DNA from: Octopus sinensis
Lineage: Eukaryota
Assembly (NCBI RefSeq): GCF_006345805.1
Contig: NC_042997.1
Coordinates: 133,486,001-133,550,000 of the forward strand
DNA: 64,000 nucleotides
Direction: 5' to 3'
The notes beneath the pieces are model-generated. The model saw nothing but the letters and a program-made list of their open reading frames with translations, searched no databases and was not told where the DNA came from. A program made the translations under genes and the position numbers. Positions 1 to 64,000 of the stretch are shown here, one piece after another (within the stretch, counting starts at the first letter, position 1; each line of letters opens with the position of its first letter).

Positions 1-20
1 ATAATATATATATATATATA

Positions 21-440
21 GGCGCAGGAGTGGCTGTGTGGTAAGTAGCTTGCTTACCAACCACATGGTTCCGGGTTCAGTCCCACAGCGTGGCATCTTG
101 GGCAAGTGTCTTCTGCTATAGCCCCGGGCCGACCAATGCCTTGTGAGTGGATTTGGTAGACGGAAACTGAAAGAAGCCTGTCATATATATGTATATATAT
201 ATATATATATATATGTGGGGGGGGTTCTGTGTCTGTGTTTGTCCCCCTAGCATTGCTTGACAACCGATGCTGGTGTGTTTACGTCCCCGTCACTGAGCGG
301 TTCGGCAAAAGAGCCCGATAGAATAAGTACTGGGTTTACAAAGAATAAGTCCCGGGGTCGATTTGATCGACTATAGGCGGTGCTCCAGCATGGCCGCAGT
401 CAAATGACTGAAACAAGTAAAAGAGTAAAAGAGTAAAGAG
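21..440 (+). mobile_element. tRNA-derived SINE family A (CORE-like, octopus OR-type), full length
   Basis: A box TGGCTGTGTGG, B box GGTTCAGTCCC, CORE-like CTTGGGCAAGTGTCTT, internal (TA)n, 3' tail (GTAAAAGA)n; many near-identical copies in the window. Confidence 0.9.
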
Positions 441-536
441 CATATATATATAAGGATAAGATCGTTATTTAAAATACCGATCGTATCAGGTAGCTTGCAT
501 GGGAATATAAACCTCATAGGTAATAATTATTGTTAA

Positions 537-750
537 AATTATAATTAAGTGTATCTAAGAGATACCAACATGCTAGATATAGCAGCCAATATTTGATTCT
601 AAACCCACATTAAATGTTCATACAGCACCAGGAGAGCAGAAAAAGAAACAAAATAAACTGCAGTATGAACATTTAAAGTAATTTTGTAGTCAAATTTTGA
701 CTGCTATATCTAGCGTGGTGGTATCTTTTAGATACCCTTAATTATAATTA
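537..750. repeat. Imperfect fold-back inverted repeat
   Basis: AATTATAATTAAGTGTATCTAAGAGATACC...TTAAATGTTCATAC (537-623) is the imperfect reverse complement of 663-750; related sequence at about 43220-43340. Confidence 0.75.
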
Positions 751-1386
751 CATATATATATAATAATACATATACATATATGTGATACCTATATATATAA
801 TGTATCATAAGTACATGATGTATGTATATATATATATACGTATGTGTGTGTATGTATATATGTGTGTGTGTGCGTGTATACAAACACATATATGTATGTA
901 TATATCGTGTCATTAAAACAAGTCTATCTTTTTGACATACATATAGAATAAGTTTATACAACGTATTTAAATGTATGAAAAATAAAAATATAAAGATACA
1001 TTTTCAAAAAATAAAAGTTTTCATGTAATTCAACTGAAAATAGATTGGCATATTTCTCAGGTGAATTTGCCATGTATAATTTATTTAAATATTTATAACA
1101 AAAGTGAGAAAGATGGAAATGAGCAAGGAAAAATAAGAAGGCACAAGTTACTTCGACTCCTTTGTAGAAAAAGGTTTTAGAATATGCATTCTTTGTTTTG
1201 CACCTGAGAGGGGTTTTTTTCCCGTAGTATAGGAAAATGTCATGTCTAAATTATCTGGATATTTCGCTGATTTCACTTCGCAAAGTTTTACGTAATCTTA
1301 CATAATTTTTCCATATTTAGAACCATGCTTGGTATAATCATTAAATAGGCATTGTGTATATGTAAGTACACACACACACACACACA

Positions 1387-1428
<42 letters not shown>

Positions 1429-1430
<2 letters not shown>

Positions 1431-1591
1431 CGCAGGAGTGGCTGTGTGGTAAGTAGCTTGCTTACCAACCACACGGTTCCGGGTTCAGTCCCACTGCGTG
1501 GCACCTTGGGAAAGTGTCTTCTACTATAGCCTCGAGCCGACCAAAGCCTTGTGAGTGGATTTGGTAGACGGAAACTGAAAGAAGCATGTCG

Positions 1592-1624
<33 letters not shown>

Positions 1625-1840
1625 TGTGTGTGTGTGTGTGTGTGTGTGTTTGTCCCCCAACAACGCTTGGCAACCGATGCTGGTATGTTTACGTCCCGGT
1701 TACTTAGCGGTTCGGCAAAAGGGACCGATAGAATAAGTACTAGGCTTACAAAGAATAAGTCCTGGGGTCGATTTGCTCGACTAAAAGGCGGTGCTTCGGC
1801 ATGGTCGCAGTCAAAAATGACTGAAACAAGTAAAAGAGAG
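1429..1840 (+). mobile_element. SINE family A, full length
   Basis: Same head, CORE-like block, internal (TA)n(TG)n and tail as 21-440. Confidence 0.9.
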
Positions 1841-1842
1841 AG

Positions 1843-1876
<34 letters not shown>

Positions 1877-2194
1877 CAACTACTCAGTACTGATTGTTTG
1901 AATGAACTTCGAGGAGCGGAACTTGAAGAAAATTTGCAAGCACATTTGTAAGTAGTGTTAGCTTCGTTTCATAGAAGTGTTGCAGTAACAATTTAAAAAT
2001 CGGACTAAATTTATGCAATTAAGTGTAGGAAACTTAAATAGAATTAGTAGTAAAAAATTTTAGTTTTAAATAAAGTAAAATCAGCTTGAGAAATTCCTTG
2101 GCCAATATTTGTATGAATATTCAAGTTAAAATATGTTATACAGCACAGAATATTCTTATTTGTATTTCTAAATGACTGAATATAAATATTTCGT

Positions 2195-2380
2195 ATCAGG
2201 ACAATTGCACCCTCCCATAGAACAATTCCCCCCGACGACAACTACCTCACTAGGATAGTTACCCCCTTGGTTAATTACCCCTTCTCCTATATATCAAGAA
2301 GTTTTGAATCATCATCTGTTATATTTAGATGTAATTGTCCTTGTGGGTTATATTTCACGGAGGATAAATGTCCTTGATTC
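2195..2380. mobile_element. Degenerate MITE-like element with inverted subterminal short repeats
   Basis: Repeated GGACAATT(G/A)CCC-like units on the left; reverse-complement units (TAATTGTCC, TAAATGTCC) on the right. Confidence 0.4.
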
Positions 2381-3258
2381 AAATATTCTATATTATTTGG
2401 AAATCTTCTGTAGTTAAATACTGCGTTACCGAATTGTAACGCCTTTGTAAATGTAGCTACATCTGAAGATAAAGATGTGATACATCTACTAACTTTAGCA
2501 TTTAAATTACGGATATTAGTTAGATAATTAGAATCCTTATTGACATAAAGTAATCTTGGATAACAATATTATAAAGAGATAGTTTATTTGCGTCTAAATC
2601 TAGTGTTAATTAAAAAAGAAAATAACTTTGCAAGGTCTGCTCTCTTCTGTAATTTTTGAATCAATATCTATAAATCTGAAATGAGAAAAGTTTATTTGTC
2701 TGGTTTTGGCACTGGAACGGGTTAAAGGGCACTCGATCTCGTCGGGACAGGTAAAATGAGGTGAGAATGTCAGTGGGCTAGGTTAGAAATCCCTATCTTA
2801 AAAGGTGTGGTTACTAGGGCAAAAAACGCACACTCTGACAAGTCTCCTCTCATTCTCTTATCTGCATGTCTTCCTCTGTCTCTCTCTGTTTCCTCCCTTC
2901 CCATCACTTTCTCTCTATAAGGACGTTTGACAGATACTACTATCTTTCCCCACCGCCTTCGCCAGCGCTATCACTCTTTCCCTCACCGCCTCCCCCTCTC
3001 TCTCTGTACGTCTGTCTGCATTCATACAGAGTTTTATTATCGTCACAACCACCACACAATCATGAGAACAAATATTATGAATCAGATATTTATTGGGTTA
3101 ATTCATATATGTGTGTGTGTGTGTCTGTATCTATATATAAATATGTATATATAATGTATATACATACAATGTGTATATATCTCTGTATATATATATATAT
3201 ATATATATAATTTGTATACATTTGTATATATAATGCTTACACACACACACACACATAA

Positions 3259-3291
<33 letters not shown>

Positions 3292-3453
3292 AAAACAAAG
3301 ATAAATGCGATACAATAAAATTAATTATAATCGCCGGTGTACCAGTACACGCCATATATTATACATATATCATTACATTCAAGGCGAAGAGTGCACTAGA
3401 TACACAATAGCTGGATAAATTTAGTGAGATGAAAATTAAAAACTTTTACAAAC

Positions 3454-3544
3454 TTAACTTTTCTTATACTGCAGTTTCGCCAAATTCAGTAATAAAAATA
3501 GTATTTATTTACTCAGGCTGGCTCTTCAGTAAGATTCCTGTTAA
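3454..3544 (-). ncRNA. Type I hammerhead ribozyme, copy 1
   Basis: Minus strand UUAAC-AGGAA-UCUUA CUGAAGA GCCAG...UUGGC GAA AC-UGCA-GU A^UAAGA-AAA-GUUAA: canonical core, stems I-III paired, GUA cleavage triplet. Confidence 0.88.
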
Positions 3545-3857
3545 TGATGGGAAGACCATATCAATAGACCCATGTGGTCTATCGAAATGCTCTTCTAAAC
3601 TATTCAAAACACTGCGCAGACTCAGAACAAACCCGACAAAATAGGGGATTGTGGTATATCGTCTAACGGTCAGAAATTTATCGAGAGAATATGTAAACAA
3701 AGATAAATGCGATACAATAAAATTAATTATAATCGCCAGTGTACCAGTACACGCCATATATTATACATATATCATTACATTCAAGGCGAAGAGTGCACTA
3801 GATACACAATAGCTGGATATAAATTTAGTGAGATGAAAATTAAAAACTTTTACAAAC

Positions 3858-3948
3858 TTAACTTTTCTTATACTGCAGTTTCGCCAAATTCAGTAATAAA
3901 AATAGTATTTATTTACTCAGGCTGGCTCTTCAGTAAGATTCCTGTTAA
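3858..3948 (-). ncRNA. Type I hammerhead ribozyme, copy 2
   Basis: Identical to 3454-3544, offset 404 nt. Confidence 0.88.
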
Positions 3949-4133
3949 TGATGGGAAGACCATATCAATAGACCCATGTGCGTCTATCGAAATGCTCTAT
4001 ATATATATATAATGCGTATATATGTACATATATATATTTAATGCGTATATATATATATATAGACCATGTGCGTCTATCGAAATGCTCTATATATATATAA
4101 TGCGTATATATGTACATATATATATTTAATGCG

Positions 4134-4168
<35 letters not shown>

Positions 4169-4224
4169 GAAAAATACAAACTGGGACAAGAACGTAAAAC
4201 ATTTAGAAGACGATACAAAAAACA

Positions 4225-5473
4225 CGTGTGCATTATGTGGTCGGTTGAGCTGAAAATATGCACACATTTGTTAAAAGTGCTGGCGAGTTTGCATGGCAAC
4301 TATTTTTTTTCCTCAAATGAAAAGCGTAATCTCTAGGACAAAATTCCTCACCTTTTAAAATGTGGCCCGATTACACCCGAATGAAATCGGCTTATATTAA
4401 CCAAATAAGTAAAACAATGAAAAACTAGGCCATTTTAATCCCAAGTAAGGTCGGGTATCTCTGTAGGTCTACTACATATTTGTGAAAATGGCAGATGTTG
4501 TCTCACAAGCAGTTATACAGGCAAAAGTGTTAGTAAATATGGTAGGATTCAGTTGAAAATTTGCACACCTATATTAAAAATTCTGGTGAGTTTGCATGGC
4601 AACTTTGAGTTTGCTCAATTGAAAGGTGTGGCTTCTAGGGCAAAATTCCTCATCTTTAAAGTGTGGCCCGCGTAGACCCGAATGAAATCGAGTTATAATA
4701 CCGAAACAAATAAAACAATGATAAACTATTTTAATCCCGAGCAAGTCCGGGCTTCTCTGCTATCTATATATATATAAGAGGCTTTGGGACAAAATTGTGT
4801 GCACGTTTTGCTACATCAGAGGTTGGTGGCCACACCAGTGATCAGATCGAACTGAAAATTGACACAGGCATAGAAGGCGTAATGAGGCAGAGTTGAGTAG
4901 GTTAAAACTCACCATCTGGAAAGATGCGGTTGCTATGGTGAGAAGATTCAAGGGGGCTCTAAGCCCCTCCAGATTGGCATCTAATCCTATCTATAAAATG
5001 AAGAAGGCGAACGTTGATACAAATTAGATTTTTATGTAAAAAGGGGTCTAAATGGGGCTGGAAGGGGATTCAAATTTACAGGAGGGGTTAGAAATTGATT
5101 GGGAGACGTTTTGTGGCGCTACAGTGGTTGCTTTGGTGTGAAAACTGGGATTTTATTGATTTTGGGGGACACTTGGTGGTCTAGATCGGACACCTCTTGC
5201 CCGATTTCAATCAAATTTTCAACATGGTAAAGTGGAAGCGGATTTGTAATTTAAACTAGATTTATAAAAAAAATCTAATTGTTTTTATAAATGGCAGAGA
5301 GATAGATAGAGAAAGATAAAGAGTAAGAGAAAGCGAGGGAAGTCCGAAAGGAAGAGTAAGAGAGTGGAAAAATGAGAAAGGATAGAGAAACAAAGAGGGA
5401 GAATGTGGCGATAAGAAACAGAAAGTAACAACCACAACCTCACCCGCGCGTAGAGCGGGTCACCTTAAGCTAG
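4225..5473 (+). mobile_element. Head-to-tail cluster of three non-autonomous Helitrons
   Basis: Units start TC (4468 TCTACTAC, 4763 TCTATATA) and end in a GC hairpin plus CTAG-like motif (CCCGAGCAAGTCCGGG..CTGCTA; ACCCGC..GCGGGT..CTAG|T at 5470-5474); 4240-4467 and 4545-4762 are diverged copies. Confidence 0.7.
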
Positions 5474-6015
5474 TCTTATTCACTGAAAGCTAAAATGCTT
5501 TTTCTCTATCTATATTATACCCATTCATATTTTACAACAGAAATAATCCATCATCACTATGAACTCCTCCGCCTATCATCGGAAAGCTTTTATGTGAGAA
5601 ATCTAAAGCACATCTTGATCTTTAAGGGTCATATTAAATTAAGGGTGCGTTAAGGAAAATTTTATTAAAAGCACAGGAAAATATAATTACAATTATTGTG
5701 AAAATGTAATTATAAATATTGAAGTAAGTAATCTGGTTGATGATATACTGAATGTAAATATATAATAAAATAAGAATAAATTGAAATAGGAGTGAATTGG
5801 AAGGCTCTGTAGATTAACAGTTAAAATGCATTCCGTTACGTCCCCTTATATACTGAGGTCAGATCCTACTGGGTTTAACTTTTCCTTTCATATTTTAGGT
5901 AAATAAAAATTAAGTCCAGATCAAATACTGACATGGAGTTAATTGGTATACTCGCTACTTAACTGACGTAGTGCGAAAAGAATCGCTGATGCCAATGAGA
6001 ACAAATGTAATTAAA

Positions 6016-6573
6016 TAATACCTCGCCATACCGCGGCTCACCTATCGCGTCGATTCCTCCGTGGTGTTGTTTTATATATATAATAAAATAAATATATACA
6101 AATTCTAAAAATAATTTTGTGGTAAGTAGCTTGCTTACCAACCACATGGTTCCGGGTTCAGTCCCACTGCATGGCACCTTCGGCATGTGTCTTCTACTAT
6201 AGCCTTGGGCCAACCAAAGCCTTCTGAGTAAATTTGGTAGACGGAAACTAAAAGAAGCCCGTCGTATATATGTATGTATATGTGTGTGTTTGTGTGTCTG
6301 CGTTTGTCCCCCAACATCGCTTGACAACCCATGCTGGAGTGTTTACGTCCTGTAAATTAGCAGTTCGGTAAAAGAGGCCGATAGAATAAGTACTAGGCTC
6401 ACAAAGAATAAGTCCTGGGGTCGATTTGCTCGACTAAAGGCAGTGCTCCAGCATGGCCGCGGTCAAATGAGTGAAACAAGTAAAAGAGTATAATACTATT
6501 TCAATTTCACGGATTTTCACCTATCACGGTGGAGGCTGGAACGTAGCACCCGCGATAGTCGAGGGATTACTGT
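6016..6573. mobile_element. Pogo/Tigger-like MITE interrupted by a family A SINE (6118-6490)
   Basis: End CGCGATAGTCGAGGGATTACTG-TA; both halves match the uninterrupted copy at 12067-12277. Confidence 0.6.
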
Positions 6574-7235
6574 ATATAGAACCTAGCAATTCTGCTGCTA
6601 GTGGCAATTACTTGATCAACGGAGTAGTATATAGAGATAAAATTCAAATCAGTAATAGCCCTACACACAAAACTTACGCCTGCATTCAAAACTTAAGACG
6701 AGAGTTTACCCGCACGAAAATTCTTACAATTAAAAAATGGTCCGGAACAATGATTCAAAACAATTGAAAGCATTTGGTTCGATCGTCTTCAACATTCACT
6801 GATCGACCGTAGAAAGAGAAACTCCATTCAGACATGGGTTCTACCGTAATTCCATGAAATGCCCGTTATACAATAAGTCAAGTATATTTTATCTTATTTC
6901 AGGACATATAGGCTTTGAATTAAAAATTTAAAGCATTGAACTATTACGGACACTCTTCAAAATTTTTGGCTTCAAGGCTCCTTCCAGCGAACGAATGATA
7001 TATAAAAGTATTTCTTTGTATTCAAAATGTTATTAATATTATGGTTATTAAGTTAGATGCGTACTTCTTTTATCTCCGAAATTATTGATTTCTTCTGGCC
7101 GTTGCATTTGATCATTATACGATCTTTTTGTAACGTTTATTGTATTTATATAGCTTTGCATCGATATCATGTCATAAGCTATACGTATGACTTTTGTTAT
7201 GCATAGATAGATAGAAAAGGATACACGCACATATA

Positions 7236-7281
<46 letters not shown>

Positions 7282-7285
<4 letters not shown>

Positions 7286-7444
7286 TACGAGTGGCTGTGT
7301 AGTAAGTAGCTTGCTTACAAACCGCATAGTTCCAGTTTCAGTCCCACTGCGTGGCACCTTGGGCAAGTGTCTTCTACTATAGCCTCAGGCCGAACAAATC
7401 CTTGTGAGTGGATTTGGTAGACGGAAACTGAAAAGAAGCCCGTC

Positions 7445-7521
<77 letters not shown>

Positions 7522-7752
7522 GTATGTTGTGTATATGCTTGTGTGCCTGTGTTTGTCCCCCAAGCGATGTTGACAACAGATGGTGGTGTGTTTATGTCCC
7601 CGTAACTTAGCTGTTCGGCAAAAGAAACCGACAGAATAAGTACTAGGCTTCCAAAGAATAAGTCCTGGGGTCGATTTGCTCGACTAAATGCGGTGCTCCA
7701 GCATGGCCACAGTCACATGACTGAAACAAGTAAAAGAGTAAAAGAGAGTAAA
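7282..7752 (+). mobile_element. SINE family A, full length
   Basis: Same head and tail; long internal (TA)n. Confidence 0.9.
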
Positions 7753-8340
7753 GAATATATATATATATATATATAATATATATATATATATATACACACA
7801 CGTAAATACACGTATTCACTCTCATGTAAGTGTGCACGCACGCACACACCAGAGGTGAGTAAAGCTTGATTCGACCGATTGTTATCGCATCATGTGCCTC
7901 TGTGGCAAATCAGTAAGAAAATACATTATAAAATTCTAAATGGTAACAAAAAAAGAAAAAGAAAAACTTAAACTTATCCACACTTATGTAACCGAAAAAT
8001 ATAATTAACGACATGCAGCGTTATTCTTCCTTACTTTTAGATGAATTGGCAAGACTTGAAACGTTGCTAAGTGTCTCCAACGAAATACATCTATCACTTT
8101 AAGACTTTAATAGCATCACAAACGCTTCTTTGAGTCAATCTATTTATCATAACACAAGCTCAATGTGTGTGAGTGTGTGTGTGTGCTTTGATTTCCTTTC
8201 AACTTCCAGTTGCATGATCATGTCTTTAAAATTAAAATGCTTTCGTTTCATTTTCAAATAAATTCTATTGTTTTACAATCTATGTTATAAATTCGGCAAT
8301 TCTATACATTTTGTTCTAAGGCAACATGTAATTGAACAAC

Positions 8341-8450
<110 letters not shown>

Positions 8451-9101
8451 ATAGACTTAAACAAAGGATTGGTGTCAAGCATAATTGAAACTGCTGGTTC
8501 TCATACTTTTGTCCACACGGCATCATTCTTTGCCAGAAGAAAAACAACTTTATTCTTTCACAACCATTGACACAGTTGACGTATCTCTCTGTTCTATAGC
8601 CAACCGTATAACTAATGATCGCTGCTTGAGACTGTTTAGATATTATCATGTGTCTTTGGTGTTAAATTTCATTCTTTATGAAAAGGAATGGAGAGAACAT
8701 CTGCTGCCTGGGTCGCATCAAATTTGGAATTTGTTTTGATTATGTACGTAAGAAATGCGTTTCTATATACTTATGTATTTACGTATGCACGCTTGCATAT
8801 ATTCATGTATGGGTGTATGTGTATATAGGTGCATGTATTATGAGTGTATGTGTATGTGTGTGTGTGTATAAGGACGTATATATATGTGTATGTATCTGTC
8901 ATAATTTTAACAGTATTCTTGCATCTTTCTGTCTTTTTGTCTTTCTATCCTTGTACTTGGGATTTTGAGTGCTTATCTGTGAAATTATATATCAATAGAA
9001 TCAATGGTACGTGTACGTGTGTATGTGTGTGTATGTGTGTGTGTGTGCGTGTGTGTGTGTGTGTGAGTGAGTGCAGATATTCATCAAATACTTTGAGAAT
9101 G

Positions 9102-9830
9102 TATTGGGCCATCCCATAAATAATACGGGTTTTTATACTTCTTATCTTTTTTAAAATTAAGATAAGCAAAGTTCTTTTTTAATTTAATATATACTCTCCT
9201 TCATTTTCTACAATGCTCTTCCATTTATCTGGTAGACTTGCAAGGCTCCTCTTCTAAAATTCACTTGTCTGTGACGAAAAATAATCTTCCAGTACTGTTC
9301 TGACCTCGTCTACAGAATTTATATTTTCCCGTCCAAATGATTTTGAAGACTACGGAATAAATGATAATCAGATGGGGCAATGTCCAGTGAATGTGAATGG
9401 GGCATCGCTCCCCATTCAAATTGTTCCAGCCTTTGGAATATCATCATCACCGTATGTGGGCAAGCATTATTCTAATGGAAGAACACCTTTCATCTTGAAA
9501 CCAAAGATCGTTGTTTTACTTCAAGCGCTGACTTAAGCCACTCAAGCTGCTTACATTAGATATATTTTGTTATCGTTTGGTTTCGGTTTAAAAGCTCAAA
9601 GTGGACTAAACCTTTCATATCCCACCAAACAGATAACAAGTTATCTGAGTGAATACCTTCCTTAGCTTAGGGTACTGGTGTCTCTCCTTTCCCTACGCAC
9701 TGTCTTCAGCGCTTGACATTTTTATTGAGAACCCATTTTTCGTCACTGTTCGATTCAAAAATGGTTCGTTCGTGAGACGTGATAACAAAGAAGAGCACAC
9801 ATTAACTCTTTGCGTGCAATTAGACTCGTA
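9102..9830 (-). pseudogene. Mariner transposase remnant (catalytic/C-terminal half) with TIR
   Basis: Minus-strand translation HSLDIAPSDYHLFRSLQNHLDGK...LPDKWKSIVENEGEYI with stops and frameshifts; TA-TTGGGCCATCCCATAAATAAT terminal repeat. Confidence 0.8.
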
Positions 9831-9849
9831 AAGTTTGTGAGAAACCCAT

Positions 9850-10528
9850 TGACCCAATTTGCTGACTTTTCTGACGGCACACAGGTGTGGAATCTGGTTC
9901 CATCATTTTGAGACAGAATCCAAAAGGCAGAGCATGGAGTGGAAAAACCCGGAATCACCAGCGAAACGTAAATTCTCAACCTTCCACAGAAATAGTGATA
10001 CGAACTGTTTTGGGGACGCAAAAGAGTCTATACTGAAACATTACCTGCAAAAAGATCAACAGTCACCAATATAGTCTACGATGAAATGCTGGCCAACAAA
10101 CTGAAACCAGCAATTAGTAGCAAACGTCGAGGTCTAATGTCAAAGCAAGTGTTAATGTTGCACGACAATGCACGCCAACATACAGATGTCTACACCGTTG
10201 AAACTATTATAAAATTGGACTTCGAGTAGCTGAGACACTCTGCATCAAGTTCAGATCTCACGCCTTCCGACTATCACCTCTTTGGACCGCTCAAACAGCC
10301 TTTACGAGGCTGGAGATTTGCTACGGACGAAGTAGCAGTGTATAAATGGCTGCATGAACATTCGGAAACCTTCTTCTCTGAAGGAATAAACAAGCTTGTG
10401 GACCACCGGCAGAAATGCACCGAAAAGCAAGGAGGCCACGTCGAAAAATCATGTAATTGTCAAACAACATTTCTTTGAAAAAAATTACAGAAATGAGGGT
10501 ACGTATAATTTTTTACTTGCTCTCGTAT
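9850..10528 (+). pseudogene. Second mariner transposase remnant with TIR
   Basis: WFHHFETESKRQSMEWK...MLHDNARQHT...SDLTPSDYHLFGPLKQPLRG (DD34D-type motifs), disrupted; ends TTTTTACTTGCTCTCG-TA. Confidence 0.85.
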
Positions 10529-10650
10529 AATGTAAAATGAATTAACAGAAAATTAACCAAACAGTGCATATTTAAATCAAAATAATTACTTTTTGAAAAC
10601 CCTGGACACATTAGTGTTTCAGTCAGACAATACACACAGACAGACAGACA

Positions 10651-10695
<45 letters not shown>

Positions 10696-11199
10696 ACAAT
10701 TGTACACACGCACACACATTCACCTCGTCAGCATGAGTACAAAATAGTTTCGTTCGTATGCACTCGAGGATGACGGGTGTATATGAACACAAGTTATTGT
10801 GGACAAAGTTGAAATGTTATGCTGTAAGTTTCCAACAACTCTCTAAGGGTAAATTCTTTGCATCAAAATGATCTACAATTTCATGTAAAAATTTAAACTC
10901 CGTCATTGGAGTATATCTGTAAATATTCGTCAAATATATCAATAATGTGCATAAGTATAGGCATGTACACATAATACACAACACAAACAGAAGTATAGAA
11001 ATGATTTTAATGTTTCGGACGTTAACTCTTTATCAGGAAGAAAGAGATAGCGGAAAGGCGACAAAAAAGGGAGAAAATTGGAAAAAAAAACGAACGTGGT
11101 AACACATGTGTCTCTCGTAGGTACAAACCCTCACGCAAACTCTGTAGATTTATGAACATAGTTATCTGCAATTTTTCACATTTTGTTCTCAATAGTGTT

Positions 11200-11432
11200 T
11201 ATGTGTGTGCGTGCGGGTGACTTTGTGTCTGTTTGTCCCCGAAGTACCGCTTGACAACCAGTGTTGGTGAGTTTCTGTCACTGCAATTAGAGGTTCGACA
11301 AAAGAGATCTATGGAATAAGTGCCAGGATTGAAAAAAAAAAACTACTAGGGGCGATTTATTCCATTAAAAATTCTTCAAAACGGTGCCCCAGCATGGCCA
11401 TAATCTAAAGACAGAAACAAGTAAAAGATAAA
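11200..11432 (+). mobile_element. Diverged SINE family A 3' half
   Basis: GCTTGACAACC...GGTGCCCCAGCATGGCC...GAAACAAGTAAAAGA. Confidence 0.7.
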
Positions 11433-11579
11433 AAAAATATCTTTTACTTTTTAACATGGGGAAGTAAATGAAAAAATGTATAAACAAATGACGTAACGTA
11501 TACTGAACGCAAAACCGAACAGAAGGTCCGTAATTCTTCATCAGTTATCGACCAGTTGATAATATTCAGTTTCACACCA

Positions 11580-11685
11580 TGCGGGCAAGTGTATATACGT
11601 GCGTGTGTGTGAGTGTGCATATGTTTCTCTGTGTGTGTGTATGTGTGTGTGTGAGTGTGTGTGTATGTGTGTGTGTGTGTGTGTG

Positions 11686-11718
<33 letters not shown>

Positions 11719-11929
11719 TTTTTTATGTCAGGGTTGTGTCGGACTAATGACAGAGGAGAGTTCAGTACTCGTTTAGAGGATATGGATGTTTTTCTTTATT
11801 GAAATCGCAACTGAATGTTTGTTTCACGACACGAGTGTCTTTACATACCTTCATACATGCATACGCACATACATACATACATACATACATACATACATAC
11901 ATACATACATACATACATACATACATACA

Positions 11930-11962
<33 letters not shown>

Positions 11963-11990
11963 CATACATACATACATACAATACACACAT
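11580..11990. repeat. (TG)n and (ACAT)n microsatellites
   Basis: Direct observation. Confidence 0.9.
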
Positions 11991-12066
11991 ATGCCCATCG
12001 GATGTTAACATAAAGCTGAAGATCAGTGAAAAAGAGAACACCTATGTTGAACTATTGAGAAATCTG

Positions 12067-12276
12067 CAGTTACTCTCGCAGTTCACCTATCGCGGTTTAT
12101 TATTTAAGCTGGCGGCGACTCCGCCGTGGTGTTGTTTTGCATTCATAATAAAATAAATATATACCATTATAAAAATAATAATAAAATACACAGTACAGTA
12201 CTGCTTCTACTTCGCGGATTTTCACCTCTCGCAGGGGATTTTGGAATATATCACAGGCGATAGTCGAGGGATTACA

Positions 12277-12277
<1 letters not shown>
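12067..12277. mobile_element. Pogo/Tigger-like MITE
   Basis: CAGTTACTCTCGC...GCGATAGTCGAGGGATTAC; homologous to 6016-6573. Confidence 0.6.
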
Positions 12278-12341
<64 letters not shown>

Positions 12342-12348
<7 letters not shown>

Positions 12349-12630
12349 ATCACGTGACCGACCAGGCTATCAAATGTTGCTCCACATCGCTGGTCACAAT
12401 GGTTTCGCATTGTTTTAGCCTTCAAATGACGCCACCCCGCTGGCTAAGCGAGCAGGCCAACATAAGAGAGAGTGAGAGAAAGTTGCGACGAAAGAGTACA
12501 GCAGGGTTCGACGCCACCCTCTGCTGGAGCCTCGTGGAGTTTTAGGTGTTTTCGTCCAATAAACACTCACAACGCCCGGTCTGGGAATCGAAACCGCGAT
12601 CCTACGACCGCGAGTCCGCTGCCCTAACCA
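12342..12630 (-). mobile_element. tRNA-derived SINE family C, tail type 1
   Basis: Minus head TGGTTAGGGCAGCGGACTCGCGGTCGTAGGATCGCGGTTTCGATTCCC; tail shared with 56509-56811. Confidence 0.85.
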
Positions 12631-12639
12631 TATATATAT

Positions 12640-12960
<321 letters not shown>

Positions 12961-13829
12961 GTTGGTTCTTAAATAGATAGTTACATACATACGCTTGTAT
13001 GAAAAAAGAGAGCTGGCTGACAACTGTCACGTAAACAGACGTAAAATTTATCCGGAGTGACCTTTTCGTAAATTTTCCTGCCAACATTTTCCTGTCGATT
13101 CCTGTTACCGTTTTTTTCTGTTTTATTCTTTTGCCGCTTTTCAGAACTGAATGTAGATGACAATTCTTGAAATCGTATTCAGAGAAATACTAAGAGACCA
13201 TCCATCGGGACTGACAGTGCGCAGTATTATAGGTTCTTTGAACAAGGCATTTAAAACGATATAGCGCATGCTATATGACTGCAACAGGGATATTCAACAT
13301 ATTTAATATCTCTTTCATTCACTGTAATCTATATCGCTGAATAAAAGAATCGGTCGTCCACTTCTGTAAACTATGGATTTATGAAATGTTCTCGCTATAT
13401 CTACTATTAAGGAAATTAATACCATTCAGTCTGTAAGATAGTGTTAGCTTCTATAGCCACCAATGCTGACAGATATAGCAGCTATATTTGCTTCAGACGA
13501 CACTCTACCGTCTTGCAAAAGTGAGACAAGTTGGAGAATGCTGTTGCAGAGATGATTACCGGGCAATGGGAAGGGTTATCGTAGTTATAAGGGTTTCGGT
13601 CACGAGTCTATTCAGACAAGATTGTTTTGGGGTGAAGAACTAAACATAAGTAACAACAACACCGACAACGTAACATCAAAAACAAAATATGAATTTAAGG
13701 GGAGGTCGTTGATATACCTTATATGGTATAGGAAAGAAACGCAAATAAAATAATGAGTGTTAATTATTCAATTTAACATTTTATATTAGGAACAATGAAT
13801 TTTAATGGATTCAAAACACATATAGTTAT

Positions 13830-14137
13830 ATGTTGTTGTTTGTTCCTTCTCGAGCCATGCATGGCTCATAAGGACCGGTTTCCCGGTTACCTTGGCGTAT
13901 AGGTTCCCCACCTGGACGGGACGCCGGTCCGTCGCAGGTGAGCTGCAAGATGCAGGAGGAAAGAGTGAGAGAAAATTGTGGCGAAAGAGTCAGCAGAAGT
14001 TCGCCATTACCTTCTGCCGGAGCCGCGTGGAGCTTAGGTGTTTCGCTCATAAACACACACATCACCCGGTCTGAGATTTGAATCCGCGATCCCTCGAACG
14101 CGAGTCCGCTGCTGTAACCACTAGGCCATGTGCCTCC
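13830..14137 (-). mobile_element. SINE family C, tail type 2 (V-domain-like)
   Basis: tRNA head with A/B boxes; CCTGCGACGGACCGGCGTCCCGTCCAGG resembles the V-SINE domain. Confidence 0.8.
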
Positions 14138-14270
14138 ATATAGGTATGTAGGTTGGTCGTAATTAGACATACTTATTATCAAAGGTTTTTTTCTTGCTGT
14201 GACCATCAATAATTACGTTTATGTATTTGTTTTGCAAGATTCCTGGTATGAAATCGTGTGTTGGATCTGA

Positions 14271-14601
14271 TAGTTTTATTTAGGGATGGTCATATCTTTT
14301 GCCAATTAACTACACACGCGATATACGTGTTCTTCACTTCAGCTTTGATATTATTCTTATTTTAGTGTCCTTTGTTTGAAATCTTTCGTCACACATCCTG
14401 TGACCTCTTCAGCGACTCTCATCCCTCATGAAGACACGTGTGATGGAGATTCGTTGAAGAGGTCACAAGATGTATGACGAAAGATTTCAGAGACAGGACA
14501 CTAAAATAAGAATGATAATAAAATTGAAGTGATGAACAAGTATACCATGTGTCTGGTTATTTTGCAAAAAAAATGTAAATGACACCCACCCCAAATATAA
14601 C
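14271..14601. repeat. Fold-back element with HHR-like motif in each arm
   Basis: Arms about 14271-14415 and 14451-14601; minus 14378-14412 reads CUGAAGA G GUCACA-GGAUG-UGUGAC GAAA GAUU UC. Confidence 0.75.
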
Positions 14602-15324
14602 AACCTCCATAATTCTTGTGCGAGTAACTCAAGGCCATAGATTTTTAGTACTATGTCTGGTTGGAGTCAAGATAGGGCATTTGATGCTGATGATGACTAT
14701 TAATCTAGTAACAAGTATTCACAGAACTCTCGCCTTCACAAAAAAAGTCTTTGAAACAATGGCCCATTAATTTGCGGGACTCGCTCATTTCTTGAGATTA
14801 TCTCCCCTTCTAATTCGGAGTCTGTCGCAATTGCCGCTAGATGCTTATTTACTTCTGCTCGAATCGAAGAAAATTTCAGCAAATGAAAAATTGATCATGT
14901 ATCACATTTAGCATCTTATGTGCCCTTTGAAATTCCAAGACTGAGGGGTGTTATGAGGGGAAGGAGTAGCTGCTAGTTTTAACAGACTGAGCAATTACGT
15001 AGGGGTTCTGTCATTCGTTCGGTTTGGTGGAAGAGGAGTTAAGAGAGACAGAGAATAAAACTAGGGAAGTGAAAATAAATGAAAGGTAACTAATATTTTA
15101 GATTATACAGAAGTCTTGTGAATCTCTAGAAATATGAGCGCGCACACACGCGCGCGTGTGTGTGTAGATATAGAAATAAATTGATTAATAGGTAGGTAGG
15201 TAGGTAGGTAGGTAGAGAAATAAATAGACTAACCGGCAGGCAGATTGATTGATACACAGACAGATAGACAGACAGACAGTCAGTCAGGCAAACAGACTGG
15301 TAGCTAGCTAGCTAGCTAGCTAGC

Positions 15325-15389
<65 letters not shown>

Positions 15390-17617
15390 TGATAGATTCT
15401 GCTCTTAATTCTTTTCATCTAAATTTAGTTTACATTACACACAACAACGTTGATAACATTGATAAAGTCGGCTTGCATGTAATTCCTGTAATTCATAAAT
15501 TTTCCACTGCTTAGTTATTAGTACTACTGAGACGTATATGAAGATAAAAGGTTATTGGCTGGTGCTGCATAATAATTAGCTTAACACTTGTTATATTTCA
15601 TATTAGTGTACTAGCTGAGTTGGTATTAGTATTGAAACTAAAACATACGTTTAACACTCTTGTGTTTATCAACTTTTATAATTAAAAATACGTAAAACGA
15701 ACTTTAGTTTTCTTTAGAAGTTATACAATTTATGGACACTATTCTTAATTATAAGAACGAAATATTACTTGATTCTGTTAATTAATAGCAAAATGAAACT
15801 ACAATCTCAGCAGTCGTGTATAATTAATACTATTTTATTATTCAGATCGAACCAAAAGGGTCACGTGGAAACATACGTGATAAGCTAAAATGTTATATGT
15901 AATTGAGAATATGTGAACCGAGCTGCTTGCAAGTCGATCAGCAGTCACGATCGAATAGCGAAATATTCATATGAACACGTAGACAAGTCATAACTTACAA
16001 GTCTAGAGGGATAAATACTCTGAGTGAAAAGCCATTACACACGAAACCTATGATTTTAGTGACTGGAGCTTTGATTCAGAAAATGTGTGTTCTTTGATCA
16101 TGATATCACCTTCGTCCGTGATAAACAACTCAGTTAGTCGTCTATATATAGTTCGCTTTTTCGCAAATTCTAAACACACATGCCAAACTGCGTGACGTTG
16201 AGATCTTTCAAGTAAGAGAATAATTGCTTTTCATTCTGATAACTCTTTCCCTCATTACATATCCTACGTTATTAACGAAAATAAATGCTAATATTCTTAG
16301 AATGAGATGTTATCGTATGCTAAATTGTTAAGCTTAATGGAGGAAATGTTACACCACCACGACTAGCTTCCTTTTCATAATATCTCTCTAGATCCTTGCT
16401 GTGTTTTCATTTTATTATTTCATTATTATTTTTTTTATTATTTTAGTTTTATAATTTCGAAATTGATCATTAGTTCAGTTCGAAGGGGAAATTATTTTCT
16501 CCTTGCTTTATATAACTCTTGCTATTTTCCCACTGGTTTCGGGTGACTCACTTCATATCAAGAGTGATGGTAGTTGAACAGCTTGTACACTTCAAGTGTT
16601 ATCGATACTTGGTTCAGAAATGGACTTCATGTTTTATTCATATTTTGTTCACTGTCTCACGTGTTTTATTTATCTATTTATTTATATATTTTTTCATTAC
16701 TTCGAAGATTGCTATTGATCTACATTCGGAAAAAAATAAAAAACAAGAATAATTAATGCACTAACTTATTTTAGGTTAAACACAAAGGCGTAATAACTTA
16801 CAGAGGTGTGACATTCATGCCTTTCTCGGGAGCATTGACTGTTTAAGTTAACCGAAAAAAAATTCAACGCGGAATCGAAACCAAGTCGCAGAATTTGGTT
16901 ACTGAGGAATTTAGCAATTAGTGTGCACTATTCGCCACAGTACAATTAAAATATTTGATGCAGAAACAAAAACAAAGGAATATGTTTACTTATTCTTCAT
17001 CAAGAGAAACTGATATTAATGCCTTTGTTATTATGAAATTCGTTTGAAAATGTGCTGTTTATGTGTAAATGAAGATTGCTGTTTGTGGCATTCGTTAAAC
17101 ATATCATTTTCTCTTCCTCTAATTAAATAGTATATAATGTCACAGCTATCCTCCAAAATAGCCTGATTTCTGCCAAATTCTGTCATAAAAGAACGACTAT
17201 AAATGGAACTCTTTCAGGCAGATATTTAAACTTTCAAACACATAGTTAAGCTGAGCAAATCATGAGGTATATATAGTAGATAAAACAGACAGCGATTCTA
17301 ATCATACTTTTATACAATTGCAACATACTTAGCGAGGCCAATCATTTTTCTTTTTTCTATACATAAATATTGATTTCTTACACTGACAGAAGGCGACACA
17401 GTTACAAAACACTTTTATACGATCACTCTCCAGTATATTGCTGGTATATTTGTCATCGGTGCTGCTGGCATGAACATCAAAATATATTACTGCATATTTT
17501 AACTTTAAACATAAAGGAATTTGGTTAAATATCGCTGAGTATTTTTATTGTACTTTACCTATTGTGAAATTGACAGCCCCTTTCTCTATCTATCTTTTCA
17601 TTTTATTTTTATTTTTT

Positions 17618-17907
17618 ATGCACCCTTTTCAAACCTAGCCAGGCTCATGGGCCCGGTTTCCCGGTATCTGTGGCATATGTGTTCCCCCTGCTGGAAAGGA
17701 CGGTAGTCCATCGCAGCGTTACTCAATAAGCAGGGAGAAAGAGTGAGAGAAAGTTGGGGCGAAAGAGTACAACAGGGGTCGCCACCACCCCCTACCGGAG
17801 CCTCGTGGAGCTTTAGGTGTTTTCGGCTCAATAAACACATACAACGCTCAGTCTGGGAATCGAATCCGCGAGTCCACTGCTCTAACCACTGGGTCATTGC
17901 GCCTCCA
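17618..17907 (-). mobile_element. SINE family C, tail type 2 variant
   Basis: tRNA head; V-like block; candidate TSD CTATCTTTTCAT on both sides. Confidence 0.8.
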
Positions 17908-17914
17908 CCTATCT

Positions 17915-18142
17915 TTTCATACTGGCTTCAAATTTTGGCCCAAGGCCAGCAACGTCGAGGTAGGTGGTAAGCCGATAACGTCGACCCCCACCCCGTGCTC
18001 AACTGGTATATATTTTATCAACCCGAAGAGGATGAAAAGCAAAGTCGATCTCGGCAGAATTTAAACTCAGAACGTGAAGACGAACGAAATGCCACTGAGC
18101 ATTTATCTCGGCGTATTAATGATTCTGTCAGCTTGCTACCTT
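17915..18142 (-). mobile_element. tRNA-derived SINE family B
   Basis: Minus GAGTTTAAATTCTGCCGAGATCGACTTTGCTTTTCATCC (B box plus Meta-domain-like block). Confidence 0.75.
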
Positions 18143-18471
18143 AATCTATCTTAACATATTAACACTATGAAAGCAAAAAATGTGTTGGACGTTGTTATAT
18201 TTGATGAAAACGGACCCCAGTATGCTAACGGTTGGTGTTGGACCCGGTGACCGGTAAATTCCACCGTGCTAAATTCCACCATGGAAAATTCTACCAGGTA
18301 AATTTCACCATAGGTAAATTCCACCACGGTATATTCCACCAAAGTAAATTTCACAATATGTGAAATTATTATTGTTATTATTATTATTATCATCATTATT
18401 TTTATTATTATTATCATTATTATTATTAATATTATTATTATTATTATATTATTATTATTATTATTATTATT

Positions 18472-18687
18472 GAGTGAGAGAGCAGTGCATGCCATCAAAG
18501 TGACACTGGGGTAAAATATACGAAGCCCAGTATACTCATCATGACTACCCGTCTGATAAGGGTACACCAGGCACATGCATCACAACCATATGTGCGCGAC
18601 ATGGTGATCTCTTATCAAGATAAACAGCGCATGACCTTGCAGGTGGGGCCCAGCTGGAATTTTCTTCTGGTCGAGTAGCCCATCCCT
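18472..18687 (-). mobile_element. Short non-coding retroposon-like insert within (TAA)n
   Basis: About 215 bp of GC-balanced sequence bounded by (TTA)n on both sides, the target typical of R4/Dong-type elements. Confidence 0.5.
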
Positions 18688-18703
18688 GTTATTATTATTA
18701 TTA

Positions 18704-18739
<36 letters not shown>

Positions 18740-18939
18740 ATGGGTTACAATATTATGGAAATAAAAAAAAAGAATGCATAAAAAATAATATAAATAATGT
18801 CAATGAATACAAAAAATTACGTGGGAGGAAAAATAATTAAGGAACAGCCAGACAAAGAAATACACGGTAAATACTTTAAACACCGGAATGAGGAAGCAGC
18901 ATCAAAAAGAGACTCATTGAAATTTATAAAACAAAGGAA

Positions 18940-19246
18940 ATACTGAATGAGAGATGAAAATCTTATACAGTATTTAGAAGACAGAAACAACTACTATGGA
19001 AGAAAAAAGGCATGCAGATATTGTAAAAAAAAAAACAAAGGAAATATCGAACATAAGGCAATACAATGTGGTGAAATAGCATACTCTATTTTACTCTTTT
19101 ACTTGTTTCAGTCATTTGACAGCGGTCATGCTGGAGCACCGCCTTTAGTCGACCAAATTCACCCCGGGACTTATTCTTTGTAAGCCCAGTACTTATTCTA
19201 TCGGTCAAACAATGCTAGGGGGACAAACACAGACACACAAACATAT

Positions 19247-19299
<53 letters not shown>

Positions 19300-19662
19300 A
19301 TATACATATATACGACAGGCTTCTTTCAGTTTCCGTCTACCAAATCCACTCACAAGGCATTGGTCGGCCCGAGGCTATAGCAGAAGACACTTGCCCAAGA
19401 TGCCACGCAGTGGTACTGAATCCGAAACCATGTGGTTGTTAAGCAAGCTACTTACCACACAGCTACTCCTGCGCCTATAGGAGACGAAATATAAAGAGAG
19501 ACATGATGAGATAACCAAAATAATCTTTGCAAACTTACTACAGCAATGTAACATGAAAAAAAACCCAGAAAATCAGAAGAGTGCAAATAGAAAAGGTAAC
19601 AACAAGTGAAAAGGTTCAGATTTTAGTAGATAGCCCATAATGTTGTAACCCATTTAATAATG

Positions 19663-19719
<57 letters not shown>

Positions 19720-19960
19720 GGGATGGGCTACTCGACCAGAAGAAAACAATAAACCCAATATTACAATATTTGACCTCGAACGAAAAGAATCAATAATAAT
19801 CGAAATTGGAATAACATCGACAAAAAAATTGAACAAATGGAAATGACAAAAATACAAAAGTATAATAGACTTGCTAAAGAAATTAAACGGATGAATGGAT
19901 ATAAGGTTAAAATAATACCATTTATAATGACTTGGGATGGAATGGTCTCAAAGACGAAAA
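18940..19960 (+). pseudogene. RLE-type non-LTR retrotransposon C-terminal remnant (CCHC + restriction-like endonuclease)
   Basis: CRYC..NIEHKAIQC, ERHDEI, NKPNITIFD..IIIEIGITS, KYNRLAKEI..IIPFIMTWDG; interrupted by a SINE and (TAA)n. Confidence 0.7.
19083..19476 (-). mobile_element. SINE family A with internal deletion
   Basis: Reverse complement of the family A head and tail; splits the RLE remnant. Confidence 0.88.
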
Positions 19961-19999
19961 AGAAAGACGAAATGTACATTTGGTGCAGTTTAGTCAACA

Positions 20000-20335
20000 G
20001 GGACAGTGCCTAAGATAGGAGGAATATGTGGTCAGTCGCAAAATCACATGGAAAGAACTTTGGGCTTGGGAACAAGCAGGAACATCCTTCCTGATCAAGT
20101 CCACCTTCGACGTTTTGCCGTCACCGGTCAATTTAGTCCAGCTGATGAATGTAAGTGCGGAGAGAAAGCGACGATGAGACATGTCCTGTCAAACTGCAGG
20201 CAGGCACTGGACAGATATACATGGCGTCACAACCAAGTCCTCGGTGTTATATGCACAACACTCAAGGAGAAGATCGAGGAGTACAATAAGGGAGAGTATC
20301 CGAAAGTGGAAAAGCGCGGAAGAATATACTTCTAG
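20000..20335 (+). pseudogene. HERO/NeSL-like RLE retrotransposon fragment
   Basis: ITWKELWAWEQ..SFLIKSTFDVLPSPVNL, then in another frame CKCGEKATMRHVLSNCRQALDRYTWRHNQVL (CCHC knuckle + RHN motif). Confidence 0.75.
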
Positions 20336-21102
20336 AAGGAGGGAAAAGGACATAAGATCAGGTATTGACCCACGGTCCAGAGAAACTGACCACGGTGATT
20401 ATTAGCAGGAGAAGCTTATATTGGAAGTCAGTCCATATTGGAAGTTAGTCCATAGGTGGAATTTACCATGGTGGAATAATACCGTGGTGGAATTTACCTG
20501 GTGGAATTTTCCGTGGGTGAATTTACCTAGAACCTTTGGACCCCTTTGGGAGTAAACACAAATTTGGATAAGAAAAATACGCCTCAAGTGTTACTTTCTG
20601 ATTACAATTCCATTCACATCTAGGATGCGAATGTTGTAGGAATATTAAATCAAACATTTTACTTGACCCGTACTTTACTTGGGGAAAGGTACAGTTGAAC
20701 TCAGAACCATTTCAATTCAAACAAAATGAGACGTGACTAAACCTCACAGACCATTTTGTCCAACGCCCTACCAATTCTGTTGGCGTTGACTAAACAGCGC
20801 TTGATAGTTTAATGATAATTTACCGCCCTGTCTTTCACCACCGTTTTCCCTTATGAAAATGTAGTTCCCACCCCACTGCATTGTCACATTTAATGCACCC
20901 GACAGTGGAGAGAAGCATGAATTAAACGAAGATTGTAAAAAGAGAGACGTGGCAAAGTACTTAAAGGTTTTTAATCTAGCCTTCATCCTTTATTTACATT
21001 CCAGACACGTTGCGAATAACGAATGCAATTAATTAAAATTCTGAAAATTTGTGCCAGTTTGTAAAAATAAATCAAACACAGTCATTTACCGAATGAAATA
21101 TA

Positions 21103-21321
21103 TTAGGTTGGTGCATAATTATTGCAGCTTTTTTTCAATAAATTTCATTCAACAAAAAATTTTAACAAAACGCCAATTTAAACAAAACGCCAAGCAGAAA
21201 TTGAAGTAGATGGTGAACATGCTCCGGAATAATCATTTAAAATGTTTTTGTTAATTGTTGGTATTGCTTTTGTTGAATAAAATTTATTGAAAAAAGCCAC
21301 AATAATTATGCACCAACCTAA
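21103..21321. mobile_element. Mariner-derived MITE
   Basis: TIRs TTAGGTTGGTGCATAATTATTG / CAATAATTATGCACCAACCTAA flanked by TA on both sides. Confidence 0.9.
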
Positions 21322-21359
21322 TAGAAACAATAAAATTAACAGTTATGAAATATATAAAT

Positions 21360-22400
21360 AATGCCTTCTAATTTTGGCACAAGACCAGCAATTTTAGTGA
21401 GAGGGGATAGTCGATGCAATTGACTCCAGTACTTGATTGGCACTTTACTTATCGCCCCAGAAAGGTTGAAAGACAAAGATAGTCTCGCCGGAATTTGAAC
21501 TCGGAATGTAAAGTGACAGAAGAAATGCAACCATGTATTTTGTCCGGATGCTTAACGACTCTGCCAATCTACCATTCTATAATGGTTCCTAATTCAGGTT
21601 CAAGGCATAGCATTTTGGAGATGCCACGTTAATCGACATCATCGACCACAGCATTTGATTAGTACTTTAATTTATCGAGCCCAAACTAAAAAGAAAAGCA
21701 AAGTTGACCTAGAGTCGGGACAAATGCCATAGAGCATTTTTTTCCAACACTCTTATGACTCAGCCAGTTGCCGCTTTTAATAGTAATAATGAGTTAGGCA
21801 AAAGACCGGGTATTTTAAGGGGTGGGTGTTAGTCGATTATATCGACCCAAGTACGTGACTAACACTGTATTTTATCGACGCCGGGAGGATGAGAGGCAAA
21901 ACGACATCGGTAGGATATGAACTCGGAGTGCAAAAGCAGAACAAATTGTACAAAGTATTTTGTCCGACGCTCTAATAATTTCTTATTTCTTTATTGCTCT
22001 CAAGGGGCTAAACATAGTGGGGACAAACAAGGACAGACAAGCGGATTAAGTCGATTACATCGACCGCAGTGCGTAACTGGTACTTAATTTATCGACCCCG
22101 AAAGGATGAAAGACAAAGTTGTCCTCGGCGGAATTTGAACTCAGAACGTAACGGCAGACGAAATACCTATTTCTTTACTATCCACAAGGGGCTAAACACA
22201 AAGAGGACAAACAAGGACAGACAAGCGGATTAAGTCGATTACATCGACCTCAGTGCGTAACTGGTATGTAATTTATCGACCACGATAGGATGAAAGGTAA
22301 AGTCGACCTCGGCGGAATTTGAACTCAGAACGTAGCGGCAGACGAAATACCGCTCGGCATTTCGCCCGGCATGTTAACGATTCTGCCAGCTCACCGCCTT
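21360..22400 (-). mobile_element. Tandem array of about five SINE family B units
   Basis: Repeated GTCGA..TCGAC...TTTATCGACCCCGAAAGGATGAAAGGCAAAGTCGACCTCGGCGGAATTTGAACTC at roughly 185-230 bp spacing. Confidence 0.85.
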
Positions 22401-22904
22401 TGTCATCAAAAATAGTAGCTGTGGAAGTTACAATACAGACCGCCCATTAGATTGCATGTAATAAGTTTGATGAAAATGACAGTGTATTGGCATAGCAATA
22501 ACAGCTGATTATAACGCTCTACAGAAGTGAACTTTTGAACTGAAAACATAGCAAGTTAAGGACTGTGTCTATCATTCCTTAACAACCAGAATGATATACT
22601 GCTATAGAGTAAGAACATAGATAATCTTTTTACAAGGCTAGACATTGGTACGTACCAGAGAATAGCTATATTAGAATCTGTAACCATTTTCGGTCATTCT
22701 TACACAACATTTGATTGCATAAAAAAAAATTCGTTATTATATGCGTCACATTACTATGATACTATGTGTGGAGACACTTAATATTTCCATCTCTTCAGTA
22801 CCACATGTAGACAGATGTAGACGTGTGAAGTAAACTTAACCACAAAATCACGAATGATTTTACTGTTATCCATAGCACGTCAAAATCTCCATTGAAGCTA
22901 GTCT

Positions 22905-23447
22905 TTTTTTTTTTCCTACTCTAGGCACAAGGCCCGAAATTTTGTGGGAAAGAACCAGTCGATTAATTTATCGACCCCAAATGGATGAAAGGCAAAGTCG
23001 ACCTCGGCAGAATTTGAACTCAGAACGTAACGGCAGGCTAAATACCTAGTTCTTCACTACCCACAAGGGGCTAAACACAGAGGGGATAAACAAAGACAGA
23101 CAAACGGATTAAGTCGATTACATCGACTCCAGTGAGTAACTGGTACTTAATTTATCGACCCCGAAAGGATGAAAGGCAAAGTCGACCTCGGTGGAATTTG
23201 AACTCAGAACGTAGCGGCAGACGAAGTACCTATTTCTTCATTACCCACAAGGGACTAAACACAGAGGAGACAAACAAGGACAGACAAACGGATTAAGTCG
23301 ATTATATCGACCCCAGTGCGTAACTGGTACATAATTTATGGATGAAAGACAAAGTCGACCTCAGCGGAATTTGAACTCAGAACGTAACGGCAGACGAAAT
23401 ACGGCTACGCATTTCGCCCGGCGTGCTAACGTTTCTGCCAGCTCGCA
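22905..23447 (-). mobile_element. SINE family B trimer
   Basis: Three head-to-tail units. Confidence 0.85.
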
Positions 23448-23924
23448 CCCTTCATCGAAGCTTGCTTATTTTGCCTATGTATATCAACATATTTACATTA
23501 CTAATGTCAGAAGTATGTATCTTTTTATCTTCACAACAGGTTATTTCAGAATTATTGGTTGTTGAAAATTCTAATTTCACGCATAGTGAATTCGGTCTTC
23601 AAGTCATAAATGACCTTTTCAGTTTCCGGAACAAAAGCTTTACTCCGTCATTGCTTTCAAACCCCCACTCGCCTGCCTGCCTGCTTGCCTGCCTCCCTGT
23701 CTGCCTCCCTCCCACAGTCACCTACTATCTCTTTATCTCTTGCATAAAGTAGAAAGCCGTGGAAAACTTTAATACCGACAGGCCAAGTGTTTAGACACGA
23801 GGAAAAAAATATAAACAATTTCGTATTTAAGGTTTAAACAAGCTTTTCACTCTTATAATATCAAAGGTTAGACATACTTCCGCTTTTGTGCCATGTCAAA
23901 ATTCAAAACATGGATATAAACAAA

Positions 23925-23959
23925 TTCTCTCTCTCTCTCCTTTTCTTTATCTCTCTCTG

Positions 23960-23991
<32 letters not shown>

Positions 23992-24440
23992 CCTTTCTCT
24001 CTCTTTCTCGCACGTACACACACGCACACATCTCTCCTTGTCGTTCGATGTCTCTTGTCATGATTCTCTTTCTACTCATCTACTACCACACACTCTTATC
24101 TTCCTTTCACACTCCACACTCTCTCTCTCTCTTTCTCTCTCACTCTCTTTATCTCTATATCTTTCTCTCGTTCTCTAGCTCTCTCTTACACTCTCTTTTG
24201 TTCTCACGCGCTTTTTACATTCTTACTCACTTTCTCTCACACACTCTTCATTCTGTTACACACACTCTTTTCCCCTCTCACTCCTTCTCTCTTTCCCTCT
24301 CTTTCTCTCGCTCTCTCTCTGTATCTGTCTCTCAATCTCACAGTGTCCCTACCATTCTTTCTCACATTCTGTCTTCCTCTTTTTCTTTCTCACGCACATT
24401 CTCACATCCTCTCTCTCTCTCTTTCTCTCTCTCTTTCACA
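23925..24440. repeat. CT-rich low-complexity tract
   Basis: Degenerate (CT)n. Confidence 0.9.
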
Positions 24441-25312
24441 TGATTTTTATAGCATGAACCACAGACTAAATATGACAATTATTTATAATCATTCTGTTTT
24501 TTATTTATTTGTATTTATTTTGATTTTTACATCTAGTTCTCCAATTGTCTCAAACGGTTCGCAGATATTCTGAACTTAAAGTTCCTCGTTCAAGTCCAGC
24601 TTGTGGATACCGTTCTCTTATTGAAATAATCTTCTTTTTTTTAATCATCGAGTAGTGGCTAACACGATGAGCAAATCAAAGTGGCCGGTTAAACTTCTCC
24701 TGCCTTCCTCTCCATATTGTCTCGTCTTCGACAAGACACTTAACTTTCTGGAAAATCACAACAGAATTTATACAGTTGTTAATTAGGAAAAAGATTAGAT
24801 TTAACGTTTACTTTCCAAATTTTATACAAACTAACAACAAATGAAGGCTGAAATGTCTTTAATGATACGTTTGCAGTATCAGGGTTTATTTGAGGCTAAA
24901 TAACTTCAAAATTATGGTCAATTTCTATATTAGCACCCGCACGATTTTCATTAAGAAAAAAAAATTGATTTTTTGCTTGGAAGTGACCTCCTAATATTGC
25001 AAAATTAGGTTACTTAAGGTGAGCCTGGTAACTGATGGTTTTGGGGGTCTTGCTGTTTGTAACTTTTGGTGAGACATGGTGCAACTAACAACATGGTAAA
25101 ATCCTTGCCATTAATTTGGTGTGGATGGGTAATATCAAATAATTCAATCACAACATATATTTAAATTAAACACGAAAAAAATTTGAATATTATCATCTCT
25201 TACGTGGAAAATTTGAATTATTATCTTTCAGCAGTTTATAAGGTAAAATCTTAAATTATTAATTGACACATTAATTATTATCATATAACAGCCATGCCTG
25301 AAAAAATCATGG

Positions 25313-25792
25313 ATTACATAAAAAAATGCGAGCATGAAAAGTCATATTCTTAAGATTATAAACATGGAAAAGTACAGGACAAGTTATTACACCTGTAATA
25401 GAACAAGATATTACTTCTAGTAAAGTAAAGAATAAGAAACATTTTACTTAAAATATTGCAGCTAAAATCAAAATTTGAATATTAAAACCTAAGTAGAATT
25501 TGGCTAATTTACTACCTTAAATACAGCAAAAAGTGACTAATTAGACAATCTTACAAATTAGCTGAACAGTTTTGTACAATAAATTTAAAAGATGAGAACT
25601 GTTAAGAGTAGTAAATTAGAAGAACTGGCATTCTTTGTTGCAATATTTTATGTAAAAAGTCTCTTATTATTTACTTTACAATAAAGTAATGGCTTATCCT
25701 ATACTTTTACAGGTGTAATAAATTGTCCTGTACTTTTCCATGTTTATAATCTTAAGAATAAGACTTTTCATGCTCGCATATTTCCATGTAAT
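25313..25792. repeat. About 480-bp fold-back (MITE-like) element
   Basis: 25313-25398 is a near reverse complement of 25707-25792; weaker pairing continues inward. Confidence 0.8.
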
Positions 25793-26521
25793 AAAGTATG
25801 CATAAATTTTGATTGAATTACATATAGTTTTGTTTGAAGAATGTTATCGCTATATGAAGAGCTATTTTAGGCGGGCAGTGTTTTACATAAGTGTATGTTT
25901 CATTTAGTAGCTACGTTAAAAGATGGAAATATTAAGTTTGTTAAGCGAGTTATTGGTATGTATAGGGGTACATGGGGGCTGTTGAGTTGGGTGTGTTGTG
26001 CGTACGCTCGTGTGGTTTGTGTATACACACACACACACACACACAAATATATATATATATATATATACGTATACACATTAATATATGTGTATATAATATA
26101 TATGTGTGTGTGTATGTATGCATGGATGTTTGTATGCATACATGGCTGAACATATGTATGAACGTATGTGTGTATGTCAATATGTATCGATAATGAATGG
26201 ATGGATAGGTAGATGGATGTGTATACACACATACACACACGCATATACACACATACATATATATATGTGTGTGTGTGTATATATATGTATATACATGTAT
26301 ATATACATATATATATATGTATGTATGTATATATATATAAAGCATTAAGGTAATCGATATATGAATAAAAAATCTATTTATTTAGCACTTACGTCCCTTT
26401 CGGACAAGTACGCTAAATAAATACTTTTTTTCCGAATTCTTCCTTCTTTTCTTTTTTATTACTGTTTAAAATCTGTACACCACTTCAAACACACACACAT
26501 AGTTTATAGATGAGAGATAGA

Positions 26522-26912
26522 TATATTCCGTACCAAAATAAGCAACAGGATATCCAGAGGTGATGCAGTACGACTGTTTCAAGTGGCTCCATTTAATTGA
26601 ACAATGCAATCATTACATCAATTTAAATGCAGAGCTATCCTCTAAAAGGATTTAAGTAAAATTATACAAATGTGTCCCACTGTTTAAAGTAATTCTATTT
26701 ATTTATTTATGCCACTGAGGATAGCCCTGCATTTAAATTGATGTAATGGTTGCATTGTTCAATTAAATAGAGCCACTTGAAACGGTCGTACTGCATCACC
26801 TCTGGATATCCTGTTGCTTATTTTGATTTTATTCACCTTATTTTGAAATGGTACGGATAATACCTCACTAATTTTAGTGTCTCAACTTAAGTACCTAATT
26901 CATCTGAATCTC

Positions 26913-26920
<8 letters not shown>
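26522..26920. mobile_element. Hairpin element with 109-bp inverted arms (Penelope inverted pseudo-LTR-like)
   Basis: 26534-26642 vs 26717-26825 with four mismatches; right arm reads CUGAGGA...GAAAC-GGUC-GUA; ends in (TA)n. Confidence 0.75.
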
Positions 26921-26979
<59 letters not shown>

Positions 26980-27015
26980 TGACAGGGGGTTACCGCCCCG
27001 TGAGTGTCTCTAGGA

Positions 27016-27066
27016 TCACTAGACGAGATTAGTTTCGCTTATCAGTCATAGGCTTGTCAGTAGTGA
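27016..27066 (-). ncRNA. Type I hammerhead ribozyme motif (G8A substitution)
   Basis: UCACUA CUGACAA GCCUAU-GACUG-AUAAGC GAA AC-UAAUCUC-GU C^UAGUGA; perfect 6-bp stem I. Confidence 0.65.
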
Positions 27067-27115
27067 CTACTCAAATGCTCGAAGGTTTCGCTAAATCCGA
27101 TTGTCAGTATATATA

Positions 27116-27345
27116 CAGGATTGGCCCAATGTCACATGACAGTAAATCAAAACCATTTGATTCCAAGTTTTATATATGTTTAGCAACTAAATGAATTTAA
27201 TAAAAGCATCAAACATAAAACATGAAAACTGGTCAAACCGAAGTCCTTCATGAGCGACGCATGTTTCCATTCGAATCAATACAGAATTGTAGATATAGTA
27301 TTTATGGAATTTTGATTTACTGTCGAGTGATTTTGGCCAACCCCA
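27116..27345. mobile_element. Tc1/mariner-type MITE
   Basis: TIR CAGGATTGGCCCAATGTCACATGACAGTAAATCAAAA vs TTTTGATTTACTGTCGAGTGATTTTGGCCAACCCCA; TA flanks. Confidence 0.75.
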
Positions 27346-27693
27346 TATATGTAAACTCTTCGATATAATTTCGATTCAAGTCAGGTGAAGAAAAAACAGT
27401 GTACATGTCCATTGTGAGCCTGTTGACACTGGTGAGTTTGATGTGACCGATGTGTAGCGTTAAAAGCTGCAGAACAATTTCTTCAGAAAATAACGAGAGC
27501 AGCGAAGAACTGGAGGTCTCTGATCTGAATCCTTACAGCAGAATGAACTCTATTACAGACACCTAAGGACCAGATTATATTGTTAAACCAGTTGCTGTCT
27601 TAGGCTGATTACACAGAATTATGAGAAAGCATCTACGCTGTTTTACGACTTTCTAAAAATGAGAACTAAATTGAGAACTACTTTATACAAAAA

Positions 27694-28089
27694 CTAGCAG
27701 TATCGCCCGGCGTTGCTCGGGTTTGTAAGGGAAATAACTATATAAGCATTTTTAGAGAGTTATAGCCAAAAAATAGCAAAAAATGCATTAAAAATGGAAA
27801 AAAAATTATGGTAAATTTTTTTTTAAATCGTTGACTCATCGTAGACATTTTTAAAGAGTTACTTCCCTTATATAATAGCGAAAAAATGCATTATAATGGA
27901 AAAAAATGATGGTAATTTTTTTTTAAATCGTAGACTCATCGTAGACGCGCGCTAATACCCAGAAGGGCTCGATATGAATCACGACTATGAGATACCTGGT
28001 TTTGGTTAAACTGCACCGCAAAATGTGGGAGTAGTTAGGAATCTAAATCGTAGGAGACAGGCACACAACTTGACTTTTATATATAAAGA
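27694..28089 (-). mobile_element. Non-autonomous Helitron
   Basis: Minus strand A|TCTTTATATAT...CCCGAGCAACGCCGGG hairpin..CTAG|T; no TSD; internal direct repeat of about 100 bp. Confidence 0.85.
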
Positions 28090-29383
28090 TATCGTTTCGC
28101 ATAAAGCAGTATACGTTAAACAAGGTAGACTTATATAGACATTAAGATCAGATGTCTTTTATCAAAGGACTACTCCATTGTAGCTAACCTGGAGCTAAAT
28201 GATTATAAACTACAAACAAGTAATCCTCTACATAGTCACTCGACTTGCTAAAGATAGTAACTAAATTTTCTTCATGCCATATACTACCGTTTTATACAAT
28301 AAAAGTCTCCGTTAGAAAACGTAGTTCTAGGTATGCAATAAGACAAGATTTTCAAAGCTTGAATGTTTTTGATCATGTGTCTATTCGATTACGGCTGACC
28401 TGGAGCAAAATTGCAACAACTAATGTGTTTATAAATCGCTAATGCATTTGGAAAATGCAAGAACTTCACGCCGTCTCCTTTATATTTATTCCACCTCGGA
28501 TCAAAAGACCTTGCCCCAATTCAAAAAGAATGTCGACGATGAGTCTTTAAAATGGTGCGAGAATATGAAAAGATACAAGAAACAAGAAGTTGAAACATTT
28601 GTAGATTTTAGTTTTATTCCGTTTCATGTAGAAATGTCATGTCTTGGTAATGACTTCTGATAGTTTCGCCAAGGTTGGCGCCATCTTTATATTTCTTTAA
28701 TGTTCTTTGTGAATTGCAGCATTGGAGATTACAGCTGTTTTTATTGTTTGTATGGCAGTTTTCTCAAATTAGATTAATTAGCACATATCTTGATCAATAT
28801 CTGTTTTAATGAGCCACAAACCTCATTCTAGAAGTGTCATTGAAAGTATCCAACACAAACACGCACACACAAACACGCACACAGACAGACACACACGCGC
28901 GTATACACACAGACAGACAATCCAGCCAATGAGGGAAGCTGATATGTGGTCGCTCGCTTTGCAATAAATAGGAGCCAGATCTTTCTCTAGCGTCTTCAAA
29001 AGAAAGCATGTTGGATAATAAATTTTTAGATAAAATGTATCTAGGAAAGGCATGATAGCATTGACTGGAATGCGTTTGATTATATGCTTTCTGGTAGGGA
29101 ATGACATGGAGTTAAACAAAAGCAGCAGCAGCAGCAACAACAACAGTAACAAATAATTACGTGCAGCTATTGTCAAGGTTGTCGAATTTCTAAATTGTCT
29201 GAACGTCTTTTCTGTTTTGTTCTCTCTCTAAAAGTATCATATATTTAGCAAGATACCCAGATATTGTGTATGAAGATCAGTTGTATTGAATAAATTCTAA
29301 ATCGGGTGAATTACATCTCACACGAAAAACGAAATCACACATTCACACGCATAAAGATAAATATCAAGGTAATTCAAGATATT

Positions 29384-29825
29384 CTTTTCTACTCTAGGCA
29401 CATGGCCCGAATTTATTTTGGTGGGGTGGGGGAGGGGGGCAGTTGATTAGATCGACCCCAGTATGCAACTGGTACTCAATTTATCGACCCCGAAAGGATG
29501 AAAGGCAAAGTCGACCTCGGTGGAATTTGAACTCAGAACATATAGGCAGACGAAATACTGCTAAGTATTTTGCCCGGCGTGCTAACGTTTCTTATTTCTT
29601 TATTGCCCACAAGGGGCTAAACATAGTGTGGACAAACAAGGACAGACAAGCGGATTAAGCCGATTACATCGACCCCAGTACGTAACTGGTACTTAATTTA
29701 TCGATCCTGAAAGGATGAAAGGCAAAGTCGACCTCGGCGGAATTTGAACTCAGAACGTAACGGCAGACGAAATACCGCTAAGAATTTCGCCCGGCGTGCT
29801 AACGTTTCTGTCAGCTCGCCACCTC
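29384..29825 (-). mobile_element. SINE family B dimer with a single 17-bp TSD
   Basis: AGGTAATTCAAGATATT at 29367-29383 and 29826-29842. Confidence 0.9.
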
Positions 29826-29909
29826 AGGTAATTCAAGATATTATTTATTGACTATACCAGTTATTAGTACAAAAAAAAGGTACACATAGATGTACTATTT
29901 ACAAGCCTC

Positions 29910-30255
29910 TGATATGTAAGGAAACGTCTTGGATTGGACAAGTGTCTACTATGGTCTCGAATCGACTGATGCCTTGTGGGTGGATTTGTTAAACGGAAAC
30001 TGAAAGAAGCACGTCGTATATGTGTGTGTGTGTGTGCATGTGTCTATGCGTGTGTGCATGTGTGTCTTCGTGTCTGTGTTAGTCCCCCACCACCGCTCGA
30101 CAACCGGTATTTTTACGTTTTAGTAACTTAGCGTTTCGGCAAAAAAGTGACCGATAGAAAAAGTACCAGGTTTAAAAAATAAGTACCGGTGCCGATTCGA
30201 CAAAAAATTATTCAAGACAGTGCCCCAGCATGGTCGCTGCCTAATGACTGAAACT
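29910..30255 (+). mobile_element. Diverged SINE family A
   Basis: GCCTTGTGGGTGGATTTG..GGAAACTGAAAGAAGC..GTGCCCCAGCATGG. Confidence 0.75.
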
Positions 30256-30589
30256 AACATGAATTGTAAAAATATTAAATGTAGTGGATAAACTTACAGA
30301 GCTATATACTTCTAAAATAGCCGTTGAGTAGATTCTACGTAGATAATTAGTTGAGATCTCCTTGACAAAAAGCCAGAAAACCCCAGTTGCAGTTTGAGAT
30401 GCGAGAAAACTTCCAGCCGAGTTATGCAGGGAGGCAAACATTCCGTTCTCTATGGGCGTATGCAGGCTTATTGAGGATGAGATAATACTTCACAGATCTT
30501 GTTATTTAAACCCATTTCAGTCCTTATTGAGCCAGACCTATTATCAAAGAGCTTTATCCAAGCCGTGGCCATTCAATTTTTTTCTTTAT

Positions 30590-31570
30590 ATAAGGCGGCG
30601 AGCTGGCAGAAACGTTAGCACAACGGGCGAAATGCGTAGCTGTATTTCGTCTGCTGTTACGTTCTGAGTTCAAATTCCGACGAGATCGACTTTGCTTTTC
30701 ATCCTTTCGGGGTTGATAAATTAAGTACCAGTTACGTACTGGGGTCGATCTAATCGATTAGACCTTCCACAAAAATTTAGTGTCCTGTGCCTACAGTAGA
30801 AAAGAATATTTTCATCATGCAAGGCGACGAGCTGGTAGAAACGTAAGCACGCCGGGCGAAATGCTTAGCGGTCGACATTGCCTTTAATCTTTTCGGGGTC
30901 GATAAATTAAGTACCAGTTACGCACCGGTGTCGATATAATCGACTTAATCCGTCTGTCTGTCCTTGTTTGTCTCCTCTGTGTTTAGCCCCTTGTGGGTAG
31001 TAGAGAAATAGGTATTTCGTCTGCCGTTACGTTCTGAGTTCAAATTCCGCCGAGGTCGACTTTGCCTTTCATCGTTTCGGGGTTGATAAATTAAGTACCA
31101 GTTACGTACTGGGGTCAATCTAATCGATTAGACCTTCCACAAAAATTTAGTGTCCTGTGCCTACAGTAGAAAAGAATAATTTCATCATATAAGGCAGCGA
31201 GCTGGTAGAAAAGTTAGCACGCCGGGCAAAATACTTAGAAGTATTTCGCCTGCCTTTACATTCTGTGTTCAAATTCTGCCGAGATCGACTTTGCTTTTCA
31301 TCCTTACGGGGTCGATAAATTAAATACAAGTTACGCACTGGGGTGGATGTCATCTACTTAATCCTTTTGTCTGTCCTTGTTTATCCCCTCTATGTTTAGC
31401 CCCTTGTGGGCAATAAAGAAATAAGGAACATTAGCGAAATGCTTAGGTCGACTTTGCCTTTCATCCTTTCGGAGTTGATAAACTAAGTACTAGTTGCGTA
31501 CTAAGATTGATCTAATCGACTGACCCCTTCCCCTAAAATTTCAGGCCTTGTGCCTAAAGTAGAAAACAAT
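30590..31570 (+). mobile_element. SINE family B tandem array (about five units)
   Basis: Alternating heads AAGGCGGCGAGCTGG and two tail types; about 30650-30820 duplicated at 31015-31190. Confidence 0.85.
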
Positions 31571-32485
31571 ATTTTCATCATGTGAAAGGATCCCGGAACC
31601 ACATTATCGAACGTGTTTTCTAAAACGATAATATTGCACGTTGAAGGGAATTAGACTACTGTTCCTAGCAAATCGAAAGTACGTGCAGAGGCTTCCTTTT
31701 GGCTAGGAACTTTTCCTAGTGTGTATCGGCGGTGGTGGCGGCAGCGGTGGTGGTAGTGTTTGTAGCAATGGTGGCTATCACAAAGTGTTTATAAGGCATT
31801 ATTCTACACCTCTACTCCTACACTAGCTGTATATTTCAAAGATGGAGATATCAGTTTTGATTGTATGCAGGGCATGAATAGACATGCCTAACATAATACT
31901 AAAAAAAAATGGGGGGGGGGGCAAATGCTGTACAGTTGCACTGATGCCGCAAGACGGATATTGCTGTGTCTCATGAAAGACAAAAACAGCAAACTTCCAA
32001 AATGTCTGATATGTTTTGATACATTTTCGTAATATATGATTTGTGATTATAGTTGTCATATACAGTTTTGAGGATTGGTGTTATGTACTTTATACTTATA
32101 GTTGTTGTTTAAATTAAATATTTAAAGATCACGCTTCGTTTACAGTCAGAATGCATAAATATAGATTTAGAATTAAATGCCACATTTAAAGAGCATATGT
32201 AAAAATTTTGTTTTTAGCTCTAAAGGTCGATCTTCTGAGATTAGATGCGCACATATGTTCATGTCATTCTGTTTGTGCGTGTGTGTGTGTGTGTGTGTGT
32301 GCACCTGTATTGTTGTTTTGGTAAGTTTTTAGGAATAACATTTTGAATGTAGAGTCAAAAGTTTCGATTAAGTTATTAGTTTATACATACATACATACAT
32401 ACATACATACATACGTATATACATATGTATATATAAACACATATATACATATATATAAACACTTATATATTCTATGTATATATAA

Positions 32486-32521
<36 letters not shown>

Positions 32522-32592
32522 TATATGGTATGTCTACACACGCACGCACACATACACATATACTCAAACACAAACACACGAGTGCACACACA

Positions 32593-32629
<37 letters not shown>

Positions 32630-32648
32630 CTGCAGAGAGAAAGGATGT

Positions 32649-32763
<115 letters not shown>

Positions 32764-32789
32764 TGAAAGGCTTTTATACAGTGTCCGTT

Positions 32790-32932
32790 CACCAAATTCC
32801 TTCACAAGGTAATGACTGGCTCAGGTTAAAATAATAAGAGTGACTTGCCCAAGAAGCCGCAACGTGAGACTCAACCTGAAACCACATGTTTGCTATGTGA
32901 TTTTATTAACCACATAGCCATCCCTGCGCCTA
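32790..32932 (-). mobile_element. Diverged SINE family A 5' half
   Basis: Minus GGCGCAGGGATGGCTATGTGG..CTTGGGCAAGTCAC. Confidence 0.65.
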
Positions 32933-33000
32933 TATATATAATATAGCATAGCGTAATATATACGCACAATTTATATATACAGATATATATACATACATAC

Positions 33001-33046
<46 letters not shown>

Positions 33047-33158
33047 ATATATATATAGTTAATCCAAACATGAAAACACAAAGAGAAAACACAACAACGC
33101 GAGGACGTGGAACAAATATAGCATTATTGGATGTTCAGGAAGGAAGGAAAGAAGGAGG

Positions 33159-33193
33159 GTTTAACGTTTCGAGCGGAGCTCTTCGTCAGAAAC
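33159..33193 (-). ncRNA. Minimal type I hammerhead ribozyme
   Basis: GUUU CUGACGA A GAGC-UCC-GCUC GAA ACGU U^AAAC; canonical core, palindromic ACGU stem III. Confidence 0.8.
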
Positions 33194-34011
33194 ATAGGAA
33201 AAGGAAAGATCCAAAGAAGGGAAGGCGGAGGAAAAAAATTACCAACGGTACACACGCTGTCACATTTATATATATTTTCCCTTCCCTTCTTCCCTCTTTC
33301 TCCCTCCCTCCTTCCCTCTTCCCCTTCTCTCTGCTCCCTCACTCCCCTTCTCTCTCCCCCTCCCCCTCTTTCCTCCTTCCTCCCCTTCCTTCTCCCCTCC
33401 TCTCCTCTTCCCCCCTCATCCCCCTCTTCTTCCCCTCCCCCTCTTATCCTCACTACACCACACGACTTTACACATCACATCATATATGATGTGCCATACT
33501 AATACATACACCAACTAATACATACTAATACGTACTAATACATACTAATACATACTAATACATACACCAACCCTATACATACACACATCCAGACCACTCA
33601 TACGCACTTATACTCTCTCATACACACACACACACACTTATACATACTAATACGTACTAATACATACTAATACATACTAATACATACACCAACCCCATAC
33701 ATACGCCTGTCCAGACCTATCCTACGCACTAATACTCTCTCATACACACACACACACACACACCCTTATACATACTAATACATATTAATACATACACCAA
33801 CCCTATACATACACACGTCCAGACCCCTCCTACGCACTAATAGGTGGTCATTCAACCCTATTATCAACCCTATTATCTCCCCTTATTTCGCTCTCGCGTC
33901 TCATGTTTGATCTTTGACTTCTGGCCGAAATCAGATCGCTATGTTGATTCGTTAGTTACTGCACGCATTTTTTTTCTCTCCTTCTTTCTGTGTTTTTTTT
34001 CTCTCTGTGTA

Positions 34012-34049
34012 TCTTTCTGTTGAAGAGCGTAGGCTCGAAACGTTAAAGA
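34012..34049 (+). ncRNA. Minimal hammerhead motif with CUGUUGA core
   Basis: UCUUU CUGUUGA A GAGC-GUAG-GCUC GAA ACGU U^AAAGA. Confidence 0.7.
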
Positions 34050-34179
34050 CTTGTTTTATTTATATTTCCTGAGCGCCATACTAATACAATTGTTTGTTTG
34101 TTTTCCACCTGCCTTCGTCTTTTGTCTATTTTCATAAAGCTTCCCGTTATATATATATGTATATATATATATATATTCT

Positions 34180-34562
34180 TCTTTAGCACTCCGTAAGTTA
34201 CGACGATGAGGGTTCCGGTTGATCCGAATCAACGGAACAGCCTGCTCGTGAAATTAACGTGTAAGTGGCTGAGCACTCCACAGACACGTGTACCCTTAAC
34301 GTAGCTCTCGGGGATATTCAGCGTGACACAGAGAGTGACAAGGCCGGCCCCTTGAAATACAGGTACAACAGAAACAGGAAGTAAGAGTGAGAGAAAGTTG
34401 TGGTGAAAGAGTACAGCAGGGATCACCACCATCCCCTGCCGGAGCGTCGTGGAGCTTTTAGGTGTTTTCGCTCAATAAACACTCCCAACGCCCGGTCTGG
34501 GAATCGAAACCGCGATCCTATGACCGCGAATCCGCTGCCGTAACCACTGGGCCATTGCGCCT

Positions 34563-34565
<3 letters not shown>
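34180..34565 (-). mobile_element. SINE family C, tail type 3
   Basis: Complete head GGAGGCGCAATGGCCCAGTGG..GGTTTCGATTCCC with a distinct tail of about 200 bp. Confidence 0.85.
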
Positions 34566-34643
<78 letters not shown>

Positions 34644-37440
34644 GGTGAGGGTAAGTATGTATGTAAATAGTATAATATAATAAACCACCTACCGAGGTGA
34701 ATTTTGCCTTTTCTCCTTAGGAGATTTTGAGAACCATAATAAAAAAATAGTTTGAGGAGATCTCCTACTCACCTACCTCCCACCAGTCTCAGGGACCCTA
34801 GAGGGTCATGGACATTGCTTTCTTTCTTAACTCAAAGAGAAAATAAATCTAAACACTGTATATATAAAGATACTTCATTAGAAATATTAACAAATGATTA
34901 TCAATGGCAAGCTAATTGACAACGTTATTCTATGTCAATGTAATTTTAGGACCGTAAATGCCAATGTGTTACAAAGGCAATCACTGACAATACAACCTAT
35001 TGACCATCATCTGTCCAATTATCTATAGTCAATATAACTATCTATTGTCAATATAACCTATAGAATCATTGGTGATATATTCCATGGACGTACATTGCCA
35101 ATTTTATATGAGCATAAAATTAAATAATGTCGCACCAAGCAGCATAGGATGAAATATATGGGTGAGGTAGTCCCAGGACTCGTCCCAGTCTCGTCTGAAT
35201 CGTAGAATGCGAGCATTTCTGCACCCTTTTGCTTTATCAACTACGAACACCAAATCTGTCACTCACAGTCCGATAAGAATAAATTATTCCCTTTAAAGCA
35301 GCATAGGGCACCGTATGGTGATGTGCGTAAGGCTTGGTCACGCTAGAATTAAATAAATAATGACGCACGAAGCGGCATCGAATGAAATATATTCACGCGA
35401 AGTCATATCCAACGCATTCGAGTGTATCCGGACGTGAGAAGCCCTTCCGCTGTGGAGATTGTTTCGAGAGAAAATTCTTCCCTTACACATGTGTGAAACA
35501 AGATGGGCTGTGAATTATGTGATTAGATCGAAGAACGAATGTATTTCTGCATCATTTCTCTTTATCAGTTACGAACATCAAATTTGTCATTCAAAGCCCT
35601 ATTTACAATGTAATCTAATGATAATCATTGTTGATATGTTCCAGAGACTGCTCTTGGATATATATATAATCAAAGATCAAACACTGACAACATAATTTAA
35701 CAACTAATATTGATATTATCGTCTATAGATAATCACTGCCAACGTAATCTCAGTTAACCAAAGAAGGAATCTCTGTAACTCATAGGATAATATAATCCCG
35801 GATGCATAAATATGCGACGGTCACTGCTAATATATCTTCGATCAGATGTCTTGTCGATTAAGGTTGATTTGCGAATAAACATCAAGATATTCTCAGTCTC
35901 ATTATCATTAATTAAAATTTATCAAATCATCATCTCAGAACGATTAATGACCATATAAAATATAAACCATGATTAACAATATAACAGAAGGGCCGTAATT
36001 GGCAACATTGTTTAATTATTATCATAGTTAATATAAGAGACACCAGATGCTCCATTCGCTACATATTGTGCAGAGCACAGTTTACAATAACATAACTAAG
36101 AACTAGCATTAAACTCTATAATCGATAACACATGCAACCTCGTGTAGCACCGATTTATTCATCACTGATTCGGGATAACACGGTACGCTCAATTGAGAAC
36201 CATGTTACGCTTAGCACGGATTGATGCGTGATAACACGGGCCGGCAACAGTCGACAATTCTGCTTGTATTGCAAAAATGTGCCCCAGCAACCTCCCATAA
36301 TGTTCAGCTACCAAGAATGCACTGAGTAATGCCAGTATTTGCATGGCCGTACTGCGAGGCTGCGTAATTTTATGCGATGTATGCTCTTGTACCTTTAAAC
36401 ATGTGACCAGTGAACAGAAAAACATACAAAGGTGCCTAATCCTAAAACAAACGACGCAGACGTGTGTATTCTCTACAGTAAAAGGCAGTGATGATCAAGA
36501 ACATACGTGGCGGTGGAAGCTTCGCTGCTGTGGGTCCGAATTTGGCGCCAATGAATGTTTCATTCGCTGTATTTGAAAAGTTCGTGAAAATGATTAATGT
36601 ATCACTGAGTTGTTTACCAGTGTGTTATTTTGCGGGAAACCAAACATCCGTGATAAACGAGGATAGATGTATACGACTGACATATAAAGCACACCGTAGA
36701 CAAATATAATTTAAGGGCAATTACTAACAATCGTATGGCACTCATTAGCAGTATTCTTATAACATTATAGTTTATAGACAATCACCATTGGCATTGCAAT
36801 CTACGAACCATTATTGGAAACTTAGACTGTTGACTATTATTATTGACATCGTAATCGATGGATCATTTCTAATATAATCTAAGAACCAATATTGGTATTA
36901 TTACCTATAAATCATCGTTTTGACAACATAATCTTATAGAAATACGAATGCGATGTCCATCAAAAATTATTGTTGTCAGTTTTATCTCGATAAAATCAAC
37001 TTTTTAAATCAGTTTACTACATTATCAAACACCTTTATTAACAGAGAATTAACAGCGATGATTCTTAATGTAATTATGAATTCAAGTTTCAAGATTATTA
37101 AGTTTATTGACAAGACTCGGAGTCAGTATATTTTTCGAATGACACAAGCGTATCGCTCATTCTTCTCTTAAATTTCGGCCATAACACGTAATAGCACCTC
37201 ACATATAGCTTCATGTATCCTAATATATTTGCTATATTGAATAGGATACTTTATTTGCGATGACAAATGAGTCGAATATGTAAAGCATTTTATTCCCACT
37301 CCAAACTTTTCCTTTTAAAACCATCTCTTATTCTTCTTTCAGAAACCAGTAATTCCTCACCCAGTTTCTACTTTCTGATTTTACTGTCTTGGAGAGAGAC
37401 ATAACAATTTAGAGACTATGGAATAAACTCTTTATTACCG

Positions 37441-37770
37441 TATATATATATACGACGGGCTTCTTTCAGTTTCCGTCTACCAAATCCGCTCAAAAGGCTT
37501 TGGTCGGCCTGAGGCTACAGTAGAAGACATTTACCCAAGGTGCCAACAGTGGGCCTGAACCCGGAACCATTTGGTTCGTAAGCAAGCTACTTACCACACA
37601 GCCACTCTTGCGCCTAGTTTGTTTATGTCCCCGTAACTTAGCGGTTCAGCAAAAAGTGTGAACATAAAAAGTACTATACTTTCAAAAACAAAAAGTAGTG
37701 GAGTCGATTTGTTTGAGTAAACCCTTTGAAGGCGGTGCCCAAGCATGGCCACAGTCCAATGAAACCAGTA
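37441..37770. mobile_element. SINE family A: inverted 5' half joined to a forward 3' half
   Basis: 37441-37615 is a minus-strand head; 37618-37770 is a plus-strand tail. Confidence 0.75.
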
Positions 37771-38316
37771 AAATATTATGATAACGTAAGTTTCCTTAAA
37801 CGAACAGAATGACCAACTGGAATCAGAGCGAGAGTGGTAAAACATGATATTTAACAGTAGTGGTCTCTATGGAAAAAGAAAAATACACATTTCTCTTCAT
37901 TTCAGCTATATAACTTATTACTCTCTAACAGAACTTTGATCTCATATCAGGGAAAAAAATAAATCACCCTTTATTTAAAAAAATATGTTAACTCTATTTC
38001 TGAAAAAAAAATTGTTAAGCATCTCCTGTGTACCAAGATAACCAATATTGATCAATAAAGATGTTTGCACATGATTTTTTTTTCTTAGGATGCCATACAG
38101 TTTCATACCAATACCTGATACTTTCCATTTATGATTTCATGATGTATTTTGATATTTGCTGTAATATTTTTGGTCTGGCTTGAGGGATGGTAAACTGTCT
38201 AATTTGTAAAGAAATAGACCACATGCGATATTCGGTTGTATTCAGTGTTCAAATCCCACTTGGGGCGAATATGACCTTCATCTTTCTGAGATCGATTGAA
38301 TTAATATCAAGCGTAA

Positions 38317-38870
38317 TCTAAACATATATACATAAATGTGTAATGGTGTCTGTCTGTGTGTGGGAGGGGGTTACTCTAACTCCTCCCACACCATACAATA
38401 GATTTTTATGATTTTTGGCACATGGGTAGATCACATACCTTGAAGTTCAAACAAGGCCGGAATTTTTCGAAAACTCGATAATACTTGGTTGGCATTGATT
38501 TTTGTGAGCTAAATCGGGCGCTTGAATGGAAATTTCCATAACGATGTTATTTTTCCTGCATTTTTTGCATTTTTTCAAAACGCTATTTTAAAGTCTTCAC
38601 TTACTACTTCAGCCTCACTTCGCTACACCATTGAACACGTCGTCATCGGCTGCAAAAAATCCGCTCTGTCAGCAGAACTCTGTCGCCTGCTCTGACCATT
38701 TTTCCTCTGCCTGCCACACATCTACTCATCTTGCAACAGCGTGCCGAAACAGATATAACATCTTAATGGACAATAGTTGGCATGGGAAACGTAGACGATT
38801 TTAATACGAGGTCAGAGGTGGGCTTAACTTCAACACGTCAAACACGAGCAACGCTGGGTCTCACTGCTAG
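38317..38870 (+). mobile_element. Non-autonomous Helitron
   Basis: A|TCTAAACATATATAC...CACGAGCAACGCTGGG..CTGCTAG|T; 3' end matches 27694-28089. Confidence 0.75.
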
Positions 38871-38949
38871 TTTTGCTTAAATCGACAGTAATGTTCTTCT
38901 GTAATACTTTTGCTTATAAAATCGATGTTTTATAAAACATCGTGTATCA

Positions 38950-39655
38950 TACTTGTTTCCGTCATCGGACTGCAGTCATAGTGGAGAACCGCCTTCAAAG
39001 GGTTTATCGAACCAATCGAGTTCGGTGCTTATTCTTTCAGTTTCTTTAGTTGAACTGTTTACGGGGACGTAAACAAACTAACACCGGTCATCAAGCGGTT
39101 GTAGAGATAACCACAAAACCATATACACGTATACATGTACAACAGGTATTCATGCAATTTCTGTGAACCAAATTCCCCACAAAGCACTGGTCGAACAGTA
39201 AAAGACATTAGTCCAAAGTGCCGCACAGTTGGACTGAACTCAGAACTCTGTAGTAGCAAAGCAAGCGTATTAACCACTGCGTGGCACCTTGGGCAAGTGT
39301 CTTCTACTATAGCCTCAGGCCGATCAAAGCCTTGTGAGTGGAGTTGGTAGACGGAAACTGAAAGAAATCCGTCGTATATATGTATGTGTGTGTGTGTGTG
39401 GGGGGGGGGTGTGTGTGTGTGTATGTGTGTGTGTGTGTCTGTCTGTCTGTGCTTGTCCCCCAACATCGATTGACAACCGATGGTGGTGTGTTTACGTCCC
39501 CGTAACTTAGCGGTTCGACAAAAGAACCGATAGAATAAGTACTAGGCTTCCAAAATATAAGTCATGGGGTTGATTTGCTCGACTAAAGGCGGTGCTCCAG
39601 CATGGCCGCAGTCAAATAACAGAAACAAGTAAATGAGTAAAGAGTAAAGAGAGTA
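38950..39655. mobile_element. Old minus-strand family A SINE abutting a younger plus-strand 5'-truncated copy (39275-39655)
   Basis: Similarity to family A in both orientations. Confidence 0.8.
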
Positions 39656-39979
39656 ATATATGTATATCTATTTTAAAGACAAAAGCTGTGATTTGAGGGA
39701 GATTTAGCAGCTAGTTCTTGCATACTTTTCAACTACATACAGGCCACAGTATCAACTACAATGGCTATGTGCGAATAGAATATGAGATGATCCCCTAGTG
39801 ATACGCTTTAAATCTTCAGAGAGTGCATGAATTGCTGTCTCTATCCACAGAGAAATTCTATACTAGCAAGTATGTCACTAAACAGAAATAAACAATTTGC
39901 ATAAATGGTGCTGTACTGACTGATTATTTACTGCATGGATGATCTCAGGTAATATACGTTTTCAACTTATTATAATATA

Positions 39980-40315
39980 CTCTTTTACTTGTTTCAGTCA
40001 TTTTACTGTGGCCATGCTGGAGCGCCGCCTTTAGTCGAGCAAATTGACCCCAGGACTTAGTCTTTGTAAGCCTAGTGCCTATTCTATTAGTCTGTTTTGC
40101 CGAACAGCTAAGTTACGGGGACGTAAACACACAGTACCAGTTGTCAAGCGATGCTGGGCGGACAAACACAGACACACAAACATATGTACACACATATATA
40201 TACGACAGGCTTCTTTCAGTTTCCGTCTACCAAATCCACTCACATAGCTTTGGAATGAACCCTGAACCATGTGGTTGGTAAGCAACCTACTTACCACACA
40301 GCTACCCCTACGCCT
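39980..40315 (-). mobile_element. SINE family A (internal deletion)
   Basis: Reverse-complement head and tail. Confidence 0.85.
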
Positions 40316-40501
40316 ATATATACGCAGAATCCAAAACTTGTTTCAGGGTTAAGTCCCAGGTAGTGCGTCAGTGGAGCACGTTCACCACTTATGGCTACCA
40401 GGCGTCATAGGCAATACTTTGCATTCATCGTTGGATCTACGTCCAGAAATTCCAAGGTGCACGTATATTTTAAAGCTTAATAGAGAAGACGGGGTGTAAC
40501 A

Positions 40502-40690
40502 AAAGCGGTTATTAATATAACAATCGTTTCGGCTTCATGTTGCACTGCCCCTAATATTACATCGTTCCATGACCTCTAGGGAGCAGTGCAACAAGAAGCC
40601 GAAACGATTGCTGTGCTAATAAATGCTTTGCCAACTGAATACAATGTGCCTCCTGATGAGGTCTCATAAGTCCGAAACATGCACATTACT
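40502..40690. repeat. Inverted repeat followed by a damaged HHR motif
   Basis: Arms 40502-40553 / 40577-40629; then AAUGUGC-CUC CUGAUGA GGUCU-CAUA-AGUCC GAAAC AU GCACAUU. Confidence 0.6.
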
Positions 40691-41027
40691 TTCGCCTGTC
40701 GACTTTAATGACAAAATCCACGCCAATATGTATCAATAATAATTTTCAAAAATGTCGATTAACTTGTATTTTTTATGTTTATCCTGCTTATATATTATCT
40801 TTGGATTTCAAACACCCAAAGGAGTTGTTTAAAAATGAAACCTCACGATGCTTCGGAATTCATTTCTTATACTTAACTCGATTTCACCCACCTTTCTGTA
40901 CCTAACCACAAATTTCATTCACTGTATATTTTTGTTGTGAAGCCTTTCATAATTTTTTTTTCTTTCCGATATAGGCAGGAGTCTGTATTTGAACTCAGAA
41001 CGCAAAGACGGGAAAAATGCTTCTGAT

Positions 41028-41447
41028 AGGCGCAGACGTGGCTGTGTGGTAAGGAACTTGCTTCTCAACCACATAGTTCCGGGTCCAGTCCCACTGCCTG
41101 GCATCTTGAGTAAGTGTCTTCTATTATAGCCTCAGGCTGACCAAAGCCTTGCGAGTGAATTTGGTTGACGGAAACTGAAATGAAGCCTGTCTTATCTGTA
41201 TGTGTATTTGTGTGGGGGGGAGTGTATTTATGCGTGTATGCTTTTGTGTTTGTAATTGTCCCCCCACCCCACTATCGCTTCACAAACGATGTTGGTGTGT
41301 TTACGTCCAAGTAACTTAACGATAGAATAAGTACTAGGCTTACAATGAATAAGTCCTGGAGTCGACTTCTTCAACTAAAACCCTTTAAGGTGATGCTCCA
41401 GCATGGCCGCGGTCAACTGACTGAAACAAGTGAAAGAATAAAAGAAT
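41028..41447 (+). mobile_element. SINE family A
   Basis: Head GGCGCAGACGTGGCTGTGTGG to tail GAAACAAGTGAAAGAATAAAAG. Confidence 0.85.
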
Positions 41448-41860
41448 GTTTAGTTCAGCATGCTTACTTGTTTACCAACTCACCGCTTTGCGATGAAGGT
41501 TTTCATAATGTTTGCTAGAATTTGTTGAATTGCTTTTTAACAAACGTATATAAAAGTTCTTTCTCACTTTTAATACGATTCTCAAATTTCAGATTTGTTC
41601 AAGTTGACATTGCACTTTTAAGTTTTTACTTATTCTTTCCTTAATTTCCTACTTTTCAAAATAACTTATTTCCTTCTCAGATATACCTCACCTTTAAATG
41701 CCATTTGCCCGTTGAATGAAGAAGGCCTAAATAATGTCAGGCTTCCATATATATCTTTATCGCAATCTTGCCATCACTTTAACTAAATACAGTATATTTT
41801 CTTTGAAATGTACCAGAGGATTTGATTTTCACACGAAGATGTCTTTGATAAATACTGATT

Positions 41861-41898
<38 letters not shown>

Positions 41899-42044
41899 AC
41901 ACACACAGAGAGTAGGTGTGTGAAGTACGTACGTCTGTATAAGAATATTCCTGTATTACTCTGCAAAGTTCACAGGTAGAAAGCTTCACCACTCATAAAA
42001 ATATATAGCAGTGTTTAAATACGTGAGTGGGCTTGTGTATAAAT

Positions 42045-42152
<108 letters not shown>

Positions 42153-42429
42153 AATATATTCATAATATAAAGACTATTTAAATTCAGGGTGAATATATAC
42201 ATATAGATATATATGTATGTATGCATGTATGTATGTATGTATGTATGTATGATGTATGTATGAATATATAAACATATGTTTGTTTATATACACGTTGGAT
42301 TTAGGTATTCTTTACAAGTGTTAGACGTCATATAAGATTTCTTTATTTTAGAACCAAACGAATTGAAAAATTAATCCATTTATTTTCTTAATACTGTTAG
42401 CTGTAATGTTGGTGGTGTCGGCCGAAGTG

Positions 42430-42900
42430 ATGGCGGTAGTGATGGTCATGTCGATAATTTTACTGCTGCTGCTGCTGTGGGTAATGGTAGTGGTGGTGGT
42501 GGTGGTGGTGGTGGTGGTGGTGGTAGTGGTTGTCGTCGTCGTTGTGCCTGAGTTTGTCGTGATCGTGGAGGTTAGTGAGTGTTATTATTGGTATTGGTAG
42601 TGACGTAACAGGCCCAGTTGTTGTTGTTGTTGCTGTTGTTGTTGTTAGTGGTGGTGGTAGTGGTGGTGGTGGTGCTGCTGATGGTGGTGCTGATGGCGGT
42701 GGTGGTGGTTGTGGTGGCGGCGGCGGCGGCGGCGGCTGTAATGGCGGTGTTGGTAGTGGTGGTGATGATGGTGGTGGCGGTGGCGGTGGTGGTGGTGGTG
42801 GTGGTGGTGGTGATGATGGTGGTGGTGATAGTAGTGGTATTGGTGGTGGTGGTGGTGATGGTGTTGGCGGTGTTGGTGTTGTTGTTGTTGGTGGTGGTGG
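42430..42900. repeat. (GGT)n/(GTT)n trinucleotide low-complexity tract
   Basis: Direct observation. Confidence 0.9.
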
Positions 42901-43649
42901 TAAAAACGACAGCGGCAGTATATTGCTGATAGAATCATTGAGTTTCTAGCATTTAAATACTTTAGTTCAAATGTCAATATGTTTTCTGCTAAGTGAAGCA
43001 GTTCAGCTCCAGACTGTTGAGATTTTACCTAAAGAAAAAACCAAGCAGACGATCGTTACATGAGATCTCCTCTTCTTACAGGGAGAGAAGTTATTTTTTC
43101 CATGTGACCATCAATGTACAATTGGGGTTTATTGAACCCCTTGAGAATTATGTTAAAGAAAAAAAAATTTACAATAGAAATTTGAGATTGCCTAATATAG
43201 TGATATTTTTATCCTTTACCTGATGGTATCCTAATTCAAGATCTTATCAAGTGGCCAGCATGGGAATAAAAACCTTCAAGGCTAATAATTATCATTTAAA
43301 TTATACAGCACCAGGTGCTGTATGAACATTTAATGTGGTCTTTCGTCTACCAAAGTAGAAGACACTTGCCCAAGGTACCACGCGGTGGGACTGAACCCGG
43401 AAGCAAGCTACTTACCACTCCTGTGCCTATATATAAAGATATATATGTTTACATATGTGTGTGTGTATGTGTGTGTCTGTGCACATGTATGTATGTATGT
43501 ATGTATGTATGTATGTATGTATATTAGTTTGTATGGCTGTGCGTGCATGTATTGCATTGAAACAATTATAACTACAGAATTAAAAATAATAGCATAAATT
43601 CCAGTCTTTTTTTAACCTCTCTCTCTCTTCTCTCTCTCTCTCTCTTCTT

Positions 43650-43705
<56 letters not shown>

Positions 43706-43749
43706 CTCTTCTCTCTCTCTCACACACTCTCTTCTCTCTCTCTCGCTCT

Positions 43750-43819
<70 letters not shown>

Positions 43820-43844
43820 GATATATATATATTCATACATACAT

Positions 43845-44017
43845 GCAGGTGGCACGTAAAAATCAACCACTACACTCACGGAGTGGTTGGCGTTAGGAAG
43901 GGCATCCAGCTGTAAAAACATTGCCAGATAAGACTGGAGCCTGGTGCAGCCTTCTGGCTTCCTAGATCCCCGGTCGAACCGTCCAACCCATGCTAGCATG
44001 GAGAACGGACGTTAAAC

Positions 44018-44068
<51 letters not shown>
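43845..44068 (+). mobile_element. RTE-type 3' tail (5'-truncated SINE/LINE) with (GAT)n
   Basis: TTGGCGTTAGGAAGGGCATCCAGCTGTAAAA...CCAACCCATGCTAGCATGG..GGACGTTAAAC(GAT)n. Confidence 0.7.
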
Positions 44069-44069
<1 letters not shown>

Positions 44070-44608
44070 CACACATACACACAGAGATGGGGGTGTAGAG
44101 GGGGAGGTTGACGACATTGGTTTAACTAGGCGTTCAAAGTTCGCCATCTATGACTTGGAAAGAAATAAGACGTTGAAGTCAAAACATGAAGCCCCAGTCA
44201 AATCAATATTATCAATGAATTTTTACTCTACTAAATAAACATACAGAGTCGCACCATCAGTAAATGTTTGTTTTCAATAAGTTAATCAATAATGCCAAAT
44301 AACAAACATACACACAAACATATATAATATATGTGTGCGTGTGTGTGCTTATGTGTATGTGTGCTTGTGTGTGTGTCTATGTGCGTGTGTTTGTGTGCAT
44401 GTGTGTATGTGCGTTATTTTATCAACTATCTGTCAGTTGCCCTCCTTGAGTTTAGGCGTCGGCTTGCCAAGACTCTACAGTTCTCTGTGTATTGTGCTGC
44501 AGGCGTACAACCTACCAGGTTCTTGTTTCCATTTCATCCTTTGATGTACTACTTTATTAACATTCACATTAATTCTCTTTCATTTATATTCTGGGATAGA
44601 TTCAGTCA

Positions 44609-44654
<46 letters not shown>

Positions 44655-44915
44655 CAAATAAGAAAATGGAGAAAAAATTTAGTTTGCTCATCAGCTTTCG
44701 GATATTAGAATGTTGAATTATTTATTCATTTAACAAAAATGAGAACCTTAATAGCATACATATATACATTATAATTCAATATTTATAGATAAGAATACAA
44801 TTATAAAAATCATAATATAAATTATTGAAATCATTAAAATCACTCCTTACAGCTGTTTCAGCCAATGGATAAAAGTATTTTTTATTGCCTATAGTTGTCA
44901 ATTATACATATATAT

Positions 44916-45018
<103 letters not shown>

Positions 45019-45399
45019 AATAGAAATTGGAAATGCACTGACACTAATTGAAATATTTTTTTAATTAAAATATTTGAATCTCTAACCGGTTTGACAGTTT
45101 ACACTGATTTTTAAAAAGTTCAAATAGAAAGATGTGGCTTATGTCGCAATTGTCTTGCTTCTGACTAGTGTTTGAAGTTTGCCCTGTTTTTATAGGGAGT
45201 TTATGGCTCAGATTAGTATATGTTTTGAATAGGATTTGATTGGTAGAAGATAGTCACATGACTGGTTTTAGAAATTTTTGTAGGTTTCCCGCTACGTCCG
45301 TGTGTTAGTATCAAGTGACAATGTTTGACGTCGTAAGTTAAGGCTGACGCGGTTGATTTACAAATCCAAACAATCAATGCTCTGAATGTTTATGTTCTT

Positions 45400-45593
45400 A
45401 TATTCTTTTACTTGTTTCAGTCATTTGACTGCGGCCATGCTGGAGCACCGCCTTTAGTCAAGCAAATCGACTCTAGGATTTATTCTTCGCAAGCCTAGTA
45501 CTTATTCTATCGGTCACTTTTGCAGAACCGCTAAGTTACGGGGATGTAAACACACCAACATCGTTTGTCAAGCGATGGTGGTGGGACAGACAA

Positions 45594-45600
<7 letters not shown>
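45400..45600 (-). mobile_element. SINE family A 3' half
   Basis: Reverse complement of the family A tail. Confidence 0.85.
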
Positions 45601-45624
<24 letters not shown>

Positions 45625-46544
45625 TAAGCAAATTTGTTGAAAATGCACCTAAATTTGGAAAACTTGTAATTGTTTAAAATACATTTATTTATATATATAT
45701 ATACCAAACTAGTTTCAACAATATTTTTTTGTTTATCAATAGTAAAAGTTAAAAATTATGAATTAAGAAAACATCTTTAAAAGTTTCAACGTTGACAAAT
45801 TAAAACGTTCATAACAGACAAATTTAGAATTATGAATTAGGAGGACAGCTACAGAATTTTAATGTTGACAAGTTTAAATGTTCATAGCAGTCAATAATAT
45901 TAAAACTGTACATCAATTTGTTAGAACGTACAAAGCTCATTAGTGTTAGTAGTGATTGACAAGAAATGAATATCATCAAAGTTTCAGCCATACTGAGTTA
46001 AGAGGGGAAAAAATAAGGGAGAAATGAAGATAGTAAGAATGGGAAATTTGGTTTACAGTTTCCCTGATCCTCTTTCCGTGGGAGCTTTCGCGTGTAGCGG
46101 TTCGTTTTGGAATCACATGTATTTATAATTTTTCTCCGCGAGCGGACCTGATTTTTGATTCGTCAAAATACTGGTGACGTCTTGTTTTTCCGGCGGTCAA
46201 GCTTGTCGTTCTGTCTAGTTGGCTTTCCCTGTGGAGAACGGTCATCAGTCGTTCCGGTTGGCTGATTCTCTTAAAGGGTCATTTCATTGTATTTGCTGAA
46301 GTTTTCATCGGTCAGGAGTTAGGTGACTTCAGCAACTTGTGTTTGTAAAATTTCATTGGTCTAGAGGTAGGTGGCGTCGGTAACTGGTGTTTGTATGGTG
46401 ATTTGGAGTTGCGGCTTCCAAACCCGGGTAGAAGACTGTTACTAAAGTTTTTTTTTAATTGTTATTCCTGCTTTTTTTCTGTGAAGAAATTGAGTCTTTT
46501 TCCTTTTTCTCTTTACTGTTTTTTCTTCTTTCTAAAGGATATTC

Positions 46545-47853
46545 AGGCATATATTTTTTAATCAGTATGCTTTCTTTATTTAAACGGAATTGGGTTGAAA
46601 TATTAACAGAGAGGGAAGGTTTGGTATTTCGGGTTTATGTCTACGGGGCATTGGTCTAGGTGCTTGCTTACTGGAATTTTCCTAGTCGTAGGGTCCCGGA
46701 TTTGTTAACTGTGCACCGTAAGTCTATCCTTCAAAGTTCACCTATGTAGGCCCCACCAAACGCTCCACATTTGAGAACATAGATTAGGTTCTTCGAAGCA
46801 CAGGTGAAGTGATTTTGTATGGTAAAAGTTTCACCTGACTTAAATTTGTGTGTTGAACCCTCTAAGAGGAAGTTGCAAGTTCTGTAGTTAGGGCGGTTGC
46901 ATTTTTTGACTAGTGGGGTTGTATTTTTGGTGGGTAATTTGACGCTGGTGAGTAACTTTTTAGATATTGCGGTTGTCTCTTACCTTTAACAATCCTATGT
47001 AATTCCAGTGTGATTCATTTGCAAGTCCTTTATAAGGAGGGGTATGTTTTGGTGGATGATGTTGTATGCTTCCATGTTTCTTGGATCGTGTGTTGATGCG
47101 TAAGATAGAGTTTTAAGCGTGTCGTGTTTTCTTGTTTTCCGTAACTCTTGGATGTCTGTCATTTTTGCACGTTGTATTCCGCTTTTGACTGGCCGATATT
47201 TTCTGTCTAGCAATATGTTTTAAAGTTTTTGGAGTCATTTTTCTCGGGTTTCCGGATTTGATTAAGTTGAACGCTATATTTATTTCAGTATGTTTTGGGT
47301 AGCAGGAGGAGAATAGAAGATATTGTTTTGAGTTCGTTTGTTTGAGGAAGATGTCGGTTTCAATTTCAGTATCTCTCTTTATGATTAAGATGTCCAGGAA
47401 GGGTAGTTGTTTGTGACTGTAATCCATTGTGAACTGGATACTGTGGTTAATGCTGTTGCTTAGGTTTTCACATTTTGAGAGTTGTTCAAGGTTATGTGGC
47501 CACAGGATAAAACAGTCATCCAGGTAGCGTTTCCAGTTGCTGAGTAAGTATTTTTGGAAGTTGTCTCCAAATTTCAGTCTAGCGTGTTTGGATATTTGAA
47601 CTTCCAAGTATGCCATGACAAGGTTGGCAAAAGCAGGGGCTACCCTCGTTCCCATCGCCGTGTCCGATTATTGTCTATAAGTGTTCTCGTTGAAGCTGAA
47701 GAAGTTGTTCTGTAAGATGAATTTTATTCTTTCAACGATGAATTCTTTTCCGATTCGGTCAGGAATATCATTTGGAAATTTTCCCAGTCAGTATTGTATG
47801 GCTATTATTCCGTATCCGTGAGGAATCAAGGTGTAGAGGTTTATTACATCGAA
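46545..47853 (-). pseudogene. Penelope-like element reverse transcriptase + GIY-YIG endonuclease (Neptune-like), decayed
   Basis: FDVINLYT...QxSDTAMGTRVAPAFANL...WKRYLDDCF...LPFLDILI; then KKCNRPNYRTCNFL..FTCASKNLIYVLKC..AYIGE..RLTVH..SKHL; stops and frameshifts. Confidence 0.88.
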
Positions 47854-48297
47854 TAAAACCCGTAGGGAGTCCTTGCTGGTTTTGTTCAGGAGATGGTTCG
47901 AGATGGGCTGGACTTTTTAAACATCTTCACCCCGATAGCAGTGACCAGGGATGTGGTCCGGGGGCCAAGAACGCCGGGAGTCTCCACTGCCACAGGTTCG
48001 AACATAAGTCTGTCAGTGAGCGACAGATACCTTCACAAACGCCCTTGACGATCATGTGTTGTCTTGCTCTCCAGAGTGATTTTGGGCAATGACACGTGAC
48101 GCATTGTGTCCAAAATATGATAGCATTGTGGACTTGATCCTAGACAATAGGGGTATTTATTCTTTCAACTTTGGTCACTTTGTTTTTTCCTGTTTATTCT
48201 GTCCAATCTTCTAAAGATCTATCTTCCTCTCCATTGCTGTGTACTTTGTCCAGGTTTCTACCTTGTAGATAACAGTTGGCATATTTCAACAGTTTAC

Positions 48298-48333
48298 TAG
48301 CCTCGATTTTAGAAGCAGTGTTATGTTTTGAGT

Positions 48334-48373
<40 letters not shown>

Positions 48374-48408
48374 CTCAAAACATAACACTGCTTCTAAAAT
48401 TGAGGCTA
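48298..48408. repeat. 37-bp inverted repeat around (TA)n
   Basis: TAGCCTCGATTTTAGAAGCAGTGTTATGTTTTGAGTT vs AACTCAAAACATAACACTGCTTCTAAAATTGAGGCTA. Confidence 0.85.
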
Positions 48409-48599
48409 ACGTAATTCAATTAATAATGAAAGATATTATCTATAATAAAATATAAATTTAAATATATTATTAACATTGTACTAAAAATTTCTATACTAAA
48501 TAATTCACATTAAAACGACATTATTATTAATATTGTACTAAAAGTGTCTATATCAAATAATACACATTAAAAAATACATTAAAAAATACACAATATAAC

Positions 48600-48707
48600 G
48601 ATGACGCGCGTTTCGAGACTATGTGTACAAATCTACAATATCAAAATCGATAATCTCAAAAATTAATATTCCTTCTATCCAACGATACATAGCCACTCTT
48701 CAGGATT
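48600..48707 (-). ncRNA. Hammerhead motif with long stem II
   Basis: CUGAAGA GUGGCUAUGU...ACAUAGUCUC GAA AC-GCGC-GU C; stem I weak. Confidence 0.6.
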
Positions 48708-48962
48708 CTATAACATAAAATACATGTACAACATAAATGAAGACGTTATAATTACATTATACATTTATAAATAATTGATAAGATTTAACAGTATTAACGA
48801 AAAGTAGGAGCATCACTTATCTTATTGATGAGCACCAGTTAACTCCGCAAATTAAAAAGGTTCTGTCTCTTAATTCTATACATATTTATTATATCATGAA
48901 TTTTGATTTAGTATTACTAAACTAAGTTTGTTTTCCCCTGTTGCCTTGGAATTTTATGTTCC

Positions 48963-49001
<39 letters not shown>

Positions 49002-49050
49002 ATAATAATAATAATAATAATAATAATATAATAATAATAATAATAATAAT

Positions 49051-49090
<40 letters not shown>

Positions 49091-49093
49091 ACA

Positions 49094-49308
49094 CCCGAAG
49101 GGGTGAAGTTCCTGGCTTTGAGTAAAAGAAAATACAGGAAAATCAGTTAATTACGATTTTATTCAACATATTCCCCTCTCAGATTCACACAGTTATTGTA
49201 GCGGACGTTCAGTTTTTCTAAGCCCTGTAAAAGAACTCGGACGGTTTGCCCTCCAGCCAGGCCATTTGCGATGCCCTTAAAGCCAAGAAATTTTCAGCAC
49301 CCCCCACG
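49094..49308. mobile_element. Mariner deletion derivative / MITE
   Basis: Imperfect TIRs GGGGTGAAGTTCCTGGCTTT / AAAGCCAAGAAATTTTCAGCACCCC; interior resembles a mariner C-terminus on the minus strand. Confidence 0.7.
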
Positions 49309-50512
49309 TGTGTGTGTGTATATATGTAGAGGTGTTTGAGTGCTTGTTTGCGTGTATGAGTATGTGTGTGTGTGTGCTTGCGGTCTAGTATGTGCATGCG
49401 TATGTACGTGTGTTTGAATGTGCGTAACGTTATGCTTAAATACAATTCTATACTTGGCCAAAGTACTTGGTTAACCTACCAACTTCTACAATTTCTACTA
49501 AATTATGAGAATCTTTCTTTTTCTCAGGTCTGAAGTGAAATTTAAACTAGGAAGGATGTAAGATAAAAAAAAAAAATAAAACAACAAGACGCAAGGAGAA
49601 AGATAAAAGAACTAAACAACCAATAATACAAGAGTGATGTGAGCTTTTTTGTGTGCGTTTTTCTTTCGTTTCTATCTTTATTAACAGTAAAATAAAAATA
49701 ATAAAAAAACGTTGAGTAGAGAGTACTTTAAACGGGTAAACTGTATTTCACTGTGAACTGCTCGGAATGGGTGGGAAAAAGAACTTCAAGGATAAATTGC
49801 GCTATACAATGTTGTTCCAATGTGATATCGTGTTCCGTCAGACAGGAAATAAATCTTATACAATGAATTCAGAAAATACAGGAAGCAGAATAAATACATA
49901 CAAATAGAGAAATAGACAATGACTTAAAAAACACTTTTTATAACATACAGGAGTCGGCTGGTTGTCAGTCTGGTTGGTTGGCTGGTTGGTTGGCTGTTTC
50001 TTTTTATTTTTTTTTGGGGGGGGGGCTGGTTGGATGGTTGGATGGTTGTCATTTTGTCTGGTTTGTTAGTTGGTTGGTTGGTTGTTCGGCTGGCTGGCTG
50101 GCTGGCTGGTTGGTTGGTCGTTATTGTTGTTTACCAAAGTCTGTACTGATCAAACAGATTTATGATCAAAAGCTTTCTAGCCATGACCATCACTCATTTC
50201 CAGGCGTAGCTTATTCCCGGATATAATTTATTGCACAAGTGTCTTTTTTGTTTTAAAGACACTAAGGTGTAGTTTCAAGCAAATATGGCTGCTGTTCATG
50301 ACTGACTGGCAGGCGGGCTGGATAGCTAGCTGGTAGGCTGGCGAGCTGGCGGGCTGGCTTGCTGGCGGGTTGGTGGGCTGATGGTCTGACGGGCTTGCTG
50401 GCGGGTTGGCTCGTTGTTGGTTACTTCGTTGGCATGGTTGATAATTTTCACGAAGTTGATACTGGTAATTTAAAACAAAATTAAATGAAACTTAAATTAA
50501 AACTAAAATGCA

Positions 50513-50681
50513 GGCGTAGGAGTGGCTGTGTGGTAAGTAGCTTGCTTACAAACCACATGGTTCCGAGTTCAGTCCCACTGCGTGACACCTCGGGCAAGTG
50601 TCCTCTACTATAGCCTCGGGCCGACCAAAGTCTTGTGAGTGGATTTGGTAGACGGAAACATTCGTATATATATATAAATAA

Positions 50682-50712
<31 letters not shown>

Positions 50713-50932
50713 GCGTGTCTATGTTGTCCCCACCCCCCAGCATCACTTGACAACCGATGCTGGTATGTTTACGTCCCCGTAACTTAGCGGTTCGGCAAAA
50801 GAGACCGATAGAATAAGTACTAGGCTTAGAAAGAATAAGTCCTGGAGTCGATTTGCTCGACTAAAGGCGGTGCTCCAGCATGGCCACAGTCAAATGACTG
50901 AAACAAGTAAAAGAATAAAAGAGTAAAAGAGT
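50513..50932 (+). mobile_element. SINE family A, full length
   Basis: Canonical head, CORE-like block and tail. Confidence 0.9.
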
Positions 50933-51324
50933 ACTGCTTTTACTCTACGAGCTCCAAGTTTTAAGAAAGATCTGGAACAGAAATTCTTATATGTGAAGAC
51001 TATAACAAGGTGGCAAGCTATCAGAAACTTTAGCTAGTCGGACAAAATGCTTAGCAACATTTCTTTCGTTTTTTTTACATTCTGAATTCAAATCCAGCCG
51101 ATTTTCTCTACGCGGTTGATGAATTAAAGTACCAACCAAGATGCAATGGAGTTATCCCCCACCCCACTTCTAAATTACTGGCCTTAAAACCTAGCCCTGC
51201 AGCAGACCAGCTTCCTGTTCAGAGGTGATGTTGTGATCCTGATCCCTTGTACGCCAAGGAAACCGGGTAACTAGCCTTAAGAGTTCTGTGGCTCAATAAA
51301 TAAAATTACTATAAAATAGCCGCT

Positions 51325-51690
51325 GGCTTGGCTATGTGGTAAGAAGCATGCTTTCCAACCACATGGTTCGGGGTTCAGTCCTTCTAAATGGAATCTTAGG
51401 CAAGTGTCTTCTACTATAGCCTCGGGCCGACTAAAGCTTTGTGAGAGGATTTGGGGTAGACGGAAGCTGAAAGAAGTGTATGTGTGTGTGTATGTGTGTC
51501 CACCACTGCTTGGAAACCGGTGCCGGTGTGTTAACATCCCCGTAACTTAACGACCCGGCAAAATGGACCGATAGAATAATAGCAGACTTTAAAAAAAATA
51601 GGTACTGGAGTTGATACACTCGACTAAAAATTCGTGGCGGTGCCCCAGCATGGCCGCAGTCTAATGTCTGGAACAAGTAAAAAATAAGAA
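51325..51690 (+). mobile_element. Diverged SINE family A
   Basis: TGGCTATGTGGTAAGAAG..GGCAAGTGTCTT..GCCCCAGCATGGCCGCAG. Confidence 0.8.
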
Positions 51691-52226
51691 TAAAAATATA
51701 GATATGTCATGGCCATAGCAGTTATTATGACCACTAATGTGTTACAAAATTATCCAAAGAAATAGTCTTCAACAATGCATGCAGATAGTAGTTTATCAAA
51801 TACATTTGAGGTCAAATAATTCGGAATAAGAGAAAATTGATTAAGTCAGCGCTCAGAACTTTACTTAGATTTATTTTAGTATTTTTACTATAAAGACTTC
51901 TTCCAAATTCTACAAAAGAATTCTACAGAAAGAGTAGTGTAGACGAGAGTGACATTCTTGTATTAAAATTATTGAATTTTAAAGGTAAGATATACATTGA
52001 ATATCATTAAAATGTCAAATGTGTATGTAAAAAGATGTCAGTTGTTGAAGAATGAAGCGAGAACAAATGATTTCTGGAATGCTTGTTTTCATGACGAGTT
52101 TCTCTGCAAATGCGTAGCTGTTTATTAATTTCAATAAATTGTTGGTTTTGATCTAAGAAAGTGATTAAACCGTCGACTTTCATTCAAAATATGTGAATCG
52201 GTTTTTAACGAGATCTATATACATTC

Positions 52227-52273
<47 letters not shown>

Positions 52274-52499
52274 GTGTGTGTGTGTGTGTGTGTGGTGGTC
52301 AAAATACCTTGTAAATATATTGTTATCAACGGTTAAGACTGTGAAGGTATTAGATGTTACGTCATAGATTCGATCCCTCGTAACCGGAAAAGATCTCCAT
52401 GGGACAAGCCAGTTGTAGTTCAGGCTTCCACTTCTAGAAGCCATTTGATGCGATCCTCAGGCATCAGTCTTCAAACCGGCGTCGTTCGGTGGAGTCGTA

Positions 52500-53210
52500 C
52501 TTTCATGTGGTGTGTCTTTGTTTTGCAGCACTTTTCTCCTATTCGTCGATTTCTGCGGTGGCTGAAACGAAAGAACAGCAGGCTTCCGTGAAACTCTGCT
52601 TTCTACTGGGGGAAAGGGCGACCGAAACAATTGCCATACTTCAAGCAGCTTACAATAACGCTGCTATGAGTACAACACAAGTTTACGGCTTTTATTCAGG
52701 CATTAGACCGTCGAGCTCCCGAACGAACGAAAACATCCTGAAAATTCACGAACTGATCTTGGAGGACTGTCACCGAACAATTGACAAATTTGTTGATATG
52801 ACTGGTGTGTTCTGGAGCTGCTGAAAACGGATTTTGAGCGAGGAATTGAGAATGAAGAGTTGTAGCAAAATTTGTGCCTCGCTTGCTCATAGAAGATCAA
52901 AAGCAGTCGGGATTGAATGCATGTTGTGAACTGAGAGAACAGCTGGATGTCGATCGGGACCGTTTTTCGAAAGTCATCACTGGTGACTAAAGTTGGTGCT
53001 ACGGAATTAGCAGATGTGAAAGAGGTGAAGAAAAGACAGCAGAGGCTTCACAGAAGTTCCAGTACTGCTTTGAACAGTGGAAAACGCGTCTGGGCCGAAG
53101 CAGTGCTTCAAATGGAGAATACTTTGATGGCGATAAAATTGTAAACATGTAAAACTAAGTGAATAAATAATACTGCAAAATTACGGTTTCTTTTGGGAAA
53201 ATTCTTGTTA
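52500..53210 (+). pseudogene. Mariner transposase remnant (N-terminal HTH to first catalytic D, internally deleted)
   Basis: EQQASVKLCFLLGERATETI..RPSSSRT..AKFVPRLL..KVITGD*SWCY. Confidence 0.82.
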
Positions 53211-53534
53211 TATACCAGCTTCTGTAATTTACTTCCCCAATAATAATCTGGTATCTAATCTCTAAGAAGAATTCAGTAAGGAAGAAGCCACAGGTATCCA
53301 GAGTCTTATCTGACGCTATATTACGTCAACTAATCATTTTTGAATCGCAAGAATCCATACAAGAAATACACATATTTTGAACTACCCGTAATATTAGCAG
53401 TAAGCGGATAACAGGTATAAGCTTCTTTTTGTTGCCTTGAAGACGGGTGTTCTGTTAATTCAGCTTTTCAAACGGTTACATCTTTCATCAATTCTACATA
53501 AGCACTATGTTACTTGCAAATATAAACATGAAGA

Positions 53535-54150
53535 TGTGTGGTGAGGTGCTTGCTTTCCAGCCACATGCTTTCTGGTTCGATCTCTGTCAGTGTCACATTG
53601 AGCAAGTGTCTTGTACGATAGCCTCGGGCCAACTAAAGCCTTGTGAGCGGATTTGGTAAACAGAAACTGAAAGTAGCCCATCGTAGGTATATACGGTATA
53701 TATATATAAGTATGTGTGTGCGCGCGTGATTTTTGTCTCTGTGTGTCCCCCACCACTTGGCAACCGGTACCGATGTGTTTACGACTCCGTAACCTGGCAG
53801 TTCAGCAAAAGAGCCCGATACAATGAGTAGGTGGTTTTTTTTCTTTTAAATTAAGTACTAGTGTCGATTCGTTCGACTAAAATTCTTCAAAGCGGTACCC
53901 CAGCATGGCCGCAGCCTAATGACTGATACAAATAAAACGTAAAAGATAAAGATATACATATTCTTTTATTTGCTTGTCATTTGACTGCGGCCATGCTGGA
54001 TCACCGCCTTTAGTCGAACAAATGGATCCCAGGACTTATTCATTATAAGCTTAGTACTTATTCAATCCATATCGAACCGCTAAGTTACGGGGACGTAAGC
54101 ACACCAACATCGGTTGTCAAGCGATGGTGGGGGGATAAACACAGACACAA
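53535..54150. mobile_element. Tail-to-tail family A SINEs (+ 53535-53950, - 53960-54150)
   Basis: Similarity to family A. Confidence 0.8.
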
Positions 54151-54261
54151 ATACATACATATATAATACATGTACATACATATATACACACATATATATA
54201 TATATATGCATATATATATACATATATATGTTATATATATAATAATATATATATATATATA

Positions 54262-54295
<34 letters not shown>

Positions 54296-54399
54296 ACATA
54301 TATAGATATATATACATGTATATATATACATAATATATATATATATACATACCATATATATATATACATGACTATATATATATACATATATATATATAC

Positions 54400-54464
<65 letters not shown>

Positions 54465-54501
54465 CATAATATATATAATATATATATATATTATATATAT
54501 A

Positions 54502-54775
54502 TACTTTATTTAAAGCAGCATAAAATTCAACAAAACTTGTTACTCTTAGTTTCCCGTTGCCGTTCATCGGACAGTTTTTGCTGTTACTCTGAGTTTCCGT
54601 TGCTGTTCATCGGACAGTTTTTGCTAGCAAAAACTGTCCGATGAACGGCAACGGGAAACTCAGAGTAACAGGTTTTGTTGAATTTTCTGCTGCTTTAAAT
54701 AATGCATATTACTCTACCACTGGTATTTGAGTACTCTTTTTTCCACCTTGTTTCACATTTATGTGTTTACTCCGG

Positions 54776-54776
<1 letters not shown>
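54502..54776. mobile_element. Palindromic element with three CCGAUGA-core hammerhead motifs
   Basis: Palindrome centred on GCTAGC (54623-54628); motifs at 54537-54574 (-), 54581-54617 (-), 54634-54671 (+); (TA)n flanks. Confidence 0.75.
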
Positions 54777-54806
<30 letters not shown>

Positions 54807-54974
54807 ACGGCAAATAAGAAAATGGAGAGGATACAAAAATGACATACATCAGCTGGTAGACATTCCAGTGTGTCTATTTATTCCAAAGCATTATAAAGTA
54901 TTAGAAGAATATATACACATGTAGTAATATTACAGAAAAGAGCAAAAGGTCAGCTTGTTAGGAAGTACAAAGTT

Positions 54975-55089
54975 CCTTACGGCCGTTTCTGCCAAGAGGC
55001 AACGAAATCGTCCATGCCATCTCCTTCTCCTCAGTAGGGATGGGCAGATAAATTTTGATGATGAATGTGCCTCTAGGCTTCTTCAGAGG
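54975..55089 (-). ncRNA. Type I hammerhead ribozyme with long stem II
   Basis: CCU CUGAAGA A GCCUAGAGGCA...UGCCUCUUGGC A GAA AC-GGCC-GU A^AGG. Confidence 0.75.
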
Positions 55090-56127
55090 GTCTAAGTTGT
55101 TGGGAGGGTTAATACATATAAGAAACAGTTAACAATACGTACAGTGTGTTTGTCTTTTTGAAAGGGCAGAAAAATAATAGGAGCAAACATGAGGATGTTA
55201 GTAAGGCACAACTTAGTAAAATTAGAATGCGTAGGCTAAGACTACGCGCCTTCATTGGTCAGTTAAAGTTTAGATAGTGTCACGTGACAACTTGCTGGAG
55301 CTGCCTGCTGGAGCCTAGCGGCCAGGTATTTAAAGAGAAGAAATTTGGCAAGTCAGTCAGTCGTCCGCTGACACTCATTGACGCTACATCGAAGAGGCCA
55401 GGGAACAGAAGAAAGAAGACATGCACACAACACCAGAGCTGAAGACACCTCCGAAAGGGGGTGGGCGCCATGTCAAAATGGTAGAGGAGTAGGGGCCGAA
55501 ACCGGACGTGGTTCCTCCTGATGATGTCTTGAGCTAACTGGATCCTATAAAGGAGCTGTTGTGGTAGCAGACCACGAAACACGGTTGTAATTCCTCATTT
55601 GGGTATACGAAGGGGAATAAGCTAGAGACTTCCCGTGATGTATTGCAAGATGCAGATTATTTCGCCCAATTGTGGATAGGTGGATATAGTCGTTCTCAGG
55701 AGGAGTTTTATCAGGAAGGGTGAATTTAAGCAGTAGTTCGCATTATGTTTACATAGAAATTCACATTATGTTTACATAGAAATACAGTGGTGGATTTGAA
55801 GGTATGGTCCGTGTTACGGAGGTGAAAGTTTATTTGTAAATTGCCATCGATGCAGAAGGTATGGCATAAGTAACCTATGATGGTGAACCCATATATGAGT
55901 ATTTGATATATCTGATATATGAGTGTACTAATGGGTGTAAGGAACCAGGTGGGACCAAAGTGCGGTGTTAGTGTTCGTTATTTTTTTCCAGATCAACAAG
56001 TCTAGGAATCCCTGCGTGTATGGGGTGGGGTCATGGTCAGTCCTATAACCTAAATGGTCAGCTACTTTTTTTTTTAATATATAGCTCCTGCACGCATTTT
56101 TTTCTCTCCTTGTTTCTTTTCTGTGTA

Positions 56128-56165
56128 TCTTTCTGTTGAAGAGCGTAGGCTCGAAACGTAAAAGA
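56128..56165 (+). ncRNA. Minimal hammerhead motif with CUGUUGA core (second copy)
   Basis: UCUUU CUGUUGA A GAGC-GUAG-GCUC GAA ACGU A^AAAGA; flanks match 33960-34150. Confidence 0.7.
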
Positions 56166-56272
56166 CTAGTTTTATTTCTATTCCTGAGCGCCATACTAAT
56201 ACAATTGTTTGTTTGTACTCCACCTGCCTTCGTCTTTTGTTTATTTTCGTAAACCCTCCCGTTATATATATA

Positions 56273-56339
<67 letters not shown>

Positions 56340-56508
56340 ATGTTTACATTATATATACGGCAAATAAGAAAATGGAGAGGATGCAAAAATGGCATACATC
56401 AGCTGGTAGACATTCTAGTATGTCTATTTATTCCAAAGTATTAGAAAGTATTAGAAGAATGCATACACATGTAATAACTATGTGTTACATACACATAGTT
56501 ACATACAT

Positions 56509-56810
56509 ATCACAGTGACCGACCACGCGATCAGATGTTGCTACATATCGCTGGCCACAATGCGCTTTGCATTGTCTTAGCCTTCAAATGACGCCACCCC
56601 GCTTGGCTAAGCGAGCAGGCCAACAGAAGAAAGAGTGAGAGAAAGTTGTGGCGAAAGAGCACAGCAGAGATCACCACCACCCCCTGCCGGAGCCGCGTAG
56701 AGCTTTAGGTGTTTTCGCTCAATAAGCACTCACAACGCCCGGTCTGGGAAACGAAACCGCGATCCTACGACCGCGTGACCGCTGCCCTAACCACTGGGCC
56801 ATTGCCCCTC

Positions 56811-56811
<1 letters not shown>
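56509..56811 (-). mobile_element. SINE family C, tail type 1
   Basis: Head and tail match 12342-12630. Confidence 0.85.
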
Positions 56812-56849
<38 letters not shown>

Positions 56850-56955
56850 TAATATAATAAAAGGCTCCAAAATAAAGAAGCTTAGTGCTAGAGACACAAA
56901 GAGGGATAAATTCATAGAGAGAGTGAAATTCAAAAACATTTACCATTAACGATAT

Positions 56956-57035
56956 ATCCTGGGCTGATCAGTTTCTACCTCTTTCTAGCAAAACAGACAG
57001 AATATGTTTGCCAAGGCAAGGTTCGTCAGCGGGAC
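56956..57035 (-). ncRNA. Hammerhead motif, cleavage triplet mutated
   Basis: GUCCCG CUGACGA ACCU..GGCAAA...UUUGCU..AGGU A GAA AC-UGAUCA-GC C CAGGAU. Confidence 0.6.
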
Positions 57036-57474
57036 GCCTTCCTAATTCTAGATGCACAGAGCGTTAGACCACATGTCGATCTAACAATTTGTATATCTTA
57101 ACTTTTCAAATCTCTGCGCAGACGCAAAATATACCCGGCGACATAGGGCATGCCGGTAAAAAATTTTACGAACAAATTTATCAAGTAATATGTGAACATA
57201 ATCAAAAAGGGTAATAACACAGGTTATTATTACCAGTGGCCTAGCACATATATATATGTATGTATGTGTGTGTGTATGTATGTATATGTATATGTATATT
57301 TTACATAATAATATATATATGTAGTACATATATCAATATATATGTATGTGTGTGTGTGTATGTATGTATAATATATATGTAATATGTATGTATAATATAT
57401 ATAATATATATGTGCATACCTACCTATATCTATATATCTACATCTGTATATCAGTATATATATGTGAGTGTGTT

Positions 57475-57507
<33 letters not shown>

Positions 57508-57909
57508 AGAACCGTATATAAATCTATATATCTATATATATATATATATATAACGTGCAAATATTTCTATGAAGACGTGTGGACTTGCTTTGGACGATAC
57601 ATACTATCATTTGGACTTATAATGTCTTCTGCCCGTGTATTGTGTTGACGAAAAAATAGAGCTTATTTTTTGCTTTTATCCAGAAGTTGTAACCAATTCA
57701 CAACTAACGTGAGTTCTTTTTAATTTTTTTCTCACCAGCCCGCTTTCAGCCACGTATATATTTAGCTGAAACTTTGGTAGTTTTTTTAAGGTATCAGCAC
57801 TTGAAGCATGCTGGAGACAGGTCGTTTTCGTCCTATTTCCCTTGATACAATTATAAGTATATATATATATATAGTGTTTGAATTGATGCACATATATTGT
57901 ACATTAAGA

Positions 57910-58047
57910 AGGAGGCAGTCTGAATTTTGGATAATTTCATATTAGCGCTTTCGTCCGTTCAATTGAAATCTCCAGATATATGAAGATTTCTATTGAACAG
58001 ATGAAAGGGCTAATAAAGAATTGCCCAAAATTCTGACTGCCTTTTCC
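57910..58047. repeat. Fold-back hairpin with HHR-like motif
   Basis: Arms of about 65 bp; minus 57939-57979 reads AUAU CUGGAGA U UUC-AAUU-GAA CGGAC GAA A-GCGC-U A^AUAU. Confidence 0.65.
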
Positions 58048-58231
58048 TTCTTCTTATATAATATATATATTTGGTTTGTGTGTGCGCGCAGTGTGTGTGT
58101 GTATGTGTATAAAGGTAACAAAGTCGCGTTAACAAAGGATGTGGGTTCGAGTCCTACGCGTTTAGGAAAGCGTTCTTTTCTTCTGTCGAGGGCTTATATG
58201 CCCCTTTATTAGACTATTTTCCTTAGTCATA

Positions 58232-58438
58232 GCATGATGGTCGCCATATGCTTTAAGCTTATATAAATACCATTATTATTATTTACAGGATTGCAAAACA
58301 GTCGCCGTATAACAAAACCATTCTCACCGAAAGCAAGTATGTATGTATACATGCTTGTTGTACGGCGACTGTTTTGCAATCCTGTAAATAATAATAATGG
58401 TATTTATATAAGCTTAAAGCATATGGCGACCATCATGC
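58232..58438. repeat. Near-perfect 84-bp inverted repeat
   Basis: 58232-58315 vs 58355-58438, one mismatch seen. Confidence 0.9.
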
Positions 58439-58582
58439 AATGTATATACATACATACATACATACATACATACATACATACATACATACATACATACATA
58501 CATACATACATACACACGTACGTACGTACGTACGTACATACATGCATGCATACATACATACATACATACATACATACATACA

Positions 58583-58613
<31 letters not shown>

Positions 58614-58714
58614 GTACGTACGTACGTGTGTATGTATGCATGCATATATGTATGCATGCATGCATGTATATATGCATGCATGTATGTATACATGTACGTA
58701 TGTATATGTGTGTG

Positions 58715-58930
58715 TGTCTGTGTTTGTCTGCCCCCACCATTGTGTGACAGCCGATGTGGCTGTGTTTACGTCCCCGTAACTTAGCGGTTCTGCAAAAGAG
58801 ACCAATAGAGTAAGAACTAGGCTTACAAAGAATAAGTCCTGGGACCGATTTGTTCAACTAAAGGCGGTGCTCCGGCATCGCCGCAGTTAAATGACTGAAA
58901 CAAGTAAATGAATAAAAGAATAAAAGAATA
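58715..58930 (+). mobile_element. SINE family A 3' half
   Basis: Family A tail; a head fragment lies at about 58135-58200. Confidence 0.8.
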
Positions 58931-59530
58931 TATATATATACATATATAATCAGTTTACAGGAAAGGGTTTTGACTATGCATATAAATCACCTATTCCATT
59001 ATGCCGGCCACAGTCTAATGACGCTGACTCGTGAACCAGTTTTTAGAGGTCACAACGAGCTGTACACCGATAAAATGTATAATAAATATAGTAATGATAA
59101 CAATATACTTGGGTGGAATTTATAAACATTTAATGCATCGCTACATGCGTGATTTGTGGGAACGCGCGTGAGCGATGCGTAAAATATTTTGTAAATTCTA
59201 TCAAAGGGTTATTGTTATGATTACTATATATGTATATATGTATATATTATATATATATATATATATATCTATATATATATATATATATATATCTTTAAAA
59301 AGGATATATTCAAATAACCACTGTGTACATGTTTCATTTATCAATAATGGAGTTTTTATGTCTCCATATAATAAAAATCCATAATCACTTCACCTCCATC
59401 ATCTTTCCACCAGTTGAAATGTCTGTAAAAGTTTTAAATATTTGACACCGTTTGATAATATATGTTGAAGAAGAATATGCCATACGATTAGCACAATAAA
59501 AAAAACTAATTGTTTAACTCTGTATGTGTG

Positions 59531-59638
<108 letters not shown>

Positions 59639-59869
59639 GTGTGTGTGTGTGTGTGTGTGTGGTGTGTGTGTGTATTGATAGAAATGGTAAGACAACAAAA
59701 GAATGAAAGAGACCTCGATATTATGTAAATAGAGGAATTTACCTGAAAATGTAATACATATACACATATATATGCATACATTTATATATGTGTGTATATG
59801 TATATATATATATATTTCGTTTTGGGATTTGGTTTGTAAAATTCTTTATGTGACTTCGTGCGTTGAAGC

Positions 59870-60106
59870 ATATACTATTGTGTCAGGGGGGAAGTCATTC
59901 TCTTAATGCCTTGTAATTTAACACACTCACCGATAAAAATCTCCACTTATTTCCTTCTATATTTTTTCTAAAATTAACGTTGCGTCTTGCAACCTTTCAA
60001 CGCAGCGAATTTTTTAGAAAAATAAAGAAAATAGTGGAAATTTTACGCGTGGGTGTGTTAAATGATAGGCACTAAAAAGAATGACTCTCCCCAGATACAA
60101 CAGTAT
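59870..60106. repeat. Diverged fold-back element in (TA)n
   Basis: Arms of about 110 bp (TATACTATTGTGTCAGGGG... / ...CCCCAGATACAACAGTATA); leader 59820-59870 resembles 14220-14270. Confidence 0.75.
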
Positions 60107-60661
60107 ATATATATATATATATAGATATTAATATATATATATATAATATATATATATAATGTATAGTCAGTTGAGGTGTGTTCCGTTAAGAACGTATTAG
60201 AGTACAAATAGAGCTCGTTCACCCTTAGAATTCCCATTAAAAAGCTGCCTAACCGATTTTACTCTTCCTTTTGACTCTTTAACTCTTTACTTCATGTATA
60301 TAAGTTGCGACTTGTCCTTGCCTTCGAAACGTGGAGTAGTTGAAACAAGGACAACTGAAGAAGGGGACTATTCTTTATGTTGTATGTCTTGTTTCTCTGT
60401 TTGTTTGTTTTTTTTTTCGTTATTCGAAAAAAGTTCGTTTCCATGTTTTTGTTTTTATGTTTCCGTTTCTCATTGTGCTCAACGTTTTTATGATGTCCTG
60501 TACCCATATATGCATGTATATATACATATATATGTAGTATTTACATTATATGTATGTATCTATGCATATAAATATATATTATATTATTATGTATATATAT
60601 ATATATATATAATATATATATATATATGTATGTATGTATGTATGTATATTATATATGTATG

Positions 60662-60693
<32 letters not shown>

Positions 60694-61477
60694 CATATAT
60701 ATATATAATATATGCATATATATATGTATGTATATATATATTTATGTATATATATGTGTATATATATATATATATTATATATATATACATATACACACAC
60801 ACACACACAAAGATATGTGTGTATCACTCAAGATAGAAACAAAAAGAGAAAGGGAGTTGGCTGTTGCTGCTGCTGCTGCTGCTACTAATGATGATGATGA
60901 TGATGATGATGATAATGACGACGACGCTGACGAGAAGGAGGAGGAGGAGCAATCAAACCAGGGAGCAAACAAGTAAACAAACAAACGAACTTTTTATTTG
61001 CTCTATGTAACGAAAGATTAATTTCATCTGGCAAAGAGTGCAAACTTGTTGAAATATTGTCTCAAGTGCTGTCAATAAGGTGTGTTGGTGAGTGCCAACT
61101 AATCAACGGATTTCTCGCTGACGAGCTGTGCAAACTTCTTACTTAAGATTCGATAGTGATAACAACACTGGGTATCATAATCAAATGGATAAAGGCAAAC
61201 AAATAGGTACGCCATTTTTGATAATCAGAGAACGTGCCTGTGTGAGTGTGTGGCAAGGTGGCGGCGTGTGTGTGTCTAGCTGCGTGCGTGATTGATATAT
61301 AGTATGTTGTTAGTTGTGAATATACCTACAGTGTACTTATATTTTCTTTTCTTTCTGCATGTCTCTCCTTCCACCCCCTCTGCTTAACTCTCTACCTCTC
61401 GAGCTCTCTATCCCCACTCTATCTGATTGTATGCTTGCCTGTTTGTTTCTCAGCCGCTTTCTTTCTCTCTTTCTCTC

Positions 61478-61527
<50 letters not shown>

Positions 61528-61597
61528 ACGCTGGGGTAGTTATTAAAGAAATTGATATTTTCTACGTAACTTAACAAGCATTGCATCAATATAATTA

Positions 61598-61850
<253 letters not shown>

Positions 61851-62167
61851 GATGTATGTGTATAAACGTCTGCATATAATATGCACGTTCATAATTACAT
61901 ATATATGAAAATATTTGTGCGAGCTTGCACGTATGTCGATGTACGTATGCATGTATATATGGTATACACATATGTATGTGTGAATATATTTCTAGTCTTG
62001 CTTTTCAAATTTCGGGCTAATAGAAAAGAACTGTTTCATAACGCCATAACAAAGCGTCTTTATACATCATCCAGGTAGTCTTACGCACATGCATGGATAT
62101 GCTTACATATGTAGATCTGTTAGCTTTCGCGTATGTATGTGTACATATATGTGTGTGTGTGTATGTG

Positions 62168-62236
<69 letters not shown>

Positions 62237-62251
62237 TGTGTGGTGTGTATC

Positions 62252-63382
62252 TAAGGTGGTATCAGAAAGTTTTCGGACTAGTTTTGTAGCGCCCAGACAG
62301 GTTGCGTGTGCTGTGAGAGCTAACTGTGACCTTCGTGAGGCAGTGTATCGAGTGATATCGCCTGTGTTTTCTTCGAATGCTGTGAAGTTTGTTTCTTTGT
62401 GATCACATGTATGCTGTTGTCTGTGATTTTGTCATGGACAGGAATAAAGAGGCAACCTGAAATTTTGCGTTAAACTTGGAAAAGTCTGCTACAGAGACAT
62501 TGAGTATGCTTTGACAAGCTCATGGCGCCTAGGCAATGTGTCGTCCGTAATGTTTCGAGTGGCACAAGTGCTTCAAAGGTGGAAGAACGTCTCTTGAAGA
62601 CGATAGCAATCTGGAAGACCTGCCACGAGCGCCACCTCCGGAAATGTGGTATTGTGCATCAAGAATTCGTCCTTCAGGACCATAGCGTTAATCATGAGTT
62701 CTACTGCGACGTTTTGAAGAGTTTGAGAGAGGAAATTCGGCGAAAGTGGCCGGATCTGTGGAAGCCGATGAACTGGATTATTTACGACAATAATGCACGT
62801 TGTCCCCGAGCTCTCATCAGTCGCGAGTTTCTCCCCCAAAAGAACATGGTATAGCTTCCACACCCTCTCTGCACCTGCAGACTTCCATCTCTTCCCCAGG
62901 ATGAAATGCAGCTCAAAGGTCACCGTTTTAATACCGTTGTCGAGATCCAGAACGAACGGCAGAAGGCCCTCGAATCGCTTAAGGAAAACGACTTCCAGGC
63001 CGGATTCCAAAAATAGCTGGAACGCTGGGATCTGTGTATTATTTTCTACTTCAGGCACAATGCCCGAAATTTGGGGGTAGGGGCAATTCGATTAAATCGA
63101 CTCAACTGGTACTTAATTTATCGACCCTGAAAGGATGAAAGGCAAAGTCGACCTCGGCAGAATTTGAACTCAGAACGTAAAAACAGACGAAAATACAGCT
63201 AAGCATTTTGCCCGGCGTGTTAACGTTTCTGCCAGCACGCCGCCTTGGCATGCTGGGACCTGTATATTGCTGCGCAAGGGGACTATTTCAAAGGAGATGA
63301 TGTTAAAATTACATAAATAGATTATTAATTTTTTTTTTTTTGTTACACATAACTAGTCTTGGAACTTTTTGACACCACCTAA
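62252..63382 (+). mobile_element. Mariner element with both TIRs, internally deleted, with a SINE B insertion at 63041-63246
   Basis: TIRs AGGTGGTATCAGAAAGTTTTCGGACTAGTT / AACTAGTCTTGGAACTTTTTGACACCACCT; GIVHQEFV..FYCDVLKSLREEIRRKWP..YDNNARCP, SAPADFHLFPRMK; SINE flanked by an imperfect 17-bp TSD GCTGGGA(T/C)CTGT(G/A)TATT. Confidence 0.88.
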
Positions 63383-63544
63383 TACCATATTGAGCCGGAT
63401 TTTCACTAAAGATTTTAGGTAACTTGTGTCTCTATGTTATATCATTAATTTGAGCCAATTTGTCCGATCATTGCTGAATTTTTTATTCTTTATTTTCATA
63501 TATAACATATGAACATTAACTGTGTATTCTTTATTCTAAAGCTT

Positions 63545-63800
63545 CGATAATGACAGGTGAAAGAATTGCAATTATAGCCATTTTACGATACTTGTGGAAA
63601 ATAGGCAGCAGCGAAAGAAATTAATGATGTGAAAGGCCCAGGAACTATCAACAAAAGTGTGCCAGTAAACTGGTTCAGACGTTTCGAGGAATGACACCAG
63701 CCTCGAAGACAAACTATGGTCAGCGAGACTTTCTGTTGTGGATAATGAGCCCTTGCTTGAACGGGTGGAACAACAGCCAAGCACAAGTAAAGAGGTTGAT
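63545..63800 (+). pseudogene. Mariner N-terminal fragment
   Basis: AAAKEINDVKGPGTINKSVPVNWFRRF..DTSLEDK. Confidence 0.65.
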
Positions 63801-63945
63801 AGTTGTTGACCGCAGAGCTGTACGGAAAGACTATAGCAACACAATTCCGAGATCTGTTCTTGATAATCTCATCAGCATGAGGCGTAGGAGTGGCTGTGTG
63901 GTAAGTAGCTTGCTTACCAACGACATGGTAATAGAAAGGATTGTT

Positions 63946-63976
<31 letters not shown>

Positions 63977-64000
63977 ATTATTGTTGTTATAATTGCTAAG

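What the first reader, a model, noticed from the sequence alone, without database searches (positions are those of the whole stretch)
3293..3998. 404-nt retrozyme-like cassette: tandem unit bounded by two intact, identical hammerhead ribozymes
Seen: a near-perfect direct repeat in (TA)n. Each copy has a complete minus-strand type I HHR: CUGAAGA core, GAAA, GUA cleavage site, palindromic UGCA loop III, and a stem I extended past an internal loop (UUAAC/GUUAA). Predicted cuts at 3871/3870 and 3467/3466 would release a 404-nt non-coding monomer. Known: tandem units of a few hundred nt delimited by type I HHRs are the architecture of metazoan non-LTR retrozymes, which yield circRNAs, and of Penelope pseudo-LTRs. 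Inference: this is a young self-excising, possibly circularising RNA element mobilised by a Penelope-like RT. I am not aware of a characterised one in cephalopods.
Basis: partly seen in the sequence, partly recalled or inferred. Interest (0 to 1): 0.85.

Follow-up and report, generated by a model that had tools for sequence, protein, structure and literature searches.

The report
Octopus hammerhead retrozyme in TA microsatellite
A 404-base non-coding repeat, inserted as 1.75 head-to-tail copies into a TA microsatellite of what is likely an octopus genome, carries two identical hammerhead RNA motifs that are predicted to cut out one unit, so it is likely a new member of the parasitic 'retrozyme' elements already known from mussels, corals and salamanders, with cutting, expression and circle formation still untested.

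Summary
Minus-strand 3998-3293 is 1.75 copies of a 404-nt unit (98.7% alike) between (TA)n runs. It has two identical type I hammerheads with predicted cuts at 3871/3870 and 3467/3466 (0 of 60 shuffles give a strict hit). Rfam misses them. The unit is a family: 20 of 24 listed runs (8 studies) hold it, and contigs of 4 of 4 laid runs close it head-to-tail with no listed branch into coding DNA. A 73%-alike monomer at 57 kb has a different permutation. The unit is non-coding. Folding favours a double hammerhead. A hairpin before the ribozyme keeps its pairs in relatives. It fits metazoan non-LTR retrozymes, likely moved by a Penelope-like (PLE) RT; a decayed Neptune-type PLE lies at 47 kb but is not sequence-related. 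Cleavage, expression and circles are not shown, and an uncleaved multimer template explains the layout as well. Hammerhead-like motifs occur at four loci in this window, and a mussel retrozyme is already characterised. Verdict: new member of a known kind, moderate interest.

The parts
3293..3998 (-). Whole insertion: 1.75 head-to-tail copies of a 404-nt non-coding unit
3695..3998 (-). Upstream, 5'-truncated copy (0.75 unit); begins 2 nt inside the foot of the conserved hairpin
3293..3694 (-). Downstream full unit; the 3' end lies 174 nt after the cut and joins (TA)n
3858..3948 (-). Type I hammerhead 1: CUGAAGA 3933-3927, long helix II 3926-3883, GAAA, self-complementary ACUGCAGU 3879-3872, predicted cut 3871/3870 after GUA
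3454..3544 (-). Type I hammerhead 2, identical; predicted cut 3467/3466
   Evidence: (D14)
3467..3870 (-). Predicted excised 404-nt monomer, 33.4% GC; closes head-to-tail in contigs of 4 of 4 runs laid
3595..3694 (-). 100-nt segment present once at this locus; best-conserved part in the 57-kb relative (72 of 97 identical); no protein match
3551..3595 (-). Strong hairpin just 5' of the ribozyme (-25.1 kcal/mol, z -5.3), ACAUG loop; pairs kept through base changes in relatives
   Evidence: pair changes read by eye
3709..3807 (-). Structured 3' domain before the insertion's 3' end (z -3.0); second copy at about 3307-3405; candidate RT-binding region (inference)
3239..3292 (.). (CA)n/(TA)n target flank at the 3' end; no target-site duplication can be discerned in the microsatellite
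3968..4165 (.). 5' flank: (TA)n-rich run with an 88-bp tandem duplication that copies about 30 nt of the element's 5' end
56884..57247 (-). Diverged relative: about one monomer, 288 of 395 identical, different permutation, decayed hammerhead (core at 57029, palindrome CUGAUCAG), flanked by TA/CA microsatellites
46542..47955 (-). Context, not part of the element: decayed, 5'-truncated RT + Cys linker + GIY-YIG Penelope-like element with several stops and frame breaks; no sequence link to the unit

Best explanation
This is a non-coding 404-nt repeat unit with two intact type I hammerhead motifs, likely a non-LTR retrozyme whose transcript is predicted to cut itself as a double hammerhead, would be ligated into a circle, and would be copied into (TA)n sites by a borrowed Penelope-like reverse transcriptase. 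Shown: the tandem, the two motifs, absence of coding remnants, a head-to-tail family in four studies, a relative with another permutation, and (TA)n flanks. Predicted by folding: helix III of a single motif (A-U, C-G, UGCA loop) does not form, whereas the two ACUGCAGU palindromes pair into an 8-bp helix. Cutting would therefore need two units, and a monomer would be spared re-cutting. Inferred from the described families: read-through transcription, ligation of the 5'-OH and cyclic-phosphate ends by a host RtcB-type ligase, nicking of (TA)n by a GIY-YIG endonuclease, internal initiation about 174 nt past the cut, and copying for more than one round, stopping at the foot of the strong hairpin. 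My odds by step: real hammerhead family 0.97; stand-alone non-coding unit 0.85; PLE-mobilised 0.8; cleaves in vivo 0.6; circles are the template 0.5.
For: Two complete motifs, 0 of 60 shuffles with a strict hit. All junctions of the 404-nt cycle are spanned by contigs. In run X12 one 275-nt contig crosses the 3'-end/spacer junction 3694/3695, another crosses 3593, and a third the 3870>3467 joint. X1, X16 and X18 each give one 433-434-nt contig, equal to the unit plus a 30-nt self-overlap. The 12 loose ends shown (of 14; at most 30 letters each) read as diverged relatives or (TA)n, none as unrelated sequence. Relatives keep GAAA-CUGCAG-U and differ at the cleavage base (GUA vs GUC, both permitted) (read by eye). 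The 57-kb relative runs through the same junction (36 of 58 identical before it; 3 of 2000 shuffles and 1 of 4626 window pieces reach the score) but starts and ends at the unit's most TA-like patch, so the ends are permuted. An X18 contig joins (TA)n at the window's 3'-end site within 1 nt (this or another locus), and the X1 and X18 contigs both open at 3694. Double hammerhead costs 6.2 kcal/mol over the minimum vs 14.3 for two monomers; inter-unit helix III p about 0.6, monomer helix III p 0.0. No match of 22 PLE-type proteins in the unit at E<=1. Size, GC and layout match PMC7229834; (TA)n bias is described for Neptune and Naiad PLEs.
Against: Neither active fold is the predicted ground state: the cross-paired stems I have p about 0 and the double form lies 5-9 kcal/mol above the minimum. 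The isolated motif folds no better than shuffles (z -1.6), nor does the circle (z -1.5, 57% paired). In Xenopus 8 of 9 predicted dimer retrozymes did not cleave in vitro (10.64898/2026.07.22.740005). For an Anolis PLE, hammerhead cleavage was protein-dependent and dispensable for insertion, and uncut RNA was the main substrate (PMC11167929). No autonomous partner with a matching pLTR was found; the PLE in the window is unrelated to the unit. Self-closed contigs arise from genomic tandems as well as from circles, and the laid runs are only guessed to be RNA or DNA. Ten contig pieces and two loose ends were not shown, and a filter drops records.
Confidence: 0.55

Rival explanations
1. Same non-autonomous PLE-dependent element, but no circle: the PLE RT initiates internally on an uncut dimer or multimer transcript, and the hammerhead is a slow or protein-assisted relic of the parent pLTR.
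For: PMC11167929: internal initiation downstream of the hammerhead, cleavage dispensable, no RNA-seq reads ending at the cut site. A 1.75-mer with a 3' end 174 nt past the cut follows directly. Active fold not favoured; 8 of 9 Xenopus dimers inactive. Non-autonomous PLEs with head-to-tail copies are described in Chlamydomonas (PMC8557442).
Against: The core is intact in both copies and in the two relative fragments seen, with a permitted GUA/GUC change, and the palindrome is kept or replaced by another palindrome, which points to selection on cutting. A lone monomer cannot regain two units without a circle or a tandem source.
Confidence: 0.27
2. Terminal repeat of a coding PLE: a doubly truncated partial tandem, or a solo pLTR that duplicated locally into a minisatellite, as Li et al. 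propose for retrozyme birth.
For: PLE insertions are 5'-truncated partial tandems with hammerheads in the pLTR. Li et al. derive retrozymes from pLTRs by local amplification. No whole genome was available to look at other copies.
Against: The near-identical family closes as a 404-nt cycle in four studies with no listed branch into other sequence. The same junction exists in a 73%-alike relative. Both ends abut microsatellite, as for an insertion. No ORF remnant. The core lacks the extra base after CUGANGA typical of PLE minimal hammerheads.
Confidence: 0.15
3. Assembly artefact: one copy duplicated by mis-assembly in a microsatellite-rich region.
For: An adjacent 88-bp duplication. All four runs differ from the window at the same four places (+C 3576, +T 3592, A3738G, -2 at 3817), three of them indels, as sequencing errors would be. 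This locus's flanks were not tested with reads.
Against: The head-to-tail junction and the 100-nt segment between the repeats exist in contigs of four studies and in the 57-kb relative.
Confidence: 0.03

Closest known systems
Metazoan non-LTR retrozymes (Cervera and de la Pena 2020, PMC7229834; passages and parts 3-4 of 6 read; supplement not readable)
   Same: Short AT-rich non-coding tandem units with one type I hammerhead each; dimers to multimers; mussel units of 350-390 bp; canonical CUGANGA-G...C-GAAA core; 1-bp helix III with palindromic tetraloop as in axolotl HHR_Amex1, which cuts poorly as a monomer and well as a dimer.
   Different: 404 nt, at the upper edge of the 170-400 nt range. 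Helix II is extended by about 35 nt, so the usual loop 1/loop 2 contacts are not recognisable. Most invertebrate retrozyme hammerheads are said to work as monomers (PMC7761336); this one is predicted dimer-only. It sits in (TA)n and has a conserved upstream hairpin. RNA not shown.
Non-LTR retrozymes as non-autonomous PLE sequences (Li, Clavereau and Pollet 2026, 10.64898/2026.07.22.740005; parts 1-3 of 5 read; supplements closed)
   Same: Two consecutive complete hammerheads; co-occurrence with PLEs in the host; monomers and dimers.
   Different: That survey covers 31 vertebrates, 3 insects and 1 coral, no mollusc. It starts from TRF, which did not list this 1.75-mer. It favours local tandem expansion, whereas this locus looks like a dispersed insertion.
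Penelope-like element pLTRs with hammerheads (Cervera and de la Pena 2014, PMC4209133, parts 1-2 of 4 and supplement passages; Craig et al. 2021, PMC8557442, passages; Frangieh et al. 2024, PMC11167929, parts 1-2 of 4)
   Same: Partial tandem with a 5'-truncated upstream copy, AT-rich or microsatellite target, 3' end downstream of the hammerhead, long helix II, short helix I, palindromic helix III.
   Different: No RT-EN ORF between the repeats; no extra base between core positions 9 and 10.1; no matching autonomous element found; no 30-40 bp tail identified.

Membership tests
Metazoan non-LTR retrozyme | Type I hammerhead with complete core in each of two consecutive units | tested here: met
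   identical copies
Metazoan non-LTR retrozyme | Short tandem unit (about 170-400 nt), GC below 45% | tested here: met
   404 nt (edge of the range), 33.4% GC, 1.75 copies
Metazoan non-LTR retrozyme | No protein-coding capacity | tested here: met
   Longest ATG frames on the circle are 82 and 113 codons and span indels that all four runs lack; no tblastn match of 22 PLE-type proteins in the unit at E<=1
Metazoan non-LTR retrozyme | Repeated family that occurs head-to-tail apart from coding elements | tested here: met
   Closed cycle in 4 of 4 runs, relatives in 3 of them; stand-alone relative at 57 kb. Copy number not measured
Metazoan non-LTR retrozyme | Self-cleavage of the transcript | not testable with these tools
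   Folding only: dimer form favoured over monomers, neither is the minimum
Metazoan non-LTR retrozyme | Accumulation as circular RNA | not testable with these tools
   Only contigs were on offer; no holder on record as RNA
Metazoan non-LTR retrozyme | Highly self-paired monomer | tested here: inconclusive
   Circular fold -85.7 kcal/mol, z -1.5 against 40 shuffles, 57% paired
Metazoan non-LTR retrozyme | Absence of LTR-type PBS and PPT | not tested
   No tRNA-complement search was run
pLTR of a coding Penelope-like element | Repeats flank an RT + GIY-YIG ORF | tested here: not met
   Only 100 nt lie between the repeats; the sole PLE protein match in the window is at 46542-47955. Other genomic copies could not be mapped
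pLTR of a coding Penelope-like element | Minimal hammerhead with an extra base between positions 9 and 10.1 | tested here: not met
   CUGAAGA is followed directly by G10.1; long helix II and short helix I are shared
pLTR of a coding Penelope-like element | 5'-truncated partial tandem in AT-rich or microsatellite target | tested here: met
pLTR of a coding Penelope-like element | Optional 30-40 bp 3' tail | tested here: inconclusive
   Two end positions seen, about 75-95 nt apart, in different subfamilies
Rfam hammerhead families | Score at or above the gathering threshold | tested here: not met
   0 matches in the window; none among 35 matches at E<=10 in 3200-4200; the long helix II is a likely cause (inference)

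The most novel reading that the evidence does not exclude
Octopods host an active family of dimer-gated retrozymes, invisible to Rfam because of a long helix II, that spread by true retrotransposition from a circular RNA into (TA)n. Differently permuted insertions and a conserved ACAUG-loop hairpin would identify the cis signal and the Neptune-type PLE partner, making the open question of how animal retrozymes move directly testable.
Probability: 0.3. Interest if true: 0.55.

Novelty: new member of a known kind. Interest (0 to 1): 0.33.

Why it matters
It extends non-LTR retrozymes to cephalopods; none of my library searches returned a described octopus case, though subscription papers, Repbase, Dfam and one key supplement were out of reach. 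Its value is as a clean test case. Both ends are sharp, the family is young, relatives show permuted ends, and a conserved hairpin offers a handle to find the partner RT. The 2020 review notes that animal retrozymes show no motif pointing to their partner (PMC7761336), and whether they move through circles or only expand locally is still argued. Four hammerhead-like loci in 64 kb, all missed by Rfam, suggest such motifs are under-counted in this genome.

Tried and rejected
No whole genome is held, so genome-wide mapping was impossible. Rfam gave no hammerhead match. A ribozyme pattern found 0 matches in metagenome and viral contigs. Sequencing-run search: no RNA holder listed; this says nothing about expression. 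Contig depth was not used as copy number or expression level. Four PLE-type loci from metagenomes (L001-L004) held no hammerhead by my descriptor and no match to the unit. The unit shows no similarity above shuffles to the window's PLE, its 3' region, or the hammerhead segments at 48.6 and 55 kb. Pfam found nothing in the two PLE fragments themselves; identity rests on homologues. Weak tblastn hits at 57083-57196 (E 0.08-0.8) were judged chance. The pre-junction part of the 57-kb relative is not significant in a free local alignment (132 of 300 shuffles reach it), only when anchored. The constrained-fold figure used an off-by-one helix and was replaced; the relaxed motif scan printed nothing through a script fault and was redone. 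No Pol III box A/B or splice-donor consensus (recalled motifs) was found in the unit; the bacterial promoter scan is uninformative. Earlier scan notes had nothing on this genome or sequence. Lunse et al. 2017 is not held and is known to me only from a reference list.

Full report
1. What is in the sequence. On the minus strand, 3998 to 3293 reads as a 304-nt partial unit, a 100-nt segment present once, and a second copy of the partial unit. The repeats are 98.7% identical, with one substitution and two small indels; the 162 nt that hold the ribozymes are identical. In unit terms this is 1.75 copies of 404 nt. Both ends meet (TA)n, so no target-site duplication can be read. An 88-bp duplication at 3968-4149 repeats about 30 nt of the 5' end with its flank; it may be slippage or mis-assembly.

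2. The ribozyme. Each copy has UCUUA, CUGAAGA, a helix II closed by G10.1-C11.1, GAAA, CUGCAG, UA, then UAAGA. The descriptor found these 2 sites in 64 kb on both strands, and none in 60 block shuffles under the strict rule. Rfam reports no family at gathering score and no hammerhead among 35 weak matches; helix II carries an extended stem-loop of about 35 nt, which likely defeats the models (inference). Helix III in a single motif is two pairs under a UGCA loop and has probability 0.0 in the 706-nt transcript. The octamer ACUGCAGU is self-complementary, and the two copies pair with probability about 0.6. Forcing the double hammerhead costs 6.2 kcal/mol, one monomer 8.0 and two monomers 14.3. 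The dimer is thus the cheaper active form, but not the ground state: its cross-paired stems I have probability near 0. This matches the axolotl motif with a one-pair helix III, which cut 6% as a monomer and far better as a dimer (PMC7229834).

3. It is a family, and the unit closes on itself. No genome is held, so I used public runs. Of 24 runs listed, 20 from 8 studies hold 76-88% of the unit's sampled words; none is on record as RNA. I laid 4 of them, from 4 studies, on the predicted monomer 3467-3870. All four show the joint from 3870 back to 3467. X1, X16 and X18 each give one contig of 433-434 nt, which is the unit plus a 30-nt self-overlap. In X12 a 275-nt contig crosses the junction between the 3' end and the 100-nt segment, and other contigs cover the remaining junctions. 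The 12 loose ends shown (2 more and 10 contig pieces were not shown) read, by eye, as diverged relatives or (TA)n; none leads into unrelated sequence. All four runs differ from the window at the same four places, with a net length of 404 (403 in X16), so the window's few differences are private changes or errors. Self-closed contigs arise from genomic tandems as well as from circles, so this shows head-to-tail organisation, not a circular RNA.

4. Relatives. A monomer at 57247-56884 is 73% identical (288 of 395; score 286 vs shuffle maximum 137) and is also flanked by microsatellites. It starts before the 3'-end junction and runs through it (anchored test: 3 of 2000 shuffles, 1 of 4626 window pieces; not significant unanchored). 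Its ends fall at the unit's most TA-like patch (3772). Two insertions thus carry two permutations of one cyclic unit. In one search, two relative fragments keep GAAA-CUGCAG-U, one with GUC in place of GUA. One X18 contig joins (TA)n at the window's 3'-end site, and the X1 and X18 contigs both open at 3694, consistent with a recurrent end; it may be this locus or another. A hairpin just before the ribozyme (3595-3551, z -5.3) keeps its ACAUG loop and its stem in the 57-kb copy (A-U to U-A, G-U to G-C, C-G to U-G), in an X18 relative (A-U to U-G, G-U to A-U) and in X16 (G-U to G-C); these were read by eye. The insertion's 5' end lies at the foot of this hairpin.

5. Coding and partner. The longest frames on the circle, 82 and 113 codons, span indels that the runs lack, and 22 PLE-type proteins find nothing in the unit at E<=1. 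A decayed RT + Cys-linker + GIY-YIG element lies at 47955-46542. Its closest named relatives are from Octopus bimaculoides (80%), O. sinensis and Argonauta, which supports an octopod host; the linker fits the Neptune/Nematis type described. It shares no sequence with the unit, so it shows the kind of helper present, not the helper itself. A relaxed scan finds hammerhead-like motifs with long helix II and palindromic helix III at four loci (3529/3933, 48703, 55086, 57029) against a mean of 0.05 in 100 shuffles. The motif type is common here.

6. Mechanism. Most likely: read-through transcription of the minus strand; pairing of the two palindromes; release of a 404-nt monomer; ligation by a host RtcB-type ligase (shown in vitro for axolotl and mussel); capture by a PLE protein that nicks (TA)n and starts reverse transcription internally, 174 nt past the cut; copying for 1.75 rounds. 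The first steps are predicted, the later ones inferred. The main rival needs no circle: an Anolis PLE initiates internally on uncut RNA, and its hammerhead is protein-dependent and dispensable (PMC11167929), and 8 of 9 Xenopus dimers did not cleave in vitro. That work also found initiation at a site not homologous to the target, so the 4-nt AUAU match at the 3' junction here may be incidental. The plain pLTR reading and the artefact reading are less likely, for the reasons in sections 3 to 5.

7. Comparison and novelty. It works like a metazoan non-LTR retrozyme and meets every sequence-level feature that I tested, except that self-pairing is inconclusive; cleavage and circRNA could not be tested. 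It fails two features of a coding PLE pLTR. A mussel retrozyme of 350-390 bp is characterised, the giant squid paper lists 235 hammerhead-1 hits, and a 2026 preprint treats the class as non-autonomous PLE sequence. Five library searches with octopus or cephalopod terms returned no described octopus retrozyme; the 2020 supplement, the preprint's supplements, Repbase and Dfam could not be seen and may list one. Earlier scan notes report similar elements in other genomes; they are unchecked and were not used as support.

8. Verdict. Observation confirmed; interpretation partly supported. New member of a known kind, interest 0.33. The permuted insertions, the predicted dimer gating and the conserved hairpin make it a useful test case, not a new kind of element.

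Noticed in passing
window 48703-48597 (-), within 48373-48960: Separate decayed type I hammerhead (long helix II, CGCGCG palindrome, GUC) in a 590-nt segment between microsatellites, just upstream of the decayed PLE; unrelated in sequence to the unit. Whether it is that PLE's pLTR is open.
   Followed up: partly
window 48298-48333 and 48373-48408: 36-bp inverted repeat (97%) around a (TA)n run between that hammerhead segment and the PLE body.
   Followed up: no
window 55086-54978 (-): Hammerhead-like motif of the PLE minimal type (extra base after the core, long helix II, CGGCCG palindrome, 3-bp helix I). Its downstream 150 bp recurs at 56315-56477 and the element's other end at 33953-34155 (87%).
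   Followed up: partly
window 46542-47955 (-): Decayed 5'-truncated Penelope-like element with RT, Cys linker and GIY-YIG; intact homologues of 750-770 aa exist (P0004, P0005).
   Followed up: yes
window 3529, 3933, 48703, 55086, 57029: All hammerhead-like motifs found lie on the minus strand (4 loci; could be chance) and none is seen by Rfam.
   Followed up: no
window 4234-4773: Diverged direct repeat of about 302-bp period (about 80% alike) right of the element, ending at a TA run; no hammerhead detected.
   Followed up: partly
window 54499-54708: About 210-bp palindromic element (82% self-complementary) with a 43-bp internal duplication between (TA)n runs, MITE-like.
   Followed up: no
window 4-452, 1412-1862, 6085-6515, 7265-7765: Dispersed two-part repeat family split by microsatellites; resembles octopus tRNA-derived SINEs (label recalled, not tested).
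   Followed up: no
L001-L004: Metagenome contigs with PLE-type RT ORFs preceded by a separate upstream ORF with an RG-rich tail in three of the four; no hammerhead within the contigs.
   Followed up: no
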